Source: Candidatus Gastranaerophilales bacterium (GTDB lineage Bacteria; Cyanobacteriota; Vampirovibrionia; Gastranaerophilales; Gastranaerophilaceae). From it: a stretch of DNA of 64,000 nucleotides. The notes under the pieces are model-generated. The model was not told where the DNA came from, made no database searches, and saw only the letters and a program-made list of their open reading frames with translations. This document shows positions 1 through 64,000 of this stretch, one piece after another; within the stretch, counting starts at the first letter, position 1; every line of letters starts with the position of its first letter. The stretch covers positions 7,041-71,040 of the forward strand of contig CALUTP010000040.1 in NCBI GenBank assembly GCA_944323725.1. The letters run 5' to 3'. The translations under genes and the position numbers were made by a program.

Positions 1-1
1 T

Positions 2-139
2 TATTACCATAATGAAGAAGCCCAAGAAAAGTTGATCAATAACATTACTGACATTATCGGGGAAGACGAAGTAATGACAAAAGTTCAATTAATACATCAG
101 CATGATCCTGATCGTGGAATATTAAAAATTCTCGAGTAA
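2..139 (+). CDS. 3' end of an ORF entering from upstream of the window (hypothetical, last 45 aa only)
   Basis: Frame 2 is open from the window edge to TAA at 137-139 (...EDEVMTKVQLIHQHDPDRGILKILE*). It converges on the resolvase gene and overlaps its 3' end by 18 nt. No recognisable motif. Confidence 0.3.
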   Translation, partial: YYHNEEAQEKLINNITDIIGEDEVMTKVQLIHQHDPDRGILKILE

Positions 140-769
140 TTTATTTTCATATAGTTTTACCAATTTATAAAAAGAAGTTGGTTTCATCCCCAGTCTTTTC
201 ATTGCTTCCCTAGCTGTAATTTTTTTATCTTTCCAAGTATTGTAAGTTTCTATCCAATTACTCGGATACTCAATAGCAGGTCTTCCAAGTTTTTTTCCTT
301 TAGCTTTGGCACAGGCAATTCCTTCAGCTTGTCTTTGTTTAATAAAAGCTCTTTCTTGTTCTGCAACATACCCCAGTAGCTGTAGAACTATATCGGAGAT
401 TACCTGCCCTATAAGGCCATCGGTTTTTGTAGTATCAAGCAAAGGCAGATCAATTACCCTTATATTAGCTCCGATTTCACCTGTAATCTCTCTCCATTCA
501 TCGCAGATTTGCTTGTAATTTCTTCCAAGTCTATCAATAGATTTGATAACAAGCAGATCTCCTTTTCTGAGTTGAGCTTTCATAGCCTGATACATAGGAC
601 GATCAAAATTTTTTCCGCTTAACTTATCAATAAAAATATCTCGTTCATTAATTCCCATATCAAGCATAGCCTGAACTTGTCTGTCTTCATTCTGATCTGC
701 AGAAGACACTCTACAGTATCCAAAAGTTTTTGCTTCCATAAAAAAATTCCTTTTCGTTTCTATTCTCAT
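122..769 (-). CDS. small serine recombinase (resolvase/invertase family) with C-terminal HTH
   Basis: Catalytic-serine motif GYCRVSSADQNEDRQ, plus LVIKSIDRLGRN and a C-terminal HTH (ITAREAMKRLGMKPTSFYKLV). The real start may be the internal Met at ~739 (MEAKTFGYCRVSS). Confidence 0.9.
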   Translation of the reverse strand: MRIETKRNFFMEAKTFGYCRVSSADQNEDRQVQAMLDMGINERDIFIDKLSGKNFDRPMYQAMKAQLRKGDLLVIKSIDRLGRNYKQICDEWREITGEIGANIRVIDLPLLDTTKTDGLIGQVISDIVLQLLGYVAEQERAFIKQRQAEGIACAKAKGKKLGRPAIEYPSNWIETYNTWKDKKITAREAMKRLGMKPTSFYKLVKLYENKLLENF

Positions 770-782
770 TATACAATATATA

Positions 783-891
783 TTCGTAAATGACTATATA
801 TAAAACGAATATTCGTAAAACAAATTAACAAGATTAACGAACAATATTTAAAGCAAAAATCTTGTGATCGTAAAGGTTTACTTTTACGAAA
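783..891. promoter_or_regulatory. cluster of TTCGTAA(A) half-sites in both orientations; candidate res/recombinase-binding and promoter region
   Basis: TTCGTAAA at 783-790 and 812-819. Perfect 12-bp palindrome ACGAATATTCGT at 805-816. ATCGTAAA at 867-874 faces inverted TTTACGAA at 883-890. All lie directly upstream of the resolvase start. Confidence 0.4.
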
Positions 892-964
892 GGTGGTGGA
901 TTGAATTTGTATTTTTAATTATTTCTTGTATATTAGAAGAAAAATCAAAAAGGAATTTTTATAG

Positions 965-1858
965 ATGGATAGAACTAATGCACCAAAAATTTTATACAAA
1001 TATATGCCTGCAGAGACTGCATTGAAGGTGTTACAAACTCAAACTATCCGATTTAGTGATCCAAAAAAATTTAATGATCTGTACGATTCAGATGTGCCTA
1101 TAAAATTGCGTGTAAATAGAAATCTGACTTCAAAAGATTTTATTGCTATGCTAGAAGAATTTGAAAAAAATCCAGAATTGAAGTTATATTTGCCTGCAGG
1201 GATGACGCTAGAAAAAATGAAAGGATTAGTTAAACAATATAGATATTCAATAAATCCAGTAGATCACCTTAATAAAACTTTGGATAATATGAGAAAAAAT
1301 ATGCGGGTACTTTCGTTGTCCTCTAATAGAGATAATTTATTAATGTGGGCACATTATAGTAATAATCACAAAGGTATAGTTATAGGTTTTAAAAGAAATT
1401 CGGATTTATTAAAGTATGCAACACCTGTTTTATATAGTAAAAATATCCCTGTAATAGACGGAAAACTATTAAGAGATTTTAAATTGAGCACTAAAGAGGC
1501 TTTAAGAGAATTACAAGTCCTTTTTCAAACAAAGAGTCTTGATTGGGAGTATGAGCAGGAATGGAGATGTGCACTTGATGTAGTAAAACGTTATGAATAC
1601 TGTTTAAGGGAAAATCCAAACTTAAAATATCAATCATCGGTGCTGTATGAAGAATTATTCTGCCAGAAGGAATTTGTTCATATCCCTTTCTATCCAGAAG
1701 ATGTTCAGAGTATATATCTAGGAGCAAATATAAATATAATAGATGAAAACATAATCATTAATATCATAAGAGAAAATTATCCCAGAGTAAGTATTTTCAA
1801 AGCTTCTCGTAATGAAAATAAATTTATGTTGGATTTTAAGCGTATCTTAGATTCTTGA
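965..1858 (+). CDS. DUF2971-like protein (uncharacterised family)
   Basis: N-terminal LYKYMPAETALKVLQTQTIRFSDPKKFNDLYDS and central LLMWAHYSNNHKGIVIGF match my recollection of the DUF2971 signature (LYHY...FNDP.E ... aHYa..h.G). An AAAGGAA SD-like element lies upstream. Confidence 0.65.
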   Translation: MDRTNAPKILYKYMPAETALKVLQTQTIRFSDPKKFNDLYDSDVPIKLRVNRNLTSKDFIAMLEEFEKNPELKLYLPAGMTLEKMKGLVKQYRYSINPVDHLNKTLDNMRKNMRVLSLSSNRDNLLMWAHYSNNHKGIVIGFKRNSDLLKYATPVLYSKNIPVIDGKLLRDFKLSTKEALRELQVLFQTKSLDWEYEQEWRCALDVVKRYEYCLRENPNLKYQSSVLYEELFCQKEFVHIPFYPEDVQSIYLGANINIIDENIIINIIRENYPRVSIFKASRNENKFMLDFKRILDS

Positions 1859-1929
1859 TGTGAATATGTACAAATCAAACAATTGAAATTTATATAATAG
1901 TAGTAAAGTAATAAAAAAGGTAAAGGATT

Positions 1930-3465
1930 ATGAGCTTAGATAAAGCAAATATATTTAAACTTAATGAGGAAGAATTTGAAAAATATAAACAAGAACCTTT
2001 CTTAGACTGTTTTGAAAGTACAAAAATGTTCGCAAAAGCTTTAAAAAATGATATTGATACAAAGGAGACACCACATTCTTTACTTCTTTCTGCAGAGTAT
2101 GGAATGGGAAAAACTTTTTTTAGCACAAGATTTACGCAGTATCTTAAAAAATGTAAGTACGAAGTAATATATTTCAGTGCTTGGGAAAATGATTATATGC
2201 AGAACCCTTTTCTTGCATTTTCAAAAGCTATAATTAGTTATGCATATAACAGATTTACGGAAGAAAAATATGTAAAAAAATTATCAAATTTATTTGAAGC
2301 TGCTGAAAAAATAGTTAGTGCAATGTCATTAACATCAAGAATTGGTATACCAGGAGTCGCTGAAATGGATGTTACCATTGATGCTAGTAGATTACTTGAG
2401 TCATTTAAGGAAAATTGTGATCCAATTATTGATTTTAGAAGCAAACTTACATCATTTATTTCTAAAATTCCTAAAAAGAAACTAATTGTTATAGTTGATG
2501 AACTTGACCGTTGTAGACCTGACTATGCAATGAAAACTTTAGAATGTATAAAACATTTTTTTGATATTGAAGGTTTATTTATTATTTTACCTACAAATAA
2601 AAATGCTTTAAATAATTGTATAAAAGCATTATACGGAATTGAGAATAGTAATTTAAATGGTAAAGAAAATTATTTTCAAAAGTTTTTTAATGATGAAAGA
2701 GTTTTACAATCACCAACTGAAGAAGATTATTTATATGTTGTAAAGCAATATATATGTGAAGACAAATTAAAAGAGGCTTTGGACAAACATCTGCTATCAG
2801 GTGTAGCTGCTGATTATAATAGCATTCAAAATTTACAGATATGTTTTGCGAAATATGCTTACAAGGCAAAATTAACAGTTAGAGAAGTTAAAGATTTTTC
2901 ATTAGAACTAGTAAGAATCTGTAATAATTTTTTTGAACCAATAAGAACAGAATGGTTAGCATGTATATTTGCTAATAAAAATAAAGAAAGAGGTGCTCAT
3001 TTTCAATATCCGGTAAATAGTGAACATTGTTTTTATTGTGAACAGTATAAGAATTTAGAGAATAGTAGTAATGGTAAACAAGTACTGTTAGATTTAAGTT
3101 TGTGCAATTCGAAATTGAGAGAAATAACGTTGCTGAGAGAATGGAATTTTGGTAATTATGATACATACCAGAAATATATTAATTTAATTAATAAAATTAA
3201 ATCACCACAGAAAAAATTTAAAACATATACAGATGTTTATAATTTTTTGGAATATCTTATTACTGATATTACAGCACTTGCGACTTTAGTTTCAAACAAT
3301 CGTGAATTAGAAAATCATTTGAATAAAATTAAATCAGTTTTTGAAGAACATAAAAATGCAATACTTAAGTATCAAAGAAAATATGGCTCTGATGATGATA
3401 TTAGTAGAAGGCAAAAATATATAGATGTTGTTAATAAACCTGAATTAATATATTTTAATGTTTAG
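1930..3465 (+). CDS. KAP-family P-loop NTPase
   Basis: Walker A is SAEYGMGKTFF. Walker B plus the KAP-typical segment is LIVIVDELDRCRPDYAMKTLECIKHFF. It is 511 aa with no obvious TM insertion. It sits 71 bp downstream of the DUF2971-like gene on the same strand. Confidence 0.8.
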   Translation: MSLDKANIFKLNEEEFEKYKQEPFLDCFESTKMFAKALKNDIDTKETPHSLLLSAEYGMGKTFFSTRFTQYLKKCKYEVIYFSAWENDYMQNPFLAFSKAIISYAYNRFTEEKYVKKLSNLFEAAEKIVSAMSLTSRIGIPGVAEMDVTIDASRLLESFKENCDPIIDFRSKLTSFISKIPKKKLIVIVDELDRCRPDYAMKTLECIKHFFDIEGLFIILPTNKNALNNCIKALYGIENSNLNGKENYFQKFFNDERVLQSPTEEDYLYVVKQYICEDKLKEALDKHLLSGVAADYNSIQNLQICFAKYAYKAKLTVREVKDFSLELVRICNNFFEPIRTEWLACIFANKNKERGAHFQYPVNSEHCFYCEQYKNLENSSNGKQVLLDLSLCNSKLREITLLREWNFGNYDTYQKYINLINKIKSPQKKFKTYTDVYNFLEYLITDITALATLVSNNRELENHLNKIKSVFEEHKNAILKYQRKYGSDDDISRRQKYIDVVNKPELIYFNV

Positions 3466-3576
3466 TAAAATTTAAATATTTTTACATGGCTTTAAAACTT
3501 AGGTTAGTTAAGATTTTGTAGCAAAAAATAATATTTAGTATTTTTCTAATTCCAGATAGTAAAAATGGAATGAATA

Positions 3577-5025
3577 ATGAAAGAAAAAGCTGTTATATAT
3601 GCTAGGGTCTCATCTTTATCCCAAGAAAAAGATGGTTTCTCTATTCCTGCACAAATTGATTTATTAAATAGTTATGCTGAAAAGAATAATATTGAAGTAG
3701 TGAAGATCTTTGATGAAGCTGAAACAGCAAAACAAGCAGGTCGAACAAAGTTCAATGCAATGTTAAAATTTCTTTCGCAGCACAAAGATGTATCCACTAT
3801 ACTTGTTGAAAAAACGGATCGCCTTTATCGAAACTTCAAAGATTATGTTGAGTTAGATGTTGATAGAACAAGATATAAGGTTTGTCTTGTAAAAGAAGGA
3901 GTAGTATTGTGTAATAATTCAAATTCCCATGAAAAATTAGTTCATGGGTTAAAGGTTTTGTTGGCCAAAAACTTCATTGATAATTTGAAGGAAGAAACTC
4001 AAAAGGGACGTTTAAAAAAAGCTAGTGAAGGTTACTTTATAGGGCAAGTCCCTTATGGGTATAAAAAGTTGGATACAAAAACTACAGTTATTAATTCAGA
4101 TACAGCACCTTTTGTGAGACGAGCTTTTGAATTATATGCTGATGGTTATTCTATAGAAAAAGTTAGAGAAACGCTAAAAGATGAAGGGTATATATATAAT
4201 AAATCTTCTATAGCAATTTCTAAGGGACACCTGCATAAGATGCTTAAAAATGTAGCATATATTGGAATTATCGATTTTAGAGGGAAATTTTACGAAGGGA
4301 AGCATGAACCTATTGTGTCAAATGAACTTTTTAATAAAGTACAAAGACAGTTTAAGAAAGACTATAAGCCAGATAAAATATCTAAGCACAATTTTGCATT
4401 TACAGGGCTAATAACCTGTGCAGAATGTGGATGTGCTATTACTGCTGAAATTAAAAAAGGTAAGTATATATACTATCATTGTACCGGTTATAAAAAAATT
4501 TGTTCTCAAAAAGAATTTATAACCGAAGAAAAACTTATTGAGCAATTTGATGCTGCTGTAAGAGCAGTAACAATAAGTGAAAAGCATTTTGAATATATAA
4601 AAAAAGGACTAAGGGAAAGTTTTATAGATAAAAAGAAATATGATTTGGAACATTATGATGTAATGGTAAAAAATGTGAAAAAGATTCAAAACAGACTTGA
4701 TAAGTTATACTTAGATAAACTTGATGGGGAGATCAGTACTGAAGTATGGAGAGAAAAGCATGCTAAATGGACTGAAGATCTTGAAGTGTTGCAATCGAAA
4801 ATATCAGCATATTCAAAAGCTAGTAAAAAATATTATGAAGAAGGTATTAAATATATCGAACTGTTAAAAAACGTGTATTCAATATACTCTGCACAATCTA
4901 ATTCTGAAAAAGCAAAACTTATAAAAATATTACTATCGAACTGTAAACTAAGAGATAAAAAACTAAGCTATGACTATAATAAACCATTTTCTTATTTCGT
5001 CAAAAACGACCAATGTCATAAAAAA

Positions 5026-5052
<27 letters not shown>
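3577..5052 (+). CDS. large serine recombinase (integrase type)
   Basis: N-terminal AVIYARVSSLSQEKDGFSIPAQ catalytic domain, a recombinase domain (YGYKK...), a zinc-ribbon CAECGCAITAEIKKGKYIYYHCTG, and a coiled-coil C-terminus. The last 27 nt overlap the tRNA-Arg gene on the opposite strand. Confidence 0.9.
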
Positions 5053-5099
<47 letters not shown>

Positions 5100-5171
5100 T
5101 TGGATCCAGAGGAATTTTCCAGACGTTTGGTTTTTGTGGGGTATCTGTATTCATTCCTCATAGTTTATATT

Positions 5172-6068
5172 TTAGCATAAACATTTTTTAGCGCAAGTCG
5201 TTTTTGTTTTTATTAATGGAATGAAGCCAAAAAGCATATATTTTTTCTTGTTCGGATAATAATAAAATATTTTCATTAATGTTATACCACAAAATTCTAT
5301 CTTTTCGCGTTTTACCATCTTAAACCCATTAAGTACAGGTAAATTCATTTTTTCTGCAAATTCTACCATTTCTTTTTCAGATTCCATTGCATCTAAAACA
5401 TGTTTTTGAGATTTAGTTGAAACTATTGAATGTTCATTCCTTCTGTAATAATAAGCACAATCTGGAACAGTTACCAAGCCTGACAAATAATACATTACCT
5501 TTATTGACCAGCACATATCCTCATAATATCTACCTACAGGGAAAGATAACCCTAAATTCAATAAACTTTCTCGCTTATAAATCTTATTCCATACATAATT
5601 ATATTTTGGAATTTTTACTGCTTTTATTTTAGCTACTGCATCTGTTATAAAATTTTCTTTTTTATATTCTACTTTATATTTTTTAATTTTATTTCCACAT
5701 CGAATTATATTACCACTTGCGATTTCTGCATTATATTTTTTAGCTGATTCATATAACTTTTCATAGAAATTTAAATCTACCCAATCATCTGAATCAACAT
5801 AACCTACATATTCTCCAGCGGCTACTTTTAAACCGTCATTTCGGGCTGCTGACAAACCTTGATTCTGTTTATTTATAATTTTTATTCGACTATCTTTTTT
5901 TGCATATTTTTCTAATATATCTAGTGAATCATCCTTTGAACCATCATTTACACATATAATCTCAATATCATGAAGACTCTGATTTACCAAAGAATCCAAA
6001 CATTTTTCCAAATATTTTTCAACATTATATACTGGTACTATAATTGATACTTTGGGACTATTATTCAT
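5172..6068 (-). CDS. glycosyltransferase family 2
   Basis: VSIIVPVYNVEKYLEKCLDSLVNQSL, IEIICVNDGSKDDS and YVDSDDW are classic GT-A/GT2 motifs. Confidence 0.9.
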   Translation of the reverse strand: MNNSPKVSIIVPVYNVEKYLEKCLDSLVNQSLHDIEIICVNDGSKDDSLDILEKYAKKDSRIKIINKQNQGLSAARNDGLKVAAGEYVGYVDSDDWVDLNFYEKLYESAKKYNAEIASGNIIRCGNKIKKYKVEYKKENFITDAVAKIKAVKIPKYNYVWNKIYKRESLLNLGLSFPVGRYYEDMCWSIKVMYYLSGLVTVPDCAYYYRRNEHSIVSTKSQKHVLDAMESEKEMVEFAEKMNLPVLNGFKMVKREKIEFCGITLMKIFYYYPNKKKYMLFGFIPLIKTKTTCAKKCLC

Positions 6069-7051
6069 TATAAACCTTTCTTAAATTTCCATCTTATTTT
6101 TGATACAAGAGTTTTTAATTTTATTCTTAAATAAGTTTCACTTTTATTTATTTCAATATATTTCCACCAGCCATTTGAATAATTAGAAACTATAAAATTT
6201 TTAAACTCCTGTAAATTCTTATAATAATCATCCTTTAAACTATCATCACACTTACAATACCAAGACATTGCTTTTGAAAAATATTTATTTATTACCTGAT
6301 TAATATATTTATCAGTAAGAGTTAAGCTTTTAAGTAATTCTTCAGCTGCATAAAAATTTAATATTGGAGAAATTGATTTTTTAGTATAAGAAGAAGTGAT
6401 AGCTCCTGCGCGGTTTTTTACATAATAATATAAATCCTCATTGATAATATAAATATTCTTAGCAGTTAAAATAGCTTTTAAATAAAATAACTGATCTTCA
6501 CCATCTTTTATTTCTTGAAATTTAATATTATTATCTTCAACAAATTTTCTTCGATAAAGCTTACACCACGCAGTAGGAGGAAATTGAAACAAATCATTTT
6601 CATAATCTTTTCTTGACAAAAGACGCTCTTTAAGTTTCGGATTAATTTTATTTACACTATACATCCCTCGACTTACACTTTGGCCTTTAACCGAATAAGC
6701 CCCAAATACAACCATATCAGAATTTGTTTCACTAATTTTTTGGATAGTTTTTTCAATTAAAGTCTTATCAATCCAATCATCAGAATCCACAAACAATAAA
6801 TATTCACCAATCGCAGCAGCCATTCCAACATGACGAGCTGAAAATAATCCACCATTAGGTTTAGAAATAATTTTTATTCTCGTGTCTTTATTTGCATACT
6901 CAGTTAAAATTTGGAGCGAGTTATCTGTAGAACCATCATTAACACATATAATTTCAATATCTTTAAATGACTGCGAAATAATACTTTCAAGACATTTTTC
7001 TAGATACTTCCCAACATTATATACCGGAACTATTACCGAAACTTTAGCCAT
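6068..7051 (-). CDS. glycosyltransferase family 2
   Basis: VSVIVPVYNVGKYLEKCLESIISQSF, IEIICVNDGSTDNS and FVDSDDW. It overlaps the downstream GT2 gene by 1 nt, suggesting an operon. Confidence 0.9.
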   Translation of the reverse strand: MAKVSVIVPVYNVGKYLEKCLESIISQSFKDIEIICVNDGSTDNSLQILTEYANKDTRIKIISKPNGGLFSARHVGMAAAIGEYLLFVDSDDWIDKTLIEKTIQKISETNSDMVVFGAYSVKGQSVSRGMYSVNKINPKLKERLLSRKDYENDLFQFPPTAWCKLYRRKFVEDNNIKFQEIKDGEDQLFYLKAILTAKNIYIINEDLYYYVKNRAGAITSSYTKKSISPILNFYAAEELLKSLTLTDKYINQVINKYFSKAMSWYCKCDDSLKDDYYKNLQEFKNFIVSNYSNGWWKYIEINKSETYLRIKLKTLVSKIRWKFKKGL

Positions 7052-7116
7052 AACAAGTTAATTTTATAATCATCATTTAACAAAGTCAATAAATTGTTAT
7101 ATTTTAGCTTGACTAG

Positions 7117-7446
7117 TTAAAAAGAATAATTATTATTATATCTTATGGATGTAAATAAATTATAAAATATTTTCGTTAAATTTTCATCATTATACATTGC
7201 TTCAGTTAATTCATTAATCATCTGCTCATTTGATGTAGAAGAAAAATAATATAATTGCCAGCTCTCTACTTGCAATGCTTCTGAAATTTTTTGAAGTGTT
7301 TCAATCGAAGGGGCAAATTTCCCCGTTTCAATATAACTTAAACTTGGAGGCTCAATACCTATAAGTTCAGCTAATCTCTCTTGTGTAAACCCCTTTGATT
7401 TCCTTATTAACTTAATTCTAGTTCCTAATTGTTTTTTTATATCCAT
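7117..7446 (-). CDS. XRE-family HTH transcriptional regulator (paralog of 36142-36456)
   Basis: MDIKKQLGTRIKLIRKSKGFTQERLAELIGIEPPSLSYIETGKFAPSIETL is an XRE-type HTH. I start it at ATG 7446, because the upstream part of the 132-aa ORF is hydrophobic junk. The C-terminal ...MYNDENLTKIFYNLF resembles ...MQNDENLTQKMYRYF in the paralog. Confidence 0.85.
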   Translation of the reverse strand: MDIKKQLGTRIKLIRKSKGFTQERLAELIGIEPPSLSYIETGKFAPSIETLQKISEALQVESWQLYYFSSTSNEQMINELTEAMYNDENLTKIFYNLFTSIRYNNNYSF

Positions 7447-7487
7447 AATTACACTCCAATAATGTATTATTAGATAAATTAAAATAG

Positions 7488-7895
7488 TTAAACTATTCTG
7501 GAGAAGAAGGAGCAAAATTTATAAGGGACACTTATAAAACTTATAACTCTAGAACAAGTAGCAGTGCTGGATATTGTAATGATGGAATCATGTCAATAGT
7601 TGATGGATCTTTTATCTACTTTGACAGAAGTACTTCAGAGCAGACAACAGCAGGAAAATTTTTCATATGTATTGACACTAATGGATGGAAAAAGAAACCT
7701 AATAGATTTGGACATAATTTTTTCATGTTTGAGGTAAACCAACGGACAGGTAAACTGCTGCCAATGGGTCTAGAAGGCTCTGATTTTGAAGAAGAAACAG
7801 ACTGCAGTCTAACATCTACTGCTGTTACTAACGGATTAGGACGCACTGCAAAAGCGCTGAATGATCCTAACTATTTCAAAAACCTTCCTAAATAA
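7488..7895 (+). pseudogene. 5'-truncated pilin-like gene (subfamily 2); lacks the prepilin leader and hydrophobic N-terminus
   Basis: The C-terminal part aligns with 50579-51277: ICIDTNGWKKKPNRFGHNFFMFEV...GKLLPMG...KALNDPNYFKNLPK versus TVDVNGVNKKPNAWGHDVFCFNIL...GKIMPMG...KALTDPDYFKNLPK. Similarity continues upstream of the first ATG (7590) into the open frame from 7488 (IRDTYKTYNS versus SNIYKAYNK). No FTLAEVL segment is present. Confidence 0.6.
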
Positions 7896-7938
7896 TCATT
7901 AAAATTATATTTTTTTGGAATTAAATAATAATTAAAAG

Positions 7939-9009
7939 TCACTCGTTTAGGATGAGTTTTCTGAGTTTTTGCTCTATTTTGTCACAATTTTTTGCATAAT
8001 AAATCCCGATAAAAATTATTTCAAGACCAATCAACACAAGTATAAGCGGGAATATAGAGGAGTCTTTGAAAATTGTATATGCGAGCCTGCTTAAATATCC
8101 AAAAAATCCTATAGCACCCCATACCATAAAAACTTTGCGTTTAACAATTACACTTATAAACATATATGCAAAAGAGAATAATGCAAAAGTAAAATAATAA
8201 GCTTCATTGTATAATTTAAATTGATTGATAAGAGATATTATAACACCCCAAAGCATAGTAGAACCAAATATATATAACCAGCCAGAATAATCACCTTCAG
8301 TTTTTCTATCATACTTAAGAGCAAACCCAAGCATAATTAAAGAAAATACTAAAGATGCAAAATTACGCATACCCCAAGTGGGGTCTTGAATATGCCCAAG
8401 ACATAATGGCACTATATCCATTGATAAATACCAAGTTGCATAACAAATCGGTAAAGTCAAAAGCGGAAACTTTCTGTATTTCAAGAATAAACAACCTCCC
8501 AAAACAGTCGCCAATTCCATTAAAATATAACCGCTTCTTACAAAAATATGAAAATCACTATACTTATCATATTCATCAGGCATAATCCCCATAATTGTAA
8601 GCATTGACCAAACTCCAATAGGAATAACGCTTACAGCACAAACATATAAAAGCCCGCCCGGAGTTGTTTTACCTTTATGCCATAGCAAATTTCCGATAAT
8701 TGTAAAAATTATAAAATAAATTATTGAAAGAGCAAGCAATCCTCCATGTCCAAATATTTGAAATGAATTTGCCATATACCAGCCCATTGTATTAATTATA
8801 ATAAAAGCACCAAAATAGTAAAAAAAGTTTTCCATAGTAAATTTTACTTGTGTAGGATTTTGGACTTCTTTTTGATAGTCTTTTTGTACAAGTTTAGCAG
8901 TATCATTACTATGCAGTGTTTTTAAATAATTAAGAAGATCTATGAATATTTCAGATGAAATAATTCCATTTTTCTGCGCTAACATTAAATCTTTTTCAGT
9001 AAAATTCAT
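7939..9009 (-). CDS. polytopic membrane protein (possibly DUF2157-like), function unknown
   Basis: Soluble N-terminus (MNFTEKDLMLAQKNGIISSEIFIDLLNYL) followed by about 9-10 hydrophobic helices. ATG 9009 is preceded by GGAG with a 7-nt spacer; the ORF track starts at TTG 9015. Confidence 0.6.
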   Translation of the reverse strand: MNFTEKDLMLAQKNGIISSEIFIDLLNYLKTLHSNDTAKLVQKDYQKEVQNPTQVKFTMENFFYYFGAFIIINTMGWYMANSFQIFGHGGLLALSIIYFIIFTIIGNLLWHKGKTTPGGLLYVCAVSVIPIGVWSMLTIMGIMPDEYDKYSDFHIFVRSGYILMELATVLGGCLFLKYRKFPLLTLPICYATWYLSMDIVPLCLGHIQDPTWGMRNFASLVFSLIMLGFALKYDRKTEGDYSGWLYIFGSTMLWGVIISLINQFKLYNEAYYFTFALFSFAYMFISVIVKRKVFMVWGAIGFFGYLSRLAYTIFKDSSIFPLILVLIGLEIIFIGIYYAKNCDKIEQKLRKLILNE

Positions 9010-9138
9010 ATACAAACTCCAATAAAAGATTCTTAATTTAAAACTTAATGTTATATTTATTTGAAATTGTTGGCAATTTTATTATGTTTTCGTTACAATT
9101 AAAATATAGATAAGAAATGGAAAGAGGAATTAGAAATT

Positions 9139-11751
9139 ATGCTAACCGGAAATGAAATAAGAAAGTTATATTTGGATTATTTTAAAAATAAACACCAGCA
9201 TACAGTAGTTGAAAGCTCAAGTTTAGTACCTGACAATCCTACAGTATTATTGACTACAGCTGGAATGTTACAATTTTTGCCTATATTTTTAGGTATTGTT
9301 AAATCGCCTTATGACCCAGCACGTGCAACATCTTGTCAAAAATGTGCAAGAGCAGGCGGGAAAGACAGTGACATCGAAAATGTAGGACGTACTCCAAGAC
9401 ATCATACTTTCTTTGAAATGTTAGGTAATTTCTCTTTCGGAGATTATTATAAAAAAGAAATTATCCCTTGGGCTTGGGAATTTGTAACAGAAGTTTTGAA
9501 ACTTGATAAAAATAGACTTTGGATTACCATTTTTGAAACTGATGATGAAGCATATGAAATTTGGAGAAGCGTTGGAGTACCTGCTGAAAGAATTAAAAGA
9601 AAAGGTAAAAAAGATAATTTCTGGGGCCCTCCAGGAGCATCAGGATCTTGCGGACCTTGTTCTGAAATACATTACGATTTAGGCGAGCAATATAAATGTA
9701 ATGACCCTAGAGGCTGTGGAATAGATACCTGCGAATGCGATAGATGGGTTGAAATTTGGAATCTTGTATTTACAGAATTATATCAGGATGAAGAAGGTAA
9801 TCAATCACCATTGGAAAGTAAAAACGTTGATACCGGTATGGGATTGGAAAGAATTACTATGGTATGTCAGGGGGTTGCTTCAACTTTTGAAACCGACCTT
9901 TTAAAACCAATATTGGATAAAGTTTCGGAAATGAGCGGCGTTCCTTATAAAAAATCAGAAAAAACAGATGTGTCATTGAGAATCATTACAGACCATGCAA
10001 GATGTGTTTCTTTCTTGATTTCTGACGGAGTAATTCCTGGAAATGAAGGAAGAAGTTATGTGTTGAGAATGATTTTACGTCGTGCATTACGTCATGGTAA
10101 AATTCTCGGCATGGATTTGCCATTTTTATACAAACTTGTTGACGTTGTAGTTGAAAACTACGGAGAAGCTTATCCTGATTTGGTTAAGAATAAACAAAAA
10201 ATTATTGATACAATTAAAAAAGAAGAAGAAAGATTTGCAAAAACCCTCGATAGAGGCTATAAAATGTTAGATGAATTTATAGCTGATAAAAAAGATATTG
10301 ATGGTGAGAGTGCATTCAAACTTTATGATACATTCGGATTTCCTCTTGAATTAACAAAAGAAATTGCAGAAGAAAACGGATTAAAAGTTGATGAAGCTGG
10401 TTATAAAGCAGCTATGCAGGAACAAAAAGACAGGGCGAAGTCGGCAACAGCTAAAATAAGCGTAACTGGTGATATGAAATATGCAAAATTGGAAGATGAA
10501 GTCGGGTCTACTGAATTTGTCGGATATGAAGAAAATGAGTGCGATGCCAAAATTCTTGCAACAATAGAAGGAGATGGATATGTTGATATCGTGCTTAATA
10601 AAACACCATTCTATGCAGAGTGCGGAGGTCAAATAGGTGATTGCGGTTTTATTGAAAATGAAAACCTTAAAGCAGAAGTACTTACAACCTTCAAAGTTAA
10701 CAATTTATTCGTTCACCGCTCAGAAGTAATTAATGGTGAAATTACAATAGGTGAGATAGTAAAAGCTAAAATAGATGTCCCTCGTCGTGAGCAAATAAGA
10801 CTTCACCACACATCAGCTCACTTATTACAATCAGCTTTAAGAAAAGTTTTAGGGGAAGAAGTACACCAAGCAGGTTCTCAAGTCGAACCTGATAGAATGC
10901 GTTTTGACTTTACATTCTCAAGAGCAATGACCCCTGAAGAACTTGTTAAAGTTGAAGAAATTCTAAATAACTGGGTAGCTAAAGGATTAAATGTTCATAC
11001 TGACGTAATGGATATTGAACAAGCAAAACTCACCGGTGCTACAGCATTATTTGGTGAAAAATATGATGAAGTGGTAAGAGTCGTTTCAATTGGAAATGAA
11101 ACTTGCATATCAAAAGAATTTTGTGCAGGAACTCATGCCAGAAATACTAGAGATCTTAGACTTGTAAAAATTGTATCAGAAGGAGCAATTGCAGCAGGTA
11201 CTAGGCGTATAGAACTAGCAGTCTCAAGATCAGCATTTGACTTTATGAACGCAAAAGTTAAAGAAATGGATAAACTTTCTTTGATGTTCAAGACTCACTA
11301 TGATGAAATTATAGAACGTGTAGAAAAACTTCTGGAAGAAAATAAAGAACTACAAAAAGAATTAACTGCCGCAAAAGAAGAAAATGCTAGAGCAAAATTT
11401 GCAACATTCTTATCTAAAGCTCAAGACATTGATGGTGGAAAACTCTTTATTACAAAAGTTGAAGATGTCGATGGAAATGCTCTAAAAACAGGTATAGAAT
11501 TTGCATCACAAAAACTTGGAGAAAGCATTATCGTTCTTGCTTCATCAAAAACAGTTGCAGTAAAAGTATCAGACAGTTTTGTGAAAAAAGGTGTAAATGC
11601 TGGAAAAATTGTTGGAGAAATAGCACGTTTTACCGGAGCAAACGGTGGTGGAAGACCTAATTTTGCACAAGGCGGTATAAAAGATGCTTCTAAGTTAAAT
11701 GAAATTCTAGAAAAAGTTGAAAATGAATTAAAAAATTGTCAACTTGTGTAG
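9139..11751 (+). CDS. alaS: alanine--tRNA ligase
   Basis: 870 aa. RHHTFFEMLGNFSFGDYYK, WNLVFTE, the editing-domain HTSAHLL and CAGTH motifs, and a C-terminal DHHA1-like tail. Confidence 0.97.
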   Translation: MLTGNEIRKLYLDYFKNKHQHTVVESSSLVPDNPTVLLTTAGMLQFLPIFLGIVKSPYDPARATSCQKCARAGGKDSDIENVGRTPRHHTFFEMLGNFSFGDYYKKEIIPWAWEFVTEVLKLDKNRLWITIFETDDEAYEIWRSVGVPAERIKRKGKKDNFWGPPGASGSCGPCSEIHYDLGEQYKCNDPRGCGIDTCECDRWVEIWNLVFTELYQDEEGNQSPLESKNVDTGMGLERITMVCQGVASTFETDLLKPILDKVSEMSGVPYKKSEKTDVSLRIITDHARCVSFLISDGVIPGNEGRSYVLRMILRRALRHGKILGMDLPFLYKLVDVVVENYGEAYPDLVKNKQKIIDTIKKEEERFAKTLDRGYKMLDEFIADKKDIDGESAFKLYDTFGFPLELTKEIAEENGLKVDEAGYKAAMQEQKDRAKSATAKISVTGDMKYAKLEDEVGSTEFVGYEENECDAKILATIEGDGYVDIVLNKTPFYAECGGQIGDCGFIENENLKAEVLTTFKVNNLFVHRSEVINGEITIGEIVKAKIDVPRREQIRLHHTSAHLLQSALRKVLGEEVHQAGSQVEPDRMRFDFTFSRAMTPEELVKVEEILNNWVAKGLNVHTDVMDIEQAKLTGATALFGEKYDEVVRVVSIGNETCISKEFCAGTHARNTRDLRLVKIVSEGAIAAGTRRIELAVSRSAFDFMNAKVKEMDKLSLMFKTHYDEIIERVEKLLEENKELQKELTAAKEENARAKFATFLSKAQDIDGGKLFITKVEDVDGNALKTGIEFASQKLGESIIVLASSKTVAVKVSDSFVKKGVNAGKIVGEIARFTGANGGGRPNFAQGGIKDASKLNEILEKVENELKNCQLV

Positions 11752-11812
11752 AAAAATGTTTTAAAAATCCAAGAAATTTAAATGTAGTATAAATTTTATA
11801 AAAAGAGAAATT

Positions 11813-12250
11813 ATGACAATATTAAAAATAGAAAAATTACCACATAACAAGTTTGTACCTGAATATAAAACAGAAGGTGCAGCAGGGATGGACTTATGTG
11901 CAGCAATTTCTGAGCCTATTATATTAAAACCGCTTGAAAGAGCTCTTATTCCTACAGGATTAAAAATAGAATTAGAACATGGATATGAAGCTCAAATTAG
12001 ACCTCGTTCAGGACTTTCAATCAAACATGGTATTACTCTTATAAATTGTGTAGGAACCATTGATGAGGATTATCGAGGCGAAGTTTGTATCCCAGTCGTT
12101 AATCTATCCAATGAGACTTATACAATTCAGCCTGATGAACGAATTGCGCAAATGATTATTGCAAAAGTAGAACAGGCTGTAATTGAAGTCACAACAGAAT
12201 TAACAGCAACAGTTAGAGGTTCTGGCGGATTTGGCTCTACTGGTAAATAA
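11813..12250 (+). CDS. dut: dUTP diphosphatase
   Basis: AGMDL, RPRSGLSIKHGITL, GTIDEDYRGE and C-terminal RGSGGFGSTG motifs. Confidence 0.95.
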   Translation: MTILKIEKLPHNKFVPEYKTEGAAGMDLCAAISEPIILKPLERALIPTGLKIELEHGYEAQIRPRSGLSIKHGITLINCVGTIDEDYRGEVCIPVVNLSNETYTIQPDERIAQMIIAKVEQAVIEVTTELTATVRGSGGFGSTGK

Positions 12251-12342
12251 TTAATTTTTATTACTTAATTTTTTCTCTAATCAGGCAATTTTATTTTATT
12301 ACGGATTTTACATATAATAACTTCAAATTAGGAGAAAATTAT

Positions 12343-13062
12343 ATGCCGGTAAATAAAGTCGAAAATAATATCAATACTAAAGGGAAATTAGTCAGAACAT
12401 CAATTGCTGGTGGATTTGTTGCTGGTGGATTGGCAGGATATTTTAAACCAATTATAAAAAATGGCGAAGCTAGTGATAGTTTTGTAAAAGAAATCTCTGC
12501 TTCATTAAAAAATGAAGATAATAAATTTATAATTAGAAGTGGTGAGTTATTAGAATTTATGGACTTCTTACCTAATGAAGAGCTGACGGCAAAAGAATTA
12601 GCTGAAGCAAGTGCAAAAGGAATTAACCCTTCAGAAGCTCAACTTAAAAAAGCTGCTTTTGCAAAAAATGAAATTGTTGATTTTTTAACAATACACTCTG
12701 AAGAAATCGGAATCCTTCCCGAAGAAAATCAAACATTAGAAGATGCTGTAAATGAATTTATTGGGAATAAAAATATAAAAGAAATAAAAGCTTCTGTTGA
12801 AAAAAAACTATCTGATACAATAAATAACCGTCCTCAATTAGACTACGAAGAATATGCTAAAGATTATTTCGGTAATGTATATGATAAGACTGCAAAAAAA
12901 TTCAAAACAGCAACAGAAGAAGTTACTCAAGAGCAAATTAATTTTATAAAAAAAGCTGCTAAAAATACAAAAATTAAAACTGGAGTAATATACGGGGCAA
13001 TAACAGCTGCAACTGCAGGCATTCTCACCGCTATTTTTTCTTCTGCTAAAAAGAAAAATTAA
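12343..13062 (+). CDS. hypothetical membrane-anchored protein
   Basis: Good SD (AGGAGA). N-terminal (SIAGGFVAGGLAGYF) and C-terminal (GVIYGAITAATAGILTAIF) hydrophobic segments flank a charged helical middle. No family recognised. Confidence 0.5.
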   Translation: MPVNKVENNINTKGKLVRTSIAGGFVAGGLAGYFKPIIKNGEASDSFVKEISASLKNEDNKFIIRSGELLEFMDFLPNEELTAKELAEASAKGINPSEAQLKKAAFAKNEIVDFLTIHSEEIGILPEENQTLEDAVNEFIGNKNIKEIKASVEKKLSDTINNRPQLDYEEYAKDYFGNVYDKTAKKFKTATEEVTQEQINFIKKAAKNTKIKTGVIYGAITAATAGILTAIFSSAKKKN

Positions 13063-13241
13063 TCTTTAAGTTTTGGAGCAAATACAGAAATCTTTTTTAA
13101 ACTTTCTACATCAAAATTAGTTTTAATTAAATTATCAAAAAGATTTTCCTGTTTTTCAACAGATTTTTGAGCCTGCCAGTAGTCTTTATCTAATTGAGGC
13201 AAACCTTTTGGATTTGATATATCACTATTGAAATCAACCAT
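13059..13241 (-). CDS. small hypothetical protein (60 aa)
   Basis: ORF only; its 3' end overlaps the convergent upstream gene by 4 nt. No motif recognised. Confidence 0.3.
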   Translation of the reverse strand: MVDFNSDISNPKGLPQLDKDYWQAQKSVEKQENLFDNLIKTNFDVESLKKISVFAPKLKD

Positions 13242-13338
13242 TTTAAGATTCCTTATATTTGTTATTATATAACGGATATGAAATAAAAATCTTTAAAAAT
13301 CCCTTCTATATTTTTACAATAATTAACACTTTAAAAAA

Positions 13339-15573
13339 TTAATCCCTTTTTAAATTTAAAAGCATTTCATTAGGAATAAATAAATCACTAGCCCCGCCCG
13401 TTCCTATTACAAAGATAAATTCAAGACTTTCACCTGATTCAATATCCAAACAAGTGAAAGGAATTCTTAAATCTATTACCTTATCATATACCGCTAGAAT
13501 TTCTTTCGGATTTTGTAATGCCCATAAATTATTAGGAATAGACTTTATAAGTCTCAAAAGCCTTAATTTGCAATCAGATATAGTAAGCTGTAATTCATTG
13601 TGAAATTTCTCTTTAGATACTGGTAAAATGTTTTCAGTTTTATTAATCAATCTTATAGGAGAAAGTGAGTGTTTTTTATTAGAATTTCTCGTATATACAT
13701 ACATTTGGTAGGTATTTTTAAGCAATTCAGGATTACTCTGCATAAATTCACTAATGTAAAACCGTAAATAAAGATTATCTTTATCATATCCAAAACAAAT
13801 TCTATCAAAGAACTTATTTTCTTTTATAACAGGCCCATCAGGAATACCAATACACCCTGCATTTAACCAAGAATCATCATTTTGTCTATCTAAACCATCC
13901 ATTACAGGACTAATTTCACCTTTAGGGTACCTGGAAGGTTTTGTAATAGCAGAAAGTAAAGGAATATCGAGGTAATCTGGAGTTTCTAGTCCTAGGTATA
14001 TATAAATATTTTTCAAATGTTCTCTAAAAATATAATCAAAAATATTATCCTTACCAGAATCATTCGGAGCACCATACCACCAGAACCAGTCGCTACCCTC
14101 ACAAATAAATAATTCACGCCTTGCAAGTTCTATATTTGGATTATAAGGATTCTTTTTAACATAATCAGAAAAATCATCTCTTACTTGCTTTAAATAATTC
14201 CAAGCAAGATTTTTCATCGGCTCATCTATCCATAATTTAAAATTTCTATTAATCCAAGAACCTGAAACTATTTTATTTAAAGGTTTTATTGCTCTATCTT
14301 GCTCAATATAATCACTTATAAGAACTGTTTCAAGAGAATCATCCTCATCAATAAGTTGATATAAAGTCTTTAAGAAAGTAATCCCGTCCTGCGGGTAATT
14401 TTCCCAACAATTCTCACCATCCATAGCTATTGTAAGTAGATGACTTTCATCAGGAGATGTTAAAAGTTTGCTTTGCATAACTTTTATACGATCATATAAA
14501 TCATTTGCTGCAAGTTTTGAATCATAATTTGGATACTCAAATCCAATCAAATTCGATACTAGAGAATCTCTAAATACCATTTTCAGACCATTTTTGTATT
14601 CATAAGTTTTTAAAAGATGATAAGGTTCTTCAAGATAGCTTTTGAAATCACGTACAAATTCAAAATTAATTGACTCTGCAAGAATACCATCATCAGAAAT
14701 AGTCCATTCGACACCTAGTTCTTTAAATAAATCTAATTCTTTTGGGCTTACACAATGCTCTGATGGCCAAATACCCCTAGGCCTTTTTCCGATTAATTTC
14801 TCAATCCGGTCAAGCGCAGATATTGTCTGCATTTTTGCATCAAGAGGCATCTTCAAATTTGCAGGCAAACCTTCCGTATTAGAGATTTTTACGCTTTTAA
14901 TATCCAACAAAATAGGTAATATAGGATGATAATAAGGGCTTGTTGTAATTTCTATTTTACCATCTTCAACATATTTTCTATATGCAGGAATAATTCTTCT
15001 TATAATATCTCTTTGAATTTCAATAATTTTACGTCTGTCTTCTAAAGTATAATTTTTACCTTTTTTGAAAAGTTTTTTCAGTTCAATATATTCATTTTTA
15101 TAAACAGGATCAAACCAAGCTAAATTAAATAATGCCATCAAATCAGAATATTCCTGATTTGTAAATGAAGTAATATCTGCTTCAGTCATCTGCTGGCGTT
15201 TTTGAAACAGCCTATTGTATTCATCATAAGGGAAAATCATTGTTTGATAATTAGAATCAAAAAAGTTATTAAGAATAAATTCCTTATCATCTGAATTCAT
15301 TTCTTCAACAGGAGTCACAGTTAATCTGGAATGCAAATCATGCAAACCTTTTTCACCATAATCAATAAAAGCATCCAATAAAACGGGAACAATATTAAAA
15401 TTAAGTTTTATATTTTCGAAATTATCAAGCATAGTCACCATATCAAGATAATCTTTAACAGCATGAAGCCTTACCCAAGGCATAAGATAATCACCCTCAG
15501 GAGAAAGCTGATATACAGGCTGGTGCATGTGCCAGTAGAATGCTATAGAAACTTTTTTATTATGGCTCATCAT
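13339..15573 (-). CDS. glycoside hydrolase family 57 (alpha-amylase/amylopullulanase-like)
   Basis: FYWHMHQPVY, VRLHAVKDYLDM, WPSEHCVS and AMDGENCWE are GH57 hallmarks. I start it at Met24 (MMSHNKK), since the upstream extension is hydrophobic read-through. Confidence 0.9.
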   Translation of the reverse strand: MMSHNKKVSIAFYWHMHQPVYQLSPEGDYLMPWVRLHAVKDYLDMVTMLDNFENIKLNFNIVPVLLDAFIDYGEKGLHDLHSRLTVTPVEEMNSDDKEFILNNFFDSNYQTMIFPYDEYNRLFQKRQQMTEADITSFTNQEYSDLMALFNLAWFDPVYKNEYIELKKLFKKGKNYTLEDRRKIIEIQRDIIRRIIPAYRKYVEDGKIEITTSPYYHPILPILLDIKSVKISNTEGLPANLKMPLDAKMQTISALDRIEKLIGKRPRGIWPSEHCVSPKELDLFKELGVEWTISDDGILAESINFEFVRDFKSYLEEPYHLLKTYEYKNGLKMVFRDSLVSNLIGFEYPNYDSKLAANDLYDRIKVMQSKLLTSPDESHLLTIAMDGENCWENYPQDGITFLKTLYQLIDEDDSLETVLISDYIEQDRAIKPLNKIVSGSWINRNFKLWIDEPMKNLAWNYLKQVRDDFSDYVKKNPYNPNIELARRELFICEGSDWFWWYGAPNDSGKDNIFDYIFREHLKNIYIYLGLETPDYLDIPLLSAITKPSRYPKGEISPVMDGLDRQNDDSWLNAGCIGIPDGPVIKENKFFDRICFGYDKDNLYLRFYISEFMQSNPELLKNTYQMYVYTRNSNKKHSLSPIRLINKTENILPVSKEKFHNELQLTISDCKLRLLRLIKSIPNNLWALQNPKEILAVYDKVIDLRIPFTCLDIESGESLEFIFVIGTGGASDLFIPNEMLLNLKRD

Positions 15574-15743
15574 ATAAAAACTTCTTAACTCCGTTTTCAA
15601 AAAAATTATACCATTTAAAAACAAAAAGTGGAAGAAGTTCAATATTTTTATGACATAGTGAATATTTCATCATTACTACTCAAAAAGCATGTTTGTATTA
15701 TAATATCATTGTGGAGTATTACTCAATATAAGGAAGAGAAAAT

Positions 15744-17426
15744 ATGAAAAAACTTTCACCATTACAAATCGAAAGATTAAAGTATCAGCCAAAACTTCCT
15801 GAATGTCTAGCAAAGGGCATTAATACACTGGAATTGGTTGAAGGTTCAGCGACTCAATCAGTAAGAGATCAAGAACAAATTAAAGAATTATTCAAAAATA
15901 CCTACGGCAAACCTGTCGTAACTTTTAAAAACTCAATTTCAATGACAGCATCTGAAGCTAAAAATGTCGGAGTAATTCTATCAGGCGGACAAGCTCCTGG
16001 TGGACACAACGTAATAGCTGGTCTATATGATGCTTTAAAACAAGCTAATCCATCTAATAAATTATATGGTTTCCTAGGCGGGCCATCAGGTATTATCGAT
16101 GGAAAATATATTGAATTCACAGATGAGTTCATGAATGAATACAGAAATACCGGCGGATTTGATATAATCGGTTCTGGCAGAACTAAATTAGAAACAGAAG
16201 ACCAATTCCAAAAGTCACTTGCTGTATGTAAAAAACTAGGTATCACTGCTGTAGTAATCATTGGTGGTGACGATTCAAATACCAACGCAGCTCTTCTTGC
16301 AGAATGGTTTGTTAAAAACAATACAGGTATTCAAGTTATCGGATGTCCAAAAACAATTGACGGCGACTTGAAAAATGACCAGATTGAAATTTCATTCGGG
16401 TTCGATACAGCTACAAAGACTTATGCTGAATTAATTGGAAACATTCAACGTGATGCAAATTCAGCTAAAAAATACTGGCACTTTGTAAAAATTATGGGAA
16501 GAAGTGCTTCTCATGTCGCATTGGAAGCTGCCTTGCAAACTCAGCCAAATATTACTTTAATTTCTGAAGAAGTTGAAGAAAAGAAAATGTCTTTGGAAAG
16601 TATAATTAATTACATGACAGATATCATAGTTAAACGTGCAGATATGGGTAAAAATTTCGGTATTGCAATTATCCCAGAAGGGTTAATCGAATTTATACCT
16701 GAAATGAAATCTATGATTTCTAATCTTAACGATATTATGGCATCATTAGAAACTGATCCTGACTTTGTTAATGCCACAACAATTCGTGATAAATTCGAAA
16801 TCGTTGAAAATAGATTAGAACCTGCAAATGCAAAAGTTTACAATTCACTTCCTATATTAATAAAAGGACAATTACTTGCAGACCGCGACCCTCATGGTAA
16901 TGTTCAGGTTTCAAAAATAGAAACTGAAAAATTATTAATAGAAATGATTGAAACAAGATTAGCAGAATTAAGATCACAAGGTGAATATATTGGTAAATTC
17001 TCAGCACAATCTCATTTCTTTGGATATGAAGGCAGATGTGCATTCCCATCAAATTTTGATGCTGATTATTGTTACTCATTAGGCTTCAATGCTTTTGCAT
17101 TAATTAATTTCGGTTTGACCGGATATTTATCATCTGTAAGAAATCTTACAGCCCCAGCTTCAGAATGGGTAGCTGGAGGAGTCCCTCTTACAATGATGAT
17201 GAACATGGAAAAACGTCATGGAGAAATGAAACCAGTTATTCAAAAAGCTTTAGTAAAGCTTGATGGCCCTGTATTTAAACAATTAGAAGAAAACAGAGAA
17301 GATTGGGCATTGAATGACAGATATTTATTTCCTGGAGCTATTCAATACTTTGGTCCTTCTTGTGTATGCGATATTACAACTTGCACACTTAAACTTGAAA
17401 GAAGCAAAGAATTGGTTAATGCTTAA
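15744..17426 (+). CDS. pfp: diphosphate--fructose-6-phosphate 1-phosphotransferase (PPi-dependent PFK, long form)
   Basis: GGDDSNTNA (Asp rather than the Gly of ATP-PFKs), PKTIDGDL (Lys/Gly PPi-type signature) and MGRSASH. 560 aa. Confidence 0.93.
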
Positions 17427-17445
17427 CTAACTTTCAAAACCAAAA

Positions 17446-17477
17446 GATCATACCTATAAAAGGTATGGTCTTTTTTT
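17446..17477 (+). terminator. rho-independent terminator after pfp
   Basis: Hairpin GATCATACC-TATAAAA-GGTATGGTC (one G:U pair) followed by T7. Confidence 0.7.
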
Positions 17478-17574
17478 ATTCAATAAGTATCCATTTATAA
17501 CATAATAAACTTTTACTTGATATATAATAATACCAAGCGTACGTATTTTTAAATTCAAATCTTTTAACTTAAAA

Positions 17575-17763
17575 TTATCCCAAAAGGTTTTCTAAAATTT
17601 TAGCATTATCAACAGCTTTTCTTGACTGACTAATCGTAACTCTACGCATATACGTACGCAAAGCTTCACGAATTAATTCGCTTCTTGTACGCTGTTCATT
17701 ATTTGCTAGACCATCTACTTTGCTTAAGAATTCATCGGGCATTGTGACTAAGATTTTTGCCAT
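17575..17763 (-). CDS. ribbon-helix-helix (CopG/Arc/MetJ-type) DNA-binding protein
   Basis: MAKILVTMPDEFLSKVDGLANNEQRTRSELIREALRTYM fits the beta-strand plus two-helix RHH pattern. No adjacent toxin-like ORF. Confidence 0.75.
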   Translation of the reverse strand: MAKILVTMPDEFLSKVDGLANNEQRTRSELIREALRTYMRRVTISQSRKAVDNAKILENLLG

Positions 17764-17923
17764 TTTCTAACCCTCCATACTACCACACTCCATACATACA
17801 GTTTAACATATCTTTTAAATTTACGCAATATATCACCTGTAGAAGTAGTTTAATCAGGCTATAGACAAATTTTATTCATTTGAAATATTATTGGATTGTT
17901 ATATGAAGAAAGGAGTTTTATCT

Positions 17924-18442
17924 ATGGATGAACAGCACAATCATGATTGCTTTTTATGCGGACACCCTGTTATAAAACATATTTTGACAGGAATTCTTGT
18001 GTTTTTAGGAGCTTTTGCAGCATTTTATGTGGTAACTGACTGGCATTATAAAAGAATGCTTGACCCTATTGTCCAAATGAAAAAATTGGACAAAATGATG
18101 ATGAAAGAACAAAAACAAACTGAAAAAATGTTTGAAAACCAAGCTATTAAGGATTTTCGATTTGAAAAACGTACAGAACGCTTTATAAGAGCAGAAAAAG
18201 ATGATGATAACTATAAAATTATCATTGACTTAAAACCTTTTGATAATGATGAAAAAAATGTAGAAGTTACAACTAATGGGAATGTTTTGACAATTAATGC
18301 TGCAGGTGCAGTCAAAAAACATGGCAGAGAGCATATCCTTAGAGTATCTCAGAGTTATTCATTCAATGATGACGTTGATTTGAGTAAGTTAACTAAAATC
18401 AGAGAAGGAAATGAATATATTATTTATATTCCTATAGAATAA
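17924..18442 (+). CDS. membrane-anchored small heat-shock (Hsp20/alpha-crystallin)-like protein
   Basis: AAAGGAG SD before ATG 17924. One TM helix (ILTGILVFLGAFAAFYVV). The C-terminal DDNYKIIIDLKPFDNDEKNVEVTTNGNVLTINAAG...ILRVSQSYSFNDDVD resembles an alpha-crystallin domain. Confidence 0.5.
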   Translation: MDEQHNHDCFLCGHPVIKHILTGILVFLGAFAAFYVVTDWHYKRMLDPIVQMKKLDKMMMKEQKQTEKMFENQAIKDFRFEKRTERFIRAEKDDDNYKIIIDLKPFDNDEKNVEVTTNGNVLTINAAGAVKKHGREHILRVSQSYSFNDDVDLSKLTKIREGNEYIIYIPIE

Positions 18443-18462
18443 TTTCAATTAATCAATTAATA

Positions 18463-18495
18463 AAAGACCTGATTTTATAAAAATCAGGTCTTTTT
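18463..18495 (+). terminator. rho-independent terminator
   Basis: AAAGACCTGATTT-TATAAA-AAATCAGGTCTTT followed by a T-run. Confidence 0.75.
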
Positions 18496-18511
18496 ATGTT
18501 AATATCAAGCT

Positions 18512-18895
18512 ATGAAAAGAATTTTAATTGTCGATGATTCTCCAAATTGGGTAAAATACCATGAAAGTGCTATATTAAGTGTTATTGGAGAAACTAAAGC
18601 TATAATAGATAAAGCTTATTCAGCGAAAGAAGGTAATGATAAAATCACAGTCTCTATAGATGAGCCATATGATATAATTTTCACAGATATGCAAATGGAA
18701 ACAGATTTTTTACCATTTTACGCAGGTGAATGGTTTATCAAGCAAATCCAACTTTTTAAAGAATACAAAAATACAAAAATAATAATAATTTCTGCAACCG
18801 GTAATATTCGTCAAATTGCAGAAAAATATGGTGTAGATTTTATCCCAAAATATATGTGTAAAAAACTTGATGAATACAAAAAAGTTTTGGTATAA
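18512..18895 (+). CDS. single-domain response regulator receiver (CheY-like)
   Basis: MKRILIVDDSPNW, IIFTDMQME (phospho-acceptor Asp context) and IIISATG. 127 aa with no output domain. Confidence 0.8.
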   Translation: MKRILIVDDSPNWVKYHESAILSVIGETKAIIDKAYSAKEGNDKITVSIDEPYDIIFTDMQMETDFLPFYAGEWFIKQIQLFKEYKNTKIIIISATGNIRQIAEKYGVDFIPKYMCKKLDEYKKVLV

Positions 18896-19012
18896 ATATT
18901 AAAAATCTTTGTTACATAATTTAATATTAGTAAGTTTTTTTTAAAGTTTCATATAGTACAGACCGTAAATAAATTTGTTAAGGTTAGTTTATAAAATAAA
19001 GGAGCGTAAACT

Positions 19013-19150
19013 ATGTATAAATATACAGTCTGGCCTGGAGCTTACAGTTTTAAAGAAGAAATCAGTCTGTTCATTCTTTACTTAAAAGAGCAAATAGACG
19101 ACTTAATAAACAAGATTGAAGAAACAGAAAAAGCTATTAATCAAGATTAG
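19013..19150 (+). CDS. small ORF (45 aa), hypothetical
   Basis: Not in the ORF track (shorter than 60 aa). Strong SD AAAGGAG 8 nt before the ATG; MYKYTVWPGAYSFKEEISLFILYLKEQIDDLINKIEETEKAINQD*. A plus-strand terminator follows at 19249. Confidence 0.3.
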   Translation: MYKYTVWPGAYSFKEEISLFILYLKEQIDDLINKIEETEKAINQD

Positions 19151-19248
19151 CTTAGCTGTTTGATTAGGGTATGAAAAAGCATCTTTTAGTGTTACTAACC
19201 GCACTACTTAGCGTAAACTAAAGGAGTATATCTATGTGTTACATATTT

Positions 19249-19274
19249 GACCGGGAATAATTCCGGTCTTTTTA
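19249..19274 (+). terminator. rho-independent terminator (plus-strand orientation)
   Basis: GACCGG-GAATAATT-CCGGTC followed by TTTTT. The T-run occurs only on the plus strand, so it ends a plus-strand transcript rather than clpB. Confidence 0.6.
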
Positions 19275-21902
19275 TTATGCTTTTGTGAATATAAGCCCTT
19301 CAGCAGTTTTATCAATAATAATTTTATCCCCATGTGAAAATTCATTAGCTATAATTTTCATTGAAAGCGGAATTTCTATTTCTTTACGAATTACTCTTCT
19401 AAGCGGACGTGCACCATATAGTGGTTCATATCCTTCATTAGCAAGAAATTCTTTAGCCTTATCAGTAATTTCAAGTTCCATACCCTGCTCTTCTACTCTT
19501 GACTTTAAAGATGAGGTCTGAATTTCCACAATTTTTGCTAATTCACCAAGAGTAAGAGGGTTAAATGTAATGATTTCATCTATTCTGTTTATAAATTCAG
19601 GCTTAAATTTTGAACGCAAAAGTTTATGCACCTCATCATGCTTGACATTCTCATTGAGAGAATTATCAAGTAGAATATCACTACCAAGATTACTTGTCAT
19701 AATGAGTACAGTATTTTTAAAATCAATAAGCTTACCCTGCCCATCAGTAAGTCTGCCGTCATCAAACATTTGAAGCATTATATTAAATATATCAGGATGA
19801 GCTTTTTCAATTTCATCAAACAAAACAACAGAATAAGGTTTACGTCTTACCGCCTCTGTAAGCTGACCTCCATCTTCATATCCAACATAACCGGCAGTTG
19901 TACCAGTAAGTCGAGAAATTGCTTCCTTTTCCATAAATTCACTCATATCAATTCTAATTAGCGAATCTTCATCATTAAATAAAAATTCAGCAAGAGTTTT
20001 ACCAAGCTCAGTTTTACCTACACCTGTAGGGCCAAGGAATAAAAATGAACCGATAGGACGTCTTACATCACGTAATCCAGACCGGGAAAGACGAATTGCA
20101 TTTGCTATTTTTTTAACAGCTTCATCTTGCCCTATTAATCTTTTATGCAGAAATTCTTCCATATTGATAAGCTTACGGGATTCATCTTCAACAAGCCTTG
20201 TAGTTGGAATTCCTGTCCATTTTGCAACAATAGCGGATATATCATCTGCATCGAGTTGTTCCTTTATTAATCTTTTTTTTGTTTTGTCAGATTGGAGTTC
20301 TTTTAACTTTTTCTCCATCTCAAGCATCTGCTTATATTTTAATTCTAATGAAGTCGTTAGCTCACCCTTTTTTTGAGCTATTTCAATTTGAGATTTTAAA
20401 ATCTCAATATTTTTCTTAACTGTAGTTGTATTATTTATTATTTTCTTTTCCTGCATCCACTGATCTTTAAGCTTTGCTATTTTAATTTCAAGATTATCAA
20501 TTTTTTTAGAAATTTTAGCAATTTTACTTTCTGCTTCTTTAGAATTCTCTTCAATTAATGCATTACGTTCAATTTCTAATTGAAGTTTTTCACGAGTATA
20601 AATATCAATATCCTCAGGCATTGTATCAATATTAATTCTCAAAGATGAAGCTGCCTCATCAATCAAATCAATAGCTTTATCCGGTAAATATCTGTCTGTA
20701 ATATATCTTGAAGAAAGTTTTACTGCTTGAACAAGTGCTTCATCAAGTATTTTAATTCCATGAAACACTTCATATTTATTTTTTAAACCGCGCATTATAC
20801 TAATTGCTGTCTCAAAAGAAGGCTCATCTACTTCTACAGGCTGAAAACGGCGTTCTAGAGCTTTATCTTTTTCAATATACTTTTTATATTCGTCAAGAGT
20901 TGTAGCTCCGATTACTCGTATATTTCCCCTTGCTAACATTGGTTTCAGCAGATTTCCTGCATCCACAGAACCATCTGATGCTCCCATTCCCATTATTGTA
21001 TGAATTTCATCTATAAAAAGCATTAAATCATCAGATTTTTCTTCGATTTTCTTTAATACACCCTTCAATCGCTCTTCAAATTGCCCACGATATGAAGCAC
21101 CTGCAAGTAAAGCACCTAAATCTAATGAGAGAATTTTATCATTCTTTAAACTTTCAGGGACATCCCCTTTAATAATTCTTTGTGCTAAGCCTTCTATTAC
21201 TGCAGTCTTACCTACACCAGGCTCACCTACAATAACAGGGTTATTTTTAGAACGACGGTTTAATATTTGGATTACACGTCTAATTTCATCATCTCTGCCG
21301 ATTACAGGATCAAGTTTATTACAGGCTGCTATTGCTGTCAAATCAATTGTATATTTTAAAAGCGGATCTTCTTTAGATTCTTTATTATCCTGAGTAATAG
21401 ATTCCTTAGAATTTTCATCTGGTTTAGCTTTACCTTCACTGCTTTCTAAAATATCAACCGTTGTCATACCATCAATTACATCTTTCATTTTGAAATATAA
21501 TTCTCTGGTATTTATATGATACTGTCCAAAAATATATTCAACTTTTGCAATTTTTGTTTTAAAAAGCGCAAGAAATAAATGTTCAATACTTACAACTTTA
21601 TCTCCATATGCAAGTCCCTCTTTTTCCGCATTTTCTAATAGTTTAATGGTATCCTGCGAAAGAGGAGGCTCAGAATATTTTGAAGGAGTTGCATTCTCAT
21701 TCCTTGGGATAGAGTTATTATAATCACGAATCAATCTTGGATTATCAATCCCGAGTTTTTCCAAGACAATTTTCGGTAAATCATTCTCATCAAGCAAAAG
21801 TGCAAGCATTATATGCTCAGGTTCTACATACTTATAATCTCTTGCATAGACAATCGTCTTAGCTGAATGAATTATATATTGAACATGCTCAGTTAATTCC
21901 AT
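19275..21902 (-). CDS. clpB: ATP-dependent chaperone ClpB
   Basis: 875 aa. Clp N-domain, two AAA+ modules ([18 protein letters not shown]) and a long coiled-coil M-domain between them. Confidence 0.97.
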
Positions 21903-21957
21903 AAATTCCCCTTATATAATATAAAATAGTATATTTATCGAGGATTTTTTCAATCAT

Positions 21958-22821
21958 TTAAATATCTGATTTTTCCCACATTTGAGAGTATGAATATGTA
22001 GAAAGCTCGCTTATTTTACGAGGATGAAGGTTTTTTATCCCCCCGATTAAATTAGGGATAGAATATCCCCAGCGATATTTTTCATATAACCCTAAATAAT
22101 ATTTTTCAATTAATTCAAGATAAAAACCAGGCTCCATTTTCAAATATCCAAGCAAAAGTTCAGCCGGCAAATTCCCGCTGCCCCTGCCCATACCATATGC
22201 TGATACGTCAACAGAATATGCTTTATAATTTATCGCACATAATGTATTTGCAAAAGCCATCTGCATATTATTATGTGCATGAAAACTTATATTATTAAAA
22301 CCTAATAGCTGTAATTTCTTAAAATAATTTTGGATATCATCAGGAATAAGGGAACCAAAACTATCAGCAAAATAAATAGAAGAAAGAATACTTTTGTTAT
22401 TCCAGTCAAATAATATATTAAAATGATTATCATTCATCCCATTAATATTCATAAGATGGAGAAAAACTTCGAATCCTTGGTCTGAAAACTCTTCACAAAG
22501 ATGAATTCCAATTTCTACCTCCTCAGGATGACAAGCAATTCTAACAGCATCAATAAAACTCTTATCAGGTTTTGAATAAGCATTCCCTCCAGCATTAACC
22601 ATTGCAACAATTTTTATATTATCTCTTTCACCAAAAATATCAGCAATAGTATCATCACATCTTGCAAATTTTCCACCGATTCCATTGAGATACCCTATCT
22701 CAAAATAATCAATGCCGCTATTTAATGCAGTTTTAAAAGTAGATGTAACAATTTCATTAGAAAAATTCCACCCTGTAAGATGTCCGCCATCACGTATTGT
22801 ACAATCTAATATCTTTGTCAT
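21958..22821 (-). CDS. HMGL-like (pyruvate carboxyltransferase/aldolase-type) TIM-barrel protein
   Basis: MTKILDCTIRDGGH at the N-terminus, and HAHNNMQMAFANT as the metal-binding His-x-His context of the DRE-TIM family. Confidence 0.7.
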   Translation of the reverse strand: MTKILDCTIRDGGHLTGWNFSNEIVTSTFKTALNSGIDYFEIGYLNGIGGKFARCDDTIADIFGERDNIKIVAMVNAGGNAYSKPDKSFIDAVRIACHPEEVEIGIHLCEEFSDQGFEVFLHLMNINGMNDNHFNILFDWNNKSILSSIYFADSFGSLIPDDIQNYFKKLQLLGFNNISFHAHNNMQMAFANTLCAINYKAYSVDVSAYGMGRGSGNLPAELLLGYLKMEPGFYLELIEKYYLGLYEKYRWGYSIPNLIGGIKNLHPRKISELSTYSYSQMWEKSDI

Positions 22822-23130
22822 AAATTGATTATACCACAGAATTTACCAGATTTTTTGCAATATTTAAAACTTTATTAAATACTATTTTATTAATGGAAAA
22901 TTTATCTCTTTATACTTATTCATATAAAATTTCTTTATCATAAATTCCTCTTGAAACTCAACTATAGTTTATTCCTATAACATTTCGAACAAATTTTTAT
23001 ACATTATCCGCGAAATTTACAAAGAATTTTTCACCATATGATATTCTATAGAACCCTGAAGTCAAATTTCGTAAAACTTTCAAATTACAGCATATTTTAA
23101 ATCTATTGCCATCTGAAATAATAGAAAGCA

Positions 23131-24321
23131 TTACTTCACCATATAATTATAAATAATTTCAGAAGCATGAACTATAAAATCTTTTCCTGCCTGCGAATTA
23201 TAAGGACGATTTGCTAAAATAACAACGATATATTTTTTCCCATTAGGGGTATACACAATTCCTGCATCACCAAGCATTTTGCCAATATCTCCGGTCTTAT
23301 GGAGGAAAGATGCCCCATTACCCAGTCCAGCTTGTATTAATCTATTATTTTTTACATGTCCCATATAATCGAAAATTCGTTCCCTAGAAGACATACTCAA
23401 AAATTTAGGATTCTCAATATTATATAACATAACCGCTAAATCTTTTGCAGTAGTATGGTTTGTCCCTTGTAAATCCGGAAGCCAAGTTTTTACATGAGTA
23501 TGCTTTAGTCCCCAATCTCTAATGCCTTGATTAACGTCAGTCATCGAGCCTATTTTAGACATAATCATATTAGTCGCAGAATTATCAGAATCCGTAATCA
23601 TAACTCTTGCAAGGTAATCAAATGTATATTTTGAATTTTCAGCCTTAAATTGCAATCCTCCAGACCCTTCTGAACGATAATATTCAGTCAAAGTCATTTC
23701 ATCATATAAAGAAACTTGATTTAAATCTATAGACCTAAATAATTGCAAAAGTACTGGGATTTTGATAATACTTGCTGCAGAAAATAATTCTGAGCCATTT
23801 ATATCAGCGTAATGCCCAGTGTCATAGTCCCATACATAAACTGAAGGATGAATTGTTGGATATGCTGACATTAGATTTTTAATAGCATTTTCAATGCCAA
23901 CCATCCTTGCATTTTCAACAATCGGTTCCATTAGAGGCTTTTTTACCTCTGCACCTCTAAGAGCTAATTCATTATTAAACAAATGATTATTTAAATAATT
24001 AACTGTAGGAAATACCAGCTGTTTATAGTCGACTTTAATTTCTGGATAAGGTGATTTAAATATCATAGATTTAGTGACCTTATTAAAAGCTGCAGGCAAA
24101 ATTGTACAACCAATAAGAATCATTACACCTATAGAAAGAACCTTATGAATTAAATTATATTTTTTAATCTTTTTTTGATTAGGAACAGGTCGTATTCTTT
24201 CAATTCGTTGAGGCTGAGTATGAATTATTTGTCTTGATGGTATTGACATTACATTATTTGGAGAAATTTCTCCATAATAATATCGTTCACGCCTTTCGTA
24301 TTTTCTTGCTAATTCCGGCAT
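23131..24321 (-). CDS. membrane-anchored class A beta-lactamase-like serine hydrolase
   Basis: N-terminal TM (VLSIGVMILIGCTILPAAF). SxxK (AASIIK), SDN (TDSDNSATN) and KTG (HKTGD) motifs appear in the canonical order. Confidence 0.75.
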   Translation of the reverse strand: MPELARKYERRERYYYGEISPNNVMSIPSRQIIHTQPQRIERIRPVPNQKKIKKYNLIHKVLSIGVMILIGCTILPAAFNKVTKSMIFKSPYPEIKVDYKQLVFPTVNYLNNHLFNNELALRGAEVKKPLMEPIVENARMVGIENAIKNLMSAYPTIHPSVYVWDYDTGHYADINGSELFSAASIIKIPVLLQLFRSIDLNQVSLYDEMTLTEYYRSEGSGGLQFKAENSKYTFDYLARVMITDSDNSATNMIMSKIGSMTDVNQGIRDWGLKHTHVKTWLPDLQGTNHTTAKDLAVMLYNIENPKFLSMSSRERIFDYMGHVKNNRLIQAGLGNGASFLHKTGDIGKMLGDAGIVYTPNGKKYIVVILANRPYNSQAGKDFIVHASEIIYNYMVK

Positions 24322-24440
24322 TGAAAAGTCTCCTCCAAATCTTATCCCTAATCATTTTATATATAATGAATAATATATACAATCATACTATATGCTAGCC
24401 AATCGGGCAAGAAAGTTACATAAATTTTTACATTCCATAC

Positions 24441-24475
24441 GAAAAAACAGCGGAACTAAATTTTTGTTCCGCTGT
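24441..24475 (-). terminator. rho-independent terminator after prs
   Basis: 10-bp stem ACAGCGGAAC/GTTCCGCTGT (24447-24456 / 24466-24475), with a T6 run on the minus strand. Confidence 0.75.
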
Positions 24476-24494
24476 CCTCTTTTTCATATTCCAA

Positions 24495-25508
24495 CTAAGA
24501 CACTTGCATTTCTTTTTCAAATCCAAATAATGAACTTACTGACTCATCATCATGGATTCTAGAAATTGCCTGACCTAAAAGTGGAGCAACTGAAAGTTGT
24601 TTAATATTAGGCGGCATTTTAGACATATCTAGAGGTATTGAGTTTGTTACAATACATTCTTTAATAGGCGCATTTGCTAATCTTTCTATTGCCGGACCTG
24701 AGAATACTGGATGCGCTGCACAAACATATACATCTTTTGCACCTTCTCGTTTTAATAATTTTGAAGCTTCGCATATAGTACCAGCAGTATCAATAATATC
24801 ATCAAACATAACACAAATTTTATCTTTTACATCTCCAATAACATGAGATGCTATAGCTTCATTATGTTTATCCCGACGTTTATCAATAATAGCAAGCGTA
24901 CAGCCTATAGATTTTGCAAAATGTCTTGTTCTTTGAACTCCGCCTGTATCCGGACTTACTGCTACCATATCATCAGGATTGATATTTAAACTTTTTATAT
25001 AATTTACCAAAATTGGTGTTGCAAATATATGGTCAACTAAAATATTAAAAAATCCTTGAATTTGACCTGTATGCAAATCCATTGCAAGCACTCTGTCTAC
25101 ACCTGCAGTTGTAAGCAAATCAGCAACTAATTTGGCTGTAATTGCCTCACGTCCAGAAGTTTTTCTATCTTGTCTTGCATATCCGTAATATGGAATTACT
25201 GCAGTTATAGTTTTTGCACTTGCACGTTTGAATGCATCAATAATAATTAGCAACTCCATCAAATTTTCATTAACTGGATTACATAATGGTTGAATAATAA
25301 AAACGTCATCTCCTCTTACGCTTTCTTTTACTTGGACATAAATCTCACCATCTGCGAAATTTTTAACAAGCATAGGTCCTATAGTAGTACCAAGATAATC
25401 TGCTATCTCCTGAGCAAGCTTGGGATTTGAGCGTCCGGCAAACAATTTGATATCATGAGTCGGATTGATTGCTTTTTCAAGCTGCGGAAATGCCATTTCT
25501 AAAACCAT
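24495..25508 (-). CDS. prs: ribose-phosphate diphosphokinase
   Basis: YYGYARQDRK, DLHTGQIQGFF and the MFDDIIDTAGT PRPP-binding loop. Confidence 0.95.
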   Translation of the reverse strand: MVLEMAFPQLEKAINPTHDIKLFAGRSNPKLAQEIADYLGTTIGPMLVKNFADGEIYVQVKESVRGDDVFIIQPLCNPVNENLMELLIIIDAFKRASAKTITAVIPYYGYARQDRKTSGREAITAKLVADLLTTAGVDRVLAMDLHTGQIQGFFNILVDHIFATPILVNYIKSLNINPDDMVAVSPDTGGVQRTRHFAKSIGCTLAIIDKRRDKHNEAIASHVIGDVKDKICVMFDDIIDTAGTICEASKLLKREGAKDVYVCAAHPVFSGPAIERLANAPIKECIVTNSIPLDMSKMPPNIKQLSVAPLLGQAISRIHDDESVSSLFGFEKEMQVS

Positions 25509-25642
25509 TTTCCATTATCCTTTCTGTTATTCTTTGCATGGATTATTATAATCCTCTTAAATATAAAACACAATCTTTTTTTTAAGTAATATTACGTTTC
25601 ATATCGCTAAGAACCTAAAAAGTAAACAGAAATTTTTTTGCG

Positions 25643-25993
25643 CTAGCGTCTTTCATTAACTTTAATTAAATGCCAGCCAAAATCAGTATGAATAGGATCA
25701 GAGACTTCCCCTACAGGAAGTGAAAATGCTTTTCTTTCGAATTCAGGAACCATTTGACCTCTTCCAAAATAGCCTAAATTCCCGCCATTGCGACCAGAAG
25801 GACAAAGAGAATACTTTTGTGCATAGTATTCAAAACTTCCACCCTCATCAATATCTTTTTTAATTTGAAGCGCTTCTGCAGCAGTTCTAACCAAAATATG
25901 ACTTGCGTTTACTTCTGTAAAATTTTCTTCAGCAAAAGCCATGCCTGTCATAAGAAGTATAATTGCTAATATTTTTGTAAATAATTTAATCAT
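25643..25993 (-). CDS. secreted parvulin-type peptidyl-prolyl isomerase (PpiC family)
   Basis: Signal peptide (MIKLFTKILAIILLMTGMAFA). ASHILV, GGNLGYF and DFGWHLIKV parvulin motifs. Confidence 0.85.
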   Translation of the reverse strand: MIKLFTKILAIILLMTGMAFAEENFTEVNASHILVRTAAEALQIKKDIDEGGSFEYYAQKYSLCPSGRNGGNLGYFGRGQMVPEFERKAFSLPVGEVSDPIHTDFGWHLIKVNERR

Positions 25994-26041
25994 AAAAGTA
26001 TAGTACTACAAACTTAAAAAATATCAATGAGTTAATTGTAT

Positions 26042-26069
26042 AAAAAAGGACTCCTTTTGAAAGGAGTCC
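26042..26069 (-). terminator. rho-independent terminator after the ferritin gene
   Basis: GGACTCCTT/AAGGAGTCC stem (26048-26069), followed on the minus strand by T6. Confidence 0.75.
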
Positions 26070-26091
26070 TCAATTATTAATTATTTTGAAT

Positions 26092-26601
26092 TTACCCGAT
26101 AACAGGTGCAACAAAAGTTCTTGCAGCAAGATCTTTATCCAGCATCAACAACGCTTTTTTATCATCTCCGATAAGTTTTAAAGTTGCAAGTACGCCACCA
26201 ACTGAAGCTTCCTCTTCTACTTGTTCTTTCAAATACCAATCAAGGAAAGAAAGAGCAGCTCTGTCTTTTTGGTCTTCTGCAACATCCATTAAAGCGTTAA
26301 TTTTTGATGTAACTAATTCTTCATGTCTTAAAACATGTTCAAATACTTCTAATGGAGAATTCCATTTTGTTTCTGGTTTTGCAATAGTTTCTAATTCAAC
26401 TTTTCCACCACGTTCATGAACATAATTAAACATTCCCATAGCATGAGCATGTTCTTCTTGGACTTGAACTGTCATCCAGTTTACAAACCCTTTAAGATTT
26501 AAAGATTCAAAATATGACTGCATTGCAAGGTACAAATATTCTGAATAAAATTCTGCATTTATTTGCTCATTAAAAGCTCTTTCCATTTTTTCGCTAATCA
26601 T
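26092..26601 (-). CDS. ferritin (non-haem, Ftn type)
   Basis: INAEFYSEYLYLAM and QVQEEHAHAM ferroxidase-centre residues. 169 aa. Confidence 0.9.
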   Translation of the reverse strand: MISEKMERAFNEQINAEFYSEYLYLAMQSYFESLNLKGFVNWMTVQVQEEHAHAMGMFNYVHERGGKVELETIAKPETKWNSPLEVFEHVLRHEELVTSKINALMDVAEDQKDRAALSFLDWYLKEQVEEEASVGGVLATLKLIGDDKKALLMLDKDLAARTFVAPVIG

Positions 26602-26669
26602 TTTATAATCCTTTCTTATTTTTTCTTACTTTGAAATTTTAACATTCTATATTAAAATAATATTTAAAA

Positions 26670-28628
26670 TTAAGTATTTTTTAACATTTCGATTTTTTCA
26701 TCCAAAGAAGTTTTATTAAAATTAATTTTTGAAGCAATAATAGGCTGTCTATACTCAACTTTATTTATAGAACGGGCATCTACAATTGGAGAAGGAGGCA
26801 TGATAGTCCATTTATATAAAGAAGTAGACATTCTGCGGAAAAATTTTTCTAGCCATTGCATTTTTTGCTCTTTAGAGATTTTTTCTTTTGTTTCATATAA
26901 AAATTCTGAATCAATCATATCTCCGATTGATTGATGTAAATTTTCTACTCTCCATATTACCTCATCAAGGAACTCATACGGCATAAGTGCTTCCTCTGCA
27001 AGAAGCGGTCTATTCGTTTTAGGATTAATAGCAAGCTCAGCTCCAGGACGCTTTGCAATTATAGATTCAGGAATAGCATTTTTCCTTTCACGATTTTCAT
27101 TCATCCATCTTGCAAGAGCGAACAATTTTGTTTTAGTAACATCAGCAATTGGAGCAAAACCTCCAGACATGTCGCCGTTTATTGTCGCATATCCCATATA
27201 CAATTCAGATTTGTCCGAAGTAGCAATAGGAAGTGTTGATTGAAATTCATTAGCAATTCCCCAAAGGATTAAAGCTCTTGAACGTGCTTGAATATTATCA
27301 TTCGTGAAACATTCTGCATATCGACAATTCCATTTTTTATCGACATTCGCAAAAACTTCATTGAATTTTACCCGAGTTGCATCATACATATCTTTTATTG
27401 ATATTTCGGTAAAATTAATCCCTAAGTTTTCAGCAAGTTCTCTTGCATCGTTTTTACTTTCCTTGCTTGTAATCTTTGATGGCATACTAATTCCTAGTAC
27501 ATTTTCTGCCCCAAGCGCATCAGCAAGCAATGTTGCACAAACTGTAGAGTCTAAGCCTCCAGATAAACCTAAAACAGCTCTTTTGAATCCTGTTTTTTTA
27601 AAATAATCTTGAATAGATTGCACTATTGTTAAATAAGTCCTTTCCAAATCAGGTTCATGATCAAGAGTAAAAGCTTTTTGTGAATTAAGTGTTTTTTCAA
27701 GCCCTTTTGGAAGAGGATAAATTTTACCAAGGTCTTTGAAAGGATTAACTATAAAGAACTGCTCTTTATATGATTTTGCCATCGCTATCAAATTTCCATC
27801 AGCATCATAGACTCTGCTTGCACCTTCAAAAGATAGACACTCTCCCGAGCCTACCTGATTTGCATAAGCGATTGGAGTCTTATACTTCTTTGCAGCAAAG
27901 GATAACATATTATGTTTTAATTGTTCTTTTTTAGCTCTTGTAATAGAAGCAGATGGATTGATTAAATAATCTGGGTGCTGCTCTTTTACAACGACTTCGA
28001 CTGGATCTTCCTTATATAAATTTTTATCAAAGAAATCAAAATCATTCCAACCATCTTCACAAATAATTATACCAGCTTTTTTACCACCTAAATCCACTAT
28101 TCTAGATTCACTATTAACAGAAGCTGGCTCAAAATGCCTATAATCATTAAATTCAGCATAATTAGGCAACAATGACTTTCTAATAATCTGTTGAATTTTG
28201 CCTTCAGATAAAATTGCTATAGAATTATAATAGTTTTTACCAACTTTTTCTTTATTAATTTCAACGAAACCTATAATCACTTTTACACGTTTTGTCAATT
28301 TTGCAAGAGCTTCCAGCCATTCTACATTCTCCTCTACGATGACAGGAAATCTATCTATAAAATCCCCGATAGGATAACCTATCATGTACATTTCTGGAAA
28401 AACTATTGCATCTATTTCTAACCTATTTGCCCATTCAATCCATTTTAAAGCTTTTTTAGCATTATATTCGACATATCCTGAGATAGGGTTAATTTGGGCT
28501 AGTACAATCGAATTTTTTGGTAAAAGAGTATTCAATTCTTTCGAAATTTTTTCTTTTTCAATCTCTGAAAGTAAATTCTCTTCTAAATCTTTATCAATTA
28601 AATCGGTTAGTTCATAAATTCTATTCAT
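26670..28628 (-). CDS. nadE: glutamine-dependent NAD+ synthetase
   Basis: N-terminal CN-hydrolase domain (ICEDGW) plus a C-terminal synthetase with the GLSGGLDS PP-loop. 652 aa. Confidence 0.93.
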   Translation of the reverse strand: MNRIYELTDLIDKDLEENLLSEIEKEKISKELNTLLPKNSIVLAQINPISGYVEYNAKKALKWIEWANRLEIDAIVFPEMYMIGYPIGDFIDRFPVIVEENVEWLEALAKLTKRVKVIIGFVEINKEKVGKNYYNSIAILSEGKIQQIIRKSLLPNYAEFNDYRHFEPASVNSESRIVDLGGKKAGIIICEDGWNDFDFFDKNLYKEDPVEVVVKEQHPDYLINPSASITRAKKEQLKHNMLSFAAKKYKTPIAYANQVGSGECLSFEGASRVYDADGNLIAMAKSYKEQFFIVNPFKDLGKIYPLPKGLEKTLNSQKAFTLDHEPDLERTYLTIVQSIQDYFKKTGFKRAVLGLSGGLDSTVCATLLADALGAENVLGISMPSKITSKESKNDARELAENLGINFTEISIKDMYDATRVKFNEVFANVDKKWNCRYAECFTNDNIQARSRALILWGIANEFQSTLPIATSDKSELYMGYATINGDMSGGFAPIADVTKTKLFALARWMNENRERKNAIPESIIAKRPGAELAINPKTNRPLLAEEALMPYEFLDEVIWRVENLHQSIGDMIDSEFLYETKEKISKEQKMQWLEKFFRRMSTSLYKWTIMPPSPIVDARSINKVEYRQPIIASKINFNKTSLDEKIEMLKNT

Positions 28629-28689
28629 AATAATTTTGTTATATCACAAACAAAACGCAAAAATTTTTTTTCACAAATTTTATGCAAAT

Positions 28690-29676
28690 ATGCAAATTTC
28701 AAGTACTAATTTCACTCAACAAAATAAATATAAATTGAAAAATATTCAATTTCGGGGTTACAAATCTGTTTTTAGCAAAAAGCTTGATGAAGTATTATTA
28801 TCAGGGACACAGCCCGATTTTGAAACTCAAAAATTTTTAATAAGCAAATTACAAAATTTTATTAAAAAGAAATTAAAATCCAATAGAAAAATAGGGCAAG
28901 GCTTTAATGGTTCTGTATATAAAATTGATGATAGTTATGTGCTGAAAGTTCACAAACATGACAAGCCTTATGCTGATATGATGGATAAAATTAATCCACA
29001 AAAATTCAAAAACTTAAAAACATATTATGGAGAACCTGTTGCAAAATTTTATGATGCTCAAATTCTAAGGAACGTATCTTCAAATGGAGAACAAATCCAA
29101 GCAGGAATTCCTCAAAAATATTCCCTTATGTTTACATCAGAAGAATGTAAAGAATATTATGAAGAATTTTACCTGCCATTATTTTCGAAAATCCCGCAAA
29201 AAAGCTATAATGCAATAGCTAAAGATTGTGATACCCTAAATAAAATGGGGAATGATAAAATTTCATACTCTTTCGATTATTTAAATCCTAACAATTTCGT
29301 TCTTGTGGGGAAAACTATCAGAATAACGGATGTAATAACCCAAGAAACTTATGAAAACCCAAATACAATCGCACAATTACTTTATTCATTCTTACAAAAA
29401 ACTGATTTAGACGGCTATGCAACATATAGCAAATATTCTGAACCTTTTAAAAGAATTATAATGAAAAAAATCGTACTTGCAGGAATGAAATATAATCTTC
29501 CAATAGAAAATTCTCCATATGATAAAAAAATCTGGCAAGTAGTATCAAATGGATTATGTAAATCAAACGAAAATTATACAAATATTATTGAAAATCTAAA
29601 AAATTTCCAAAAAATTCCTAATATAAAATTACGCCTGCAAAAGACAAATGATTATATTGAAAACATATATAATTAA
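28690..29676 (+). CDS. hypothetical protein with a protein-kinase-like N-lobe signature
   Basis: KIGQGFNGSVYKIDDSYVLKV resembles a Gly-rich loop plus the VxK lysine. FDYLNPNNFVL resembles the D-x-x-x-x-N catalytic loop. IRITDV sits at the DFG position. Started at ATG 28690 (MQISSTNF); the ORF track starts at TTG 28636. Confidence 0.45.
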   Translation: MQISSTNFTQQNKYKLKNIQFRGYKSVFSKKLDEVLLSGTQPDFETQKFLISKLQNFIKKKLKSNRKIGQGFNGSVYKIDDSYVLKVHKHDKPYADMMDKINPQKFKNLKTYYGEPVAKFYDAQILRNVSSNGEQIQAGIPQKYSLMFTSEECKEYYEEFYLPLFSKIPQKSYNAIAKDCDTLNKMGNDKISYSFDYLNPNNFVLVGKTIRITDVITQETYENPNTIAQLLYSFLQKTDLDGYATYSKYSEPFKRIIMKKIVLAGMKYNLPIENSPYDKKIWQVVSNGLCKSNENYTNIIENLKNFQKIPNIKLRLQKTNDYIENIYN

Positions 29677-29690
29677 GTTTATTTTGAAAA

Positions 29691-30272
29691 TTAAGTGTTA
29701 ATCAAATCAACTTTCCCTGTTGAATGATTAAAATGACATTTTGCAATGTATAATTCTTTATTTTCAACAGCATCACAAATAATTTTCGAATTTTCAATAA
29801 GAAATTTTTCTACCCAAAAGGTATGTTTTTTGGCGAATTCAGTACTACACACTGATGGGCCGTAATTTTCAATAACAGGATATACACACTTTGTAAAAGC
29901 TTTGAAATTTTCAGTTACATTAGGGTAATTTTCCCCAGCAAATTTCATAACACCGCAATCATCATGCCCTAAAAGTATCAGTAAAGGTAAATGTAATTTT
30001 TTTACAGCATACTCAATACTTTCTACGACATTAGGACCTGTAGTCATACCAGCGACTCTTACAACAAATAATTCCCCAATCCCGCAATCAAAAATTATTT
30101 CAGGAACAACTCTTGAATCAGAGCAAGTAAGTACAACAGCAAAAGGAGCTTGATATTTCTCATACTTTTGAAGAGTTTCTAAACTCTTTGTCACAGCCTG
30201 AGGATTACCGTTAATAAAATTCTCATTACCTTTCAAAAGTTTTTCTAACTCTTTTTTTGCCTTCTCTATCAT
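29691..30272 (-). CDS. beta-class carbonic anhydrase
   Basis: CSDSRVVPE and GHDDCG zinc-ligand motifs, plus FVVRVAG. Confidence 0.9.
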   Translation of the reverse strand: MIEKAKKELEKLLKGNENFINGNPQAVTKSLETLQKYEKYQAPFAVVLTCSDSRVVPEIIFDCGIGELFVVRVAGMTTGPNVVESIEYAVKKLHLPLLILLGHDDCGVMKFAGENYPNVTENFKAFTKCVYPVIENYGPSVCSTEFAKKHTFWVEKFLIENSKIICDAVENKELYIAKCHFNHSTGKVDLINT

Positions 30273-30316
30273 ACAAAACCCTCCTTTTTATGGAATTATA
30301 CCATAAAAAAGCCGAA

Positions 30317-31051
30317 TTATTTTTTACAAGATTTTTTACCGCTATCCCAATCCAATTCACATCGCAAGTAGTCAAGGTTTTCGTTATACAATACCCATGC
30401 GGTACATGATGCACCGTTTGTATAACCATCATACATTTGCCCGAATTCCCTTGTTTTTGTACAATAATTTTTCATGGATAACTTGTCAAATTCTGTTCCT
30501 ATAGGATACATACCTGATTTTGTAATATAAAAAACAAATATATCTTTTCCTAATATATTAGGTTTTCCTGTAGAATTTGTATCCACATATATTGTCCCAC
30601 AAACTTCTTTTAGCTGTTTTAAAGAACCATAATGGCTCTTACATTCTCCATTCCAATTTCTGAAAATGAATGTCGTTCCATCTGCTATTTTATAGCTTGA
30701 GAATTGAGACGTATTATACATAACTGACGTACAGTTCTTTTTCACTTCTTCATTACTCATTCCTACACAATTCGTCGTTATTTTTATATACGGTGCGAAT
30801 TTGTTTGCAAGAATAATATGATTGCTCGGTTCATTCTTACCTGTTACTCCCCATTCATCAGGAGTCCCGTCTTTTTGAGATGCCATTAAGTATGCCTGCT
30901 GCATGATTGAATAGGCTTTTTTTACTCTTGCTATTATGACTTTTTCATGTTGTTTTTGAACTGTCGCTGGCAGCGTAAGAGCTGCTACTACTCCGATTAT
31001 CCCTAAGGTTATCAATACTTCTGCTAAAGTAAATGCATTTCTCTTTTTCAT
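30317..31051 (-). CDS. prepilin-type N-terminal cleavage/methylation-domain protein (pilin-like, subfamily 1)
   Basis: GGAGG SD then ATG 31051. MKKRNAFTLAEVLITLGIIGVVAALTLP. The Cys-rich C-terminus (...VDTNSTGKPNILGKDIFVFY...NGASCTAWVLYNENLDYLRCELDWDSGKKSC) is similar to 40962-41723. Confidence 0.85.
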   Translation of the reverse strand: MKKRNAFTLAEVLITLGIIGVVAALTLPATVQKQHEKVIIARVKKAYSIMQQAYLMASQKDGTPDEWGVTGKNEPSNHIILANKFAPYIKITTNCVGMSNEEVKKNCTSVMYNTSQFSSYKIADGTTFIFRNWNGECKSHYGSLKQLKEVCGTIYVDTNSTGKPNILGKDIFVFYITKSGMYPIGTEFDKLSMKNYCTKTREFGQMYDGYTNGASCTAWVLYNENLDYLRCELDWDSGKKSCKK

Positions 31052-31174
31052 AATTCCTCCAAAATTATTACACTTTCTTAAATTTTTTGCATTTAAAAAC
31101 ACCGTTTCAGCTGTAACGGCTTATTTTTTATACTATTTTGGTTTGGAGAAACTAATTCAAAAAGCTCTAATAAG

Positions 31175-31228
31175 CTAAAATAAGGTTGCCCCCCCCCCCA
31201 ATAACCAAGTTATAACTACATTTTGCAT
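31175..31228 (-). CDS. short SD-preceded leader ORF running through a G11 tract (MQNVVITWLLGGGATLF*)
   Basis: AAAGGAGGA then ATG at 31228. The G11 tract occupies codons 10-14. Stop TAG at 31175-31177. Its N-terminus is similar to the leader at 50503. Confidence 0.4.
   Translation of the reverse strand: MQNVVITWLLGGGATLF
31189..31199 (-). repeat. homopolymeric tract: C11 on plus strand, G11 on the coding (minus) strand
   Basis: Read directly: ...ggttg ccccccccccc aataacc... It lies about 140 nt upstream of the pilin-like ATG at 31051. Confidence 0.95.
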
Positions 31229-31258
31229 ACATCCTCCTTTATTATTTCTTATTATAAA

Positions 31259-31660
31259 TTATGTTTCAGAATTTTTCAAGTAATCTTCAAAAGTTTTTAT
31301 ATTAACCTTATAACCACAACCATCATGAAGTTTCGCAGGATAAAGAATCCTTTTTGCAGGATATTTTCTGCACATTTGCGGGCGTTTATCATATACAGAA
31401 CACTTTCCATCAGAAGTGACCAGCTTACATGCAAAAACTAAATTTCCTTCATCATCTTTCCCTTTAATATAAAATCTTCTATAGGTAGGAAATAAAAATT
31501 GCATTATTTTAAATTCTTTTTCTGTATAAGTATCAATACTATACATGTAATTGCAGCATTTTCCACACTTTTTACACTCACCTGTAACTTCATAAATTAT
31601 TTGCTCAGGAACAAAATAAGACCTAATTTCATTTATAATACTACATATAAAATCATACAT
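31259..31660 (-). CDS. YkgJ-type cysteine-cluster (CxxCxxCC) protein
   Basis: ECKKCGKCCN plus later Cys residues (ACKLVTSDGKCSVYDKRPQMCRKYP), typical of the putative Zn/Fe-chelating UPF0153 family. Confidence 0.7.
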   Translation of the reverse strand: MYDFICSIINEIRSYFVPEQIIYEVTGECKKCGKCCNYMYSIDTYTEKEFKIMQFLFPTYRRFYIKGKDDEGNLVFACKLVTSDGKCSVYDKRPQMCRKYPAKRILYPAKLHDGCGYKVNIKTFEDYLKNSET

Positions 31661-31740
31661 AATTACATAATATCATAAAAGATTTGCCCATTATCTTATT
31701 TTATAATAGAATAATATAGCATAGAAGGGATATTAATATA

Positions 31741-33912
31741 ATGGTAAGAATAAGAAGAACTGATAAAAGAATGTCTGCAAAGAATTTTGCAAAATCTAAT
31801 ATTTCTAGAAGAAACACTGGATTTTGGGCTAATATGAGAAACCTTGCAATTTTTGGAACCGCTTGTGTACTAGCAGCTGGTGTCGCATTTGAACTTTATC
31901 TTTCTTCACTTTCTCCAATAAAAAACTTAGAAGAATTTAAACCTAATATCGTCACAAAATTTTATTCTTCTGATGGAGAAATCATAAAAACATTCACCGC
32001 TTATACTTTTGAAAAAGTCGACATAGAAAATGTCCCAGAAGAACTTAAAGAAGCATTAATCGCAACAGAAGACAAAAACTTTTACAAACATAAAGGATAC
32101 GATCTTTCAGGACTAGCACGTTCAACTATCCAAAATATACTTGCAGGTCATGTAGTACAAGGTGCAAGTACTATTACTCAACAGTTATCCAGAATATTAT
32201 TCCTTTCTAATGAAAGAACTTTTGATAGAAAAATAAAAGAACTTGTTATTGCAGCAAGGATTGAAAAAACAATTTCAAAAGATCAAATTCTTGAAATGTA
32301 TATGAATAATGTCTATTTAGGTTCTGGTGCCTATGGTTTTGAAGGAGCATCACAAATCTATTTTAATAAACATTTAAAACAATTAACACTGCCAGAATTA
32401 GCACTTCTTGCAGGTTTACCTCAAGCACCGTCAGTATATTCACCATTTAACAACATGGATTTAGCAGTTCAAAGACGTAATCAAGTACTTCTTAGAATGT
32501 ATAAAATGAAATACATAACAAAAGATGAATATGAAAAAGCTAAAGAAGCAAAAGTTAAATTAACATCAATGCCAAAATATTACACTACAAACAAGGCACC
32601 ATATTTTTGTGATTATGTAATGAAAGAACTCGAAAAATTAGGCTTTGACGAAACTGATATCTCACAAGGCGGATATAAAGTAGTTACAACAATTGATTAT
32701 AAGACTCAAGAAAAAGTAAATGAAGCAATTCTAAAAAACATGAGAGCATATGGACTCACCAGCAAAAATCAACAAGCAGCAGTCTTTTCATTTTCACCAA
32801 TTGATGGAAAAATCCTTGCATATGCCGGTGGAAAAGATTATACACAAAGTCAATATGACCGTGTACAAGCGGTAAGGCCATCCGGTTCAGCGTTTAAGCC
32901 TTTTGTATATGCCGCTGCTATGGAAAAAGGAATCAGTCCTAATGATTTCATAGAAGATAAACCTATTAAAATTGGGGATTGGGCACCAAAAAATTATGGC
33001 TCAAAATATAGAGGAGAAATCCCAGTATATTCAGCTTTAATGGTATCTTCCAACGTATGCGCAGTTAGACTAATCAAAGAAGTAGGCATACGCGCAGTAA
33101 TTCAAATTGCAAGAGTTTTAGGTATTACAACCCCTCTTGAATACGATTATACAATTGCATTAGGGTCAAATGGTGTAAAATTATTTGAATTAACCAGAGC
33201 ATATGGAGCTTTTGCAAATGGAGGATATGTTGTCCAGCCTTATGCAATAGAAAGGATTGAAACTTCTAGAGGTAAAGTGGTATATAGAGCTCCAAAAGCG
33301 AAAGTATCAAGACAACTAAGCCTTAAAACCGCAGCAGAGATGACTGCTATGTTAAAAACAGTTATCCAAAGAGGAACAGGTGCTGCAGCAAATATAGGAA
33401 AACCTGCAGCAGGTAAAACTGGTACTACAGATGATTATAAAGATGCAAGCTTTGTTGGTTATACCCCAAATGTTGTAACTGGTGTATGGGTAGGAAATGA
33501 TGATAATTCAGATATGAGATCTATTCAAGGCGGCACAGTCCCTGCACTAATCTGGCGTGATGTGATGAAAGTTGCAACTGCACCATATGGGAGTGTTGAT
33601 TTTAACTATCCAGAAATTGAACTTACCGCATTCCAAGCAAAGCCTGGAAGTATAAAAATTATAAAACAAGAAGAAGAAAAAGAAAAACAAGAAGAACAAA
33701 AACAGACTGAAACTCAACAGCCAATACAAGAAGCAACTACTCCTGCGGAAGTTCTGCAAAACTTCAAAAAACAACAGGCCGCCAAGCAGCAAACAGTTCA
33801 AGACTCTTTACAAACACAAACTTCTGCACCAATTCCAAAATCTACATCGACAACACCGCCATCACAAGCCCCTATACCTATACCAATGGCAGTCCCGGAG
33901 AGTTTACATTAA
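31741..33912 (+). CDS. class A penicillin-binding protein (PBP1A-type transglycosylase/transpeptidase)
   Basis: N-terminal TM. GT51 motifs EDKNFYKHKGYD and GASTITQQL. Transpeptidase motifs SGSAFKP, SSN and KTGTT. Q/E/K/T/P-rich low-complexity tail. Confidence 0.93.
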   Translation: MVRIRRTDKRMSAKNFAKSNISRRNTGFWANMRNLAIFGTACVLAAGVAFELYLSSLSPIKNLEEFKPNIVTKFYSSDGEIIKTFTAYTFEKVDIENVPEELKEALIATEDKNFYKHKGYDLSGLARSTIQNILAGHVVQGASTITQQLSRILFLSNERTFDRKIKELVIAARIEKTISKDQILEMYMNNVYLGSGAYGFEGASQIYFNKHLKQLTLPELALLAGLPQAPSVYSPFNNMDLAVQRRNQVLLRMYKMKYITKDEYEKAKEAKVKLTSMPKYYTTNKAPYFCDYVMKELEKLGFDETDISQGGYKVVTTIDYKTQEKVNEAILKNMRAYGLTSKNQQAAVFSFSPIDGKILAYAGGKDYTQSQYDRVQAVRPSGSAFKPFVYAAAMEKGISPNDFIEDKPIKIGDWAPKNYGSKYRGEIPVYSALMVSSNVCAVRLIKEVGIRAVIQIARVLGITTPLEYDYTIALGSNGVKLFELTRAYGAFANGGYVVQPYAIERIETSRGKVVYRAPKAKVSRQLSLKTAAEMTAMLKTVIQRGTGAAANIGKPAAGKTGTTDDYKDASFVGYTPNVVTGVWVGNDDNSDMRSIQGGTVPALIWRDVMKVATAPYGSVDFNYPEIELTAFQAKPGSIKIIKQEEEKEKQEEQKQTETQQPIQEATTPAEVLQNFKKQQAAKQQTVQDSLQTQTSAPIPKSTSTTPPSQAPIPIPMAVPESLH

Positions 33913-34544
33913 TGGAAAAATTTATACCACACATAGGAGTTGATGAATCTGGAAAAGGGGACTTTTTTGGTCCGCTTGTAATTGCTGGAGTAATGGTTGA
34001 TGAAAAATCAGCTCAGTTATTTTCTGAACTCGGAATTAAAGACAGTAAAAAAATCACCGATAAAAAAATTCTGACTCTTGAACCTATTATTAAAGAACAT
34101 GCACCACATTCTGTTATTGCTATTTCAAACGGGAAATACAATGAATTATATGATAATATGAAAAACCTCAATAAACTCCTTGCTTGGGGTCATGCAAGAA
34201 CTATTGAAAATATCTTAGAAAAAAACGAATGCACATATGCAATTTCTGATAAATTTGGTAATGACCATTTTATTCAAGATGCTTTAATGAAAAGGGGCAG
34301 AACAATAAAACTTGATCAAATGATTAGAGGAGAAAGTGATATTGCAGTAGCCGCAGCATCAATACTTGCAAGAGCAGCCTTTGTACATAAAATAAATGAA
34401 ATGCAAGAAAAATACGGCATTGAATTTCCAAAAGGCTGTGCATCACAAGTAAAAGATTTCGCAAGAGAGTTTATTTCAAAATACAGCAAAGAAAGATTAA
34501 AAGAAGTTTGCAAAGCCCATTTTAAAACATACAACGAGGTATAA
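33912..34544 (+). CDS. type 2 ribonuclease H (RNase HII/HIII family catalytic domain)
   Basis: GVDESGKGDFFGPLVIAGV is the DE-active-site motif, closer to the HIII-style DESGKGD. 210 aa without the HIII N-terminal domain. Its start overlaps the PBP stop (TAATG). Confidence 0.8.
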   Translation: MEKFIPHIGVDESGKGDFFGPLVIAGVMVDEKSAQLFSELGIKDSKKITDKKILTLEPIIKEHAPHSVIAISNGKYNELYDNMKNLNKLLAWGHARTIENILEKNECTYAISDKFGNDHFIQDALMKRGRTIKLDQMIRGESDIAVAAASILARAAFVHKINEMQEKYGIEFPKGCASQVKDFAREFISKYSKERLKEVCKAHFKTYNEV

Positions 34545-34645
34545 TCAAAATTATTATAGAAATTATTATAGAAAATGCCCCAGCCTACAAAGTGCAAAAT
34601 TCCATTGATATTATAGGAACAGCTAGTTAGTTAGACTAACTAAAA

Positions 34646-34864
34646 TTAAAATCTCAAAATATCTTCCAAATCAGCATCCAGAAAATTGGCAAGGTTAACA
34701 ATTTTCTTTAAAGACATATTTGCAAGCCCGCGCTCTATTTTGCTGATATATTCTCTGCCAAGACCTGTTTTCTCTGCAAATTCTTCCTGCGTATAGCCTT
34801 TACGTATACGTTCTGCTTTTATATTTCTGCCGAACGGTTTTAATATTTTGGTCGCATCATACAT
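34646..34864 (-). CDS. XRE-family HTH transcriptional regulator (short)
   Basis: NIKAERIRKGYTQEEFAEKTGLGREYISKIERGLANMSLKKIVNLANFL. I start it at Met22 (MYDATK). Confidence 0.8.
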   Translation of the reverse strand: MYDATKILKPFGRNIKAERIRKGYTQEEFAEKTGLGREYISKIERGLANMSLKKIVNLANFLDADLEDILRF

Positions 34865-34922
34865 ACATATAAGTATACAAATTTGACAAATTTTTACCTG
34901 AGCCATATAATTACTCATATAG

Positions 34923-35147
34923 GACACTTATAAGGTCGCAATAATAAAATCAATACAGGACTTAACGGACTTAGAGTTAAGATTAGCGGTTATGGGCATG
35001 AACAGCTATTCTACAAAAGAAATAGCCGAATGCCTCCAATTTTCAACATATAAAGTTAAAAAAGTTAAATCATTTATCAATAAAAAATGTGAACAGTCAG
35101 AGTTTTACAAATCTTTAGCAGAATTAATCAGTCATAATATTATTTAA
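34923..35147 (+). pseudogene. LuxR/GerE-type HTH fragment with no usable start codon upstream of the HTH
   Basis: The open frame reads ...LTDLELRLAVMGMNSYSTKEIAECLQFSTYKVKKVKSFINKK..., matching the LuxR C-terminal pattern (L-T-x-x-E-x-x-x-x-x-x-x-G-x-S-x-KEIA-x-x-L-x-x-S-x-x-x-VK). The frame opens at 34923 after a TAG. The first ATG (34992) falls inside the HTH. Confidence 0.4.
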
Positions 35148-35249
35148 ACAGCACTATATTCATTTGCTTTGCCATTTTACACAGAATAAATAATTATTAC
35201 TTTATGATAATGCAGCCTAAATAAAACAGCGTTTAAAGCTTCATCATCC

Positions 35250-35978
35250 CTATTTTATACTTTTAAAATAATTTTCGTCTACACTTGCAAAATAACCGCA
35301 AGTTATGCCATTTTGACTGTTATCGGATGAAGGATTGCAGAACTTGCTTTGTGTAAAATCTTCAGTATCTTCAATATAATTACTTCGGGTTTTGCAGGAA
35401 GGCGACCCAAGCGGACAGATCCTGTCATTTTTATCTATTACAAAAGCAAAAGTATCATGTCCCATACGATTTGGTTTGTTAGCTGTCCCGTTGATGTCAA
35501 ACCAAACAATCGGATAAGAGTTATAACCTCCGGTTTCAACAATTACACTCATTCCGTTAGTTAATTCCATATACCCGTCATCTAGAAGACCTTTGTCAAA
35601 TTTTTGTTTTCCAGTAAAATTCTTATATTTACTAGCAGTGTATGCACCAGTTCCATTTTTATTTAAAGCATGGATGCCGGTAAAAGCTTCAGCAAGGACT
35701 TCTGAAAACACTCTATAAGTTCCGTCTTTGCAGTAATTTGATGATTCCGTATCAGGATTGGCAGTACAATATGTACTGTCAGTCATCATTAATTCCTGAG
35801 AATGAAAATAGTTAACAGCATTATGCAAAAGATTTGCGGCAACTTTGTATCTTGTTTCAAACTCTTTATATTGTGTTTTTTCTGTTAAAACGGGCATTGT
35901 CATTGCTGATACAACACCTATTATTCCTAAAGTGATTAAAACTTCTGCCAGAGTAAATCCTTTTTTAAAAATTAACAT
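35250..35978 (-). CDS. prepilin-type N-terminal cleavage/methylation-domain protein (pilin-like, subfamily 2)
   Basis: MLIFKKGFTLAEVLITLGIIGVVSAMTMPVL. The C-terminal WFDINGTANKPNRMGHDTFAFVI...NGITCGYFASVDENYFKSIK resembles 50579-51277. GGAGG lies 10 nt before ATG 35978. The alternative ATG 35987 is only 1 nt from the SD. Confidence 0.85.
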   Translation of the reverse strand: MLIFKKGFTLAEVLITLGIIGVVSAMTMPVLTEKTQYKEFETRYKVAANLLHNAVNYFHSQELMMTDSTYCTANPDTESSNYCKDGTYRVFSEVLAEAFTGIHALNKNGTGAYTASKYKNFTGKQKFDKGLLDDGYMELTNGMSVIVETGGYNSYPIVWFDINGTANKPNRMGHDTFAFVIDKNDRICPLGSPSCKTRSNYIEDTEDFTQSKFCNPSSDNSQNGITCGYFASVDENYFKSIK

Positions 35979-36141
35979 CGTATTCATTCCTCCATTTAGT
36001 TTCCAGCTAAAAAACTTATGATTTATTAGTTAATATAATAATATTATATATTATACTTAATAAAAAATCAATATAAATTTAGCTAACAGGTTATTATATT
36101 TAAAAAAACTTTCGCTAACATTAATTTAGAGGGAAAAGTTT

Positions 36142-36456
36142 ATGGGAAATATAAAAAGTCTGTTAGGAAAAAGGATAAAGGAGATAAGAAAAAAACGCGG
36201 CTTAACCCAGGAAAAACTAGCAGAATTGGCAGGAATAGAAATACCGAGCCTAAGCAATATTGAGAACGGCAAAAATTATCCGAATAATGAAACCCTCGAA
36301 AAATTATCAGACGCCCTAAATATAAGACCATACGAGTTATATATGTTTGACTATTACCAGCCTCCTGAAAAATTGATAAAAGAAATGCTGGATTATATGC
36401 AAAATGACGAGAATTTGACTCAGAAAATGTACCGCTATTTTATATGTATAAAATAA
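36142..36456 (+). CDS. XRE-family HTH transcriptional regulator (paralog of 7117-7446)
   Basis: LLGKRIKEIRKKRGLTQEKLAELAGIEIPSLSNIENGKNYPNNETLEKL. It is divergent from the pilin-like gene, separated by about 160 bp of intergenic sequence. Confidence 0.85.
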   Translation: MGNIKSLLGKRIKEIRKKRGLTQEKLAELAGIEIPSLSNIENGKNYPNNETLEKLSDALNIRPYELYMFDYYQPPEKLIKEMLDYMQNDENLTQKMYRYFICIK

Positions 36457-36460
36457 TTAG

Positions 36461-36483
36461 AAAAGGCGGGGTAAATCCCCGCC
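36461..36483 (-). terminator. GC-rich hairpin terminator between convergent genes
   Basis: GGCGGGG-TAAAT-CCCCGCC (36465-36483). The T4 run is present on the minus-strand side. Confidence 0.6.
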
Positions 36484-36484
36484 T

Positions 36485-36811
36485 CTACTGACTGATGCAA
36501 CTATTTAAGTAATCAATCGTACTAACTTTTTCATCATATAAATATTTAATAAAATTCAAATATGCTTCATCATAAGAGGTCACTACAAGGTTTATTTCAA
36601 ACCCGTCAGTGCAAAATGGTTCGTAATCATATACAACATAACTGTTATATTTACTTTTCCATTCTTTTCTTTCAATTCTGCAATTATTCTCTTCGATAAT
36701 ATCTTCTAACCAAGATATTATATCTTTATTCACGTTTTTCATTTCCAAGCGATTGTATCTGTTGCAATCGTGATAATTATTTCCGGTTAACATACCAAAT
36801 ACTCCAATCAA
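36485..36811 (-). CDS. hypothetical protein (108 aa)
   Basis: ORF only, no recognisable motif. It lies in the small regulator/pilin islet. Confidence 0.4.
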   Translation of the reverse strand: MIGVFGMLTGNNYHDCNRYNRLEMKNVNKDIISWLEDIIEENNCRIERKEWKSKYNSYVVYDYEPFCTDGFEINLVVTSYDEAYLNFIKYLYDEKVSTIDYLNSCISQ

Positions 36812-36968
36812 TTATACAAAAATTGTAATTGTTTTTTTTAGCTAAATAATCCCCTTTAGGTCTAAGATAAAATAGTAGTATTTGCTAATCTTTTTTGTAA
36901 TCCGTAAATATTGCATTTTTATTTTCCCTGTTATAAAATTGCATATCAGAGAATTAGTGAGGTATGTT

Positions 36969-37280
36969 ATGGATGAAAATTGCATTTTTTGTAAAATTAT
37001 AAACGGAGATTTCGGTACAGAATTTATTTATGAGAATGAACACCTTGTAGTTTTTAAAGATATTAACCCGAAAGCACCAGTACATTTACTTGTAGTTCCA
37101 AGAATCCATGTAGCTTCATTGAATGAACTTGAAGATAAAAACCTTATGGGTGAACTTATTATGGGCGTAAAAGAAGCAGCAAAAAAAGTAGGATTAAAAT
37201 CATATAGAACTCAAATTAATACAGGTAAAGAAGCAGGACAAGAAGTTTTCCATCTGCATATTCATGTCTTAGGAAAATAG
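36969..37280 (+). CDS. HIT-family (histidine triad) nucleotide hydrolase
   Basis: CIFCKII and the HLHIHVLG histidine triad. Started at ATG 36969 (MDENCIFC). Confidence 0.9.
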   Translation: MDENCIFCKIINGDFGTEFIYENEHLVVFKDINPKAPVHLLVVPRIHVASLNELEDKNLMGELIMGVKEAAKKVGLKSYRTQINTGKEAGQEVFHLHIHVLGK

Positions 37281-37310
37281 AAAATAATAATTATAAGGAG
37301 AATTTAATAA

Positions 37311-38162
37311 ATGAAAAATGGAATAGAAAATGGATATTATCATGAAATTACACCTGGCGGGTTTGGTATTGCAATAAAAGCAGGAAAAGTTTTATTTTCA
37401 GAACAGTCAGAATTTCAAAAAGTAGAAGTTTTTGAAACTGAAAGTCAATTAGGTAGAGTACTTACTCTTGATGATTTGATGATGACAACTGAGGGTGATG
37501 AATTCCATTATCATGAAATGATTGCTCATATTCCAATGATGCATCATAAATGTCCGCAGTCTGTTCTTGTAATTGGCGGAGGCGATGGGGGTACTGTCAG
37601 AGAAGTACTTAAACATAAAACTGTTGAAAAAGTTGTTTTATGTGAAATTGACGGTATGGTAATTGATGCTTGCAAAAAATACCTGCCGACAATATCTTGC
37701 GGACTTGATGATAAGAGAGTTGAAATTTTGGTACAGGACGCAATTGAATATATTAAAAATAAAAAAAATGAATTTGATATTGTATTAATAGACAGCACAG
37801 ATCCTATGGGGCCTGGAGAAGGTTTATTTACAGAAGAGTTCTATACAAATGTTAAAAACTCTCTAAAAGAAGGCGGTATTATAGCAGCACAATCAGAAAG
37901 CCCTTTTGTTAATAAAGAAGAAATTAAAAAAATGTATAATTTATTAAAAAAAGTATTTCCAATTTGTTCAACTTACACATCAAATATTCCAACATACCCT
38001 GGAGGATATTGGGCTTGGGCTTTTTGTTCAGAAACTGTTAAACCTTTGTCATATTTTGATGATGAACGCTGTAATGAGATTACAAAAACTTGCAAAATTT
38101 ATAATAAAGATTACCATATGGCAAGATTTGCACTTCCAAATTACTTAAAAGAACTTCTATAG
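37311..38162 (+). CDS. speE: spermidine synthase
   Basis: VLVIGGGDGGTVRE, the EIDGMV motif, and IDSTDPMGPGEGLF. Confidence 0.93.
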   Translation: MKNGIENGYYHEITPGGFGIAIKAGKVLFSEQSEFQKVEVFETESQLGRVLTLDDLMMTTEGDEFHYHEMIAHIPMMHHKCPQSVLVIGGGDGGTVREVLKHKTVEKVVLCEIDGMVIDACKKYLPTISCGLDDKRVEILVQDAIEYIKNKKNEFDIVLIDSTDPMGPGEGLFTEEFYTNVKNSLKEGGIIAAQSESPFVNKEEIKKMYNLLKKVFPICSTYTSNIPTYPGGYWAWAFCSETVKPLSYFDDERCNEITKTCKIYNKDYHMARFALPNYLKELL

Positions 38163-38173
38163 AGAATAAAATT

Positions 38174-39484
38174 ATGACAGAAGGTAAAATAAAAATTTTA
38201 TATGACGCAACTTTGCTATCATATTTTTCTGAAAAAAATGAAAAAAGGAGCGGAGTATATTTTGTTACCTATAATATTTTAAAAGAACTTCTTAATTATC
38301 CGAATTTTGAGATTACATTATATTGTGACTATAAAAGAATACAATATATGAAACAACTTATGCTTGAAGATAATATACTCAAAAATTTTAAGTTGATGGA
38401 AGTAAAAGATATTACAAACCCTATAATAGGTATTATAGCTAATTTAGGGTTTAAATTTCGAAAATCACCCGAAATACAGGATAATTTTTTAAGGAAAATT
38501 GTAAGATTTATTGCATTTAGAAGTTTTCATTTATATGACAAATTAAGAAGTGAAAGTCCTGCATTTATTAAAAAACTTCAAGAATTTAATGTGTATTTTT
38601 CACCTTATGAAATTATCCCTAAAGAAATTACAAAAGATAAAAAAATTAAAAGATTTTTATTCTTACATGATGTAATTCCTTTAATTTTGGAAGATTTGTA
38701 TAACGAGATAAATTTATCGAGTGAATGGTTTAAAAGACTCTTAAATTCACTTAATAATAATGATTATTATTTTGCTAACTCCCAATCAACAAAAGATGAT
38801 TTTATAAAATATGCGAAAGATTTAAAACCTGAAAATATAATTGTCACTTATTTAGGAGCAAACGAAAATTTCAAAAAAATAACCGACGCTGAAAAAATTA
38901 AAACTATTAAAGCAAAATACAATATACCTAAAGATAAAAAATACATATTCAGTTTATGCTCACTTGAGCCTAGAAAAAATCTTATTTTTGCTGTAAAGAA
39001 TTTCATTGAATTTATAAAGAAAAACAATATAGAAGATTTTATATTTGTACTAGGCGGAGGACAAGTAAAACAATTCCAGCCAAAGTTGGAAAAAGAAATT
39101 TCAGAGTTAAAAGAATTTAAAAATAAAATTTTAAAAATTGGATATGTAGCAGATGAAGACTTACCAACATTATACAGCGGAGCTGAAATGTTTGTATATC
39201 CGTCAATTTATGAAGGTTTTGGGATGCCTGTATTAGAAGCAATGCAATGCGGTTGTCCGGTTATAACATCAAATATCTCTTCACTGCCTGAAGTTATAGG
39301 GGATGCTGGAATTAAAATAAATCCTTATAATAATGAAGAACTTATTAACGCTTATGAAAAAATGTATTTTGATACAAGTTTCAAACAAGAATGCGAGAAA
39401 AAAAGTCTAGAACAGGCATCAAAATTTTCTTGGAATAAATGCGTAAATATCATAACATCTGAAATTGAAAAAAGTATGTCGTAA
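38174..39484 (+). CDS. glycosyltransferase family 4 (GT-B)
   Basis: C-terminal PSIYEGFGMPVLEAMQCGCPVITSNISSLPEV, containing the E-x7-E motif. Confidence 0.85.
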   Translation: MTEGKIKILYDATLLSYFSEKNEKRSGVYFVTYNILKELLNYPNFEITLYCDYKRIQYMKQLMLEDNILKNFKLMEVKDITNPIIGIIANLGFKFRKSPEIQDNFLRKIVRFIAFRSFHLYDKLRSESPAFIKKLQEFNVYFSPYEIIPKEITKDKKIKRFLFLHDVIPLILEDLYNEINLSSEWFKRLLNSLNNNDYYFANSQSTKDDFIKYAKDLKPENIIVTYLGANENFKKITDAEKIKTIKAKYNIPKDKKYIFSLCSLEPRKNLIFAVKNFIEFIKKNNIEDFIFVLGGGQVKQFQPKLEKEISELKEFKNKILKIGYVADEDLPTLYSGAEMFVYPSIYEGFGMPVLEAMQCGCPVITSNISSLPEVIGDAGIKINPYNNEELINAYEKMYFDTSFKQECEKKSLEQASKFSWNKCVNIITSEIEKSMS

Positions 39485-39538
39485 AGATATTTATGTTATA
39501 ATGTATTTCAGAAAAGAAGTTAATTTAAGGGGAGAATA

Positions 39539-40906
39539 ATGTCAATAATCATAATGCTTTTACTTTTAAGTGTATTAATCCTTGTGCATGAAGCCGGTCA
39601 TTTTTTAGCGGCAAAAATGTTTAAAATGCGTGTAGCAAGGTTTGGATTTGGACTTCCAATAGGGCCAACTTTATGGGAAAAGCAGATTGGTGATTTAAAA
39701 ATTCTTATCCATGCATTTTTGCTAGGCGGCTATGTAGCATTTCCTGATGATGACAAGGAACTTGATTTACCCAAAGATTCCCCTGACAGGTTTATGAATC
39801 GTCCTATATACCAAAGATTTATTGTTGTGTCAGCCGGAGTATTTGCAAATGTTGTGTGTGCGTTTGTAATTGTAATTCTTGCAGCTTCACTATGGGGACA
39901 TATGCCATCTGGTAAATATGATGTCTTTGTCAAAGATATAGTTGCTTCAAAATCAGAATCTATATGGCAATCAGGCATACAAAAGGGCGATAAAATTATT
40001 TCGATAAATGGTATCCCAGTCACAACTAGCACAGCATTAATAACAATTTCTCAACTTAGTAAAGAAAAAGATAATAAAGCTGATGAAATTTTTATTAATG
40101 AAAATTATAATAAATTAAAAGCACTTAATCCTGCATTTACAAAAGAGGAAATTATTCCAAAAGATATTTTAGTAAAACTCCCTGATAGAACAACAGAATC
40201 TCCTGTTGTATTAAGTGAAAATGTATTAAAAGGATTAGAAAAATATCAAGATACTCAAATTCAGCTTTCGGATTCTCAAAAGACTTTGAGAGATAAACTT
40301 ACTGATAAAAAATATATAATTTCCGATGGAACATTTTCTTTAAATGATTTAGCTTATGCTCTTTCTGATAATAAACATCCGATATATTTAACTGTTATCA
40401 GAAATGGAAATAAAGTTGAATTATCCCCAATATATCCAAATTCAGAAGGGATCATGGGCTTGCAAATGGAAATCAAAGAAATTCTAATCCCTACAAAAAA
40501 TCCTAAATCAATAATTGTTACAAGCACAAAATATCTATGGGAACAGACTTCTATGCTTTTATATGGACTTTACCAGATATTTACAGGTAAAATTCCATTA
40601 AAAGACCTTCATGGAATAGTCGCAATAACTAAAGTTGGAGGAGATATTATAGAGACCAGTGGAATGTTCTCAGGATTACTTTTAACAGCTTTGATATCCC
40701 TTGATTTAGCAATTGTAAACTTCCTTCCAATACCAGCTTTAGATGGCGGCCATGTTTTATTCCTTTTAATAGAAAAATTAAGAGGAAGACCCCTAAATGA
40801 AGAAACTGTTGATAAAATTGGCACAGCAGGGTTTATGATATTAATACTGCTTATGATACTTGTAGTATTTAATGATATTTATGCCTTGATCACCCAAAAA
40901 TTATAA
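39539..40906 (+). CDS. rseP: RIP (site-2) zinc metalloprotease RseP family
   Basis: HEAGHFLAAK (HExxH), a central PDZ-like region, NFLPIPALDGGH, and multiple TM helices. Confidence 0.9.
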   Translation: MSIIIMLLLLSVLILVHEAGHFLAAKMFKMRVARFGFGLPIGPTLWEKQIGDLKILIHAFLLGGYVAFPDDDKELDLPKDSPDRFMNRPIYQRFIVVSAGVFANVVCAFVIVILAASLWGHMPSGKYDVFVKDIVASKSESIWQSGIQKGDKIISINGIPVTTSTALITISQLSKEKDNKADEIFINENYNKLKALNPAFTKEEIIPKDILVKLPDRTTESPVVLSENVLKGLEKYQDTQIQLSDSQKTLRDKLTDKKYIISDGTFSLNDLAYALSDNKHPIYLTVIRNGNKVELSPIYPNSEGIMGLQMEIKEILIPTKNPKSIIVTSTKYLWEQTSMLLYGLYQIFTGKIPLKDLHGIVAITKVGGDIIETSGMFSGLLLTALISLDLAIVNFLPIPALDGGHVLFLLIEKLRGRPLNEETVDKIGTAGFMILILLMILVVFNDIYALITQKL

Positions 40907-40961
40907 GTATTGCCGAATTTAAATAGATATGTTAAAATAAAAGCCAAGTTGTGGGGTGAAA

Positions 40962-41723
40962 ATGAATAAAAATAAAAAAGCTTTTACTCTTGCAGAAGTA
41001 TTGATTACAATAGGTATAATTGGTATTGTTGCAGCAATGACTATACCTGTAATTTTAGTTCAAAATAGAGAACGGGAAAATACTGCAAAATTGAAAAAAG
41101 CATACAGCTCTATGACACAAGCAATCATTAGAGCCACAATAGATTACGGAACACCCAATTTTTGGGTATTAACAGCAAAAGATAGCGAAGTGGGCGCAAA
41201 TAATATTGTTAAGATATTATCTCCGTATTTTAATATTAATAAAATATGTTCTGAAGATTTAAATTGTTGGCCTGATGTAACAACGAAAAAACTAAATCTT
41301 TCTTCAGATGATAATTTTAAAACAAATTCAAAATATGCAGGATTTACAACAAATGAGGGAACCCATTACGCTTTTAATATTGAAAGTCCTGATTGTTCAG
41401 CAGTATATGGAACAACAAAAGCATTAAAAAATGTTTGTGCGACATTAACAGTTGATGTAAATGGCAGTAAAAACCCTAATCAATTTGGATATGATATTTT
41501 TAAATTTTATCTTACAAAATATGGACTACAGCCATATGGACTGGAACCTGATACACAATATACATTTAAAGATAGTTGTAATATAAATAGTAATGGTTAT
41601 GGATGTACTGCATGGGTTATATTAAAATCAAACATGGATTATTTACATTGCAGTGATTTAGAATGGGATGGAAAAAACCGGTGTACCGGCTTTAAAAATT
41701 CTAAATATGACAATGATCTGTAA
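40962..41723 (+). CDS. prepilin-type N-terminal cleavage/methylation-domain protein (pilin-like, subfamily 1)
   Basis: MNKNKKAFTLAEVLITIGIIGIVAAMTIPV. C-terminal ...VDVNGSKNPNQFGYDIFKFY...NGYGCTAWVILKSNMDYLHCSDLEWDGKNRC parallels 30317-31051. The ORF track starts at GTG 40956. Confidence 0.85.
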   Translation: MNKNKKAFTLAEVLITIGIIGIVAAMTIPVILVQNRERENTAKLKKAYSSMTQAIIRATIDYGTPNFWVLTAKDSEVGANNIVKILSPYFNINKICSEDLNCWPDVTTKKLNLSSDDNFKTNSKYAGFTTNEGTHYAFNIESPDCSAVYGTTKALKNVCATLTVDVNGSKNPNQFGYDIFKFYLTKYGLQPYGLEPDTQYTFKDSCNINSNGYGCTAWVILKSNMDYLHCSDLEWDGKNRCTGFKNSKYDNDL

Positions 41724-41882
41724 TAAATTACCAAAAATTTTATAACTGTGTTATTATATTACCAGATATTCCTACTTTAATAATAATTTCAAGAAATATG
41801 GAACTTTTTTTACTAAAAGACATCTATGAAAATAGGCTTGAGCTTTATATGAGTTAGGGATAATTGGAGGAAAAACTAAAGA

Positions 41883-43103
41883 ATGAGAAATTTTATGAGA
41901 AGAAGCGTTATATTTTTAGGCGTATTTATATTTCTATTCGGCTGTGTAATTCGTAATAATGTAATGGCATACACACCTATAGATTTGTATGATCAAGTCT
42001 GGCGTTTAATTAATACAAAATTTGTAGATCAAACAAATAACTCTCAAGATTGGAGTAAATGGCGTCATAAGTATGATAATAAAATTGTAACTAATGAAGA
42101 TGCCTATGTTGCAATAAATACAATGATTGCAAGTCTAAATGACCCATATACAAAATTTCTAGATCCAAAAGAATTTGCAGAAGAAACAAGCTCAATTAAA
42201 GGGTCATTAAAGGGAATAGGTATCCAAATTGCAGTTAAAGATGGTAAACTAACAGTAATTGCCCCCATTGAAGATACTCCAGCTGAAAAAGCCGGATTAA
42301 AAGCTGATGATGAAATTCTTGAAATTGATGGCAAAAGTACAAAAGGAATTACTGTAGATAAAGCTGCCGACCAAATTAGAGGGAAAGAAGGTACTCAGGT
42401 TACTTTACTTATTAAACGTAAAGATAATGAACCTAAATTATATACAATTACTCGAGCAGAAATTGAAATAAAATCTATTTCTCAAAAAATTCCTGAAAAT
42501 ATAAAAATGCCTGACGATATCTCATATATCAGGTTAAGTTCATTTATAAGTAGAAATGCAGCAGGCGAATTCAGGAGCATACTTGAAAATAGCGTAGGGA
42601 AAAAAGGGTTTATTATTGACCTTCGGTCAAATCCAGGAGGTTTATTGAGTAACGCAATTTATATATCAGATATGTTTCTCGATGGCGGAATTATTGTAAG
42701 TACAGTTGACCGTGATGGATACAAAGAAACTCAAAGAGCTACAAAAGGATATGTAACTAATAAACCTGTTGTAGTATTGATAAATAAAGGTTCTGCATCT
42801 GCAAGTGAGATATTTTCAGGTGCAATGAAAGATAACAGAAGAGCTGTAATTATAGGAGAACAATCATTTGGAAAAGGACTTGTTCAGGAAATCAATAAAC
42901 TTCCATATGAAGCAGGTATAAATATTACAATACAAAAATATCTCACACCAAATGGAACAGATATTAATAAAAAAGGAATTACACCCGATATTGTAGTAAA
43001 ATTAACAGAAGAAAACGTTAAAAATAAAGATGATGTTCAATTGAAAAAAGCAATTGAAATTCTTCAAAAAATGACAAGCGGGCAGGAAATTGCAAATTAT
43101 TAA
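41883..43103 (+). CDS. carboxyl-terminal processing protease (S41 family)
   Basis: Signal/TM N-terminus, a PDZ domain (GLKADDEILEIDG), and RSNPGGLL, GSASASEIF and FGKGLVQ catalytic Ser/Lys contexts. Confidence 0.9.
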   Translation: MRNFMRRSVIFLGVFIFLFGCVIRNNVMAYTPIDLYDQVWRLINTKFVDQTNNSQDWSKWRHKYDNKIVTNEDAYVAINTMIASLNDPYTKFLDPKEFAEETSSIKGSLKGIGIQIAVKDGKLTVIAPIEDTPAEKAGLKADDEILEIDGKSTKGITVDKAADQIRGKEGTQVTLLIKRKDNEPKLYTITRAEIEIKSISQKIPENIKMPDDISYIRLSSFISRNAAGEFRSILENSVGKKGFIIDLRSNPGGLLSNAIYISDMFLDGGIIVSTVDRDGYKETQRATKGYVTNKPVVVLINKGSASASEIFSGAMKDNRRAVIIGEQSFGKGLVQEINKLPYEAGINITIQKYLTPNGTDINKKGITPDIVVKLTEENVKNKDDVQLKKAIEILQKMTSGQEIANY

Positions 43104-43112
43104 AAAAAAATC

Positions 43113-43145
43113 AAAAGGCTTCTGATACTAGAAGCCTTTTTTATA
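43113..43145 (+). terminator. rho-independent terminator
   Basis: AAGGCTTCT-GATACT-AGAAGCCTT followed by T5+. Confidence 0.8.
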
Positions 43146-43162
43146 TGCTATAATAAAAAAAA

Positions 43163-44821
43163 ATGAATGATAATTTAAAACAGACATTAAAACTTCTACC
43201 ATCATTACCAGGTTGTTATATTTATTACAACAATGATAATGAAATAATTTATGTTGGAAAAGCAAAAATTCTGAAACGCCGAGTAATGAGTTATTTTAAC
43301 AAAAAACACTACGATAGTGTGAAAGTTCAAGTACTTGTTTCTCAAATTGAGCGTATGGAATATATTATTACAAACACTGAAGTAGAAGCACTTATTTTAG
43401 AAAGCCATTTGATAAAAAAACATAAACCGAAATATAATATTCTTTTAAAAGATGATAAAAAATACCCATATTTTCTAATTACCGACGAGGATTTTCCACG
43501 AATAACTGTTGTAAGAAAGAAAAATATGAATCCTGAAAAAGGACGATATTATGGTCCTTATACTGATGTAAGGGCAATGTATTCAACTTTAGATTTTTTA
43601 AAGAAGATTTTCCCTCTAAAACAGTGTAAGACTCCAAAATTTAAAGATAGGCCGTGTCTATACTACCAAATAGGCAGATGTATGGCACCTTGTCAGAATA
43701 AGGTAACAAGCGAAGAATACAAACAACTAGTTCAGCAAGCAGAGCTTTTCCTTGCAGGTAAACAGTCAGAATTAATGAGTCAGCTAAAAACCCAAATGGA
43801 AAAATATGCTGAATCTGAACAATTTGAAAAAGCCGCAAGATTACGTGACAGTTATATAGATTTAAAAAAGACACTCGAAAAACAAAAAGTCGTTTATGAA
43901 AATACAAAATTAAATGAAGATATCATATCATTACTTTCTGAAGATGGAATATTTGCTATTGTAATTCTTATGATAAGAGAAGGAAGACTTATTGACAAAA
44001 AAGACTTCATCTATGAAGTTGAAGAAGAAGACAAAACAGAATTTTTTGCAACATTCTTTAAAGAATACTATAATACACTAGCCCTTGAATTTCCTGATAG
44101 AATTGTCTCAAATGAACTTGAAAATATAGGAGAAAAATCACTCTATGAAGAATGGTTAAACATAATTTCTGGTAAAAAAGTTAAAATAAGTTATGGTAAA
44201 TCTGCTCAAGGTAAAGAATTACAAATGCTTGCAGACAAAAATGCTCGTGTATTATTAGATAATGCTAAAATCAAAAAAATGGTCAAAATAAATGAAGACT
44301 TCAATGAAATAGGAGCATACCTCGCTGAAAAACTTAATTTAAAAAACTTTCCGCATCGTATGGAATGCTATGATATTTCGCATATACAAGGAACAAATAC
44401 CGTAGCATCAATGGTAGTATTTATAAACGGTCTTCCAAAAAAGACAGAATATAGAAAATTTAAAGTTAAGACAACTGAAGGAAAACCTGATGACTTTCAA
44501 TCAATGAAAGAAGTCCTTACTCGAAGAATATCCCATCTTGGTGAAAAAAAATGGGAAAAACCAGACTTAATTATAATAGATGGTGGTAAAGGCCAATTAT
44601 CAAGTGTTATGGAAATTATTGAGGGGTTAGGCATTAAAAATATAGATGTTGTAAGCTTAGCAAAACGTAATGAGGAAGTATTTTTACCAAATAAATCAGA
44701 ACCGATTATTCTGCCAAGAGATTCTGGCGCATTATTTTTATTTCAAAGGATTAGAGATGAAGCTCATAGATTTGCAATAACATATCATAGAGATTTACGT
44801 TCTAAAACAATAAAAAAATAA
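43163..44821 (+). CDS. uvrC: excinuclease ABC subunit C (apparently lacking the C-terminal (HhH)2 domain)
   Basis: GIY-YIG N-terminus (GCYIYYNNDNEIIYVGKAKILKRRV), a UVR domain (FEKAARLRD), CYDISH and DGGKGQL. The protein ends 8 aa after EAHRFAITYHR. Confidence 0.9.
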   Translation: MNDNLKQTLKLLPSLPGCYIYYNNDNEIIYVGKAKILKRRVMSYFNKKHYDSVKVQVLVSQIERMEYIITNTEVEALILESHLIKKHKPKYNILLKDDKKYPYFLITDEDFPRITVVRKKNMNPEKGRYYGPYTDVRAMYSTLDFLKKIFPLKQCKTPKFKDRPCLYYQIGRCMAPCQNKVTSEEYKQLVQQAELFLAGKQSELMSQLKTQMEKYAESEQFEKAARLRDSYIDLKKTLEKQKVVYENTKLNEDIISLLSEDGIFAIVILMIREGRLIDKKDFIYEVEEEDKTEFFATFFKEYYNTLALEFPDRIVSNELENIGEKSLYEEWLNIISGKKVKISYGKSAQGKELQMLADKNARVLLDNAKIKKMVKINEDFNEIGAYLAEKLNLKNFPHRMECYDISHIQGTNTVASMVVFINGLPKKTEYRKFKVKTTEGKPDDFQSMKEVLTRRISHLGEKKWEKPDLIIIDGGKGQLSSVMEIIEGLGIKNIDVVSLAKRNEEVFLPNKSEPIILPRDSGALFLFQRIRDEAHRFAITYHRDLRSKTIKK

Positions 44822-44833
44822 TAAATAGAAATT

Positions 44834-45178
44834 TTATTCTTTTACATCCGTAATTTTACCCCTGTTATCAATTCTTCTTTTCCAGCATTCTTTAAAATGA
44901 GCAGATGTATTCGGCTTATTAAGCCATCTTTGAATATATCTCTCATACAAACCAAGAGAACCCTCCATTTTTTCAAGTGTATTAATATTATATATAGCTT
45001 CTGACATTCCTATAGTAATCTTTACATGGGGGGTAGGCTCTTCAACTACATCCATAGAAAGCTTTAAATTATTAACTTTTTCCGGCTTAAAATCTCTATC
45101 GCCAGAATTTGCCATAATAATTAATTTTTTTAAATCTTCTCCTAACTGGTTTAATGACTTCCCCATACAAAACTCCAT
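44834..45178 (-). CDS. hypothetical protein (114 aa; weak DUF4160-like impression)
   Basis: ORF only. ...PTPHVKITIGMSEAIYNINTLEKMEGSL...IQRWL loosely resembles the DUF4160 pattern. The likely start is MGKSLNQ at 45166. Confidence 0.4.
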   Translation of the reverse strand: MEFCMGKSLNQLGEDLKKLIIMANSGDRDFKPEKVNNLKLSMDVVEEPTPHVKITIGMSEAIYNINTLEKMEGSLGLYERYIQRWLNKPNTSAHFKECWKRRIDNRGKITDVKE

Positions 45179-45185
45179 TATTAAC

Positions 45186-46553
45186 TTAATTATTTAAACT
45201 ATGAATTGGTGCAGGAATCCTTCCTCCACGACATACAAATCCACTTGAAGAAAGTTTATTGACAGACATAATAGGAGCTTCTCCTAGTAGACCTCCAAAT
45301 ATAACTTTATCACCCACACCTTTACCTATAGCAGGAATTATTCTTACAGCAGTCGTTTTTTTATTTATCATTCCTATTGCCATTTCATCAGCAATTATCC
45401 CAGCTATAGTAGTATTAGGAGTATCTCCCGGTATTGCAACCATATCAAGTCCAACAGAGCACACACAGGTCATTGCTTCTAACTTATCAAAAGTTAAATA
45501 GCCACTTGCTGCAGCCTCAATCATTCCAGCATCTTCAGAGACAGGAATAAATGCTCCAGAAAGCCCTCCTACATGAGAACTTGCCATAATTCCACCTTTT
45601 TTTACAGCATCATTAAGCATAGCAAGTGCAGCAGTAGTACCATGTGCCCCAGCATGTTCTAGTCCCATTGCCTGAAATATTCCAGCTACACTATCTCCTT
45701 CAGCTGGAGTAGGAGCAAGGGATAAATCAATTATTCCAAACGGAATTTCTAATCTTTTTGCTAACTTTCTTCCTACTAATTCTCCTGTAGAAGTAATCTT
45801 ATAAGCAATTTGTTTAATTTTATTAGCTAGCTGACTTAAATCAGCATCTTTTGGCAGGGCTTCAATTGCTGCTCTTACTACTCCTGGACCTGAAACTCCA
45901 ACATTTAAAGCACATTCTGGTTCTCCAATCCCGCAAAATGCACCTGCCATAAAAGGATTATCACTTGCTGAATTACAGAAACAAACAAGTTTTGCTGCGC
46001 CAAGTCCATCTTTATCTTTTGTAAGCTCTGCTGCTTTTTTAATTATATCAGCCATTTTTAAAACAGCATCCATATTTATACCTGCTTTTGAAGAAGCCAA
46101 ATTTATCGAAGAACAAAGTCTTTCTGTTTGAGCTAATGCTTCTGGAATACTATCAATCAAAAGATTATCACCTTTTGTACAACCTTTTTCTACCAGAGCT
46201 GAAAAACCTCCAATAAAATTTACTCCTACGTCTTTTGCAGCTTTATCTAAGGTTTTCGCTATTTTTACATAATCCGGATTTTTACAAGATTCTCCAACCA
46301 AAGAAATCGGAGTCACAGAAATTCTTTTATTAATTATAGGTATTGAATATTCGTTTTCTAAATCATTTGCATATTCAACAAGATTTTTTGCATAATGTTT
46401 AATTTTATTATAAATATTTTCACATACAATATCAACATCACTATCCATACAATCTCGAAGACTAATTGCCATAGTTACAGTCCTGATGTCAAGATTGTAT
46501 AATTTAATCATATTAATAGTTTCTAAAATAAGATTTTCGTTAATCACCGCCAA
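45186..46553 (-). CDS. UPF0210/DUF711 (PFL-like) family protein
   Basis: 455 aa. The N-terminus [27 protein letters not shown] and Gly-rich core are typical of the conserved UPF0210 family as I recall it. Confidence 0.8.
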
Positions 46554-47241
46554 AATTTAACCCAAACATTCTTGAAATGCTCTTTGCCTTTACTCTTAAT
46601 TTTAATTCTACACGACGGCTTTTTGCATAATCTTCCTTCCCGTCAGCCGTTAAAACAGGTTCAGAAAAACTTCTACCCTCTACAACTATCATTTTTCTAA
46701 ACTTTTCGCTGTATATAGGGTTATATTTCGTCTTTAGCATATAATTCTCAACAGCATTAGCCCTCAATAAGCTTAATTCCATATTTTTACTAAACTGTTC
46801 ATCAATTGTTTTTAAACCCTTAAACATTTGAGAATCCGTATGTCCTTGAACAACAATATTAACAACATTTTCATATAATGCAGGGTTAGAATAAATTGTA
46901 TCAATATAAATAGGAACAAATTTGTCCAAATATTTTTTTCCTTTATCAGAAAGTGTATAACTTCCAACATCAAAAAGTTCAAGTTCTGAAATTTTTACAT
47001 TACCCGTCAATTTATCAACTTCTGCATCAATATTTGCTTCTTGTAACCTATCTGCTAATTGTTCTGAGGCTTTCATTTGATTTTGCTGTAATTCAACAGT
47101 TTCTTGAGTAAATCCGGTCATCGCGAGAACAAATAGTGTCATGAAGATAATCGCCAAACCCAAAAGCAAGTCTGACATTGTTGTCCAGAATATATTATCA
47201 TTACCTTCTTCTATAGCTGATTTCTTACCGTAAATACCCAC
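46540..47241 (-). CDS. MotB/OmpA-family stator-like protein
   Basis: N-terminal [22 protein letters not shown] (a MotB-type TM helix with a conserved Asp). C-terminal OmpA-like peptidoglycan-binding domain (VVQGHTDS...LSLLRANAV...SRRVELKL). Its 3' end overlaps the UPF0210 start by 14 nt. Confidence 0.8.
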
Positions 47242-47256
47242 CTTTTAAGCTCTCCG

Positions 47257-48165
47257 TTAAAATAATTCATCTACTGCATCAGATTTACTAGCTTTTGCAA
47301 CCTCTTTCATCTGTTTATTCATTAGATTCATACCAAAAATAAGATTTTCCAAATATGGAACAAGATTTCCTGCAATACCTGAATTAAGCGCTATTTTAAA
47401 ATCATTAGGCAATGCTGCTATAATATGCTGCATTGCATTATTTTGAATTTTAGTTTCTCTTAAAAGCTCAAATAAGAATTTTTCAGAAGAAATATTATCA
47501 AATAATTTTGCAATAACATCCTGTACTTTAGCAAGAGGCTTTTTACATAAAAGACTATACGCTATTTTTTCATAAATAATGAATATCAAAGAAGAACCTA
47601 CCGCAAATACTGATACTAGTGCTGCAATTTGCATGGAACTCATCAATTGAGCAACAGATGCAATCGTTCTTTCTTGTGATGAAAAATCTATTTTACCAAA
47701 TGCAATTGCAATGTTTAAAAATGTAAATAATGGTCCGAAACCTGTCAAAATTGTTGATACAGATTGCATAAATTTATAATTAAACTTAGAAGTTACCAGC
47801 GATTCCTCATTAAAAAAGTATAATGGATCTACTGTTGTTTGAATATTTTGAACAGTTGTAGATACTTCCTTATATGTAAGATTATTATTTTGACCTTTTA
47901 AAGCAACTGATTCAGAAAATACAAGGGTATTTTTGAATTCCATCCATGTATTAGCTACATATGGATTCATCATCATCCATTCATCGATTTCTTTAAAACG
48001 ATAATTTAAATCATTTTTCTTAAAATTTTTAAAAAATGCAAGAAGAATATTTAGATTTTTATTTACAAACTTATACTTAACTACGCAAAAAACAAGTGAA
48101 GATACAAATGTAAATAATACGATCAGAATCGGAATATCCGTAAATATATGTATTAACATTCTCAT
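47257..48165 (-). CDS. MotA/TolQ/ExbB-like proton-channel family membrane protein (divergent)
   Basis: Three-TM topology: N-terminal IPILIVLFTFVSSLVFCVV, then ILTGFGPLFTFLNIAIAF and IAALVSVFAVGSSLIFIIY. It sits immediately upstream of the MotB-like gene. The assignment rests mainly on topology and gene pairing. Confidence 0.5.
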   Translation of the reverse strand: MRMLIHIFTDIPILIVLFTFVSSLVFCVVKYKFVNKNLNILLAFFKNFKKNDLNYRFKEIDEWMMMNPYVANTWMEFKNTLVFSESVALKGQNNNLTYKEVSTTVQNIQTTVDPLYFFNEESLVTSKFNYKFMQSVSTILTGFGPLFTFLNIAIAFGKIDFSSQERTIASVAQLMSSMQIAALVSVFAVGSSLIFIIYEKIAYSLLCKKPLAKVQDVIAKLFDNISSEKFLFELLRETKIQNNAMQHIIAALPNDFKIALNSGIAGNLVPYLENLIFGMNLMNKQMKEVAKASKSDAVDELF

Positions 48166-48361
48166 AAAGCAAAAATCTCCATTCTAAGTAAAATTGTACC
48201 ATAGATTGACTTAATAGGCAAATATTAAGCATAATTCAATAATTTCTCATCTATTTGATGTATATTTAAACAATTTAAATAAAGGTAATATTTTCTTTTC
48301 CGATATATCAAATATAGATATGAAAAACGAAAGTTTTTCATACCTCCTCCCCAAGTCTGGT

Positions 48362-48393
48362 AGCCGTTCTTATTCTAAGACGGCTTTTTTTTT
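48362..48393 (+). terminator. rho-independent terminator-like hairpin in the leader of the HK gene
   Basis: AGCCGT-TCTTATTCTAAG-ACGGCT followed by a T9 run. There is no plus-strand CDS upstream. Confidence 0.6.
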
Positions 48394-48418
48394 GCTAAAA
48401 ATCTGCTATAATAGATAT

Positions 48419-49150
48419 ATGAATAATATTGAAAAAAATTATGAAGATTTTATATCAACAGTAAGTCATGAATTAAGAACACCTTTAACTTCTATTAGAG
48501 GCTTTTCTCAGACTATGCTGACTTCATGGGATAAACTCGACGATGAAAGCAAAAAAAAGTTCTTAAAAATAATTGAAGAACAATCCAATAGACTTATTAA
48601 ACTTGTAGAAAATATGCTTTCAGTAACTAAACTAAACTGCACTGAAAAAGGTTTAATTTATAAAGAAACTGATATTGCTCCGTTAATAAATACAGTTGTA
48701 TCCATCTTAAAAAATCAATATAAAAACCATAAATTTGAAATTGACATAAATGCAAAAACTCCTACAATATTAGTTGACAGAGATAAATTTCAGCAAATAA
48801 TGACAAATTTAATAGAAAACGCAGCAAAATATTCAGATGAAAATTCAACAATAAAAATCACATCAGGATATTGTGATAATTGTGAATTTGTATCAATAAA
48901 GGTTAGTGACAGAGGAATAGGAATAAAAGAAGAAGATTACGAAAAAATATTCACAAAATTTTCGAGGATAGACAACCCACTTACAAGAAAAGTACAAGGA
49001 AGCGGATTAGGACTTTATATTACCAAAAATTTAATAGAAAAAATGGGAGGAACTATCTCAGTAAATTCTCACAACAAAGAAACAACATTCGAAGTAAAAC
49101 TTCCTGCATATAATCCAGAAAATCAAGCGAGGGTAAAATGCAGACAGTAA
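48419..49150 (+). CDS. soluble histidine kinase (HisKA + HATPase_c only)
   Basis: FISTVSHELRTPLTSI H-box, NLIENAAKY N-box, DRGIGI and GSGLGLYI G-boxes. The alternative start at 48320 would include two strong hairpins, so I prefer ATG 48419, although no SD is visible there. Confidence 0.8.
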   Translation: MNNIEKNYEDFISTVSHELRTPLTSIRGFSQTMLTSWDKLDDESKKKFLKIIEEQSNRLIKLVENMLSVTKLNCTEKGLIYKETDIAPLINTVVSILKNQYKNHKFEIDINAKTPTILVDRDKFQQIMTNLIENAAKYSDENSTIKITSGYCDNCEFVSIKVSDRGIGIKEEDYEKIFTKFSRIDNPLTRKVQGSGLGLYITKNLIEKMGGTISVNSHNKETTFEVKLPAYNPENQARVKCRQ

Positions 49151-50442
49151 CACTTATTATTGATAAAAGGAGAGAATTACCTGCAAAATATAAAAAGCTT
49201 TTGGAAAATAAATTTTCACAGGTTATAATATCTAAAAATTTGATTTCTGCTTTAAAGATTATTCAGGATAAAGAGCCTGATATGATAATAATTTCAGATA
49301 GCATAGACAGCGACCTCTCTGATTATTGTAAAAAAATTCGGGCTCTTACATATAACATGCGTCCAATTATAATTGCACTTTCAAAATCTGCAGAATTAGA
49401 AGACAAATTAAAAGTCCTGGAAGGCGGAGCTGATGATTTCATATCAGAACCAGTAAATTCAGAAGAATTTGTCATGCGAATAAAAGCTCATATGCGTAGA
49501 GAGTTTGAATCTAATCTTGATATAAAAAAAAGACTTCCTAATAAAAATTACTCTACTCGCGCAATAAAAAGAATTTTATCTGACAATTCAGATTGGGCAT
49601 GCCTGTATATCACGATCGAAAATTTCAAAAACTATAGAGAAGCATACACAAAACTTGCTTCAGATAAACTTTTACAGACATATTCTGCAATAATCACCTC
49701 CTCATTATCAGAAGATGACTTTTTGGGAAGTCTTTCTGAAAATGAATTTCTTGTAATCACAAATTCATATAAAGCAGAAAAAATTGCCAACTTTTTAACC
49801 TTTGCCTTTGATACAGTAGCACCGAAATTCTACTCTAAATCAGATACAGTAAGAGGATATATGATTACTCAGGGTAACGATTTAGCAGGAAGACGTTCTA
49901 ATTTTATGCATACCACTATTGGAATAGTAACTAATGAATATAAAAAATACACAGACCCGCAAGAACTTATCACATCTTTAATAAATATTCATAACATTGC
50001 AAATCTTCCTTCAGGTTCAAATTACCTCATTGAAAGAGCTAAACTTTCTGCAAACGATTCTATATCAATAAAAAATTATAATAAAAAAATATTTATTATT
50101 GAACCTGACGAAGCTATGACATTACTTTTAACAACTATTTTAACTATGCAAGGGTATAATATAGAGACTTTAAAAGAATTCAAAGAACAAGAAAATGAAG
50201 AGGATATTCCAGCAGTAATAATTCTAGATGCAGGAAATTTAGAAACAAAATCAGGACTTGAAACGGCAAAGAATATACGAAAAAACAAAAAATACCGAAA
50301 TACAAAATTAATAATAACTTCTATATTTCATGATAAAGAATTAATCCTTAATACAGGCGCAGACCTATACTTACCAAAACCATATGAACTTTCAACACTT
50401 GTAAAATGGATCGAAATATTTATAAATGAAGTAAACAATTGA
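49138..50442 (+). CDS. REC / degenerate GGDEF-like / REC three-domain protein
   Basis: N-terminal receiver-like domain (DMIIISD..., ALSKS, GADDFISEP). The central domain follows the GGDEF-fold pattern, but the signature reads SENEF (LGSLSENEFLVIT). A C-terminal receiver-like domain is present (IFIIEPDE, VIILDAGN, ITSIF, LPKPY). It overlaps the HK stop by 13 nt. Confidence 0.65.
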   Translation: MQTVTLIIDKRRELPAKYKKLLENKFSQVIISKNLISALKIIQDKEPDMIIISDSIDSDLSDYCKKIRALTYNMRPIIIALSKSAELEDKLKVLEGGADDFISEPVNSEEFVMRIKAHMRREFESNLDIKKRLPNKNYSTRAIKRILSDNSDWACLYITIENFKNYREAYTKLASDKLLQTYSAIITSSLSEDDFLGSLSENEFLVITNSYKAEKIANFLTFAFDTVAPKFYSKSDTVRGYMITQGNDLAGRRSNFMHTTIGIVTNEYKKYTDPQELITSLINIHNIANLPSGSNYLIERAKLSANDSISIKNYNKKIFIIEPDEAMTLLLTTILTMQGYNIETLKEFKEQENEEDIPAVIILDAGNLETKSGLETAKNIRKNKKYRNTKLIITSIFHDKELILNTGADLYLPKPYELSTLVKWIEIFINEVNN

Positions 50443-50502
50443 ACTTTTATATAAAATGCATTATAATAAAGAAGTAAACTTAAAATTTGAAGGAGATTAG
50501 AC

Positions 50503-50556
50503 ATGAAAAACACAGTAATAGCTTTAAAACCGAGAAGGGGGGGGGGGATTAGATAG
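50503..50556 (+). CDS. short SD-preceded leader ORF running through a G11 tract (MKNTVIALKPRRGGGIR*); probable true start of the downstream pilin-like gene in the ON phase
   Basis: AGGAGA at 50491-50496, a 6-nt spacer, then ATG 50503. G11 at 50537-50547. TAG at 50554-50556. Confidence 0.45.
   Translation: MKNTVIALKPRRGGGIR
50537..50547 (+). repeat. homopolymeric G11 tract
   Basis: Read directly: ...ccgagaa ggggggggggg attagat... Confidence 0.95.
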
Positions 50557-50578
50557 TGCCGGCGGGCTTTTTTACGCT

Positions 50579-51277
50579 TTGGGATTATCCCGTTATGCCT
50601 TTACTTTAGCTGAAGTTCTTATAACTCTTGGTATTATAGGTGTGGTCGCAGCTATGACATTGCCGACTCTGGTTAATAATACCCAAAATAAAGAGCTGGA
50701 GGCAAAATTGCAAAAATCATATTCCATTTTACAACAAGCAAAACAGAATATGGATTTGGATTACGGTATGACAGTTACACCTAAAACCCATAATACAAGA
50801 TCTAAATTTCTCCCAGAATTCGTTAAATATTTCAAAAAATACGTTAACTGTGGCTCTAATAAATGTAATATAATTGATAGAGATACCTCTGGAGATATAA
50901 ATTACGTACATTCAAATATATATAAGGCTTATAATAAAAAAATAACACCCTACGCTGACTTTTTTGACAATGCTTTATATACAATGGCTGACGAAATACT
51001 TCTAATATCTAATGATAATTTCACTGCTCATGGTATCGTATTAACAGTAGATGTGAATGGAGTCAATAAAAAGCCAAATGCTTGGGGACATGATGTATTT
51101 TGTTTCAATATACTAGATAATGGGAAAATAATGCCTATGGGGGCTGAAGGAACCAAATATCCCCTAAGCTTATACCCTAAATACTGTGATCCAACATCTA
51201 CAAGCAATATGAACGGTATGTCCTGCACTTATAAGGCTTTGACTGATCCTGATTATTTCAAAAACCTGCCGAAATAA
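50579..51277 (+). CDS. prepilin-type N-terminal cleavage/methylation-domain protein (pilin-like, subfamily 2), apparently phase-OFF
   Basis: ...RYAFTLAEVLITLGIIGVVAAMTLPTLV... with the C-terminus TVDVNGVNKKPNAWGHDVFCFNIL...NGMSCTYKALTDPDYFKNLPK. The frame is open from 50528 but contains no ATG or SD. The only in-frame start candidate is TTG 50579. Confidence 0.8.
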   Translation: MGLSRYAFTLAEVLITLGIIGVVAAMTLPTLVNNTQNKELEAKLQKSYSILQQAKQNMDLDYGMTVTPKTHNTRSKFLPEFVKYFKKYVNCGSNKCNIIDRDTSGDINYVHSNIYKAYNKKITPYADFFDNALYTMADEILLISNDNFTAHGIVLTVDVNGVNKKPNAWGHDVFCFNILDNGKIMPMGAEGTKYPLSLYPKYCDPTSTSNMNGMSCTYKALTDPDYFKNLPK

Positions 51278-51279
51278 GA

Positions 51280-52026
51280 TTATTTTTGATTGACTCCGTA
51301 ACCGAACATTGCAAAATCATATTTTACCGGATCTGCGGGGTCAAACTTTTTCAAATTTTCGGTTAGCTCAAGGACAGCCTTAAAATCATTGGCGTTTCTT
51401 GTCAAAAGCCCCATTTCTCGTGAAATTCTTGCAACGTGAATATCAAGAGGAATAAGAAGCTCTGATGCCGGCATAAAATCCCATATTCCAAAATCAACAG
51501 GCCCTTTTCTGACCATCCACCTTAAAAACATACACATGCGCTTCATTGCACCACCTTTTTTAGGATCTGGTATCATAAAATAAAAGCCCTGACCAGCATT
51601 TTCTTTTACTCTAGAATAAAAATAATCAGTTACAGGTATAAACATATTTCCCTTTGGTTTTGTTTCATAACCGTATTTAAATAACTCTTCCAGACCTCCG
51701 TCATTTTCATATAAATTTTTCATTATTGAAAAAATTTGCGCAAAGTCATCAGGCTTTCCAAAACGGTAATTAAAATCCCCTAAAATTTTCGGTTCAAAAT
51801 TCAATATAAAATTTAATGGTTCATTTTGAGCAATTTCAAAAAGTGTATTAAGTTTTTTGATAAAAACATCTCTTCTGCCATATGCGACAAGAGATGCAAT
51901 AAACCCTGCAATCTCTATATCTTCTTTTAAAGTAAATCTATTTGGAAATCTAACGGGATCATCTTTTATAAAATCTTTGGTTTCATATTCTTTTACTAAT
52001 TTATCCAATTCAATTTTAGTAATCAT
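51280..52026 (-). CDS. TIGR02757/DUF2400-family protein
   Basis: FIKDDPVRFPNRF...DIEIAGFIASLVAYGRRDVFIKKL matches my recollection of the family signature. ATG 52026 overlaps the tadA stop in an ATGA arrangement; the ORF track starts at 52044. Confidence 0.65.
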   Translation of the reverse strand: MITKIELDKLVKEYETKDFIKDDPVRFPNRFTLKEDIEIAGFIASLVAYGRRDVFIKKLNTLFEIAQNEPLNFILNFEPKILGDFNYRFGKPDDFAQIFSIMKNLYENDGGLEELFKYGYETKPKGNMFIPVTDYFYSRVKENAGQGFYFMIPDPKKGGAMKRMCMFLRWMVRKGPVDFGIWDFMPASELLIPLDIHVARISREMGLLTRNANDFKAVLELTENLKKFDPADPVKYDFAMFGYGVNQK

Positions 52027-52442
52027 CGAAGCTCCTTGAAACACTCTTCCAACAATTTATCACATTCTTCTTCCATAATCCCACCATATACTTTTAACTT
52101 CGAATTTGCAAGCTTGCGTAAATCAATAGCCGACCCCAGCGCACCATAATTTTTATCATAAGAACCAAAATATACACTTTTAATACGTGATTGAATTATT
52201 GCCCAAGCGCACATAGGACAAGGCTCAAGTGTTACATACATCTCACAATCATCTAGACGCCATCCGCCTAATTTTTGTTCAGCTTCTCTTATCGCAAGAA
52301 TTTCAGCATGTGCTGTAACATCTTTTAAATTTTCTTTTTTATTACATGCAGAAGCAATAACAAAACCATCTTTTATAATAACTGCTCCTACAGCAATTTC
52401 CCCGATAGCTTTTCTTGCAGCTGATATTGCTCTATGCATCAA
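52023..52442 (-). CDS. tadA: tRNA adenosine(34) deaminase
   Basis: HAEILAIREA and PCPMCAWAI zinc-binding CDA motifs. 139 aa. Confidence 0.9.
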   Translation of the reverse strand: MMHRAISAARKAIGEIAVGAVIIKDGFVIASACNKKENLKDVTAHAEILAIREAEQKLGGWRLDDCEMYVTLEPCPMCAWAIIQSRIKSVYFGSYDKNYGALGSAIDLRKLANSKLKVYGGIMEEECDKLLEECFKELR

Positions 52443-54123
52443 TTCCAGCCTCTTCTTCTTTTGCTAACTTCAAAATAACTTCTACACAAAAACCATAATT
52501 CTCATCAGAATGTAGTTTTATCTGTCCCTGCATAGCTTCCACTAACCCTTTTACAATAAAAAGCCCTAATCCAGTTCCTCTTGTAGTTCTAGTTGTATTA
52601 TCATCTAGTCTTATAAATTTTTCGAATAATTTATCTAACTTATCAGAAGGAATTATATCACACTCATTTTTGACAAAAATCCTAGCACAATCCTCTTCTA
52701 TAAATCCATCTACCACAATTTTAGTATCGGGGTAAGCATACTTTACAGCATTTTCTATTAAATTTACAAACACTTGCTCTAAACGGTTTTTATCCCCAAG
52801 CACATTTGAAAAATCTTCATTGATATTTATCTCAATTTCCTTATTATCTTTATTTTTAACGAGCATTCTTGCTGTCTCCATAACTTCTGGGAGCCATACC
52901 GATTCTACGTTTGTCATTAAGCGCATACCTTCTATATCTGGAATAGTAAGCAGATCTTCAATTAATCTTTTTAATCTTTCAGACTGTTCCTTAATTATCC
53001 TTAATGATTTAAGCCTTGTTTCCTCATCAATTTTTATATCCTGACGCAAAAGTCTTGAAGTATATCCTTGAATACTTGTCAAAGGAGTCCTAAGTTCATG
53101 GCTTACTGTATCAATAAGATTTGATCTAAATTCATTAAGCTTTTCTAACTCAATATTATTTTCTTTCAACTGCAAATATGATTTATGAATTTCTCCTGCC
53201 ATACGATTAAATTCAAAAGCAAGAAAAACAATTTCATGAGGCGTAAATGCTGTCGTTAAAAGTCTTATTTGACGTTCATAATTCCCTTTAGAAATAGCTA
53301 TTATTCCTTTGAAAAGCTGTCTGATATTAATATACAAATAATAAATGTAAAGTGCTGTAATAAAAATAATTACAAAAATCGCAAATAAAATTGATAGGAT
53401 AATTTTTGCTCTATTTTCATTAATAGCTTTTTGCGTAACTTTTTCTGTTGTGTTTACTATTATAGTTATGGCAGGATCTTTTTTATGAACATAGACAATA
53501 GGCTGATTTTTTACATCCCCAAATATCACAGGAGTATCAATCCGCATCTTTGAAGGCAAAAGTGCAAGTGTATCTTTAAATACTGCATCTGTATAATTAT
53601 GTGACGCAACAAGTTTTCCATCATTTGTCATTACATAAATTTGTCTGCGATCGTCCTTTAAAGACTGGAATAGCTCGTCTTGTAAGGTTTCTAATGTATA
53701 TGTTGCTGCAAGAAAATCTTTTTTATCTAAAGGTATTGAAATCGTCGCTTTATTGAGTTTAGCATTTTTATCATGAAGTTTTTCTAACTCTTCTTTTGTT
53801 ACTATTTCTATATTTTCACAATTATCAAAACTAGTAGAAATAGTCTTTAGATAATTTTCTCTTTGACTTTTAGTTGGAATATATTTTAAAGAAAATGCTA
53901 TCTGTTCCAAATTTCCATTAATAGTATTTGCAAAAAAATCTATCTCATCAGATACCATATTAGCAATTAATACAGCAGATTCTCTTAATTGATACCGCAT
54001 TGAATGCTGATTTACATTATTGATAATAAATCCGCTTACTGTCATTGGGATTAATACAGAAAACAAAAATACTATCCCTATTTGTTCAACAATTTTCAAT
54101 CTTTTAAATTTGAAAAATCTCAT
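52432..54123 (-). CDS. membrane sensor histidine kinase (TM-sensor-TM-HAMP-HisKA-HATPase)
   Basis: Two TM segments, a HAMP-like linker, the VSHELRTPLTSIQGY H-box, NLIENAVKY, and GTGLGLFIV. Confidence 0.88.
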   Translation of the reverse strand: MRFFKFKRLKIVEQIGIVFLFSVLIPMTVSGFIINNVNQHSMRYQLRESAVLIANMVSDEIDFFANTINGNLEQIAFSLKYIPTKSQRENYLKTISTSFDNCENIEIVTKEELEKLHDKNAKLNKATISIPLDKKDFLAATYTLETLQDELFQSLKDDRRQIYVMTNDGKLVASHNYTDAVFKDTLALLPSKMRIDTPVIFGDVKNQPIVYVHKKDPAITIIVNTTEKVTQKAINENRAKIILSILFAIFVIIFITALYIYYLYINIRQLFKGIIAISKGNYERQIRLLTTAFTPHEIVFLAFEFNRMAGEIHKSYLQLKENNIELEKLNEFRSNLIDTVSHELRTPLTSIQGYTSRLLRQDIKIDEETRLKSLRIIKEQSERLKRLIEDLLTIPDIEGMRLMTNVESVWLPEVMETARMLVKNKDNKEIEININEDFSNVLGDKNRLEQVFVNLIENAVKYAYPDTKIVVDGFIEEDCARIFVKNECDIIPSDKLDKLFEKFIRLDDNTTRTTRGTGLGLFIVKGLVEAMQGQIKLHSDENYGFCVEVILKLAKEEEAGIDA

Positions 54124-54125
54124 AT

Positions 54126-54842
54126 TTAACCTTCCGCAAACGGAGTCAGTTTATAACCTACATTTGTAACTGTATGTAAATATTTAGGATTTTTAGAATC
54201 AGGTTCAATTTTATTTCTCAAACCACCCACATGCACTCTTAGCATTCTTACATCATCACTGCTATCATATCCCCATACTTCATCCAGCAATGTAGCAAGG
54301 GTTACTGGATTATTAAAATGCTGCATAAGACTATATAAAATCTCAAATTCTGTCGGAGTTAATTTAGTCCTCTTATTAACTACAATACATTCAAGAGTCT
54401 CAGGAAAAATCTGAATATCCCCAGCATGCAAAATTTCATCAGAAAGTGATTTAGAATCATCCTCCATATTATTTCTTCTCAAAAGTACTTTTATTCTTAA
54501 AAGTACCTCTTGAATATCAAAAGGTTTCACCAAATAATCATCAGCTCCGCAATCAAACCCTTCTGTTTTATCATCAATGGTCCCCTTTGCAGTAAGCATA
54601 AGTATTGGAATAGCAAGTTTTGCCTGACGAATATTTTTTGCAACATCAAATCCATTCATCTTAGGCATCATTACATCAAGCAAAATCAAATCATATGAGT
54701 TATTTAAAGCCTTATTAAGTCCCTCAAGACCATCTTTAGCAGTATCTACAAAATATCCGCTTTGAGATACGTCAAATTCTAATAATTCTCTTATTTCGTC
54801 GTCATCATCAACTATCAAAATTCGTTTTTGAATATTACTCAT
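54126..54842 (-). CDS. OmpR/PhoB-family response regulator
   Basis: RILIVDDDDEIRELL, LILLDVMMPKMNG and LTAKG for the receiver. The winged-helix C-terminus reads LTPTEFEILYSL...VGYKL. Confidence 0.92.
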   Translation of the reverse strand: MSNIQKRILIVDDDDEIRELLEFDVSQSGYFVDTAKDGLEGLNKALNNSYDLILLDVMMPKMNGFDVAKNIRQAKLAIPILMLTAKGTIDDKTEGFDCGADDYLVKPFDIQEVLLRIKVLLRRNNMEDDSKSLSDEILHAGDIQIFPETLECIVVNKRTKLTPTEFEILYSLMQHFNNPVTLATLLDEVWGYDSSDDVRMLRVHVGGLRNKIEPDSKNPKYLHTVTNVGYKLTPFAEG

Positions 54843-54907
54843 ATGACCTCGCTTTTTTAATAATTTTATAAGAGATTATGCTTTTTTTCAAGAAATTATA
54901 AAGAAAA

Positions 54908-54941
54908 ACTAAGAAAAGAACCAATATATCATATTGGTTCT
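54908..54941 (-). terminator. rho-independent terminator after the zinc-ribbon gene
   Basis: 11-bp stem AGAACCAATAT/ATATTGGTTCT (54917-54941) followed on the minus strand by TTTCTT. Confidence 0.7.
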
Positions 54942-54975
54942 TCCTATAAAACACATATTATATCTTTTAATCAAT

Positions 54976-55254
54976 TTAGACTTCTGATGTAACTTGGCTA
55001 AAGCAATCTTTGCAATATACTTCTTTACCAGGAATTGGCTTAAAAGGAACTTGCGTTTGTGCTCCGCATTTTGAACATACAGCATCATACATTCTTCTTT
55101 GTCTTCTGTTGTTTTGTCTGCGTTTTTTTCTGCATTCTGGACATCTTTTTGGTTTGTTTACAAGACCTTTTTCAGCGTAAAATTCTTGTTCACCAACTGT
55201 GAAGATAAATTCTGCCCCGCAATCTTCACATACTAGTTTTTCATCTTGGTACAT
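54976..55254 (-). CDS. small zinc-ribbon protein (three CxxC pairs, basic linker)
   Basis: CEDCGAEF...CPECRKKRRQNNRRQRR...CSKCGAQTQVPFKP..., followed by YCKDC. Confidence 0.7.
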   Translation of the reverse strand: MYQDEKLVCEDCGAEFIFTVGEQEFYAEKGLVNKPKRCPECRKKRRQNNRRQRRMYDAVCSKCGAQTQVPFKPIPGKEVYCKDCFSQVTSEV

Positions 55255-55365
55255 TTTGTATTCTCCTGATTAAGTACTGTCTAAGGGAATTTCATTCCTT
55301 ATCAGCTTATTATACCCTATTACGCAAAATTATGCAAGTGGGTATTATTAAAACCAGCACCAATT

Positions 55366-57348
55366 CTATATAATCGTAGATAGTGATGGAGCTATTGAAA
55401 TAAAATGTCTTACTAAATCCCTATCCCAAAGTTTACCTGCACCATCTTTTAATATTTCACAGGCTTTATCAATACTCATACCTTTCCTATATGGTCTATC
55501 ACTTATCAATGCGTGAAAAGTATCTGCTACCGCTACAATTCTTGCAGAAAGAGGTATCTCATCCCCTTTAAGCTTTTCAGGATAACCCGTTCCATCTACA
55601 TGCTCATGGTGATATTTTACTATAGGGATTAAATCTCTTAGGGCTTCATTCGGTTTTAGCACCTTTTCAGCACCAATTACGGGATGTTGTTTCATAATTT
55701 CCCATTCTTCACCTTCCAGCTTACCAGGTTTTTTCAAAACATTCTCTGGAATACCAATTTTACCTACATCATGTAATAATGCCCCTAGAGTAATCCTTTG
55801 GACTTCATCTTCTGGAAGATTAATAGCTCTTGCAAGAGCTTCTGAATATCTGGATACTGATGTTGAATGACCTTTAGTATATGGATCTTTTGCATCTATA
55901 GCTCCAGCAAGTGAATTTGCAAGTTCCATTAAATGATTTTGAGAAACTATTTGTTCACTATTGAATTTATGTACTAATTCTTCTTCAAAATTTATACCTA
56001 ATTGAGCATGTCTTTTTGCTATAACCTCTGCAAATGAATTGAGAGCTGCATCATCCCAGAAATTAAAATCGGATGAACTTACAATAGCAGACATTCCTTC
56101 TTTATAACCTCTGGCTTTTGAAATATATACTGCCTGTTCTGTTAATATTAATAATTTTTCTTGATCTGAGGATGATTCAGGATAAGTAGACACCCCTACA
56201 GATACTTTCACTGGCCCAACATCATCGACAAAACAGCAAGAAAGAGTATATGTAATATATTCTGCTAAATATTTTGCATCAGCAGTATTAGTATTTGGAA
56301 GGATTATTGCTATTTCGTCACTTCCATATCTGCCTGCTCTATCTGTTGAACGCATATTTTGTTTTACTTTTTCTGCTAAAAGCTTTATTACTTCATCGCC
56401 CTTTGCATGACCGAGTTCTCTATTTATTTTAGAAATATTATTTATGTCAAACATAACAATAGACAAGTTAGTTAGATTTTGGTCTGCTTTTTGTATTTCA
56501 CCAGCTAGCACTTCTTGAAATCCTCTATGGTTGTATAAACCAGTCAAAGTATCCGTATTTGCATACATATTTGTCTTTTCTAACAAATCTATATTATGAA
56601 TAAACATCGCCGTATAATTAGCAATGAATGACAAAAATCCCATATTACATTCAATATTTTCTTTGCCCAATATCATCACGCCTACTGTTTTATCTATTGA
56701 CATTAAAGGAAGGATTATTGTTGAAGAATCCGGAGTATATGGAATATTCAAAAATTTATTATTATTTTTTAGCACTGCTGATGATGTCTTAAAACATTCT
56801 ATGACAGGATTTTCTTCATCTGAAAGAAATATTTTTGATGAGTATGTCCCGCCCATTTTATTTAAGAGCTTTAAATTTATACATCTTGATTTTTCATGAA
56901 AAACTCCAAATGCAGTAAATATACAATTTAATTTTTCTACAAATACATTATGTAAAACAGTAAATAAATCATGTGTTGTCTTTTTATTCTGCAATGATGT
57001 ATTTAAATATTGTATAAGTTCTGAATAATCTACTATTTTCCCAGCAGAAAGGGAATTAGTGAGATATCCGCTATACATTTTATTTGATGATTTATTAAGC
57101 GTAAAGTTATTAATACGCGCAACTATTCCAGATTCTCTCTCAAGCGGATCAGTAACTGCAGGTTTTATTGGTAAAATTTCTGATTTTTCAGCAATTGATA
57201 TTTTCTTATTTTTAGCAGGAGTTTTTTTCTTGTCTAATTCTTTTGGAGTTTTATTTTTAGCAATAGGATTTGAAACCCTAACTGCTTTAGGAGTTTTAGA
57301 CACTTCATCCATTATTTCTTTATTTTCTTTTTTTAAATTTTTTTCCAA
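55366..57348 (-). CDS. GAF / GGDEF-like / HD-GYP multidomain c-di-GMP signalling protein
   Basis: TDTLTGLYNHRGF with the signature position reading RYGSDEIAIIL (GSDEI, not GGDEF). The C-terminal HD-GYP looks intact (LLHDVGKIGIP, KYHHEHVDGTGYPE). A Lys-rich disordered N-terminus precedes the GAF-like region. Confidence 0.85.
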   Translation of the reverse strand: MEKNLKKENKEIMDEVSKTPKAVRVSNPIAKNKTPKELDKKKTPAKNKKISIAEKSEILPIKPAVTDPLERESGIVARINNFTLNKSSNKMYSGYLTNSLSAGKIVDYSELIQYLNTSLQNKKTTHDLFTVLHNVFVEKLNCIFTAFGVFHEKSRCINLKLLNKMGGTYSSKIFLSDEENPVIECFKTSSAVLKNNNKFLNIPYTPDSSTIILPLMSIDKTVGVMILGKENIECNMGFLSFIANYTAMFIHNIDLLEKTNMYANTDTLTGLYNHRGFQEVLAGEIQKADQNLTNLSIVMFDINNISKINRELGHAKGDEVIKLLAEKVKQNMRSTDRAGRYGSDEIAIILPNTNTADAKYLAEYITYTLSCCFVDDVGPVKVSVGVSTYPESSSDQEKLLILTEQAVYISKARGYKEGMSAIVSSSDFNFWDDAALNSFAEVIAKRHAQLGINFEEELVHKFNSEQIVSQNHLMELANSLAGAIDAKDPYTKGHSTSVSRYSEALARAINLPEDEVQRITLGALLHDVGKIGIPENVLKKPGKLEGEEWEIMKQHPVIGAEKVLKPNEALRDLIPIVKYHHEHVDGTGYPEKLKGDEIPLSARIVAVADTFHALISDRPYRKGMSIDKACEILKDGAGKLWDRDLVRHFISIAPSLSTII

Positions 57349-57634
57349 TGTTTGTCCTGCCTACACCTGTTGTTTTTAAAAACTATGAACATTTTTTATT
57401 GTTAAATAATCATTCAAATTTAACATTACTTAAAATAATTTTACTTTATTCATAGTAAAATACAATACGCCATTTAGATGGCTATACACCGATAATGAAA
57501 TCCTTTCTACCACAAAACAATACTACTATATTTGTAGTATAGCATTTTTTATTATTATTTTAAACCCCATTGTAAACATGTTTTACAAATATGTTTATGT
57601 TAATATAAACAAAGCTGAAATATATTCAGATAAT

Positions 57635-58981
57635 ATGGGAGTAAAAAAAATGTTAGAAAATTTAGTATCTACGCATGGAATGGTAATTTCCGGCGCAATC
57701 TTACTCATTGCATACATTTTTATAGCAACAGAGAAGATTCAAAAATCAGTAGTTGCACTAGTTGGTGCATCTTTAACTTTATTATTAGGTTTGCTTCCTT
57801 TCCACGGACATTTAGATAAGGAAGCCGGTATCTACATCCGATCAGTATTTGATTACATTTCTTTTGAAGTAATCTTTTTGCTTATTGGTATGATGATTAT
57901 TGTCCATATTGCAAGCAGAAGCGGGGTCTTCAAATGGATGGCTGTACAACTGTTAAAATGTACAAAAGGGCATCCTAAATTAGTTTTATTTGTTCTAGCA
58001 GCATTTACTGCAGTAGCTTCAGCTTTCCTAGACAATGTTACCACTGTTGTTCTTATGATGCCTGTTACATTTGTTATTGCTAAAGAATTTGAAACTGATC
58101 CAGTTCCATTCTTAATCACCGAAGTACTTGCTTCAAATATTGGGGGTACAGCTACTCTTATAGGAGATCCTCCAAATATTATCATTGGTGCAAAAGCTGG
58201 ATTAAGTTTCATGGATTTTGTAAATGAATTAACTTTTATAGTTGCTCTTATTTTCCTTGCAGTAGTTGCTATTTTGACTTTTATGTTTAGAAAAGGCCTA
58301 AAAGCAACTCCTGAAAAAATGGAACATATTGCAAATCTTGATAATTCAAAGACAATTACTGATAAAAATTTAATGATAAGATCAATGATTACATTAGTAC
58401 TTGTAATTCTTGGTTTCGTAACACACGATATGACTGGAATTCCTGCTTATGCCTTTGCTGTAGCTGGAGCATCATTCCTTCTTTTATTTGAAAAACCTAA
58501 AGAAATATACAGAGATGTAGAATGGCTTACTATTTTCTTCTTTGTAGGACTATTCATTATAATTGGAGGATTTGAAGCAAATGGGGGAATAAGTTTCCTT
58601 GCAGATAAATTAATTGAGCTCACTCATGGAAGTCTTACTGCTGCTACAATGTTTATCCTATGGGGTTCTGGTATTTTATCAGGTATTATTGACAACATTC
58701 CATATACTGCAACAATGGCACCTTTAATTGCACAAGTGCAACATACAATTCCATATACAGGAGCTGGGCATCATCCACTATGGTGGGCACTTTCATTAGG
58801 GGCTTGTCTTGGCGGCAACTTAACTATTATTGGGGCTGCTGCTAACGTAATTGTAAGTGAAACTTCCACTGTTAAAGGACATCCTATTTCATTTATGAGA
58901 TTTATGAAATATGGAGCGCTTGCAACATTTATTTCACTTGCATTAAGCTCTATTTATCTTTATGTAAGATATTTGCACTAA
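57635..58981 (+). CDS. ArsB/NhaD-superfamily (YbiR/citrate-transporter-like) permease
   Basis: About 11-12 TM helices. Motifs FLDNVTTVVLMMPV and IIDNIPYTATMAPL are typical of the CitMHS/ArsB-NhaD fold. The start is ambiguous (57635 or 57650). Confidence 0.78.
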   Translation: MGVKKMLENLVSTHGMVISGAILLIAYIFIATEKIQKSVVALVGASLTLLLGLLPFHGHLDKEAGIYIRSVFDYISFEVIFLLIGMMIIVHIASRSGVFKWMAVQLLKCTKGHPKLVLFVLAAFTAVASAFLDNVTTVVLMMPVTFVIAKEFETDPVPFLITEVLASNIGGTATLIGDPPNIIIGAKAGLSFMDFVNELTFIVALIFLAVVAILTFMFRKGLKATPEKMEHIANLDNSKTITDKNLMIRSMITLVLVILGFVTHDMTGIPAYAFAVAGASFLLLFEKPKEIYRDVEWLTIFFFVGLFIIIGGFEANGGISFLADKLIELTHGSLTAATMFILWGSGILSGIIDNIPYTATMAPLIAQVQHTIPYTGAGHHPLWWALSLGACLGGNLTIIGAAANVIVSETSTVKGHPISFMRFMKYGALATFISLALSSIYLYVRYLH

Positions 58982-59002
58982 ATATAAAAAATAGATAAAA
59001 AT

Positions 59003-59036
59003 AAAGCAGGAATTCTCATTCCTGCTTTTCTTTTTC
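59003..59036 (+). terminator. rho-independent terminator (shared with the convergent gene)
   Basis: AGCAGGAAT-TCTC-ATTCCTGCT followed by TTTCTTTTT. Confidence 0.7.
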
Positions 59037-59916
59037 ATTGAGCTTCCTGAACTATCTTAATAAAGTCCATTATACCTTCATACATTTTATAGTTTTCTCT
59101 AGCAAGAGATAATTTTCTAGCATACTCTAAATCCTCAATAGATTTCGAAAATTCCTCAGTAAATAACCTTGAAAGTCCTCGAAGAAAATATGACTCCATA
59201 TCTTCTTTATTTAAATCTATTGCTATTGAAAAATCTTGTACTGCACCTTGATAATTGCTAAGATTATATCTTACACAACCTCTGTTATAATAAGCATTTG
59301 CATAATTTCTGTTAATATTTATAACCGATGTATAATCTACTTCTGCACCATTAAAATCTTCCAAAGACCATTTAGCCCCAGCTCTGTTATAATAAGCATC
59401 TATGTTTTTAGGGTTAATTTTTAAAACCACATTAAAATCATTTATTGCTTCCTCATACTGACCTAAATCTTTTTGACATATACCCCGATTTAAATAAGCA
59501 TTTTCATTTTGAGGATTATACATAAGTTCTTTATTAAAATCCTCAATAGCATTAGTATAATCTTTTATTTCCTTACGGGCAAGCCCTCGCATATAATAAA
59601 CATTCTCTGAAGAAGGATTTACAGATAATACACTATTAAAATCATCTATTGCTCCAGCAAAATCTCCGATTTGAGTTTTTGCAAGACCTCTCGCCCAGTA
59701 TGCACTTACTAGATTATTATCAGTCTCCACTGATTTAGTGAAATCAGCAATTGCTCCTACATAATCTTTTATACGAGCTTTTGATAATCCACTTCGAAAA
59801 TACACTTCCGAATTATTAGAATTAATTTTAGACAACTGTCCTGCGGTTTCAATAGAAAATACTGGTAATGAAAAATATAATGTTATTAGTATTAATAAAG
59901 TTATTTTTTTATTCAA
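59035..59916 (-). CDS. secreted tetratricopeptide-repeat (TPR) protein
   Basis: Signal peptide, then about 7 tandem 34-aa repeats with the recurring pattern Y..RG......Y..AI.DF..(A/V)(L/I)..NP. Confidence 0.85.
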   Translation of the reverse strand: MNKKITLLILITLYFSLPVFSIETAGQLSKINSNNSEVYFRSGLSKARIKDYVGAIADFTKSVETDNNLVSAYWARGLAKTQIGDFAGAIDDFNSVLSVNPSSENVYYMRGLARKEIKDYTNAIEDFNKELMYNPQNENAYLNRGICQKDLGQYEEAINDFNVVLKINPKNIDAYYNRAGAKWSLEDFNGAEVDYTSVININRNYANAYYNRGCVRYNLSNYQGAVQDFSIAIDLNKEDMESYFLRGLSRLFTEEFSKSIEDLEYARKLSLARENYKMYEGIMDFIKIVQEAQ

Positions 59917-60048
59917 TTAAAATTCTCCTAAACACTGGGATAAAAAACTTCCATAAATATAAATTTATGGGCTATGGGGTAATATCAACATAGATAACTA
60001 TATCATAAACATATAAAAAAGGTAACTATTTTATATTTACTAGATATA

Positions 60049-60615
60049 CTAAAACCAATTAATCAAAGACCGTATCTCACCTGCTTCTAGAGCATATTTT
60101 TCAGCTAAAGGACTATCTAGCCATCTGTCTATAGTTAATTTATTTTTTATTGGATTTTGTAAACTAACCATGCCTGAAGATTTATCAAAGACTTGACTGT
60201 AATTTAAACCTGAATTAACACATTCAGGAAGAATTATTTTACCATCACTCAGATATGCAAGTCCAAAAATCCTGCAAGTCAAACCTCTTCTTTTATACAA
60301 TACACATAAATCATTAATCAAAAACGGACATTGGTATAGAAATCTCTTTTTATTGGGCTCAGAACTCTTCAAAAATTTATCTTTTTGAATTTTCAACTCT
60401 TTAATATTATATCTTATAATATCACGAATATTTTTTGGCAAACTTTGGAATCCTTGCATCAGATATTCTGCCTCAAGGCGAGAAAACGGGTATTCACCAA
60501 TTTTACAGCATTCATTACACCCTATATGGCATTTTATATATTGCTGTTGCTCCTTAAAATACCTATTTAATTCTTTATCAACTTCTTTTAAGAATTCCTC
60601 ATACCGTTTTAGCAT
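60049..60615 (-). CDS. cysteine-cluster protein (YkgJ-like)
   Basis: CHIGCNECCKIGEYPF plus downstream CPFL...CVLYKRRGLTCRIFG. Confidence 0.55.
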   Translation of the reverse strand: MLKRYEEFLKEVDKELNRYFKEQQQYIKCHIGCNECCKIGEYPFSRLEAEYLMQGFQSLPKNIRDIIRYNIKELKIQKDKFLKSSEPNKKRFLYQCPFLINDLCVLYKRRGLTCRIFGLAYLSDGKIILPECVNSGLNYSQVFDKSSGMVSLQNPIKNKLTIDRWLDSPLAEKYALEAGEIRSLINWF

Positions 60616-62291
60616 TATTTACTCTTTATTAATAAATATTTACGACCTTCAATTACAACGTCATAATTCAAATTTTGCGCATATCTATCAATATATTTTT
60701 TCCTTATAGAAATATAAGAATCTTTTTTTTCAAGTTCTTCTTCTAAGTTATCAGAGGTTGTTTGCTCGATATAATCAATATGATAACCCGAATAATAAAG
60801 AAGTGAATATCTTCTAGTATCACCAAAAGACACCAGTTCAGTGCCATGATTACGGGTATATTTAGCAAAAAGCATTAAATCATCCTGCCCAAATTTATAA
60901 TCAATTTCAAAAAATAACTTTGTACAAAAAGCTGAAACAAGAAGAGTAAACATAACATATGTGAAAAATACTCCCCATCTTTTATCTTTTAACGCAAATA
61001 CAATACTAAAAATCCCAGATAATAATACAATACCTATACAAAGCCATTTTGCAGGCAAAATATCCACATAAAGCTGTGAAGGGAGAAAATACTGCGTAAA
61101 CATGGCAATAATACCAATTAAAATGCAAAAACCTCCCCAGATATATACAGAAAGATTAATAGCCGTTTTTCTTTGAGCTTTTTTGATGTAATTGTACCAA
61201 ACAAATCCAATTATTGGAGCTGCAAAAACATAAGCAGGCAAAATATAAGTTATAAGCTTTGTCTTCGAAGAAGAGAAAAACAACATTATAAACAAAAATG
61301 CCACCCAGTTCAAAAATAAAAATTTCTGTGGATTGGTGAAATTATCAAAATTTATATCTACTTTAAAATCCCTAAAATTTTTAAAATTAAATTCTTTGCA
61401 CTTTGCAATAATAACCGCAATAACAGAGAAAATCCAAGGTATAAGCCCCCAAAAAAGCGTTACAACATAAAACCAGAAAGGCTGGGCTCTATCTATTTCA
61501 TTTGAATTTAAGAATCTTTCAAAATGATGTTTTATAATATATTCCTCATAAAATATCGGATCATGCATTTTAAGCATAATCATATGCCAAGGTAATACGA
61601 ATAATAAGAATAAAATAATCCCTATACCGAAATACTTTATTTTAAAACCTTCTTTAACCTTACCTGTTAAAAGGCATGCAATAAACATAGTCCCAAATGG
61701 TGCAATAAAACCCGGAAGCCCTTTAGCCATAACAGCAAGCCCTGAAAAAATATAAAAAAGCCACCAAAAAAATTTTTTGTTTTCCTCAGCACAAAAAAAT
61801 GTCTTAAACCCACACATAATAGAAAAGCCTATACAAGCAGCTACTACAATATCTAATATTGCAAACTTTGCAAGAATTACATACTCAAAACATGTTGCAA
61901 GAATTAGAGCAGATACAACCCCAAATTCTCTTGATACCTGCTTTCTACCTGCAAAATACACTAAAAAAGACGTTAACATCCCGCACATTGCTACAGGAAA
62001 TCTAGCAGTAAATTCATTAATCTTATTAAAAAAAGCAAAAGACAGACATTCAATCCAAAAATACAAAGGAGGTTTCTCAAAAAAATATTCCCCATTTAAA
62101 TACAAAGTCATAAAATCCTTTGTATTATACATATCCCTTGCCATTGATACATATCGTGTTTCATCAACATCCATTAAAGCATAATTACCAATGTTATAGA
62201 AAAAAATAAAATAAAACAAAATAGACAAACCCAAAATTGTAAAAAATTCAGGATGCTTTTTTACATATACTATAACTTTATCAAACACCAT
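60615..62291 (-). CDS. ArnT/PMT-like glycosyltransferase (GT39/GT83-type, polytopic membrane)
   Basis: DVDETRYVSMARDM and FFEKPPLYFW in the first periplasmic loop, about 11 or more TM helices, and a soluble C-terminal domain. Confidence 0.8.
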   Translation of the reverse strand: MVFDKVIVYVKKHPEFFTILGLSILFYFIFFYNIGNYALMDVDETRYVSMARDMYNTKDFMTLYLNGEYFFEKPPLYFWIECLSFAFFNKINEFTARFPVAMCGMLTSFLVYFAGRKQVSREFGVVSALILATCFEYVILAKFAILDIVVAACIGFSIMCGFKTFFCAEENKKFFWWLFYIFSGLAVMAKGLPGFIAPFGTMFIACLLTGKVKEGFKIKYFGIGIILFLLFVLPWHMIMLKMHDPIFYEEYIIKHHFERFLNSNEIDRAQPFWFYVVTLFWGLIPWIFSVIAVIIAKCKEFNFKNFRDFKVDINFDNFTNPQKFLFLNWVAFLFIMLFFSSSKTKLITYILPAYVFAAPIIGFVWYNYIKKAQRKTAINLSVYIWGGFCILIGIIAMFTQYFLPSQLYVDILPAKWLCIGIVLLSGIFSIVFALKDKRWGVFFTYVMFTLLVSAFCTKLFFEIDYKFGQDDLMLFAKYTRNHGTELVSFGDTRRYSLLYYSGYHIDYIEQTTSDNLEEELEKKDSYISIRKKYIDRYAQNLNYDVVIEGRKYLLIKSK

Positions 62292-62351
62292 AATGTTCTC
62301 CCTTAATCATCACTTTAATATTAACATGAAAACAGGATTTTTTATTAATAA

Positions 62352-63734
62352 TTAAAATGCATCAGTTTTAAGAGGGTTTTTGAACTTGGTAATATTACCT
62401 TGGAACAACAATTTAACAGTAGCCAAGCCTCCATTTCTATGTTTAGCTACAATAATTTCGGATTCCCCTTTATTTGCAGCTTTTATAGCCTCATCATCCT
62501 CACCATCGCCTTTTCTGTAATATTCATCCCTATAGATAAACATTACAATATCAGCATCCTGCTCAATGGAACCAGATTCTCTTAAATCTGAAAGCATAGG
62601 CCGCTTATCTGTTCTACTTTCTACAGCACGAGAAAGCTGAGATAGAGCAATTACTGGAACATCCAGTTCTTTGGCAAGAATTTTTAAACCTCTTGATATA
62701 GCTGAAATTTGCTGCATACGGTCTTCTCTGCCATTACCTTCCATAAGCTGAAGATAATCAATTAAAACAAGACCGAGATTTTTTTCTTCCATTTTCAATC
62801 TTCTGCATTTAGCTCTTATATCAGTAATAGTACATCCACTAGTATCATCAATGTAAATTGGAGCCTGAGCAAAAGAATTCATAGCATCAGCAAGTTTTTC
62901 CCAGTCTTTGCTTTGCATTTTACCAGTTTTCATTCTTTGAGAGTCAATTTCAGCTTCCGAACATAACATACGTTGAACTAACTGCTGTTTTGACATTTCA
63001 AGTGAGAAAATTGCAACAGGAGTCTTTGCTCTAATTGCAACATTTTGAGCAATATTAAGTGCAAAAGCAGTTTTACCCATAGCAGGACGCGCAGCAAGTA
63101 TTATTAAATCAGACTTTTGCAACCCATTCAGACAAGCATCTAAATCAAAAAATCCAGTAGGAGTTCCAAGCAATTCATCCTGATGGTTATAACGGTATTC
63201 AATATTTTCATATGTATTTAAAACGAGGTCTTTAACATGGACAAGTTCAGTGGTAGCTTTCCTTGAAGCAATATCAAAAATGAGCTTTTCTGCACTATCA
63301 AGTGATGAATCAATAGGATTCATATCGTATCCAAAAGAAACTATTTCAGAACCTGCATTAATTAAAGCTCTTTTTATAGCCTTTTCTTGAATTATTTTTG
63401 AATAATATTCAATATTAGATGTAGTAATAGCGTTGTAGCTTAAGTCATTAATAAAAGCTCTTCCACCAACAGAATCCAGTTTAGAATTATAACTCAATAC
63501 ATCAGAAACAGAAATTATATCAATTTTCTCATTCTGATTAAAAAGCTGGATCATTGCTTCATAAATATACCTATGAGCCGGTTTATAAAAGCTTTCAGGG
63601 CGTAAAGTCTCAACAACTTTTGTAATAACTCTTGGATTAACAAGAATCGCTCCAAGTACAGCCTCTTCAGCTTCAATATTCTGGGGTAGTAGATTAGTTT
63701 CGTGATTATTTCTTTTTTCCTTTACCGGTGCCAT
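62352..63734 (-). CDS. dnaB: replicative DNA helicase
   Basis: PQNIEAEEAVLGAIL N-domain, GFFDLD, Walker A AARPAMGKTAF, Walker B LVLIDYLQLM, and SQLSRAVE. Confidence 0.95.
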   Translation of the reverse strand: MAPVKEKRNNHETNLLPQNIEAEEAVLGAILVNPRVITKVVETLRPESFYKPAHRYIYEAMIQLFNQNEKIDIISVSDVLSYNSKLDSVGGRAFINDLSYNAITTSNIEYYSKIIQEKAIKRALINAGSEIVSFGYDMNPIDSSLDSAEKLIFDIASRKATTELVHVKDLVLNTYENIEYRYNHQDELLGTPTGFFDLDACLNGLQKSDLIILAARPAMGKTAFALNIAQNVAIRAKTPVAIFSLEMSKQQLVQRMLCSEAEIDSQRMKTGKMQSKDWEKLADAMNSFAQAPIYIDDTSGCTITDIRAKCRRLKMEEKNLGLVLIDYLQLMEGNGREDRMQQISAISRGLKILAKELDVPVIALSQLSRAVESRTDKRPMLSDLRESGSIEQDADIVMFIYRDEYYRKGDGEDDEAIKAANKGESEIIVAKHRNGGLATVKLLFQGNITKFKNPLKTDAF

Positions 63735-63890
63735 GCCTAACTCCTCAATTTAAATATTATGATATAACAACCAGAACTCAAAAAGAAATGACATGTTACA
63801 AAATAATTATTAACAAAAGTTACAAATATTTAAAATATTGAATTTTTACTGAAAAAAAACCGTTATTATAAATAAGAGAGGCAAATTGAC

Positions 63891-64000
63891 ATGATTATAA
63901 TTGATGCAGATATGATAACCTTAATGCAGAAACTGAACATTCCTGAAAGCAGGATGATTCAGTATGGCACAATGAGCATTGAGGATATCGTAGAAGCTGA
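63891..64000 (+). CDS. 5' end of an ORF leaving the window (hypothetical)
   Basis: ATG 63891 is preceded by an AGAGAGG SD-like element. MIIIDADMITLMQKLNIPESRMIQYGTMSIEDIVEA... is open to the window end. Confidence 0.3.
   Translation, partial: MIIIDADMITLMQKLNIPESRMIQYGTMSIEDIVEA

What the first reader, a model, noticed from the sequence alone, without database searches (positions are those of the whole stretch)
965..3465. DUF2971-like + KAP P-loop NTPase gene pair as cargo of a serine-recombinase element: candidate defence/abortive-infection module
The two genes are co-oriented with a 71-bp gap. They have no housekeeping role and lie between a resolvase (122-769) and a large serine integrase (3577-5052) next to a tRNA gene. 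The KAP NTPase has intact Walker A (GMGKT) and Walker B (VDELDRCRP) motifs but no visible TM insertion. The partner carries the N-terminal YKY...FSDP..FND and HY....KG signatures I associate with DUF2971. Both families are poorly characterised and, from general knowledge, recur in variable or mobile regions. I do not recognise this pairing as a named defence system.
Basis: partly seen in the sequence, partly recalled or inferred. Interest (0 to 1): 0.7.

Follow-up and report, generated by a model that had tools for sequence, protein, structure and literature searches.

The report
Two solo defence genes on mini-element
A 4.9-kb mobile element beside a tRNA gene in an uncultured, probably gut bacterium carries two predicted anti-phage genes that sit together only in this element, so it is a new example of known gene families, not a new two-gene immune system.

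Summary

Each gene matches a separate single-gene PADLOC candidate over nearly its full length: DUF2971 = PDC-S31 (2e-48) and KAP = PDC-S20 (1e-54). Both Pfam families already have tested single-gene anti-phage members: Aristaios (DUF2971, ART fold) and EF_KAP with three gut KAPs.

The pair is not conserved:
- Of 79 genome loci with KAP relatives, only the near-identical element has DUF2971.
- KAP orthologues at 75%, 65% and 50-57% identity lack DUF2971.
- DUF2971 drops from 97% to 41% identity with nothing in between.
- None of 80 DUF2971 loci has a KAP.

The resolvase-DUF2971-KAP-integrase block (window ~159-5014) is 95-100% identical in genomes whose core genes are only 78-80% identical. 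It therefore looks like a recently transferred element, sitting beside other defence genes (AbiH, a type IIG R-M enzyme, SspD).

Verdict: two independent defence cargo genes on a serine-recombinase element. They are new members of known kinds. Defence function is inferred, and neither mechanism is known.

The parts
1..139 (+). 3' end of an AbiH-family gene. The full 364-aa gene is seen in the identical metagenome contig L001:371-1465. It is resident defence cargo just outside the mobile block.
   Evidence: (PF14253 AbiH), (PADLOC AbiH, 1.8e-15). It is only 85% identical to the L168 copy, against 97-100% for the block.
122..769 (-). Small serine recombinase (resolvase + HTH). The longest ORF is 215 aa; the gene called in L001 is 205 aa. 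It is divergent from the DUF2971 gene. Its last ~12 codons lie outside the conserved block.
   Evidence: (PF00239, 2.4e-28).
159..5014 (.). Mobile block of about 4.86 kb: resolvase, DUF2971, KAP and large serine integrase. It is 95-100% identical in four other assemblies. It is bounded by the hexamer ACCAAT at 159-164 and 5009-5014; reading these as crossover sites is tentative.
   Evidence: (identity profile; flanks fall to background and core genes are 78-80% identical).
965..1858 (+). DUF2971 protein, 297 aa. It matches PADLOC PDC-S31 and shares its Pfam family with Aristaios. It is a predicted DarT-like (HYE-clade) ADP-ribosyltransferase with the YEQEWR (ExE) motif intact.
   Evidence: PMC11381338; PMC12522546.
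1930..3465 (+). Soluble KAP-family P-loop NTPase, 511 aa, matching PADLOC PDC-S20. The NTPase domain covers residues ~34-264. Residues 265-511 form an all-helical C-terminal region with no Pfam match. A variable patch lies at residues ~390-424.
   Evidence: PMC13552941.
3577..5052 (+). Large serine recombinase (integrase), 491 aa. Its last 9 codons are encoded by the tRNA gene.
   Evidence: Resolvase + Recombinase + Zn_ribbon_recom; weak CcrB/XisF similarity.
5026..5099 (-). Host tRNA-Arg(TCT). The element abuts its 3' end. The acceptor stem differs from L003/L004 by compensatory changes, so the tRNA belongs to the host and not to the element.

Best explanation
Window ~159-5014 is a compact (~4.9 kb) integrative element. 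It consists of a small serine recombinase, two cargo genes and a large serine integrase. It is inserted about 11 bp beyond the 3' end of a host tRNA-Arg(TCT) gene. The host is probably a gut Gastranaerophilales/Melainabacteria bacterium, and the site is a defence hotspot.

The two cargo genes are most likely independent single-gene anti-phage modules, not a two-component system.

**(1) The DUF2971 protein.**
- It is a DarT-like ADP-ribosyltransferase with intact catalytic motifs.
- By analogy with Aristaios, I infer it is activated on infection and ADP-ribosylates a nucleic acid or an essential protein.
- That would block phage transcription or replication in an abortive-infection-like way.

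**(2) The KAP protein.**
- It is a soluble P-loop NTPase whose fold is closest to RdrA and to ORC/Cdc6-type AAA+ ATPases.
- By analogy with EF_KAP, I infer that ATP hydrolysis by the Walker A/B site drives an activity of the conserved but locally hypervariable helical C-terminal region.
- That region is the likely sensor or effector.

**Shown here:** family membership, intact motifs, mobility of the block, lack of co-occurrence, and the defence-gene neighbourhood.

**Inferred only:** the anti-phage phenotype, the targets, the triggers and the site of recombination.
For: **Each gene matches a single-gene defence model.**
- Near full-length PADLOC hits to PDC-S31 (2.3e-48, residues 1-292) and PDC-S20 (1.2e-54, residues 11-468).
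- Pfam assignments are above the curated cut-offs, and the catalytic residues are invariant.

**The pair is decoupled.**
- KAP has a continuous series of homologues at 98, 92, 75, 65 and 58% identity and below.
- DUF2971 jumps from 97% to 41% identity, even in an exhaustive phmmer search of 1.84 billion representatives.
- Only 1 of 79 species-representative KAP loci has an adjacent DUF2971, and that locus is the same element.
- None of 80 DUF2971 loci has a KAP.
- KAP at 75% and 65% identity sits on a tyrosine-integrase element next to a SoFic-like gene.
- KAP at 50-57% identity sits next to an XRE HTH gene.
- DUF2971 at 41% identity is solo. At 31% identity it is embedded in a type I R-M operon.
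- The 61 scanned co-oriented neighbours of DUF2971 relatives are heterogeneous.

**The block is mobile.**
- It is 95-100% identical to L003, L004 and L168, while alaS and neighbouring core genes are 78-80% identical.
- Its left flank differs in each genome: AbiH; AbiH plus a type IIG R-M enzyme; or VWA-PP2C-kinase plus SspD.

**Structure.**
- The best PDB match of the KAP model (pLDDT 86) is RADAR RdrA, at E 5e-7.
- The top matches of the DUF2971 model (pLDDT 79) are DarT, CteC and Tpt1.

**Literature.**
- Aristaios is a single-gene DUF2971 system (PMC11381338, PMC13064643).
- DUF2971 is predicted to be a DarT-like ART (PMC12522546).
- KAP NTPases are single-gene defences that depend on Walker B and on the C-terminal region, and small serine recombinases mark defence genes (PMC13552941).
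Against: - No experiment exists for PDC-S20 or PDC-S31 themselves. Neither name appears in any paper searched.
- The DUF2971 fold matches are not significant: best E is 0.09 and TM is at most 0.44.
- EF_KAP has transmembrane helices and this KAP has none, so its mechanism may differ.
- Within this lineage the two genes are always together and co-oriented. No predicted terminator lies between them. Functional cooperation in this element therefore cannot be excluded.
- The att sites were not defined, because no empty site was available.
Confidence: 0.7

Rival explanations
1. The two genes form a real two-component system recently assembled in this lineage. The KAP ATPase would act as a phage sensor or regulator, like RdrA in RADAR or AriA in PARIS. 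It would control the DUF2971 ADP-ribosyltransferase as the effector.
For: - The genes are co-oriented with a 71-bp gap and no predicted terminator between them.
- They are always together in the element lineage.
- The best structural match of KAP is RdrA, the ATPase partner of an enzymatic effector.
- One distant DUF2971 gene overlaps by 4 bp an upstream AAA_15/AAA_21 ATPase gene inside an R-M operon.
Against: - The pair does not co-occur outside near-identical copies of the element.
- The identity spectra of the two genes are decoupled.
- Both genes match single-gene PADLOC models over their full length.
- Tested members of both families work as single genes (PMC11381338, PMC13552941).
- KAP has its own Shine-Dalgarno-like AAGGA, and a TATAAT lies in the gap.
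- Only 1 of 64 DUF2971 neighbours has a Walker A motif.
Confidence: 0.12
2. The genes serve the element rather than the host. They would act as addiction or stabilisation modules, or as exclusion functions against competing mobile elements such as plasmids or other islands, with phage defence incidental or absent. PifA, the founding prokaryotic KAP, may work in this way.
For: - The genes travel with the recombinases as one unit.
- An ADP-ribosyltransferase toxin could stabilise an element.
- Weak PifA similarity, 5.9e-8.
Against: - No antitoxin-like partner such as a DarG macrodomain is present. Pfam and PADLOC find nothing of the kind in the block.
- KAP orthologues occur away from any serine recombinase in 71 of 79 loci.
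- The neighbours are classical anti-phage genes: AbiH, a type IIG R-M enzyme, SspD and SoFic.
- Tested relatives restrict phage.
Confidence: 0.1
3. The genes are not defence genes at all. The DUF2971 protein would be a secreted or host-directed ADP-ribosyltransferase effector, as proposed for some Legionella members. The KAP protein would be a housekeeping or signalling NTPase carried along by chance.
For: About 18% of DUF2971 proteins were predicted to be effectors (PMC12522546). The biochemical functions of both families are unknown.
Against: - No signal peptide or TM segment is evident by hydropathy.
- Relatives are embedded in R-M operons and defence islands.
- Both genes match PADLOC candidates that were defined by embedding in known defence loci (bioRxiv 10.1101/2024.09.26.614923).
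Confidence: 0.05

Closest known systems
Aristaios (Lactococcus plasmid pUCCL641_199; DUF2971; single-gene Abi-like system) and PADLOC candidate PDC-S31
   Same: - Same Pfam family (PF11185).
- Similar size (297 versus 316 aa).
- Stand-alone gene on a mobile element.
- Predicted ADP-ribosyltransferase fold.
- Full-length match to the PDC-S31 model (PMC11381338).
   Different: - Different host phylum.
- The identity to Aristaios itself could not be measured.
- This protein's closest relative outside the element is only 41% identical.
- P39 and F40 of the FNDPF motif are replaced (FNDLY).
- No phenotype is known.
KAP P-loop NTPase single-gene defences (EF_KAP and three gut-metagenome KAPs; Andersen et al., PLoS Biol 2026) and PADLOC candidate PDC-S20
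   Same: - KAP NTPase domain with intact Walker A and B motifs.
- A C-terminal region of about 250 aa with no known domain.
- Located next to a small serine recombinase.
- Gut-microbiome origin (PMC13552941).
   Different: - No transmembrane helices, whereas EF_KAP has two.
- Divergent from, not co-transcribed with, the small recombinase.
- The sequence relation to the tested proteins is unknown.
RADAR (RdrA ATPase + RdrB deaminase)
   Same: RdrA is the best structural match of the KAP model (E 5e-7). An ATPase lies next to a nucleotide- or NAD-using enzyme.
   Different: - TM-scores are low (TMq at most 0.39).
- There is no PADLOC RdrA hit and no RdrB deaminase.
- The partner gene is not conserved.
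DarTG toxin-antitoxin defence
   Same: The top fold matches of the DUF2971 model are DarT. The literature places DUF2971 next to DarT in the HYE clade (PMC12522546).
   Different: - There is no DarG macrodomain antitoxin.
- There is no DarT HMM hit.
- The fold match is not significant.
QatABCD and PifA (known KAP-containing defences)
   Same: Weak similarity to the P-loop region of QatA (1e-9) and PifA (6e-8).
   Different: - The QatA equivalog score is 39 bits against a cut-off of 600.
- No QatB, QatC or QatD genes are present.
- The C-terminal half is different.
SCC-type islands moved by large serine recombinases, and defence islands stacked at one chromosomal site (for example 'Tandem mobilization of anti-phage defenses alongside SCCmec', PMC11470126; title and abstract seen only)
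   Same: - A large serine recombinase with weak CcrB similarity (4e-33).
- Insertion at one conserved chromosomal site.
- Variable defence cargo alongside.
   Different: - The target is the 3' flank of tRNA-Arg, not rlmH.
- The element is only about 4.9 kb.
- It has one large and one small recombinase.
- The Ccr equivalog cut-offs are far from met (115 versus 900 bits).

Membership tests
Pfam DUF2971 / PADLOC PDC-S31 (Aristaios-type single-gene defence) | Profile match above the curated threshold, and a full-length match to the PDC-S31 model | tested here: met
   PF11185 at 44.1 bits against a cut-off of 22. PDLC04990 at 2.3e-48 over residues 1-292 of 297.
Pfam DUF2971 / PADLOC PDC-S31 (Aristaios-type single-gene defence) | Conserved catalytic-type motifs: motif II Tyr and motif III ExE, as described in PMC12522546 | tested here: met
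   MWAHY (H130, Y131) and YEQEWR (E197, E199, R201) are invariant in 32 sequences and present here.
Pfam DUF2971 / PADLOC PDC-S31 (Aristaios-type single-gene defence) | ADP-ribosyltransferase fold | tested here: inconclusive
   AF2 model with pLDDT 78.8. The top Foldseek hits are DarT, CteC and Tpt1, but the best E is 0.089 and TM is at most 0.44.
Pfam DUF2971 / PADLOC PDC-S31 (Aristaios-type single-gene defence) | Acts as a stand-alone gene with no conserved partner | tested here: met
   The neighbours of relatives are heterogeneous and no KAP is found. This is genomic evidence only.
Pfam DUF2971 / PADLOC PDC-S31 (Aristaios-type single-gene defence) | Confers phage resistance | not testable with these tools
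   Needs cloning and phage challenge.
KAP P-loop NTPase / PADLOC PDC-S20 (KAP + C-terminal region single-gene defence) | KAP_NTPase profile above threshold with intact Walker A and B motifs | tested here: met
   PF07693 at 100.8 bits against a cut-off of 20. GMGKT and DELDRCRP are invariant. PDLC04959 at 1.2e-54 over residues 11-468.
KAP P-loop NTPase / PADLOC PDC-S20 (KAP + C-terminal region single-gene defence) | Transmembrane helices inserted in or next to the P-loop domain (typical of many KAP proteins and of EF_KAP) | tested here: not met
   The highest 19-residue hydropathy mean is 1.25, and the model is soluble. This is a soluble KAP subfamily.
KAP P-loop NTPase / PADLOC PDC-S20 (KAP + C-terminal region single-gene defence) | C-terminal region with no known domain fused to the NTPase | tested here: met
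   Residues 265-511 have no Pfam or NCBIfam hit and are all-helical with high pLDDT.
KAP P-loop NTPase / PADLOC PDC-S20 (KAP + C-terminal region single-gene defence) | Confers phage resistance that depends on Walker B | not testable with these tools
   Shown only for other KAP proteins (PMC13552941).
   Only 1 of 79 KAP loci and 0 of 80 DUF2971 loci carry both genes. The identity spectra are decoupled.
QatABCD | QatA equivalog score, and QatB/C/D neighbours | tested here: not met
   39 bits against a cut-off of 600. The neighbours are DUF2971 and an integrase.
RADAR | RdrA together with the RdrB adenosine deaminase | tested here: not met
   There is only structural similarity to RdrA. No RdrA or RdrB model was hit.
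DarTG | DarT together with an adjacent DarG macrodomain antitoxin | tested here: not met
   No macrodomain and no DarT or DarG hit in the block.
Integrative element mobilised by a large serine recombinase | Resolvase + Recombinase + Zn-ribbon integrase at one end, and the block transferred as a unit | tested here: met
   The block is 95-100% identical while core genes are 78-80% identical, and its borders are sharp.
Integrative element mobilised by a large serine recombinase | Defined attL/attR sites, and an empty attB or a circular attP | tested here: inconclusive
   Only a shared ACCAAT hexamer is seen at both ends. No empty site or circular junction was available.

The most novel reading that the evidence does not exclude
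In this lineage the soluble KAP ATPase and the DUF2971 ADP-ribosyltransferase may have been newly wired into a RADAR-like sensor-effector pair, in which an ATPase gates an NAD-using enzyme. The ~4.9-kb element with two serine recombinases may be a dedicated shuttle that drops defence cassettes at tRNA-Arg across Melainabacteria species.
Probability: 0.1. Interest if true: 0.6.

Novelty: new member of a known kind. Interest (0 to 1): 0.3.

Why it matters
If confirmed, the locus gives a clean natural example of how single-gene anti-phage modules are bundled and moved between species of uncultured bacteria (probably gut Melainabacteria) by a minimal serine-recombinase element at a tRNA hotspot.

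It also offers a soluble, TM-free KAP NTPase (PDC-S20) and a compact DUF2971 ADP-ribosyltransferase (PDC-S31) as tractable candidates for working out two mechanisms that are still unknown.

It does not reveal a new kind of immune system.

Tried and rejected
- **Two-gene system.** Rejected on the co-occurrence tests.
- **Another conserved KAP partner.** In the 50-57% orthologues an XRE HTH gene lies convergent to KAP. This looks like local synteny. The window's own HTH (7117-7446) is 40% identical to it but is 3.6 kb away.
- **General link between KAP and serine recombinases.** Only 8 of 79 KAP loci have one within 7 kb. Three of those appear, from gene sizes alone, to be IS607-like resolvase + TnpB pairs.
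- **Promoter and terminator scan.** Counts equal chance, so it is uninformative.
- **Sequence search of the PDB.** Nothing for DUF2971 and only noise for KAP.
- **Rfam.** Only the tRNA, with no ncRNA partner such as a ToxI- or retron-like RNA.
- **Repeat search for terminal repeats or att sites.** Only AT-rich chance matches.
- **Sequences of the tested proteins.** I could not get the EF_KAP or Aristaios sequences. No supplements are held and no accession was available.
- **Plasmid and phage collections.** Only distant relatives at 32% identity or less, and in the rows shown DUF2971 and KAP were never on the same record.
- **Literature on the PADLOC names.** No paper mentions PDC-S20 or PDC-S31.
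Full report
**1.

The ORF table shows the following genes:
- a 215-aa ORF at 122-769 (-);
- a 297-aa ORF at 965-1858 (+);
- a 511-aa ORF at 1930-3465 (+), 71 bp downstream of the previous one;
- a 491-aa ORF at 3577-5052 (+).

ARAGORN and Rfam place tRNA-Arg(TCT) at 5026-5099 (-), overlapping the end of the last ORF.

Pfam assigns the four proteins as follows:
- Resolvase (2.4e-28);
- DUF2971 (44.1 bits, cut-off 22);
- KAP_NTPase (100.8 bits, cut-off 20, residues 34-264);
- Resolvase + Recombinase + Zn_ribbon_recom.

In KAP these are G58, G60, K61 and D190-P197. In DUF2971 they are Y13, N37, D38, H130, Y131, E197, E199 and R201. Neither protein has a hydrophobic stretch long enough for a membrane helix; the highest 19-residue hydropathy mean is 1.25.

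**2. Each gene is already catalogued as a single-gene defence candidate**

- The DUF2971 protein matches PADLOC PDC-S31 over residues 1-292 (2.3e-48).
- The KAP protein matches PADLOC PDC-S20 over residues 11-468 (1.2e-54). It has only weak P-loop similarity to QatA and PifA, and the QatA equivalog score is 39 bits against a cut-off of 600.
- The 'S' series are PADLOC's single-gene candidates. This is my understanding of the naming, not something I saw stated. PDC candidates were defined by recurrent embedding in known defence loci (bioRxiv 10.1101/2024.09.26.614923).
- No paper in the library mentions PDC-S20 or PDC-S31 by name.

At the family level there is experimental work:
- Aristaios is a 316-aa DUF2971 protein from a lactococcal plasmid. 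It is a single-gene Abi-like system with a predicted ADP-ribosyltransferase fold, and it interferes with phage transcription (PMC11381338, PMC13064643).
- DUF2971 has been placed bioinformatically in the HYE clade of ARTs, next to DarT (PMC12522546).
- KAP NTPases fused to C-terminal regions of unknown function are potent single-gene defences. They need Walker B and the C-terminal region, and they were found because they sit beside small serine recombinases (PMC13552941).

**3. The pair is not conserved**

This is the central test, and it was run from both sides.

*Starting from KAP*
- Homologues form a continuous series at 98, 92, 75, 65, 58... % identity.
- I scanned one genome per GTDB species and kept 79 loci with 7-kb flanks. 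I searched them with a DUF2971 HMM. Only L009, the near-identical element, has an adjacent DUF2971. One distant locus (L046) has a weak hit 2.5 kb away.
- Full-length orthologues at 50-57% identity occur in MAGs labelled Gastranaerophilales, cyanobacterium, Bacilli or unclassified (L007, L010-L014). None has a DUF2971. The 1.1-kb space upstream of KAP in L007 holds no such ORF.
- The 75% and 65% orthologues (L170, L171) sit on a different element. It has a tyrosine integrase and an HTH_17 gene, and in L170 a SoFic-like gene lies just upstream of KAP.

*Starting from DUF2971*
- The word-indexed search found one cluster at 96% identity and then nothing above 31%.
- The exhaustive phmmer search of 1.84 billion representatives gave 97% and then 41%.
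- The 41% relative is a solo gene (L174).
- The 31% relative is embedded in a type I R-M operon (L173).
- None of 80 metagenome loci with DUF2971 relatives has a KAP-like ORF. Of these, 55 have at least 1.6 kb of flank on one side.
- The 61 scanned co-oriented neighbours fall into unrelated families, including KilA-N, MmeI/Eco57I/HsdS and PIN. Only 1 of 64 carries a Walker A motif.

The juxtaposition is therefore confined to one element lineage, and the two genes have separate evolutionary histories.

**4. The element**

- Window ~140/159 to ~5100 is 95-100% identical to L003, L004, L005, L006 and L168. The chromosomal genes to the right (alaS and others, window 9033-12256) are only 78-80% identical to L003 and L004. 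The flanks fall to background identity.
- The block (small recombinase, DUF2971, KAP, integrase) therefore moved recently between different species.
- The tRNA belongs to the host. Its acceptor stem is CCCTGG/CCAGGG here and CCCGAG/CTCGGG in L003 and L004, a compensatory change.
- The high-identity block begins at ACCAAT (159-164), inside the last ~12 codons of the small recombinase. The same hexamer occurs at 5009-5014, 11 bp beyond the tRNA 3' end and inside the last codons of the integrase. This fits an attP lying between the two convergent recombinase 3' ends in a circular form. A 6-mer is weak evidence, however, and I had no empty site.
- No terminal repeats and no ncRNA were found.

**5. 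The neighbourhood is a defence hotspot**

Left of the block, three genomes carry three different sets of genes:
- Here: AbiH. The window starts inside it, and the full gene is in L001.
- In L168: AbiH, then a 1053-aa type IIG R-M enzyme inserted exactly between AbiH and the block.
- In L003: VWA-PP2C-kinase and SspD, with a second PDC-S20 paralogue about 10 kb further left.

AbiH is only 85% identical between the window and L168, against 97-100% for the block. The left flank therefore appears to be older, resident cargo.

**6. Structure**

- The KAP model (pLDDT 86.2) has a P-loop domain with a disordered insert at residues 134-152. Residues 265-511 form an all-helical C-terminal half.
- Its best PDB matches are RdrA of RADAR (E 5e-7), then ORC/Cdc6, FtsH and HslU. 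TM-scores are low (TMq at most 0.39).
- The DUF2971 model (pLDDT 78.8) has no significant PDB match. Its top hits are nevertheless ART-fold proteins: DarT (E 0.09, TMt 0.41), CteC and Tpt1. This agrees with the literature but is not independent proof.
- Profile searches of PDB sequences found nothing useful.

**7. Most likely mechanism**

I commit, at about 0.7, to two autonomous cargo modules.
- DUF2971 would be an infection-activated ADP-ribosyltransferase that blocks phage transcription or replication, as proposed for Aristaios and as known for DarT.
- KAP would be an ATP-driven switch whose helical C-terminal region senses or acts on a phage component.
- That C-terminal region contains a patch (window 3101-3200, residues ~390-424) that is only 72% identical between elements that are otherwise 97-100% identical. 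A surface under diversifying pressure would look like this.
- The anti-phage function, the targets and the triggers are inferred, not shown.

The main rival, at about 0.12, is a lineage-specific sensor-effector pair of the RADAR kind. It cannot be excluded because the two genes are never apart within the lineage and no terminator is predicted between them. Against it, KAP has its own SD-like AAGGA and a TATAAT lies in the gap.

**8. Comparison and novelty**

- The genes are members of Pfam DUF2971 (PDC-S31) and KAP_NTPase (PDC-S20).
- They are not members of QatABCD, RADAR or DarTG, because defining partners or scores are missing.
- The KAP differs from EF_KAP in lacking transmembrane helices.
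- The element resembles SCC-type islands in principle but is much smaller and targets a tRNA flank.
- Overall this is a new member of known kinds and of modest interest. Its main value is as a well-delimited natural cassette for mechanistic work on two families whose mechanisms are unknown.

**Host.** Titles of the genome records that carry KAP orthologues name Gastranaerophilales, Melainabacteria and Vampirovibrio. The window's own taxon was not established directly.

Noticed in passing
window 1-139 (full gene in L001:371-1465): The window starts inside an AbiH-family gene (364 aa; Pfam AbiH, PADLOC AbiH 1.8e-15). It converges on the small recombinase and overlaps it by 18 bp. It is a third defence-type gene, lying just outside the mobile block.
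   Followed up: partly
window 3101-3200 (KAP residues ~390-424): Identity to the L168 copy dips to 72% here, while the rest of the element is 93-100% identical. This may be a hypervariable sensing surface or a small recombination tract in the KAP C-terminal domain.
   Followed up: no
L170 and L171 (KAP orthologues at 75% and 65% identity): KAP sits on an element of roughly 10 kb with a tyrosine integrase and an HTH_17 gene; L170 also carries a SoFic-like gene just upstream of KAP. The two contigs are circular permutations of each other, which suggests a circular or tandem form.
   Followed up: partly
L168:2242-6206, between AbiH and the block: A 4-kb cassette is inserted exactly at the left junction of the element, relative to the window. 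It holds a 1053-aa type IIG R-M enzyme plus 191-aa and 48-aa ORFs. The junction therefore seems to be a recurrent insertion point.
   Followed up: partly
L003:435-8164 and L020 (same 1-Mb contig, GCA_949290355.1): Left of the same element this genome carries SspD, a VWA-PP2C-Ser/Thr kinase trio (TerY-P-like by domain content) and a second PDC-S20 KAP paralogue (41% identity) about 10 kb away. The defence island is therefore larger than the element.
   Followed up: partly
window 5026-5099 versus L003/L004: The tRNA-Arg(TCT) acceptor stem differs by compensatory changes (CCCTGG/CCAGGG versus CCCGAG/CTCGGG). The rest of the tRNA is identical between these genomes.
   Followed up: yes
window 159-164 and 5009-5014: The hexamer ACCAAT marks both ends of the 95-100% identical block. 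It lies inside the last codons of both recombinase genes. Both C-termini are therefore encoded by flank DNA and would change on excision.
   Followed up: partly
window 5172-7051: Two tandem family-2 glycosyltransferase genes, about 69% identical to each other over ~280 nt, lie between the tRNA and an XRE HTH gene. L003 has no genes in this interval and L004 has a single GT2 gene. This looks like a variable glycosyltransferase locus beside the defence hotspot.
   Followed up: no
L173:4580-6846: A distant DUF2971 gene (31% identity) overlaps by 4 bp an upstream AAA_15/AAA_21 ATPase gene inside a type I R-M operon (hsdM-ATPase-DUF2971-hsdS-hsdR). A large serine recombinase is nearby. This may be a distinct ATPase + DUF2971 arrangement.
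   Followed up: no
L007, L011-L014: KAP orthologues at 50-57% identity are always followed, 7-9 bp away and convergent, by a 106-117-aa XRE-type HTH gene and then a ~220-aa gene (weak N_methyl and DUF6613 matches in L007). The window's HTH at 7117-7446 is 40% identical to that HTH.
   Followed up: partly

What the first reader, a model, noticed from the sequence alone, without database searches (positions are those of the whole stretch)
31093..31240. Second G11 tract with a homologous leader ORF upstream of another pilin-like gene; the -1 frame encodes a truncated prepilin N-terminus
On the minus strand, AAAGGAGGA and ATG 31228 open MQNVVITWLLGGGATLF*, running through G11 (31199-31189). Its N-terminus (M-Q-N-V-V-I-T) parallels the other leader (M-K-N-T-V-I-A), and both tracts are exactly 11 G. 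With 10 G the ORF becomes MQNVVITWLLGGGQPYFSLLELFELVSPNQNSIKNKPLQLKRCF*. The segment FSLLELFELV is a recognisable prepilin methylation-motif core (compare FTLAEVLITL). That ORF stops at 31093-31095, so it does not fuse to the downstream pilin gene, which has its own GGAGG-ATG at 31051. A weak hairpin (CCGTT-ACAGCTGA-AACGG) plus a T5 run lies between them. This looks like either a decayed phase-variable pilin 5' end or a phase-variable leader that modulates read-through into the downstream gene.
Basis: partly seen in the sequence, partly recalled or inferred. Interest (0 to 1): 0.7.

Follow-up and report, generated by a model that had tools for sequence, protein, structure and literature searches.

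The report
Poly-G switch leader before pilin gene
A run of eleven G's sits inside a tiny upstream reading frame in front of a pilus-protein gene of an uncultured gut bacterium. It belongs to a large, apparently undescribed family of mutation-driven on/off switches, and here it probably acts indirectly, by letting ribosomes open the messenger RNA ahead of the gene.

Summary
On the minus strand there is a near-consensus promoter (31279-31251), then AAAGGAGGA, ATG 31228 and an uninterrupted G11 (31199-31189). These open a 17-codon ORF. With G10 the ORF has 44 codons and ends at 31093, 42 nt before the SD-led pilin-like gene (31051-30317). The window has only two G>=8 runs, and both lie in pilin leaders.

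The organism is a Gastranaerophilales (Melainabacteria) gut bacterium. Across that order, 55 of 128 genes of this pilin-like family carry a leader with a G or C tract. In 53 of those 55 the leader is fused in frame to the pilin, as at the window's second locus. A sister species has G8, G9 and G10 alleles at the homologous leader.

This locus is a rarer split form. The 44-codon frame is the ancestral pro-peptide frame, collinear with the syntenic fused ortholog. It is not a decayed prepilin motif.

Two other diverged loci carry the same full layout: uORF start, tract, an anti-SD that pairs with the pilin SD, and a terminator-like hairpin. Two more are partial or variant. That favours a working phase-variable uORF/attenuator over a fossil.

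All six assemblies of this near-clonal species have G11. The mechanism is inferred, not shown.

The parts
31251..31279 (-). Sigma-70-type promoter: -35 TTGAAA (31279-31274), 17-nt spacer, -10 TATAAT (31256-31251). It overlaps the 3' end of the CxxCxxCC gene.
   Evidence: Best promoter match in 30200-31800, 11 of 12 positions. Equivalent TTGAAA-17-TA(T/C)AAT sites precede the leaders of L016 and L180.
31232..31240 (-). Shine-Dalgarno sequence AAAGGAGGA of the leader ORF.
   Evidence: Read directly from the sequence. Identical 9-mer in L016.
31175..31228 (-). Leader uORF as assembled (G11): 17 codons, MQNVVITWLLGGGATLF, then TAG.
31189..31199 (-). Homopolymeric G11 tract inside the uORF (codons 10-14).
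   Evidence: G11 in six independent assemblies.
31093..31228 (-). Span of the long uORF phase (44-45 codons at G10 or G13). This is the ancestral ON frame. It crosses the anti-SD and the hairpin and stops at TAA 31095-31093.
   Evidence: Gapless alignment to the L180 pro-peptide.
31142..31154 (-). Anti-SD segment TAGTTTCTCCAAA, complementary to the pilin SD region.
   Evidence: Inverted repeat I2. Pairing probability 0.97. Duplex -15.1 kcal/mol, p=0.015 against shuffles.
31095..31120 (-). Terminator-like hairpin GCCGTT/AACGGT with an 8-nt loop (31120-31101), followed by T5 (31099-31095).
   Evidence: Terminator scan. The fold of the 40-nt segment is -7.7 kcal/mol, which includes flanking A:U pairs. 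Homologous hairpins in L016, L017, L145 and L049 show compensatory changes at two pairs.
31051..31063 (-). Pilin SD region TTTGGAGGAATTA (GGAGG at 31060-31056). This is the arm that pairs with the anti-SD.
30317..31051 (-). Type-IV-pilin-like gene, 244 aa, MKKRNA|FTLAEVLITLGIIGVV..., carrying N_methyl and DUF6613.
   Evidence: PF07963 scores 26 bits (cut-off 21.2) and TIGR02532 scores 21.5 (cut-off 16.3). PF20318 comes from the precomputed table. The predicted structure has a 53-residue N-terminal helix and a beta-rich head.
50503..50556 (+). Comparator: the leader ORF of the second locus (MKNTVIALKPRRGGGIR*), with G11 at 50537-50547.
   Evidence: With G10 or G13 it fuses in frame to the pilin ORF ending at 51277 (257-258 aa).
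50579..51277 (+). Comparator: the pilin-like ORF of the fusion-type locus. Its frame is open from 50528 through the tract.

Best explanation
What is shown:
- The locus belongs to an order-wide family of contingency leaders in Gastranaerophilales. Each has a strong promoter, an SD, a start codon, about 10 codons, and then a G or C run of about 10 placed in front of type-IV-pilin-like genes.
- In the usual form, tract length decides whether the start codon is in frame with a long pro-peptide and the pilin.
- At 31093-31240 that fusion has been split. The ancestral pro-peptide frame survives as a 44-codon uORF, and the pilin has acquired its own SD and ATG.

What is inferred:
- Tract length still controls the pilin, but indirectly.
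- With G11 or G12 the uORF stops 11-21 nt after the tract. The downstream anti-SD (31154-31142) then pairs with the pilin SD and the terminator-like hairpin can form. Pilin expression is low.
- With G10 or G13 ribosomes run on through the anti-SD and the hairpin to the T-run. This frees the SD and opposes termination. Pilin expression is high.
- The result would be a heritable, stochastic on/off or high/low switch made from slipped-strand mutation and ribosome-mediated attenuation.
For: Family context:
- 55 of 128 pilin-like genes in 160 loci from other Gastranaerophilales have a G/C>=8 tract within 450 nt upstream.
- In 53 of those 55 the pilin frame is open through the tract.
- Tract density is 1.04 per kb upstream of pilins and 0.03 per kb elsewhere.

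Real variability. At the homologous leader of a sister species (MENAVMTRLFGGG), otherwise near-identical assemblies carry G10 (OFF), G9 (ON) and G8. Three further contigs end 12-18 nt before the tract.

Ancestry. The syntenic ortholog L180 (PBP1A, CxxCxxCC, pilin, carbonic anhydrase) has G11 and fuses at G10. The window's 44-aa frame is collinear with its pro-peptide.

Selective retention, from the comparison with L016 (78% identical pilin, same split layout):
- Four-fold sites are 65% identical and the spacer only 54%.
- The 9-nt SD, the ATG and the uninterrupted tract are all retained.
- At about 0.47 substitutions per site (my estimate), keeping 10 tract positions by chance is about 1% likely. 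Keeping the 12 SD and ATG positions is about 0.4% likely.

Recurrence of the split layout:
- L145 (pilin about 33% identical) has uORF, G9, an ACCUCCG anti-SD, a 9-bp hairpin with T5, an SD and an ATG. Its long phase stops inside the 5' arm of the hairpin.
- In L133 (C10) the long phase ends in ATGA, overlapping the pilin start.
- L049 has the same hairpin and SD.

SD sequestration:
- Pairing probability is 0.97 in the window and 0.48 in L016.
- Only 2% of spacer shuffles sequester the SD as well.
- Spacer:SD duplexes beat shuffles in all four loci: p = 0.015, 0.052, 0.003 and 0.054.

Hairpin. Two stem pairs change on both sides among three homologs.
Against: - No tract-length difference was seen in this species: G11 in 6 of 6 assemblies here and 5 of 5 at the second locus. 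These assemblies are 99.9-100% identical, so they are hardly independent.
- The window's hairpin is weak. The fold of the 40-nt segment is -7.7 kcal/mol including flanking A:U pairs, and the stem has 6 pairs. Its T-run is degenerate in L017.
- In L016 the ancestral frame is broken after 5 codons. Its long phase is a different frame with an unrelated peptide.
- The chance that some frame reaches the hairpin is not small: 0.11, 0.25 and 0.68 in shuffles.
- The CTCC of the anti-SD is also present in the fused ortholog L180, so it was inherited rather than built for this purpose.
- In the same folding test, 4 of 31 gene starts in the window, this pilin among them, have an SD that is 5% unpaired or less.
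- A -10-like TGnAATAAT or TGGTATAAT motif lies between hairpin and SD in the split loci and could be a separate promoter.
- Nothing here is experimental.
Confidence: 0.55

Rival explanations
1. Fossil leader. Recombination with a tract-less paralog gave the pilin its own SD and ATG, and possibly its own promoter. The hairpin insulates the pilin from the old leader. The uORF and the G11 tract are then leftovers that no longer affect pilin expression.
For: - The ancestral state was a fusion.
- The pilin has a strong independent SD and ATG. MKKxAFTLAEV is the usual N-terminus of tract-less paralogs.
- A terminator-like hairpin separates the two parts.
- A -10-like motif follows it.
- G11 is invariant.
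- The ancestral frame is already broken in L016.
Against: - An unselected G10-11 run and an unselected SD and ATG should not survive about 0.47 substitutions per site in both lineages while the spacer drifts to 54% identity.
- The same layout, including the uORF start and the tract, is kept in L145, whose pilin is only about 33% identical.
- The spacer's complementarity to the SD has no purpose if the long transcript is irrelevant.
- In the window the -10-like motif ends 3 nt before GGAGG, so a transcript started there would begin inside the SD.
Confidence: 0.27
2. Expression-site intermediate. The promoter-leader-tract module is a fixed expression site into which different pilin cassettes are recombined. 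The present arrangement is a transient product of such an exchange, not a regulatory design.
For: - The syntenic site holds a different pilin paralog in the sister species and no pilin at all in another relative.
- Two contigs from different samples and assemblers (L017, L018) start at the same base, just 5' of the hairpin.
- L003 carries the identical module behind a different upstream gene, with the junction at window 31276.
Against: - The hairpin-to-ATG segment and the leader are co-inherited in L016 and L145, with divergence consistent with age.
- No recombinase gene or repeated recombination site was seen.
- The hairpin motif occurs only at these loci among the roughly 200 loci fetched.
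Confidence: 0.1
3. G-repeat as a binding target. The transcribed G run is bound by a C/U-rich small RNA or a protein, and its length tunes expression gradually, as with RepG and tlpB in Helicobacter pylori. The reading frame would then be irrelevant.
For: The tract lies in the transcribed leader about 45 nt after the likely start. A precedent exists (PMC8295292).
Against: - The tract lies inside an ORF with a strong SD and ATG, and those are conserved across loci.
- In 53 of 55 relatives the pilin frame is open through the tract, which only makes sense if the tract is translated.
- No C-rich candidate sRNA is present in the window. The two C6/G6 runs are inside ORFs.
- There is no Rfam match.
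Confidence: 0.05

Closest known systems
Translational phase variation by repeats in the signal-peptide coding region: Neisseria opa (CTCTT) and pilC (poly-G). Stated from my own knowledge.
   Same: A hypermutable repeat just after the start codon of a surface or pilus-associated protein sets the reading frame. There are many paralogous loci, and most are OFF at any one time. The window's second locus and 53 of 55 relatives work like this on paper.
   Different: At 31093-31240 the tract is no longer in the pilin ORF. It sits in a separate uORF upstream of an SD-led cistron. The organism is a non-photosynthetic relative of cyanobacteria, not a proteobacterial pathogen.
Campylobacter jejuni poly-G contingency genes (PMC11955535)
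   Same: A low-GC genome in which G8-G11 runs are rare and concentrated in surface-structure genes. G(n) versus G(n+/-1) gives ON or OFF.
   Different: In C. jejuni the tracts are mostly inside the regulated ORF. Here the tract acts through a uORF, and 51 of 54 relatives are OFF in the consensus assembly.
Ribosome-mediated attenuation, as in the E. coli pyrBI and trp leaders, and SD unmasking by leader translation, as in ermC. Stated from my own knowledge.
   Same: A short leader ORF is followed by a terminator hairpin and/or an SD-sequestering helix. Whether the ribosome reaches that structure decides downstream expression.
   Different: In those systems, ribosome progress is set by physiology: charged tRNA, UTP or an antibiotic. 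Here it would be set by a heritable frameshift in a homopolymer. Membership is not claimed, because termination and unmasking were not tested.
[quoted passage not shown]
   Same: A length-variable G run in an mRNA leader acts after transcription on a downstream gene.
   Different: The tlpB repeat is untranslated and acts through an sRNA in a graded way. Here the run is translated, and the frame is the likely variable.
Haemophilus influenzae hmw1A 5'-UTR heptamer repeats (PMC12721329) and the invertible leader of Clostridioides difficile cwpV, which makes a terminator (cwpV stated from my own knowledge)
   Same: A phase-variable DNA element changes the structure of the 5' leader RNA, not the promoter or the ORF.
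   Different: The repeat type and mechanism differ: RNase III processing for hmw1A and site-specific inversion for cwpV. Neither involves a uORF.

Membership tests
Homopolymeric-tract contingency locus (slipped-strand phase variation) | An uninterrupted mononucleotide run long enough to slip (8 or more), in excess over chance. | tested here: met
   G11. There are only two such runs in 64 kb, and 0 of 100 shuffles reach the observed count.
Homopolymeric-tract contingency locus (slipped-strand phase variation) | Tract length differs between strains or populations. | tested here: inconclusive
   G11 in 6 of 6 assemblies of this near-clonal species. The homologous leader of a sister species shows G8, G9 and G10. 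Five contigs of this species end within about 35 nt of a tract: L007, L008 and L201 at this locus (L201 carries the 98%-identical CxxCxxCC allele) and L013 at the second.
Homopolymeric-tract contingency locus (slipped-strand phase variation) | Length heterogeneity within one population, at read level. | not testable with these tools
   No reads are available.
Homopolymeric-tract contingency locus (slipped-strand phase variation) | A change in length changes expression of a gene. | tested here: inconclusive
   It changes the uORF to 17, 20 or 44 codons. The effect on the pilin is inferred from the anti-SD and the hairpin.
Type IV pilin / pseudopilin-like protein (downstream gene 31051-30317) | Class III signal peptide: a short basic leader, [GA]-F-T-L-x-E, then about 20 hydrophobic residues. 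| tested here: met
   PF07963 scores 26.0 bits (cut-off 21.2). TIGR02532 scores 21.5 (cut-off 16.3).
Type IV pilin / pseudopilin-like protein (downstream gene 31051-30317) | A long N-terminal alpha-helix packed on a beta-sheet head. | tested here: inconclusive
   The model (pLDDT 86) has a helix at residues 9-61 and a beta-rich head. The best PDB match is gonococcal pilin 1AY2, but at E=0.21 it is not significant.
   No Pfam or NCBIfam hit at E<=0.1. The segment aligns to the linker of the L180 pro-peptide, upstream of the real GFTLAEV.
Ribosome-mediated transcription attenuator | A leader ORF with its own SD and start, followed by a hairpin and U-run before the regulated gene. | tested here: met
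   The element is weak here: the stem has 6 pairs, and the fold of the 40-nt segment is -7.7 kcal/mol including flanking A:U pairs. It is strong in L145 and L049, with 9-bp stems and T5-T6.
Ribosome-mediated transcription attenuator | Leader translation overlaps the terminator in the permissive state. | tested here: met
   The long phase crosses the hairpin in the window and in L016, and stops in the 5' arm in L145. The chance expectation is not negligible.
Ribosome-mediated transcription attenuator | Termination and read-through measured in vivo or in vitro. | not testable with these tools
   This needs Term-seq, RNA-seq or reporter assays.
SD sequestration relieved by upstream translation | An anti-SD complementary to the SD of the regulated gene, lying in a region translated only in one state. 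| tested here: met
   13-nt inverted repeat at 31154-31142 and 31063-31051. Pairing probability 0.97. Only 2% of shuffles do as well. The duplex is significant or near-significant in 4 of 4 loci. The short uORF phases stop 12-20 nt or more upstream of it.
RepG-type sRNA-targeted G-repeat | A C/U-rich sRNA that pairs with the repeat. | not testable with these tools
   No candidate in the window. The rest of the genome is not available.

The most novel reading that the evidence does not exclude
Gastranaerophilales use a conserved two-cistron contingency switch. The poly-G-set reading frame of a uORF decides whether ribosomes plough through an anti-SD and a terminator, and so turn on a separately initiated pilin gene. 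This would be a mutation-driven, heritable version of ribosome-mediated attenuation. It would sit within a very large system of homopolymer switches on pilin-like genes in a gut lineage related to cyanobacteria, a system not found described in the literature searched.
Probability: 0.45. Interest if true: 0.75.

Novelty: new variant of a known kind. Interest (0 to 1): 0.62.

Why it matters
Homopolymer phase variation is textbook for a few pathogens such as Neisseria, Campylobacter, Helicobacter and Haemophilus. I found no paper describing it for Melainabacteria or for the DUF6613 pilin-like family.

The data suggest that these common, uncultured human and animal gut bacteria run dozens of pilin-like genes as stochastic switches. 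Nearly all of them are OFF in the population consensus. That bears on how these bacteria vary their surface in the face of host immunity or phage.

It also has a practical consequence. Gene callers routinely mis-start or truncate these genes, and assemblies break at them.

The split form at this locus would add a new way for a repeat to act: through the length of a uORF, not through the promoter or the regulated ORF. Reporter constructs can test this directly.

Tried and rejected
- Prepilin motif in the G10 frame: rejected.
- Known RNA family, riboswitch or leader: no Rfam match at E<=1 in 30800-31500.
- Sequencing or assembly artefact: rejected, because six assemblies agree.
- The hairpin as a foreign cassette boundary or recombination site. 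The motif occurs only at these orthologous loci, and the region aligns to the coding linker of L180. I kept this only as a low-probability rival.
It was useful only for the family survey.
- The look-up of the 98%-identical CxxCxxCC allele (L201) ended 30 nt after the gene, before the tract.
- ORF openness as proof of function: too weak, with shuffle probabilities of 0.11, 0.25 and 0.68.
- Whole-leader folding z-scores were not significant, at -0.37 and -1.21.
- A single programmed frameshift or slippage rule for the family: rejected, because 40 loci need +1 nt and 11 need -1 nt.
- Fold search of the pilin model gave no significant PDB match.
- A covariance model of the tract-to-ATG region found one new instance (L049). 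Its other hits were driven by the G run alone.

Full report
**1. Observation**

All features lie on the minus strand.
- A promoter-like site, TTGAAA-17 nt-TATAAT, lies at 31279-31251. It matches 11 of 12 positions and is the best match in the region.
- AAAGGAGGA lies at 31240-31232 and the ATG at 31228.
- An uninterrupted G11 lies at 31199-31189.

As assembled, the ORF is MQNVVITWLLGGGATLF*. With G9 or G12 it has 19-20 codons.

The pilin-like gene starts at its own GGAGG-N5-ATG (31051) and runs to 30317. Between uORF and gene lies GCCGTT-ACAGCTGA-AACGGT plus T5 (31120-31095), which the terminator scan flags.

The window is 30.9% G+C. It has only two G/C runs of 8 or more: this one and G11 at 50537-50547. 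Shuffles give 0.16 8-mer matches against 8 observed.

**2. Organism and gene**

Homologs of the 244-aa protein are named Candidatus Gastranaerophilales, or are mislabelled CAG bins.
- The protein passes the curated cut-offs for the prepilin N-terminal methylation motif. PF07963 scores 26 against 21.2, and TIGR02532 scores 21.5 against 16.3.
- It carries DUF6613 in the precomputed tables.
- A confident model (pLDDT 86) has a 53-residue N-terminal helix and a beta-rich head.
- No solved structure matches significantly. The best is gonococcal pilin at E=0.21.
- Four such genes lie in the window, and two of them have G11 leaders.

**3. The family-wide pattern**

Many homologs are called with long N-terminal extensions that contain GGG near the start, for example MENTVKTRLSGGGQ...RGFTLAEV.

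I fetched 160 loci from species-representative genomes and metagenomes and examined them.
- Of 128 pilin-like genes with 300 nt or more of upstream sequence, 55 have a G or C run of 8 or more within 450 nt.
- In 53 of those 55 the pilin frame is open right through the tract.
- A good SD and ATG lie 14-35 nt upstream of the tract.
- Tracts are 35-fold denser there than elsewhere in the same loci.

This is the classic translational ON/OFF layout. The window's second locus is an example. ATG 50503 gives 17 codons at G11 and a 257-aa prepilin at G10.

Literature searches found nothing on this for Melainabacteria or DUF6613.

**4. Is the tract variable?**

In this species it is G11 in six assemblies from different samples at locus 1 and in five at locus 2. 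Those contigs are 99.9-100% identical to the window, so they are close to one clone.

Five contigs end within about 35 nt of a tract: L007, L008 and L201 at locus 1, and L013 at locus 2.

The homologous leader in a sister species tells more. Its CxxCxxCC neighbour is 88% identical and its leader is MENAVMTRLFGGG.
- Otherwise identical assemblies carry G10 in three cases (OFF), G9 in two (in frame with ...GGGQSSLST...RGFTLAEV, so ON) and G8 in one.
- Three further contigs stop 12-18 nt before the tract.

So this leader type does vary in nature. For the window's own tract, variation is not demonstrated.

**5. What the 44-codon frame is**

The syntenic ortholog L180 has the order PBP1A, CxxCxxCC, pilin, carbonic anhydrase, ferritin. 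Its CxxCxxCC protein is 82% identical and its pilin 60% identical.
- It has the same promoter, SD and start, and a G11 tract.
- At G10 it reads MKNIDMSRLAGGGHPQFKLSQIIREVENTWFSLSKRYGMLCRKF-GFTLAEV..., a 283-aa fused prepilin.
- The window's 44-aa product aligns to the first 44 residues of this without a gap (E 5e-6).
- It stops where L180 goes on with GFTLAEV.

So FSLLELFELV corresponds to the linker FKLSQIIREV, not to a pilin N-terminus. It also has no methylation-motif HMM hit.

The G10 frame is therefore the ancestral ON frame. The locus is a fusion that has been split by a stop and a new SD-ATG-KKRNA segment.

**6. Fossil or working part?**

*Comparison with L016.* L016 has a 78% identical pilin in a different genomic neighbourhood, and it has the same split layout. 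In order, this is TTGAAA-17-TATAAT, AAAGGAGGA, ATGCAAAA, G10, a spacer of about 70 nt, the hairpin GCCGTG...CACGGT with T5, GGAGG and ATG.
- Four-fold sites in the pilin are 65% identical. I estimate about 0.47 substitutions per site from this.
- The spacer is 54% identical, against 43 +/- 4% for shuffles.
- The SD, the ATG and the whole tract are intact in both.
- Under neutrality, that retention has a probability of about 1% for the tract and less than 1% for the SD and ATG (inference).

*Further split loci.* A covariance model and the survey turned up more.
- L145 (pilin about 33% identical) has uORF MKCTDINGFAGGG, G9, an ACCUCCG anti-SD, a 9-bp hairpin with T5, and SD-ATG.
- L049 has the same hairpin, T6 and SD. 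Its contig breaks upstream.
- L133 is the C10 type. Its long uORF phase ends in ATGA, overlapping the pilin start.

*uORF phases.* In the window, L016 and L145, exactly one of the three tract phases gives a uORF that reaches or crosses the hairpin. All four split loci with upstream sequence are assembled in a short phase.

*Hairpin.* The stem shows changes on both sides at two pairs among three homologs. With only three sequences, 58 of 500 shuffles do as well.

**7. The anti-SD**

Folding the leader pairs UAGUUUCUCCAAA (31154-31142) with UUUGGAGGAAUUA (31063-31051).
- The pairing probability is 0.97 in the window. The equivalent CCUCC:GGAGG pairing in L016 has 0.48.
- The repeat finder reports the same arms independently.
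- Shuffling the spacer leaves the SD 5% unpaired or less in only 2% of trials.
- Among 31 gene starts in the window, this SD is the third most sequestered.
- Spacer:SD duplex energies beat 1000 shuffles in all four loci. The values are -15.1 (p=0.015), -11.6 (0.052), -18.1 (0.003) and -13.1 kcal/mol (0.054).
- The anti-SD lies downstream of the short-phase stops and inside the long-phase uORF.

Caveat: the fused ortholog L180 also has CTCTCC at this place. The motif was therefore inherited and at most co-opted.

**8. Mechanism proposed (inferred)**

Slippage sets the tract length.
- At n = 10 or 13, ribosomes translate 44-45 codons through the anti-SD and the hairpin. This frees the pilin SD and opposes termination.
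- At other lengths they stop early, the SD is masked and the hairpin can form.

Weak points:
- The window's hairpin is weak, and its T-run is degenerate in L017.
- L016's long phase is not the ancestral frame.
- A -10-like motif between hairpin and SD (TGTAATAAT here, TGGTATAAT in L049) might be a separate promoter. In the window, however, it would start the transcript inside the SD.

I put the family membership and the split-fusion origin at about 0.9. I put the attenuator mechanism at about 0.5.

**9. Comparison with known systems**
- The fused form works like Neisseria opa and pilC and like C. jejuni poly-G genes (own knowledge; PMC11955535).
- The split form resembles ribosome-mediated attenuation (pyrBI, trp, ermC; own knowledge), but with a heritable frameshift as the input.
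- It also resembles leader-acting repeats such as the H. pylori RepG-tlpB G-repeat (PMC8295292) and H. influenzae hmw1A (PMC12721329).

It is filed under none of these. It meets the sequence-level features of a contingency locus and of an attenuator, but the functional features are untested.

**10. Verdict**

This is a real, non-random feature. It is a new variant of homopolymer phase variation in a lineage where none has been described.

Noticed in passing
L019-L178 (160 Gastranaerophilales loci); window 50503-50556: Of 54 fusion-type leaders, only 3 are in the ON frame in the assembled consensus. Forty need +1 nt and 11 need -1 nt. Tract lengths pile up at exactly 10 (G10 in 26 loci, C10 in 11). 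This OFF bias is far from the one-third ON expected if length were neutral, and it is unexplained.
   Followed up: partly
L022, L023, L031, L033, L037, L052, L079, L095, L111, L132, L133: A poly-C subclass of leaders encodes a conserved peptide, (K)QEALR[IV]APPP. This suggests selection on the leader sequence itself, not just on the tract.
   Followed up: no
L003:1-212, joined to window 31276: In sample BRZ_P the identical promoter-leader-G11-pilin module follows a different upstream gene, a small membrane protein. The junction falls exactly at the -35 box. The contig has low coverage, so a chimera is not excluded.
   Followed up: partly
L201 tail, equivalent to window about 31285-31272: A strain with a 98% identical CxxCxxCC protein has GAAAAAAAG in place of GATTACTTG. 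That changes the -35 from TTGAAA to AAGAAA. Counting L003, three -35 variants exist among otherwise near-identical strains.
   Followed up: no
L017:1 and L018:1: Two contigs from different samples and different assemblers begin at the same base (TAAGCCGTG), immediately 5' of the hairpin. This hints at a repeat boundary or a structural polymorphism there.
   Followed up: partly
L182-L190 versus window 31229-31260: In the sister species, about 300 nt of unrelated sequence lies between the CxxCxxCC gene and the leader, and the pilin behind the homologous leader is a different, larger paralog. In another relative (L191-L200) the site holds no pilin at all. The site is a hotspot of pilin gene turnover.
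   Followed up: partly
L196: about 1790-1900: A GC-rich insertion of about 107 nt (GCGGATTTTCGGTAGGGTGCCGTGTGAGCG...) lies in the intergenic region and is absent from nine otherwise identical contigs. It may be a small mobile element.
   Followed up: no
L049:1-32: The contig begins with C16 followed by GC-rich junk, just upstream of a split-type leader remnant. This is probably a poly-G read artefact marking where the real tract lies.
   Followed up: no
window 46540-50442: The second G11 pilin locus lies directly downstream of a HisKA kinase and a response regulator (Response_reg-GGDEF-Response_reg), and near a ZorA-like/OmpA-like pair, according to the precomputed Pfam annotations.
   Followed up: no
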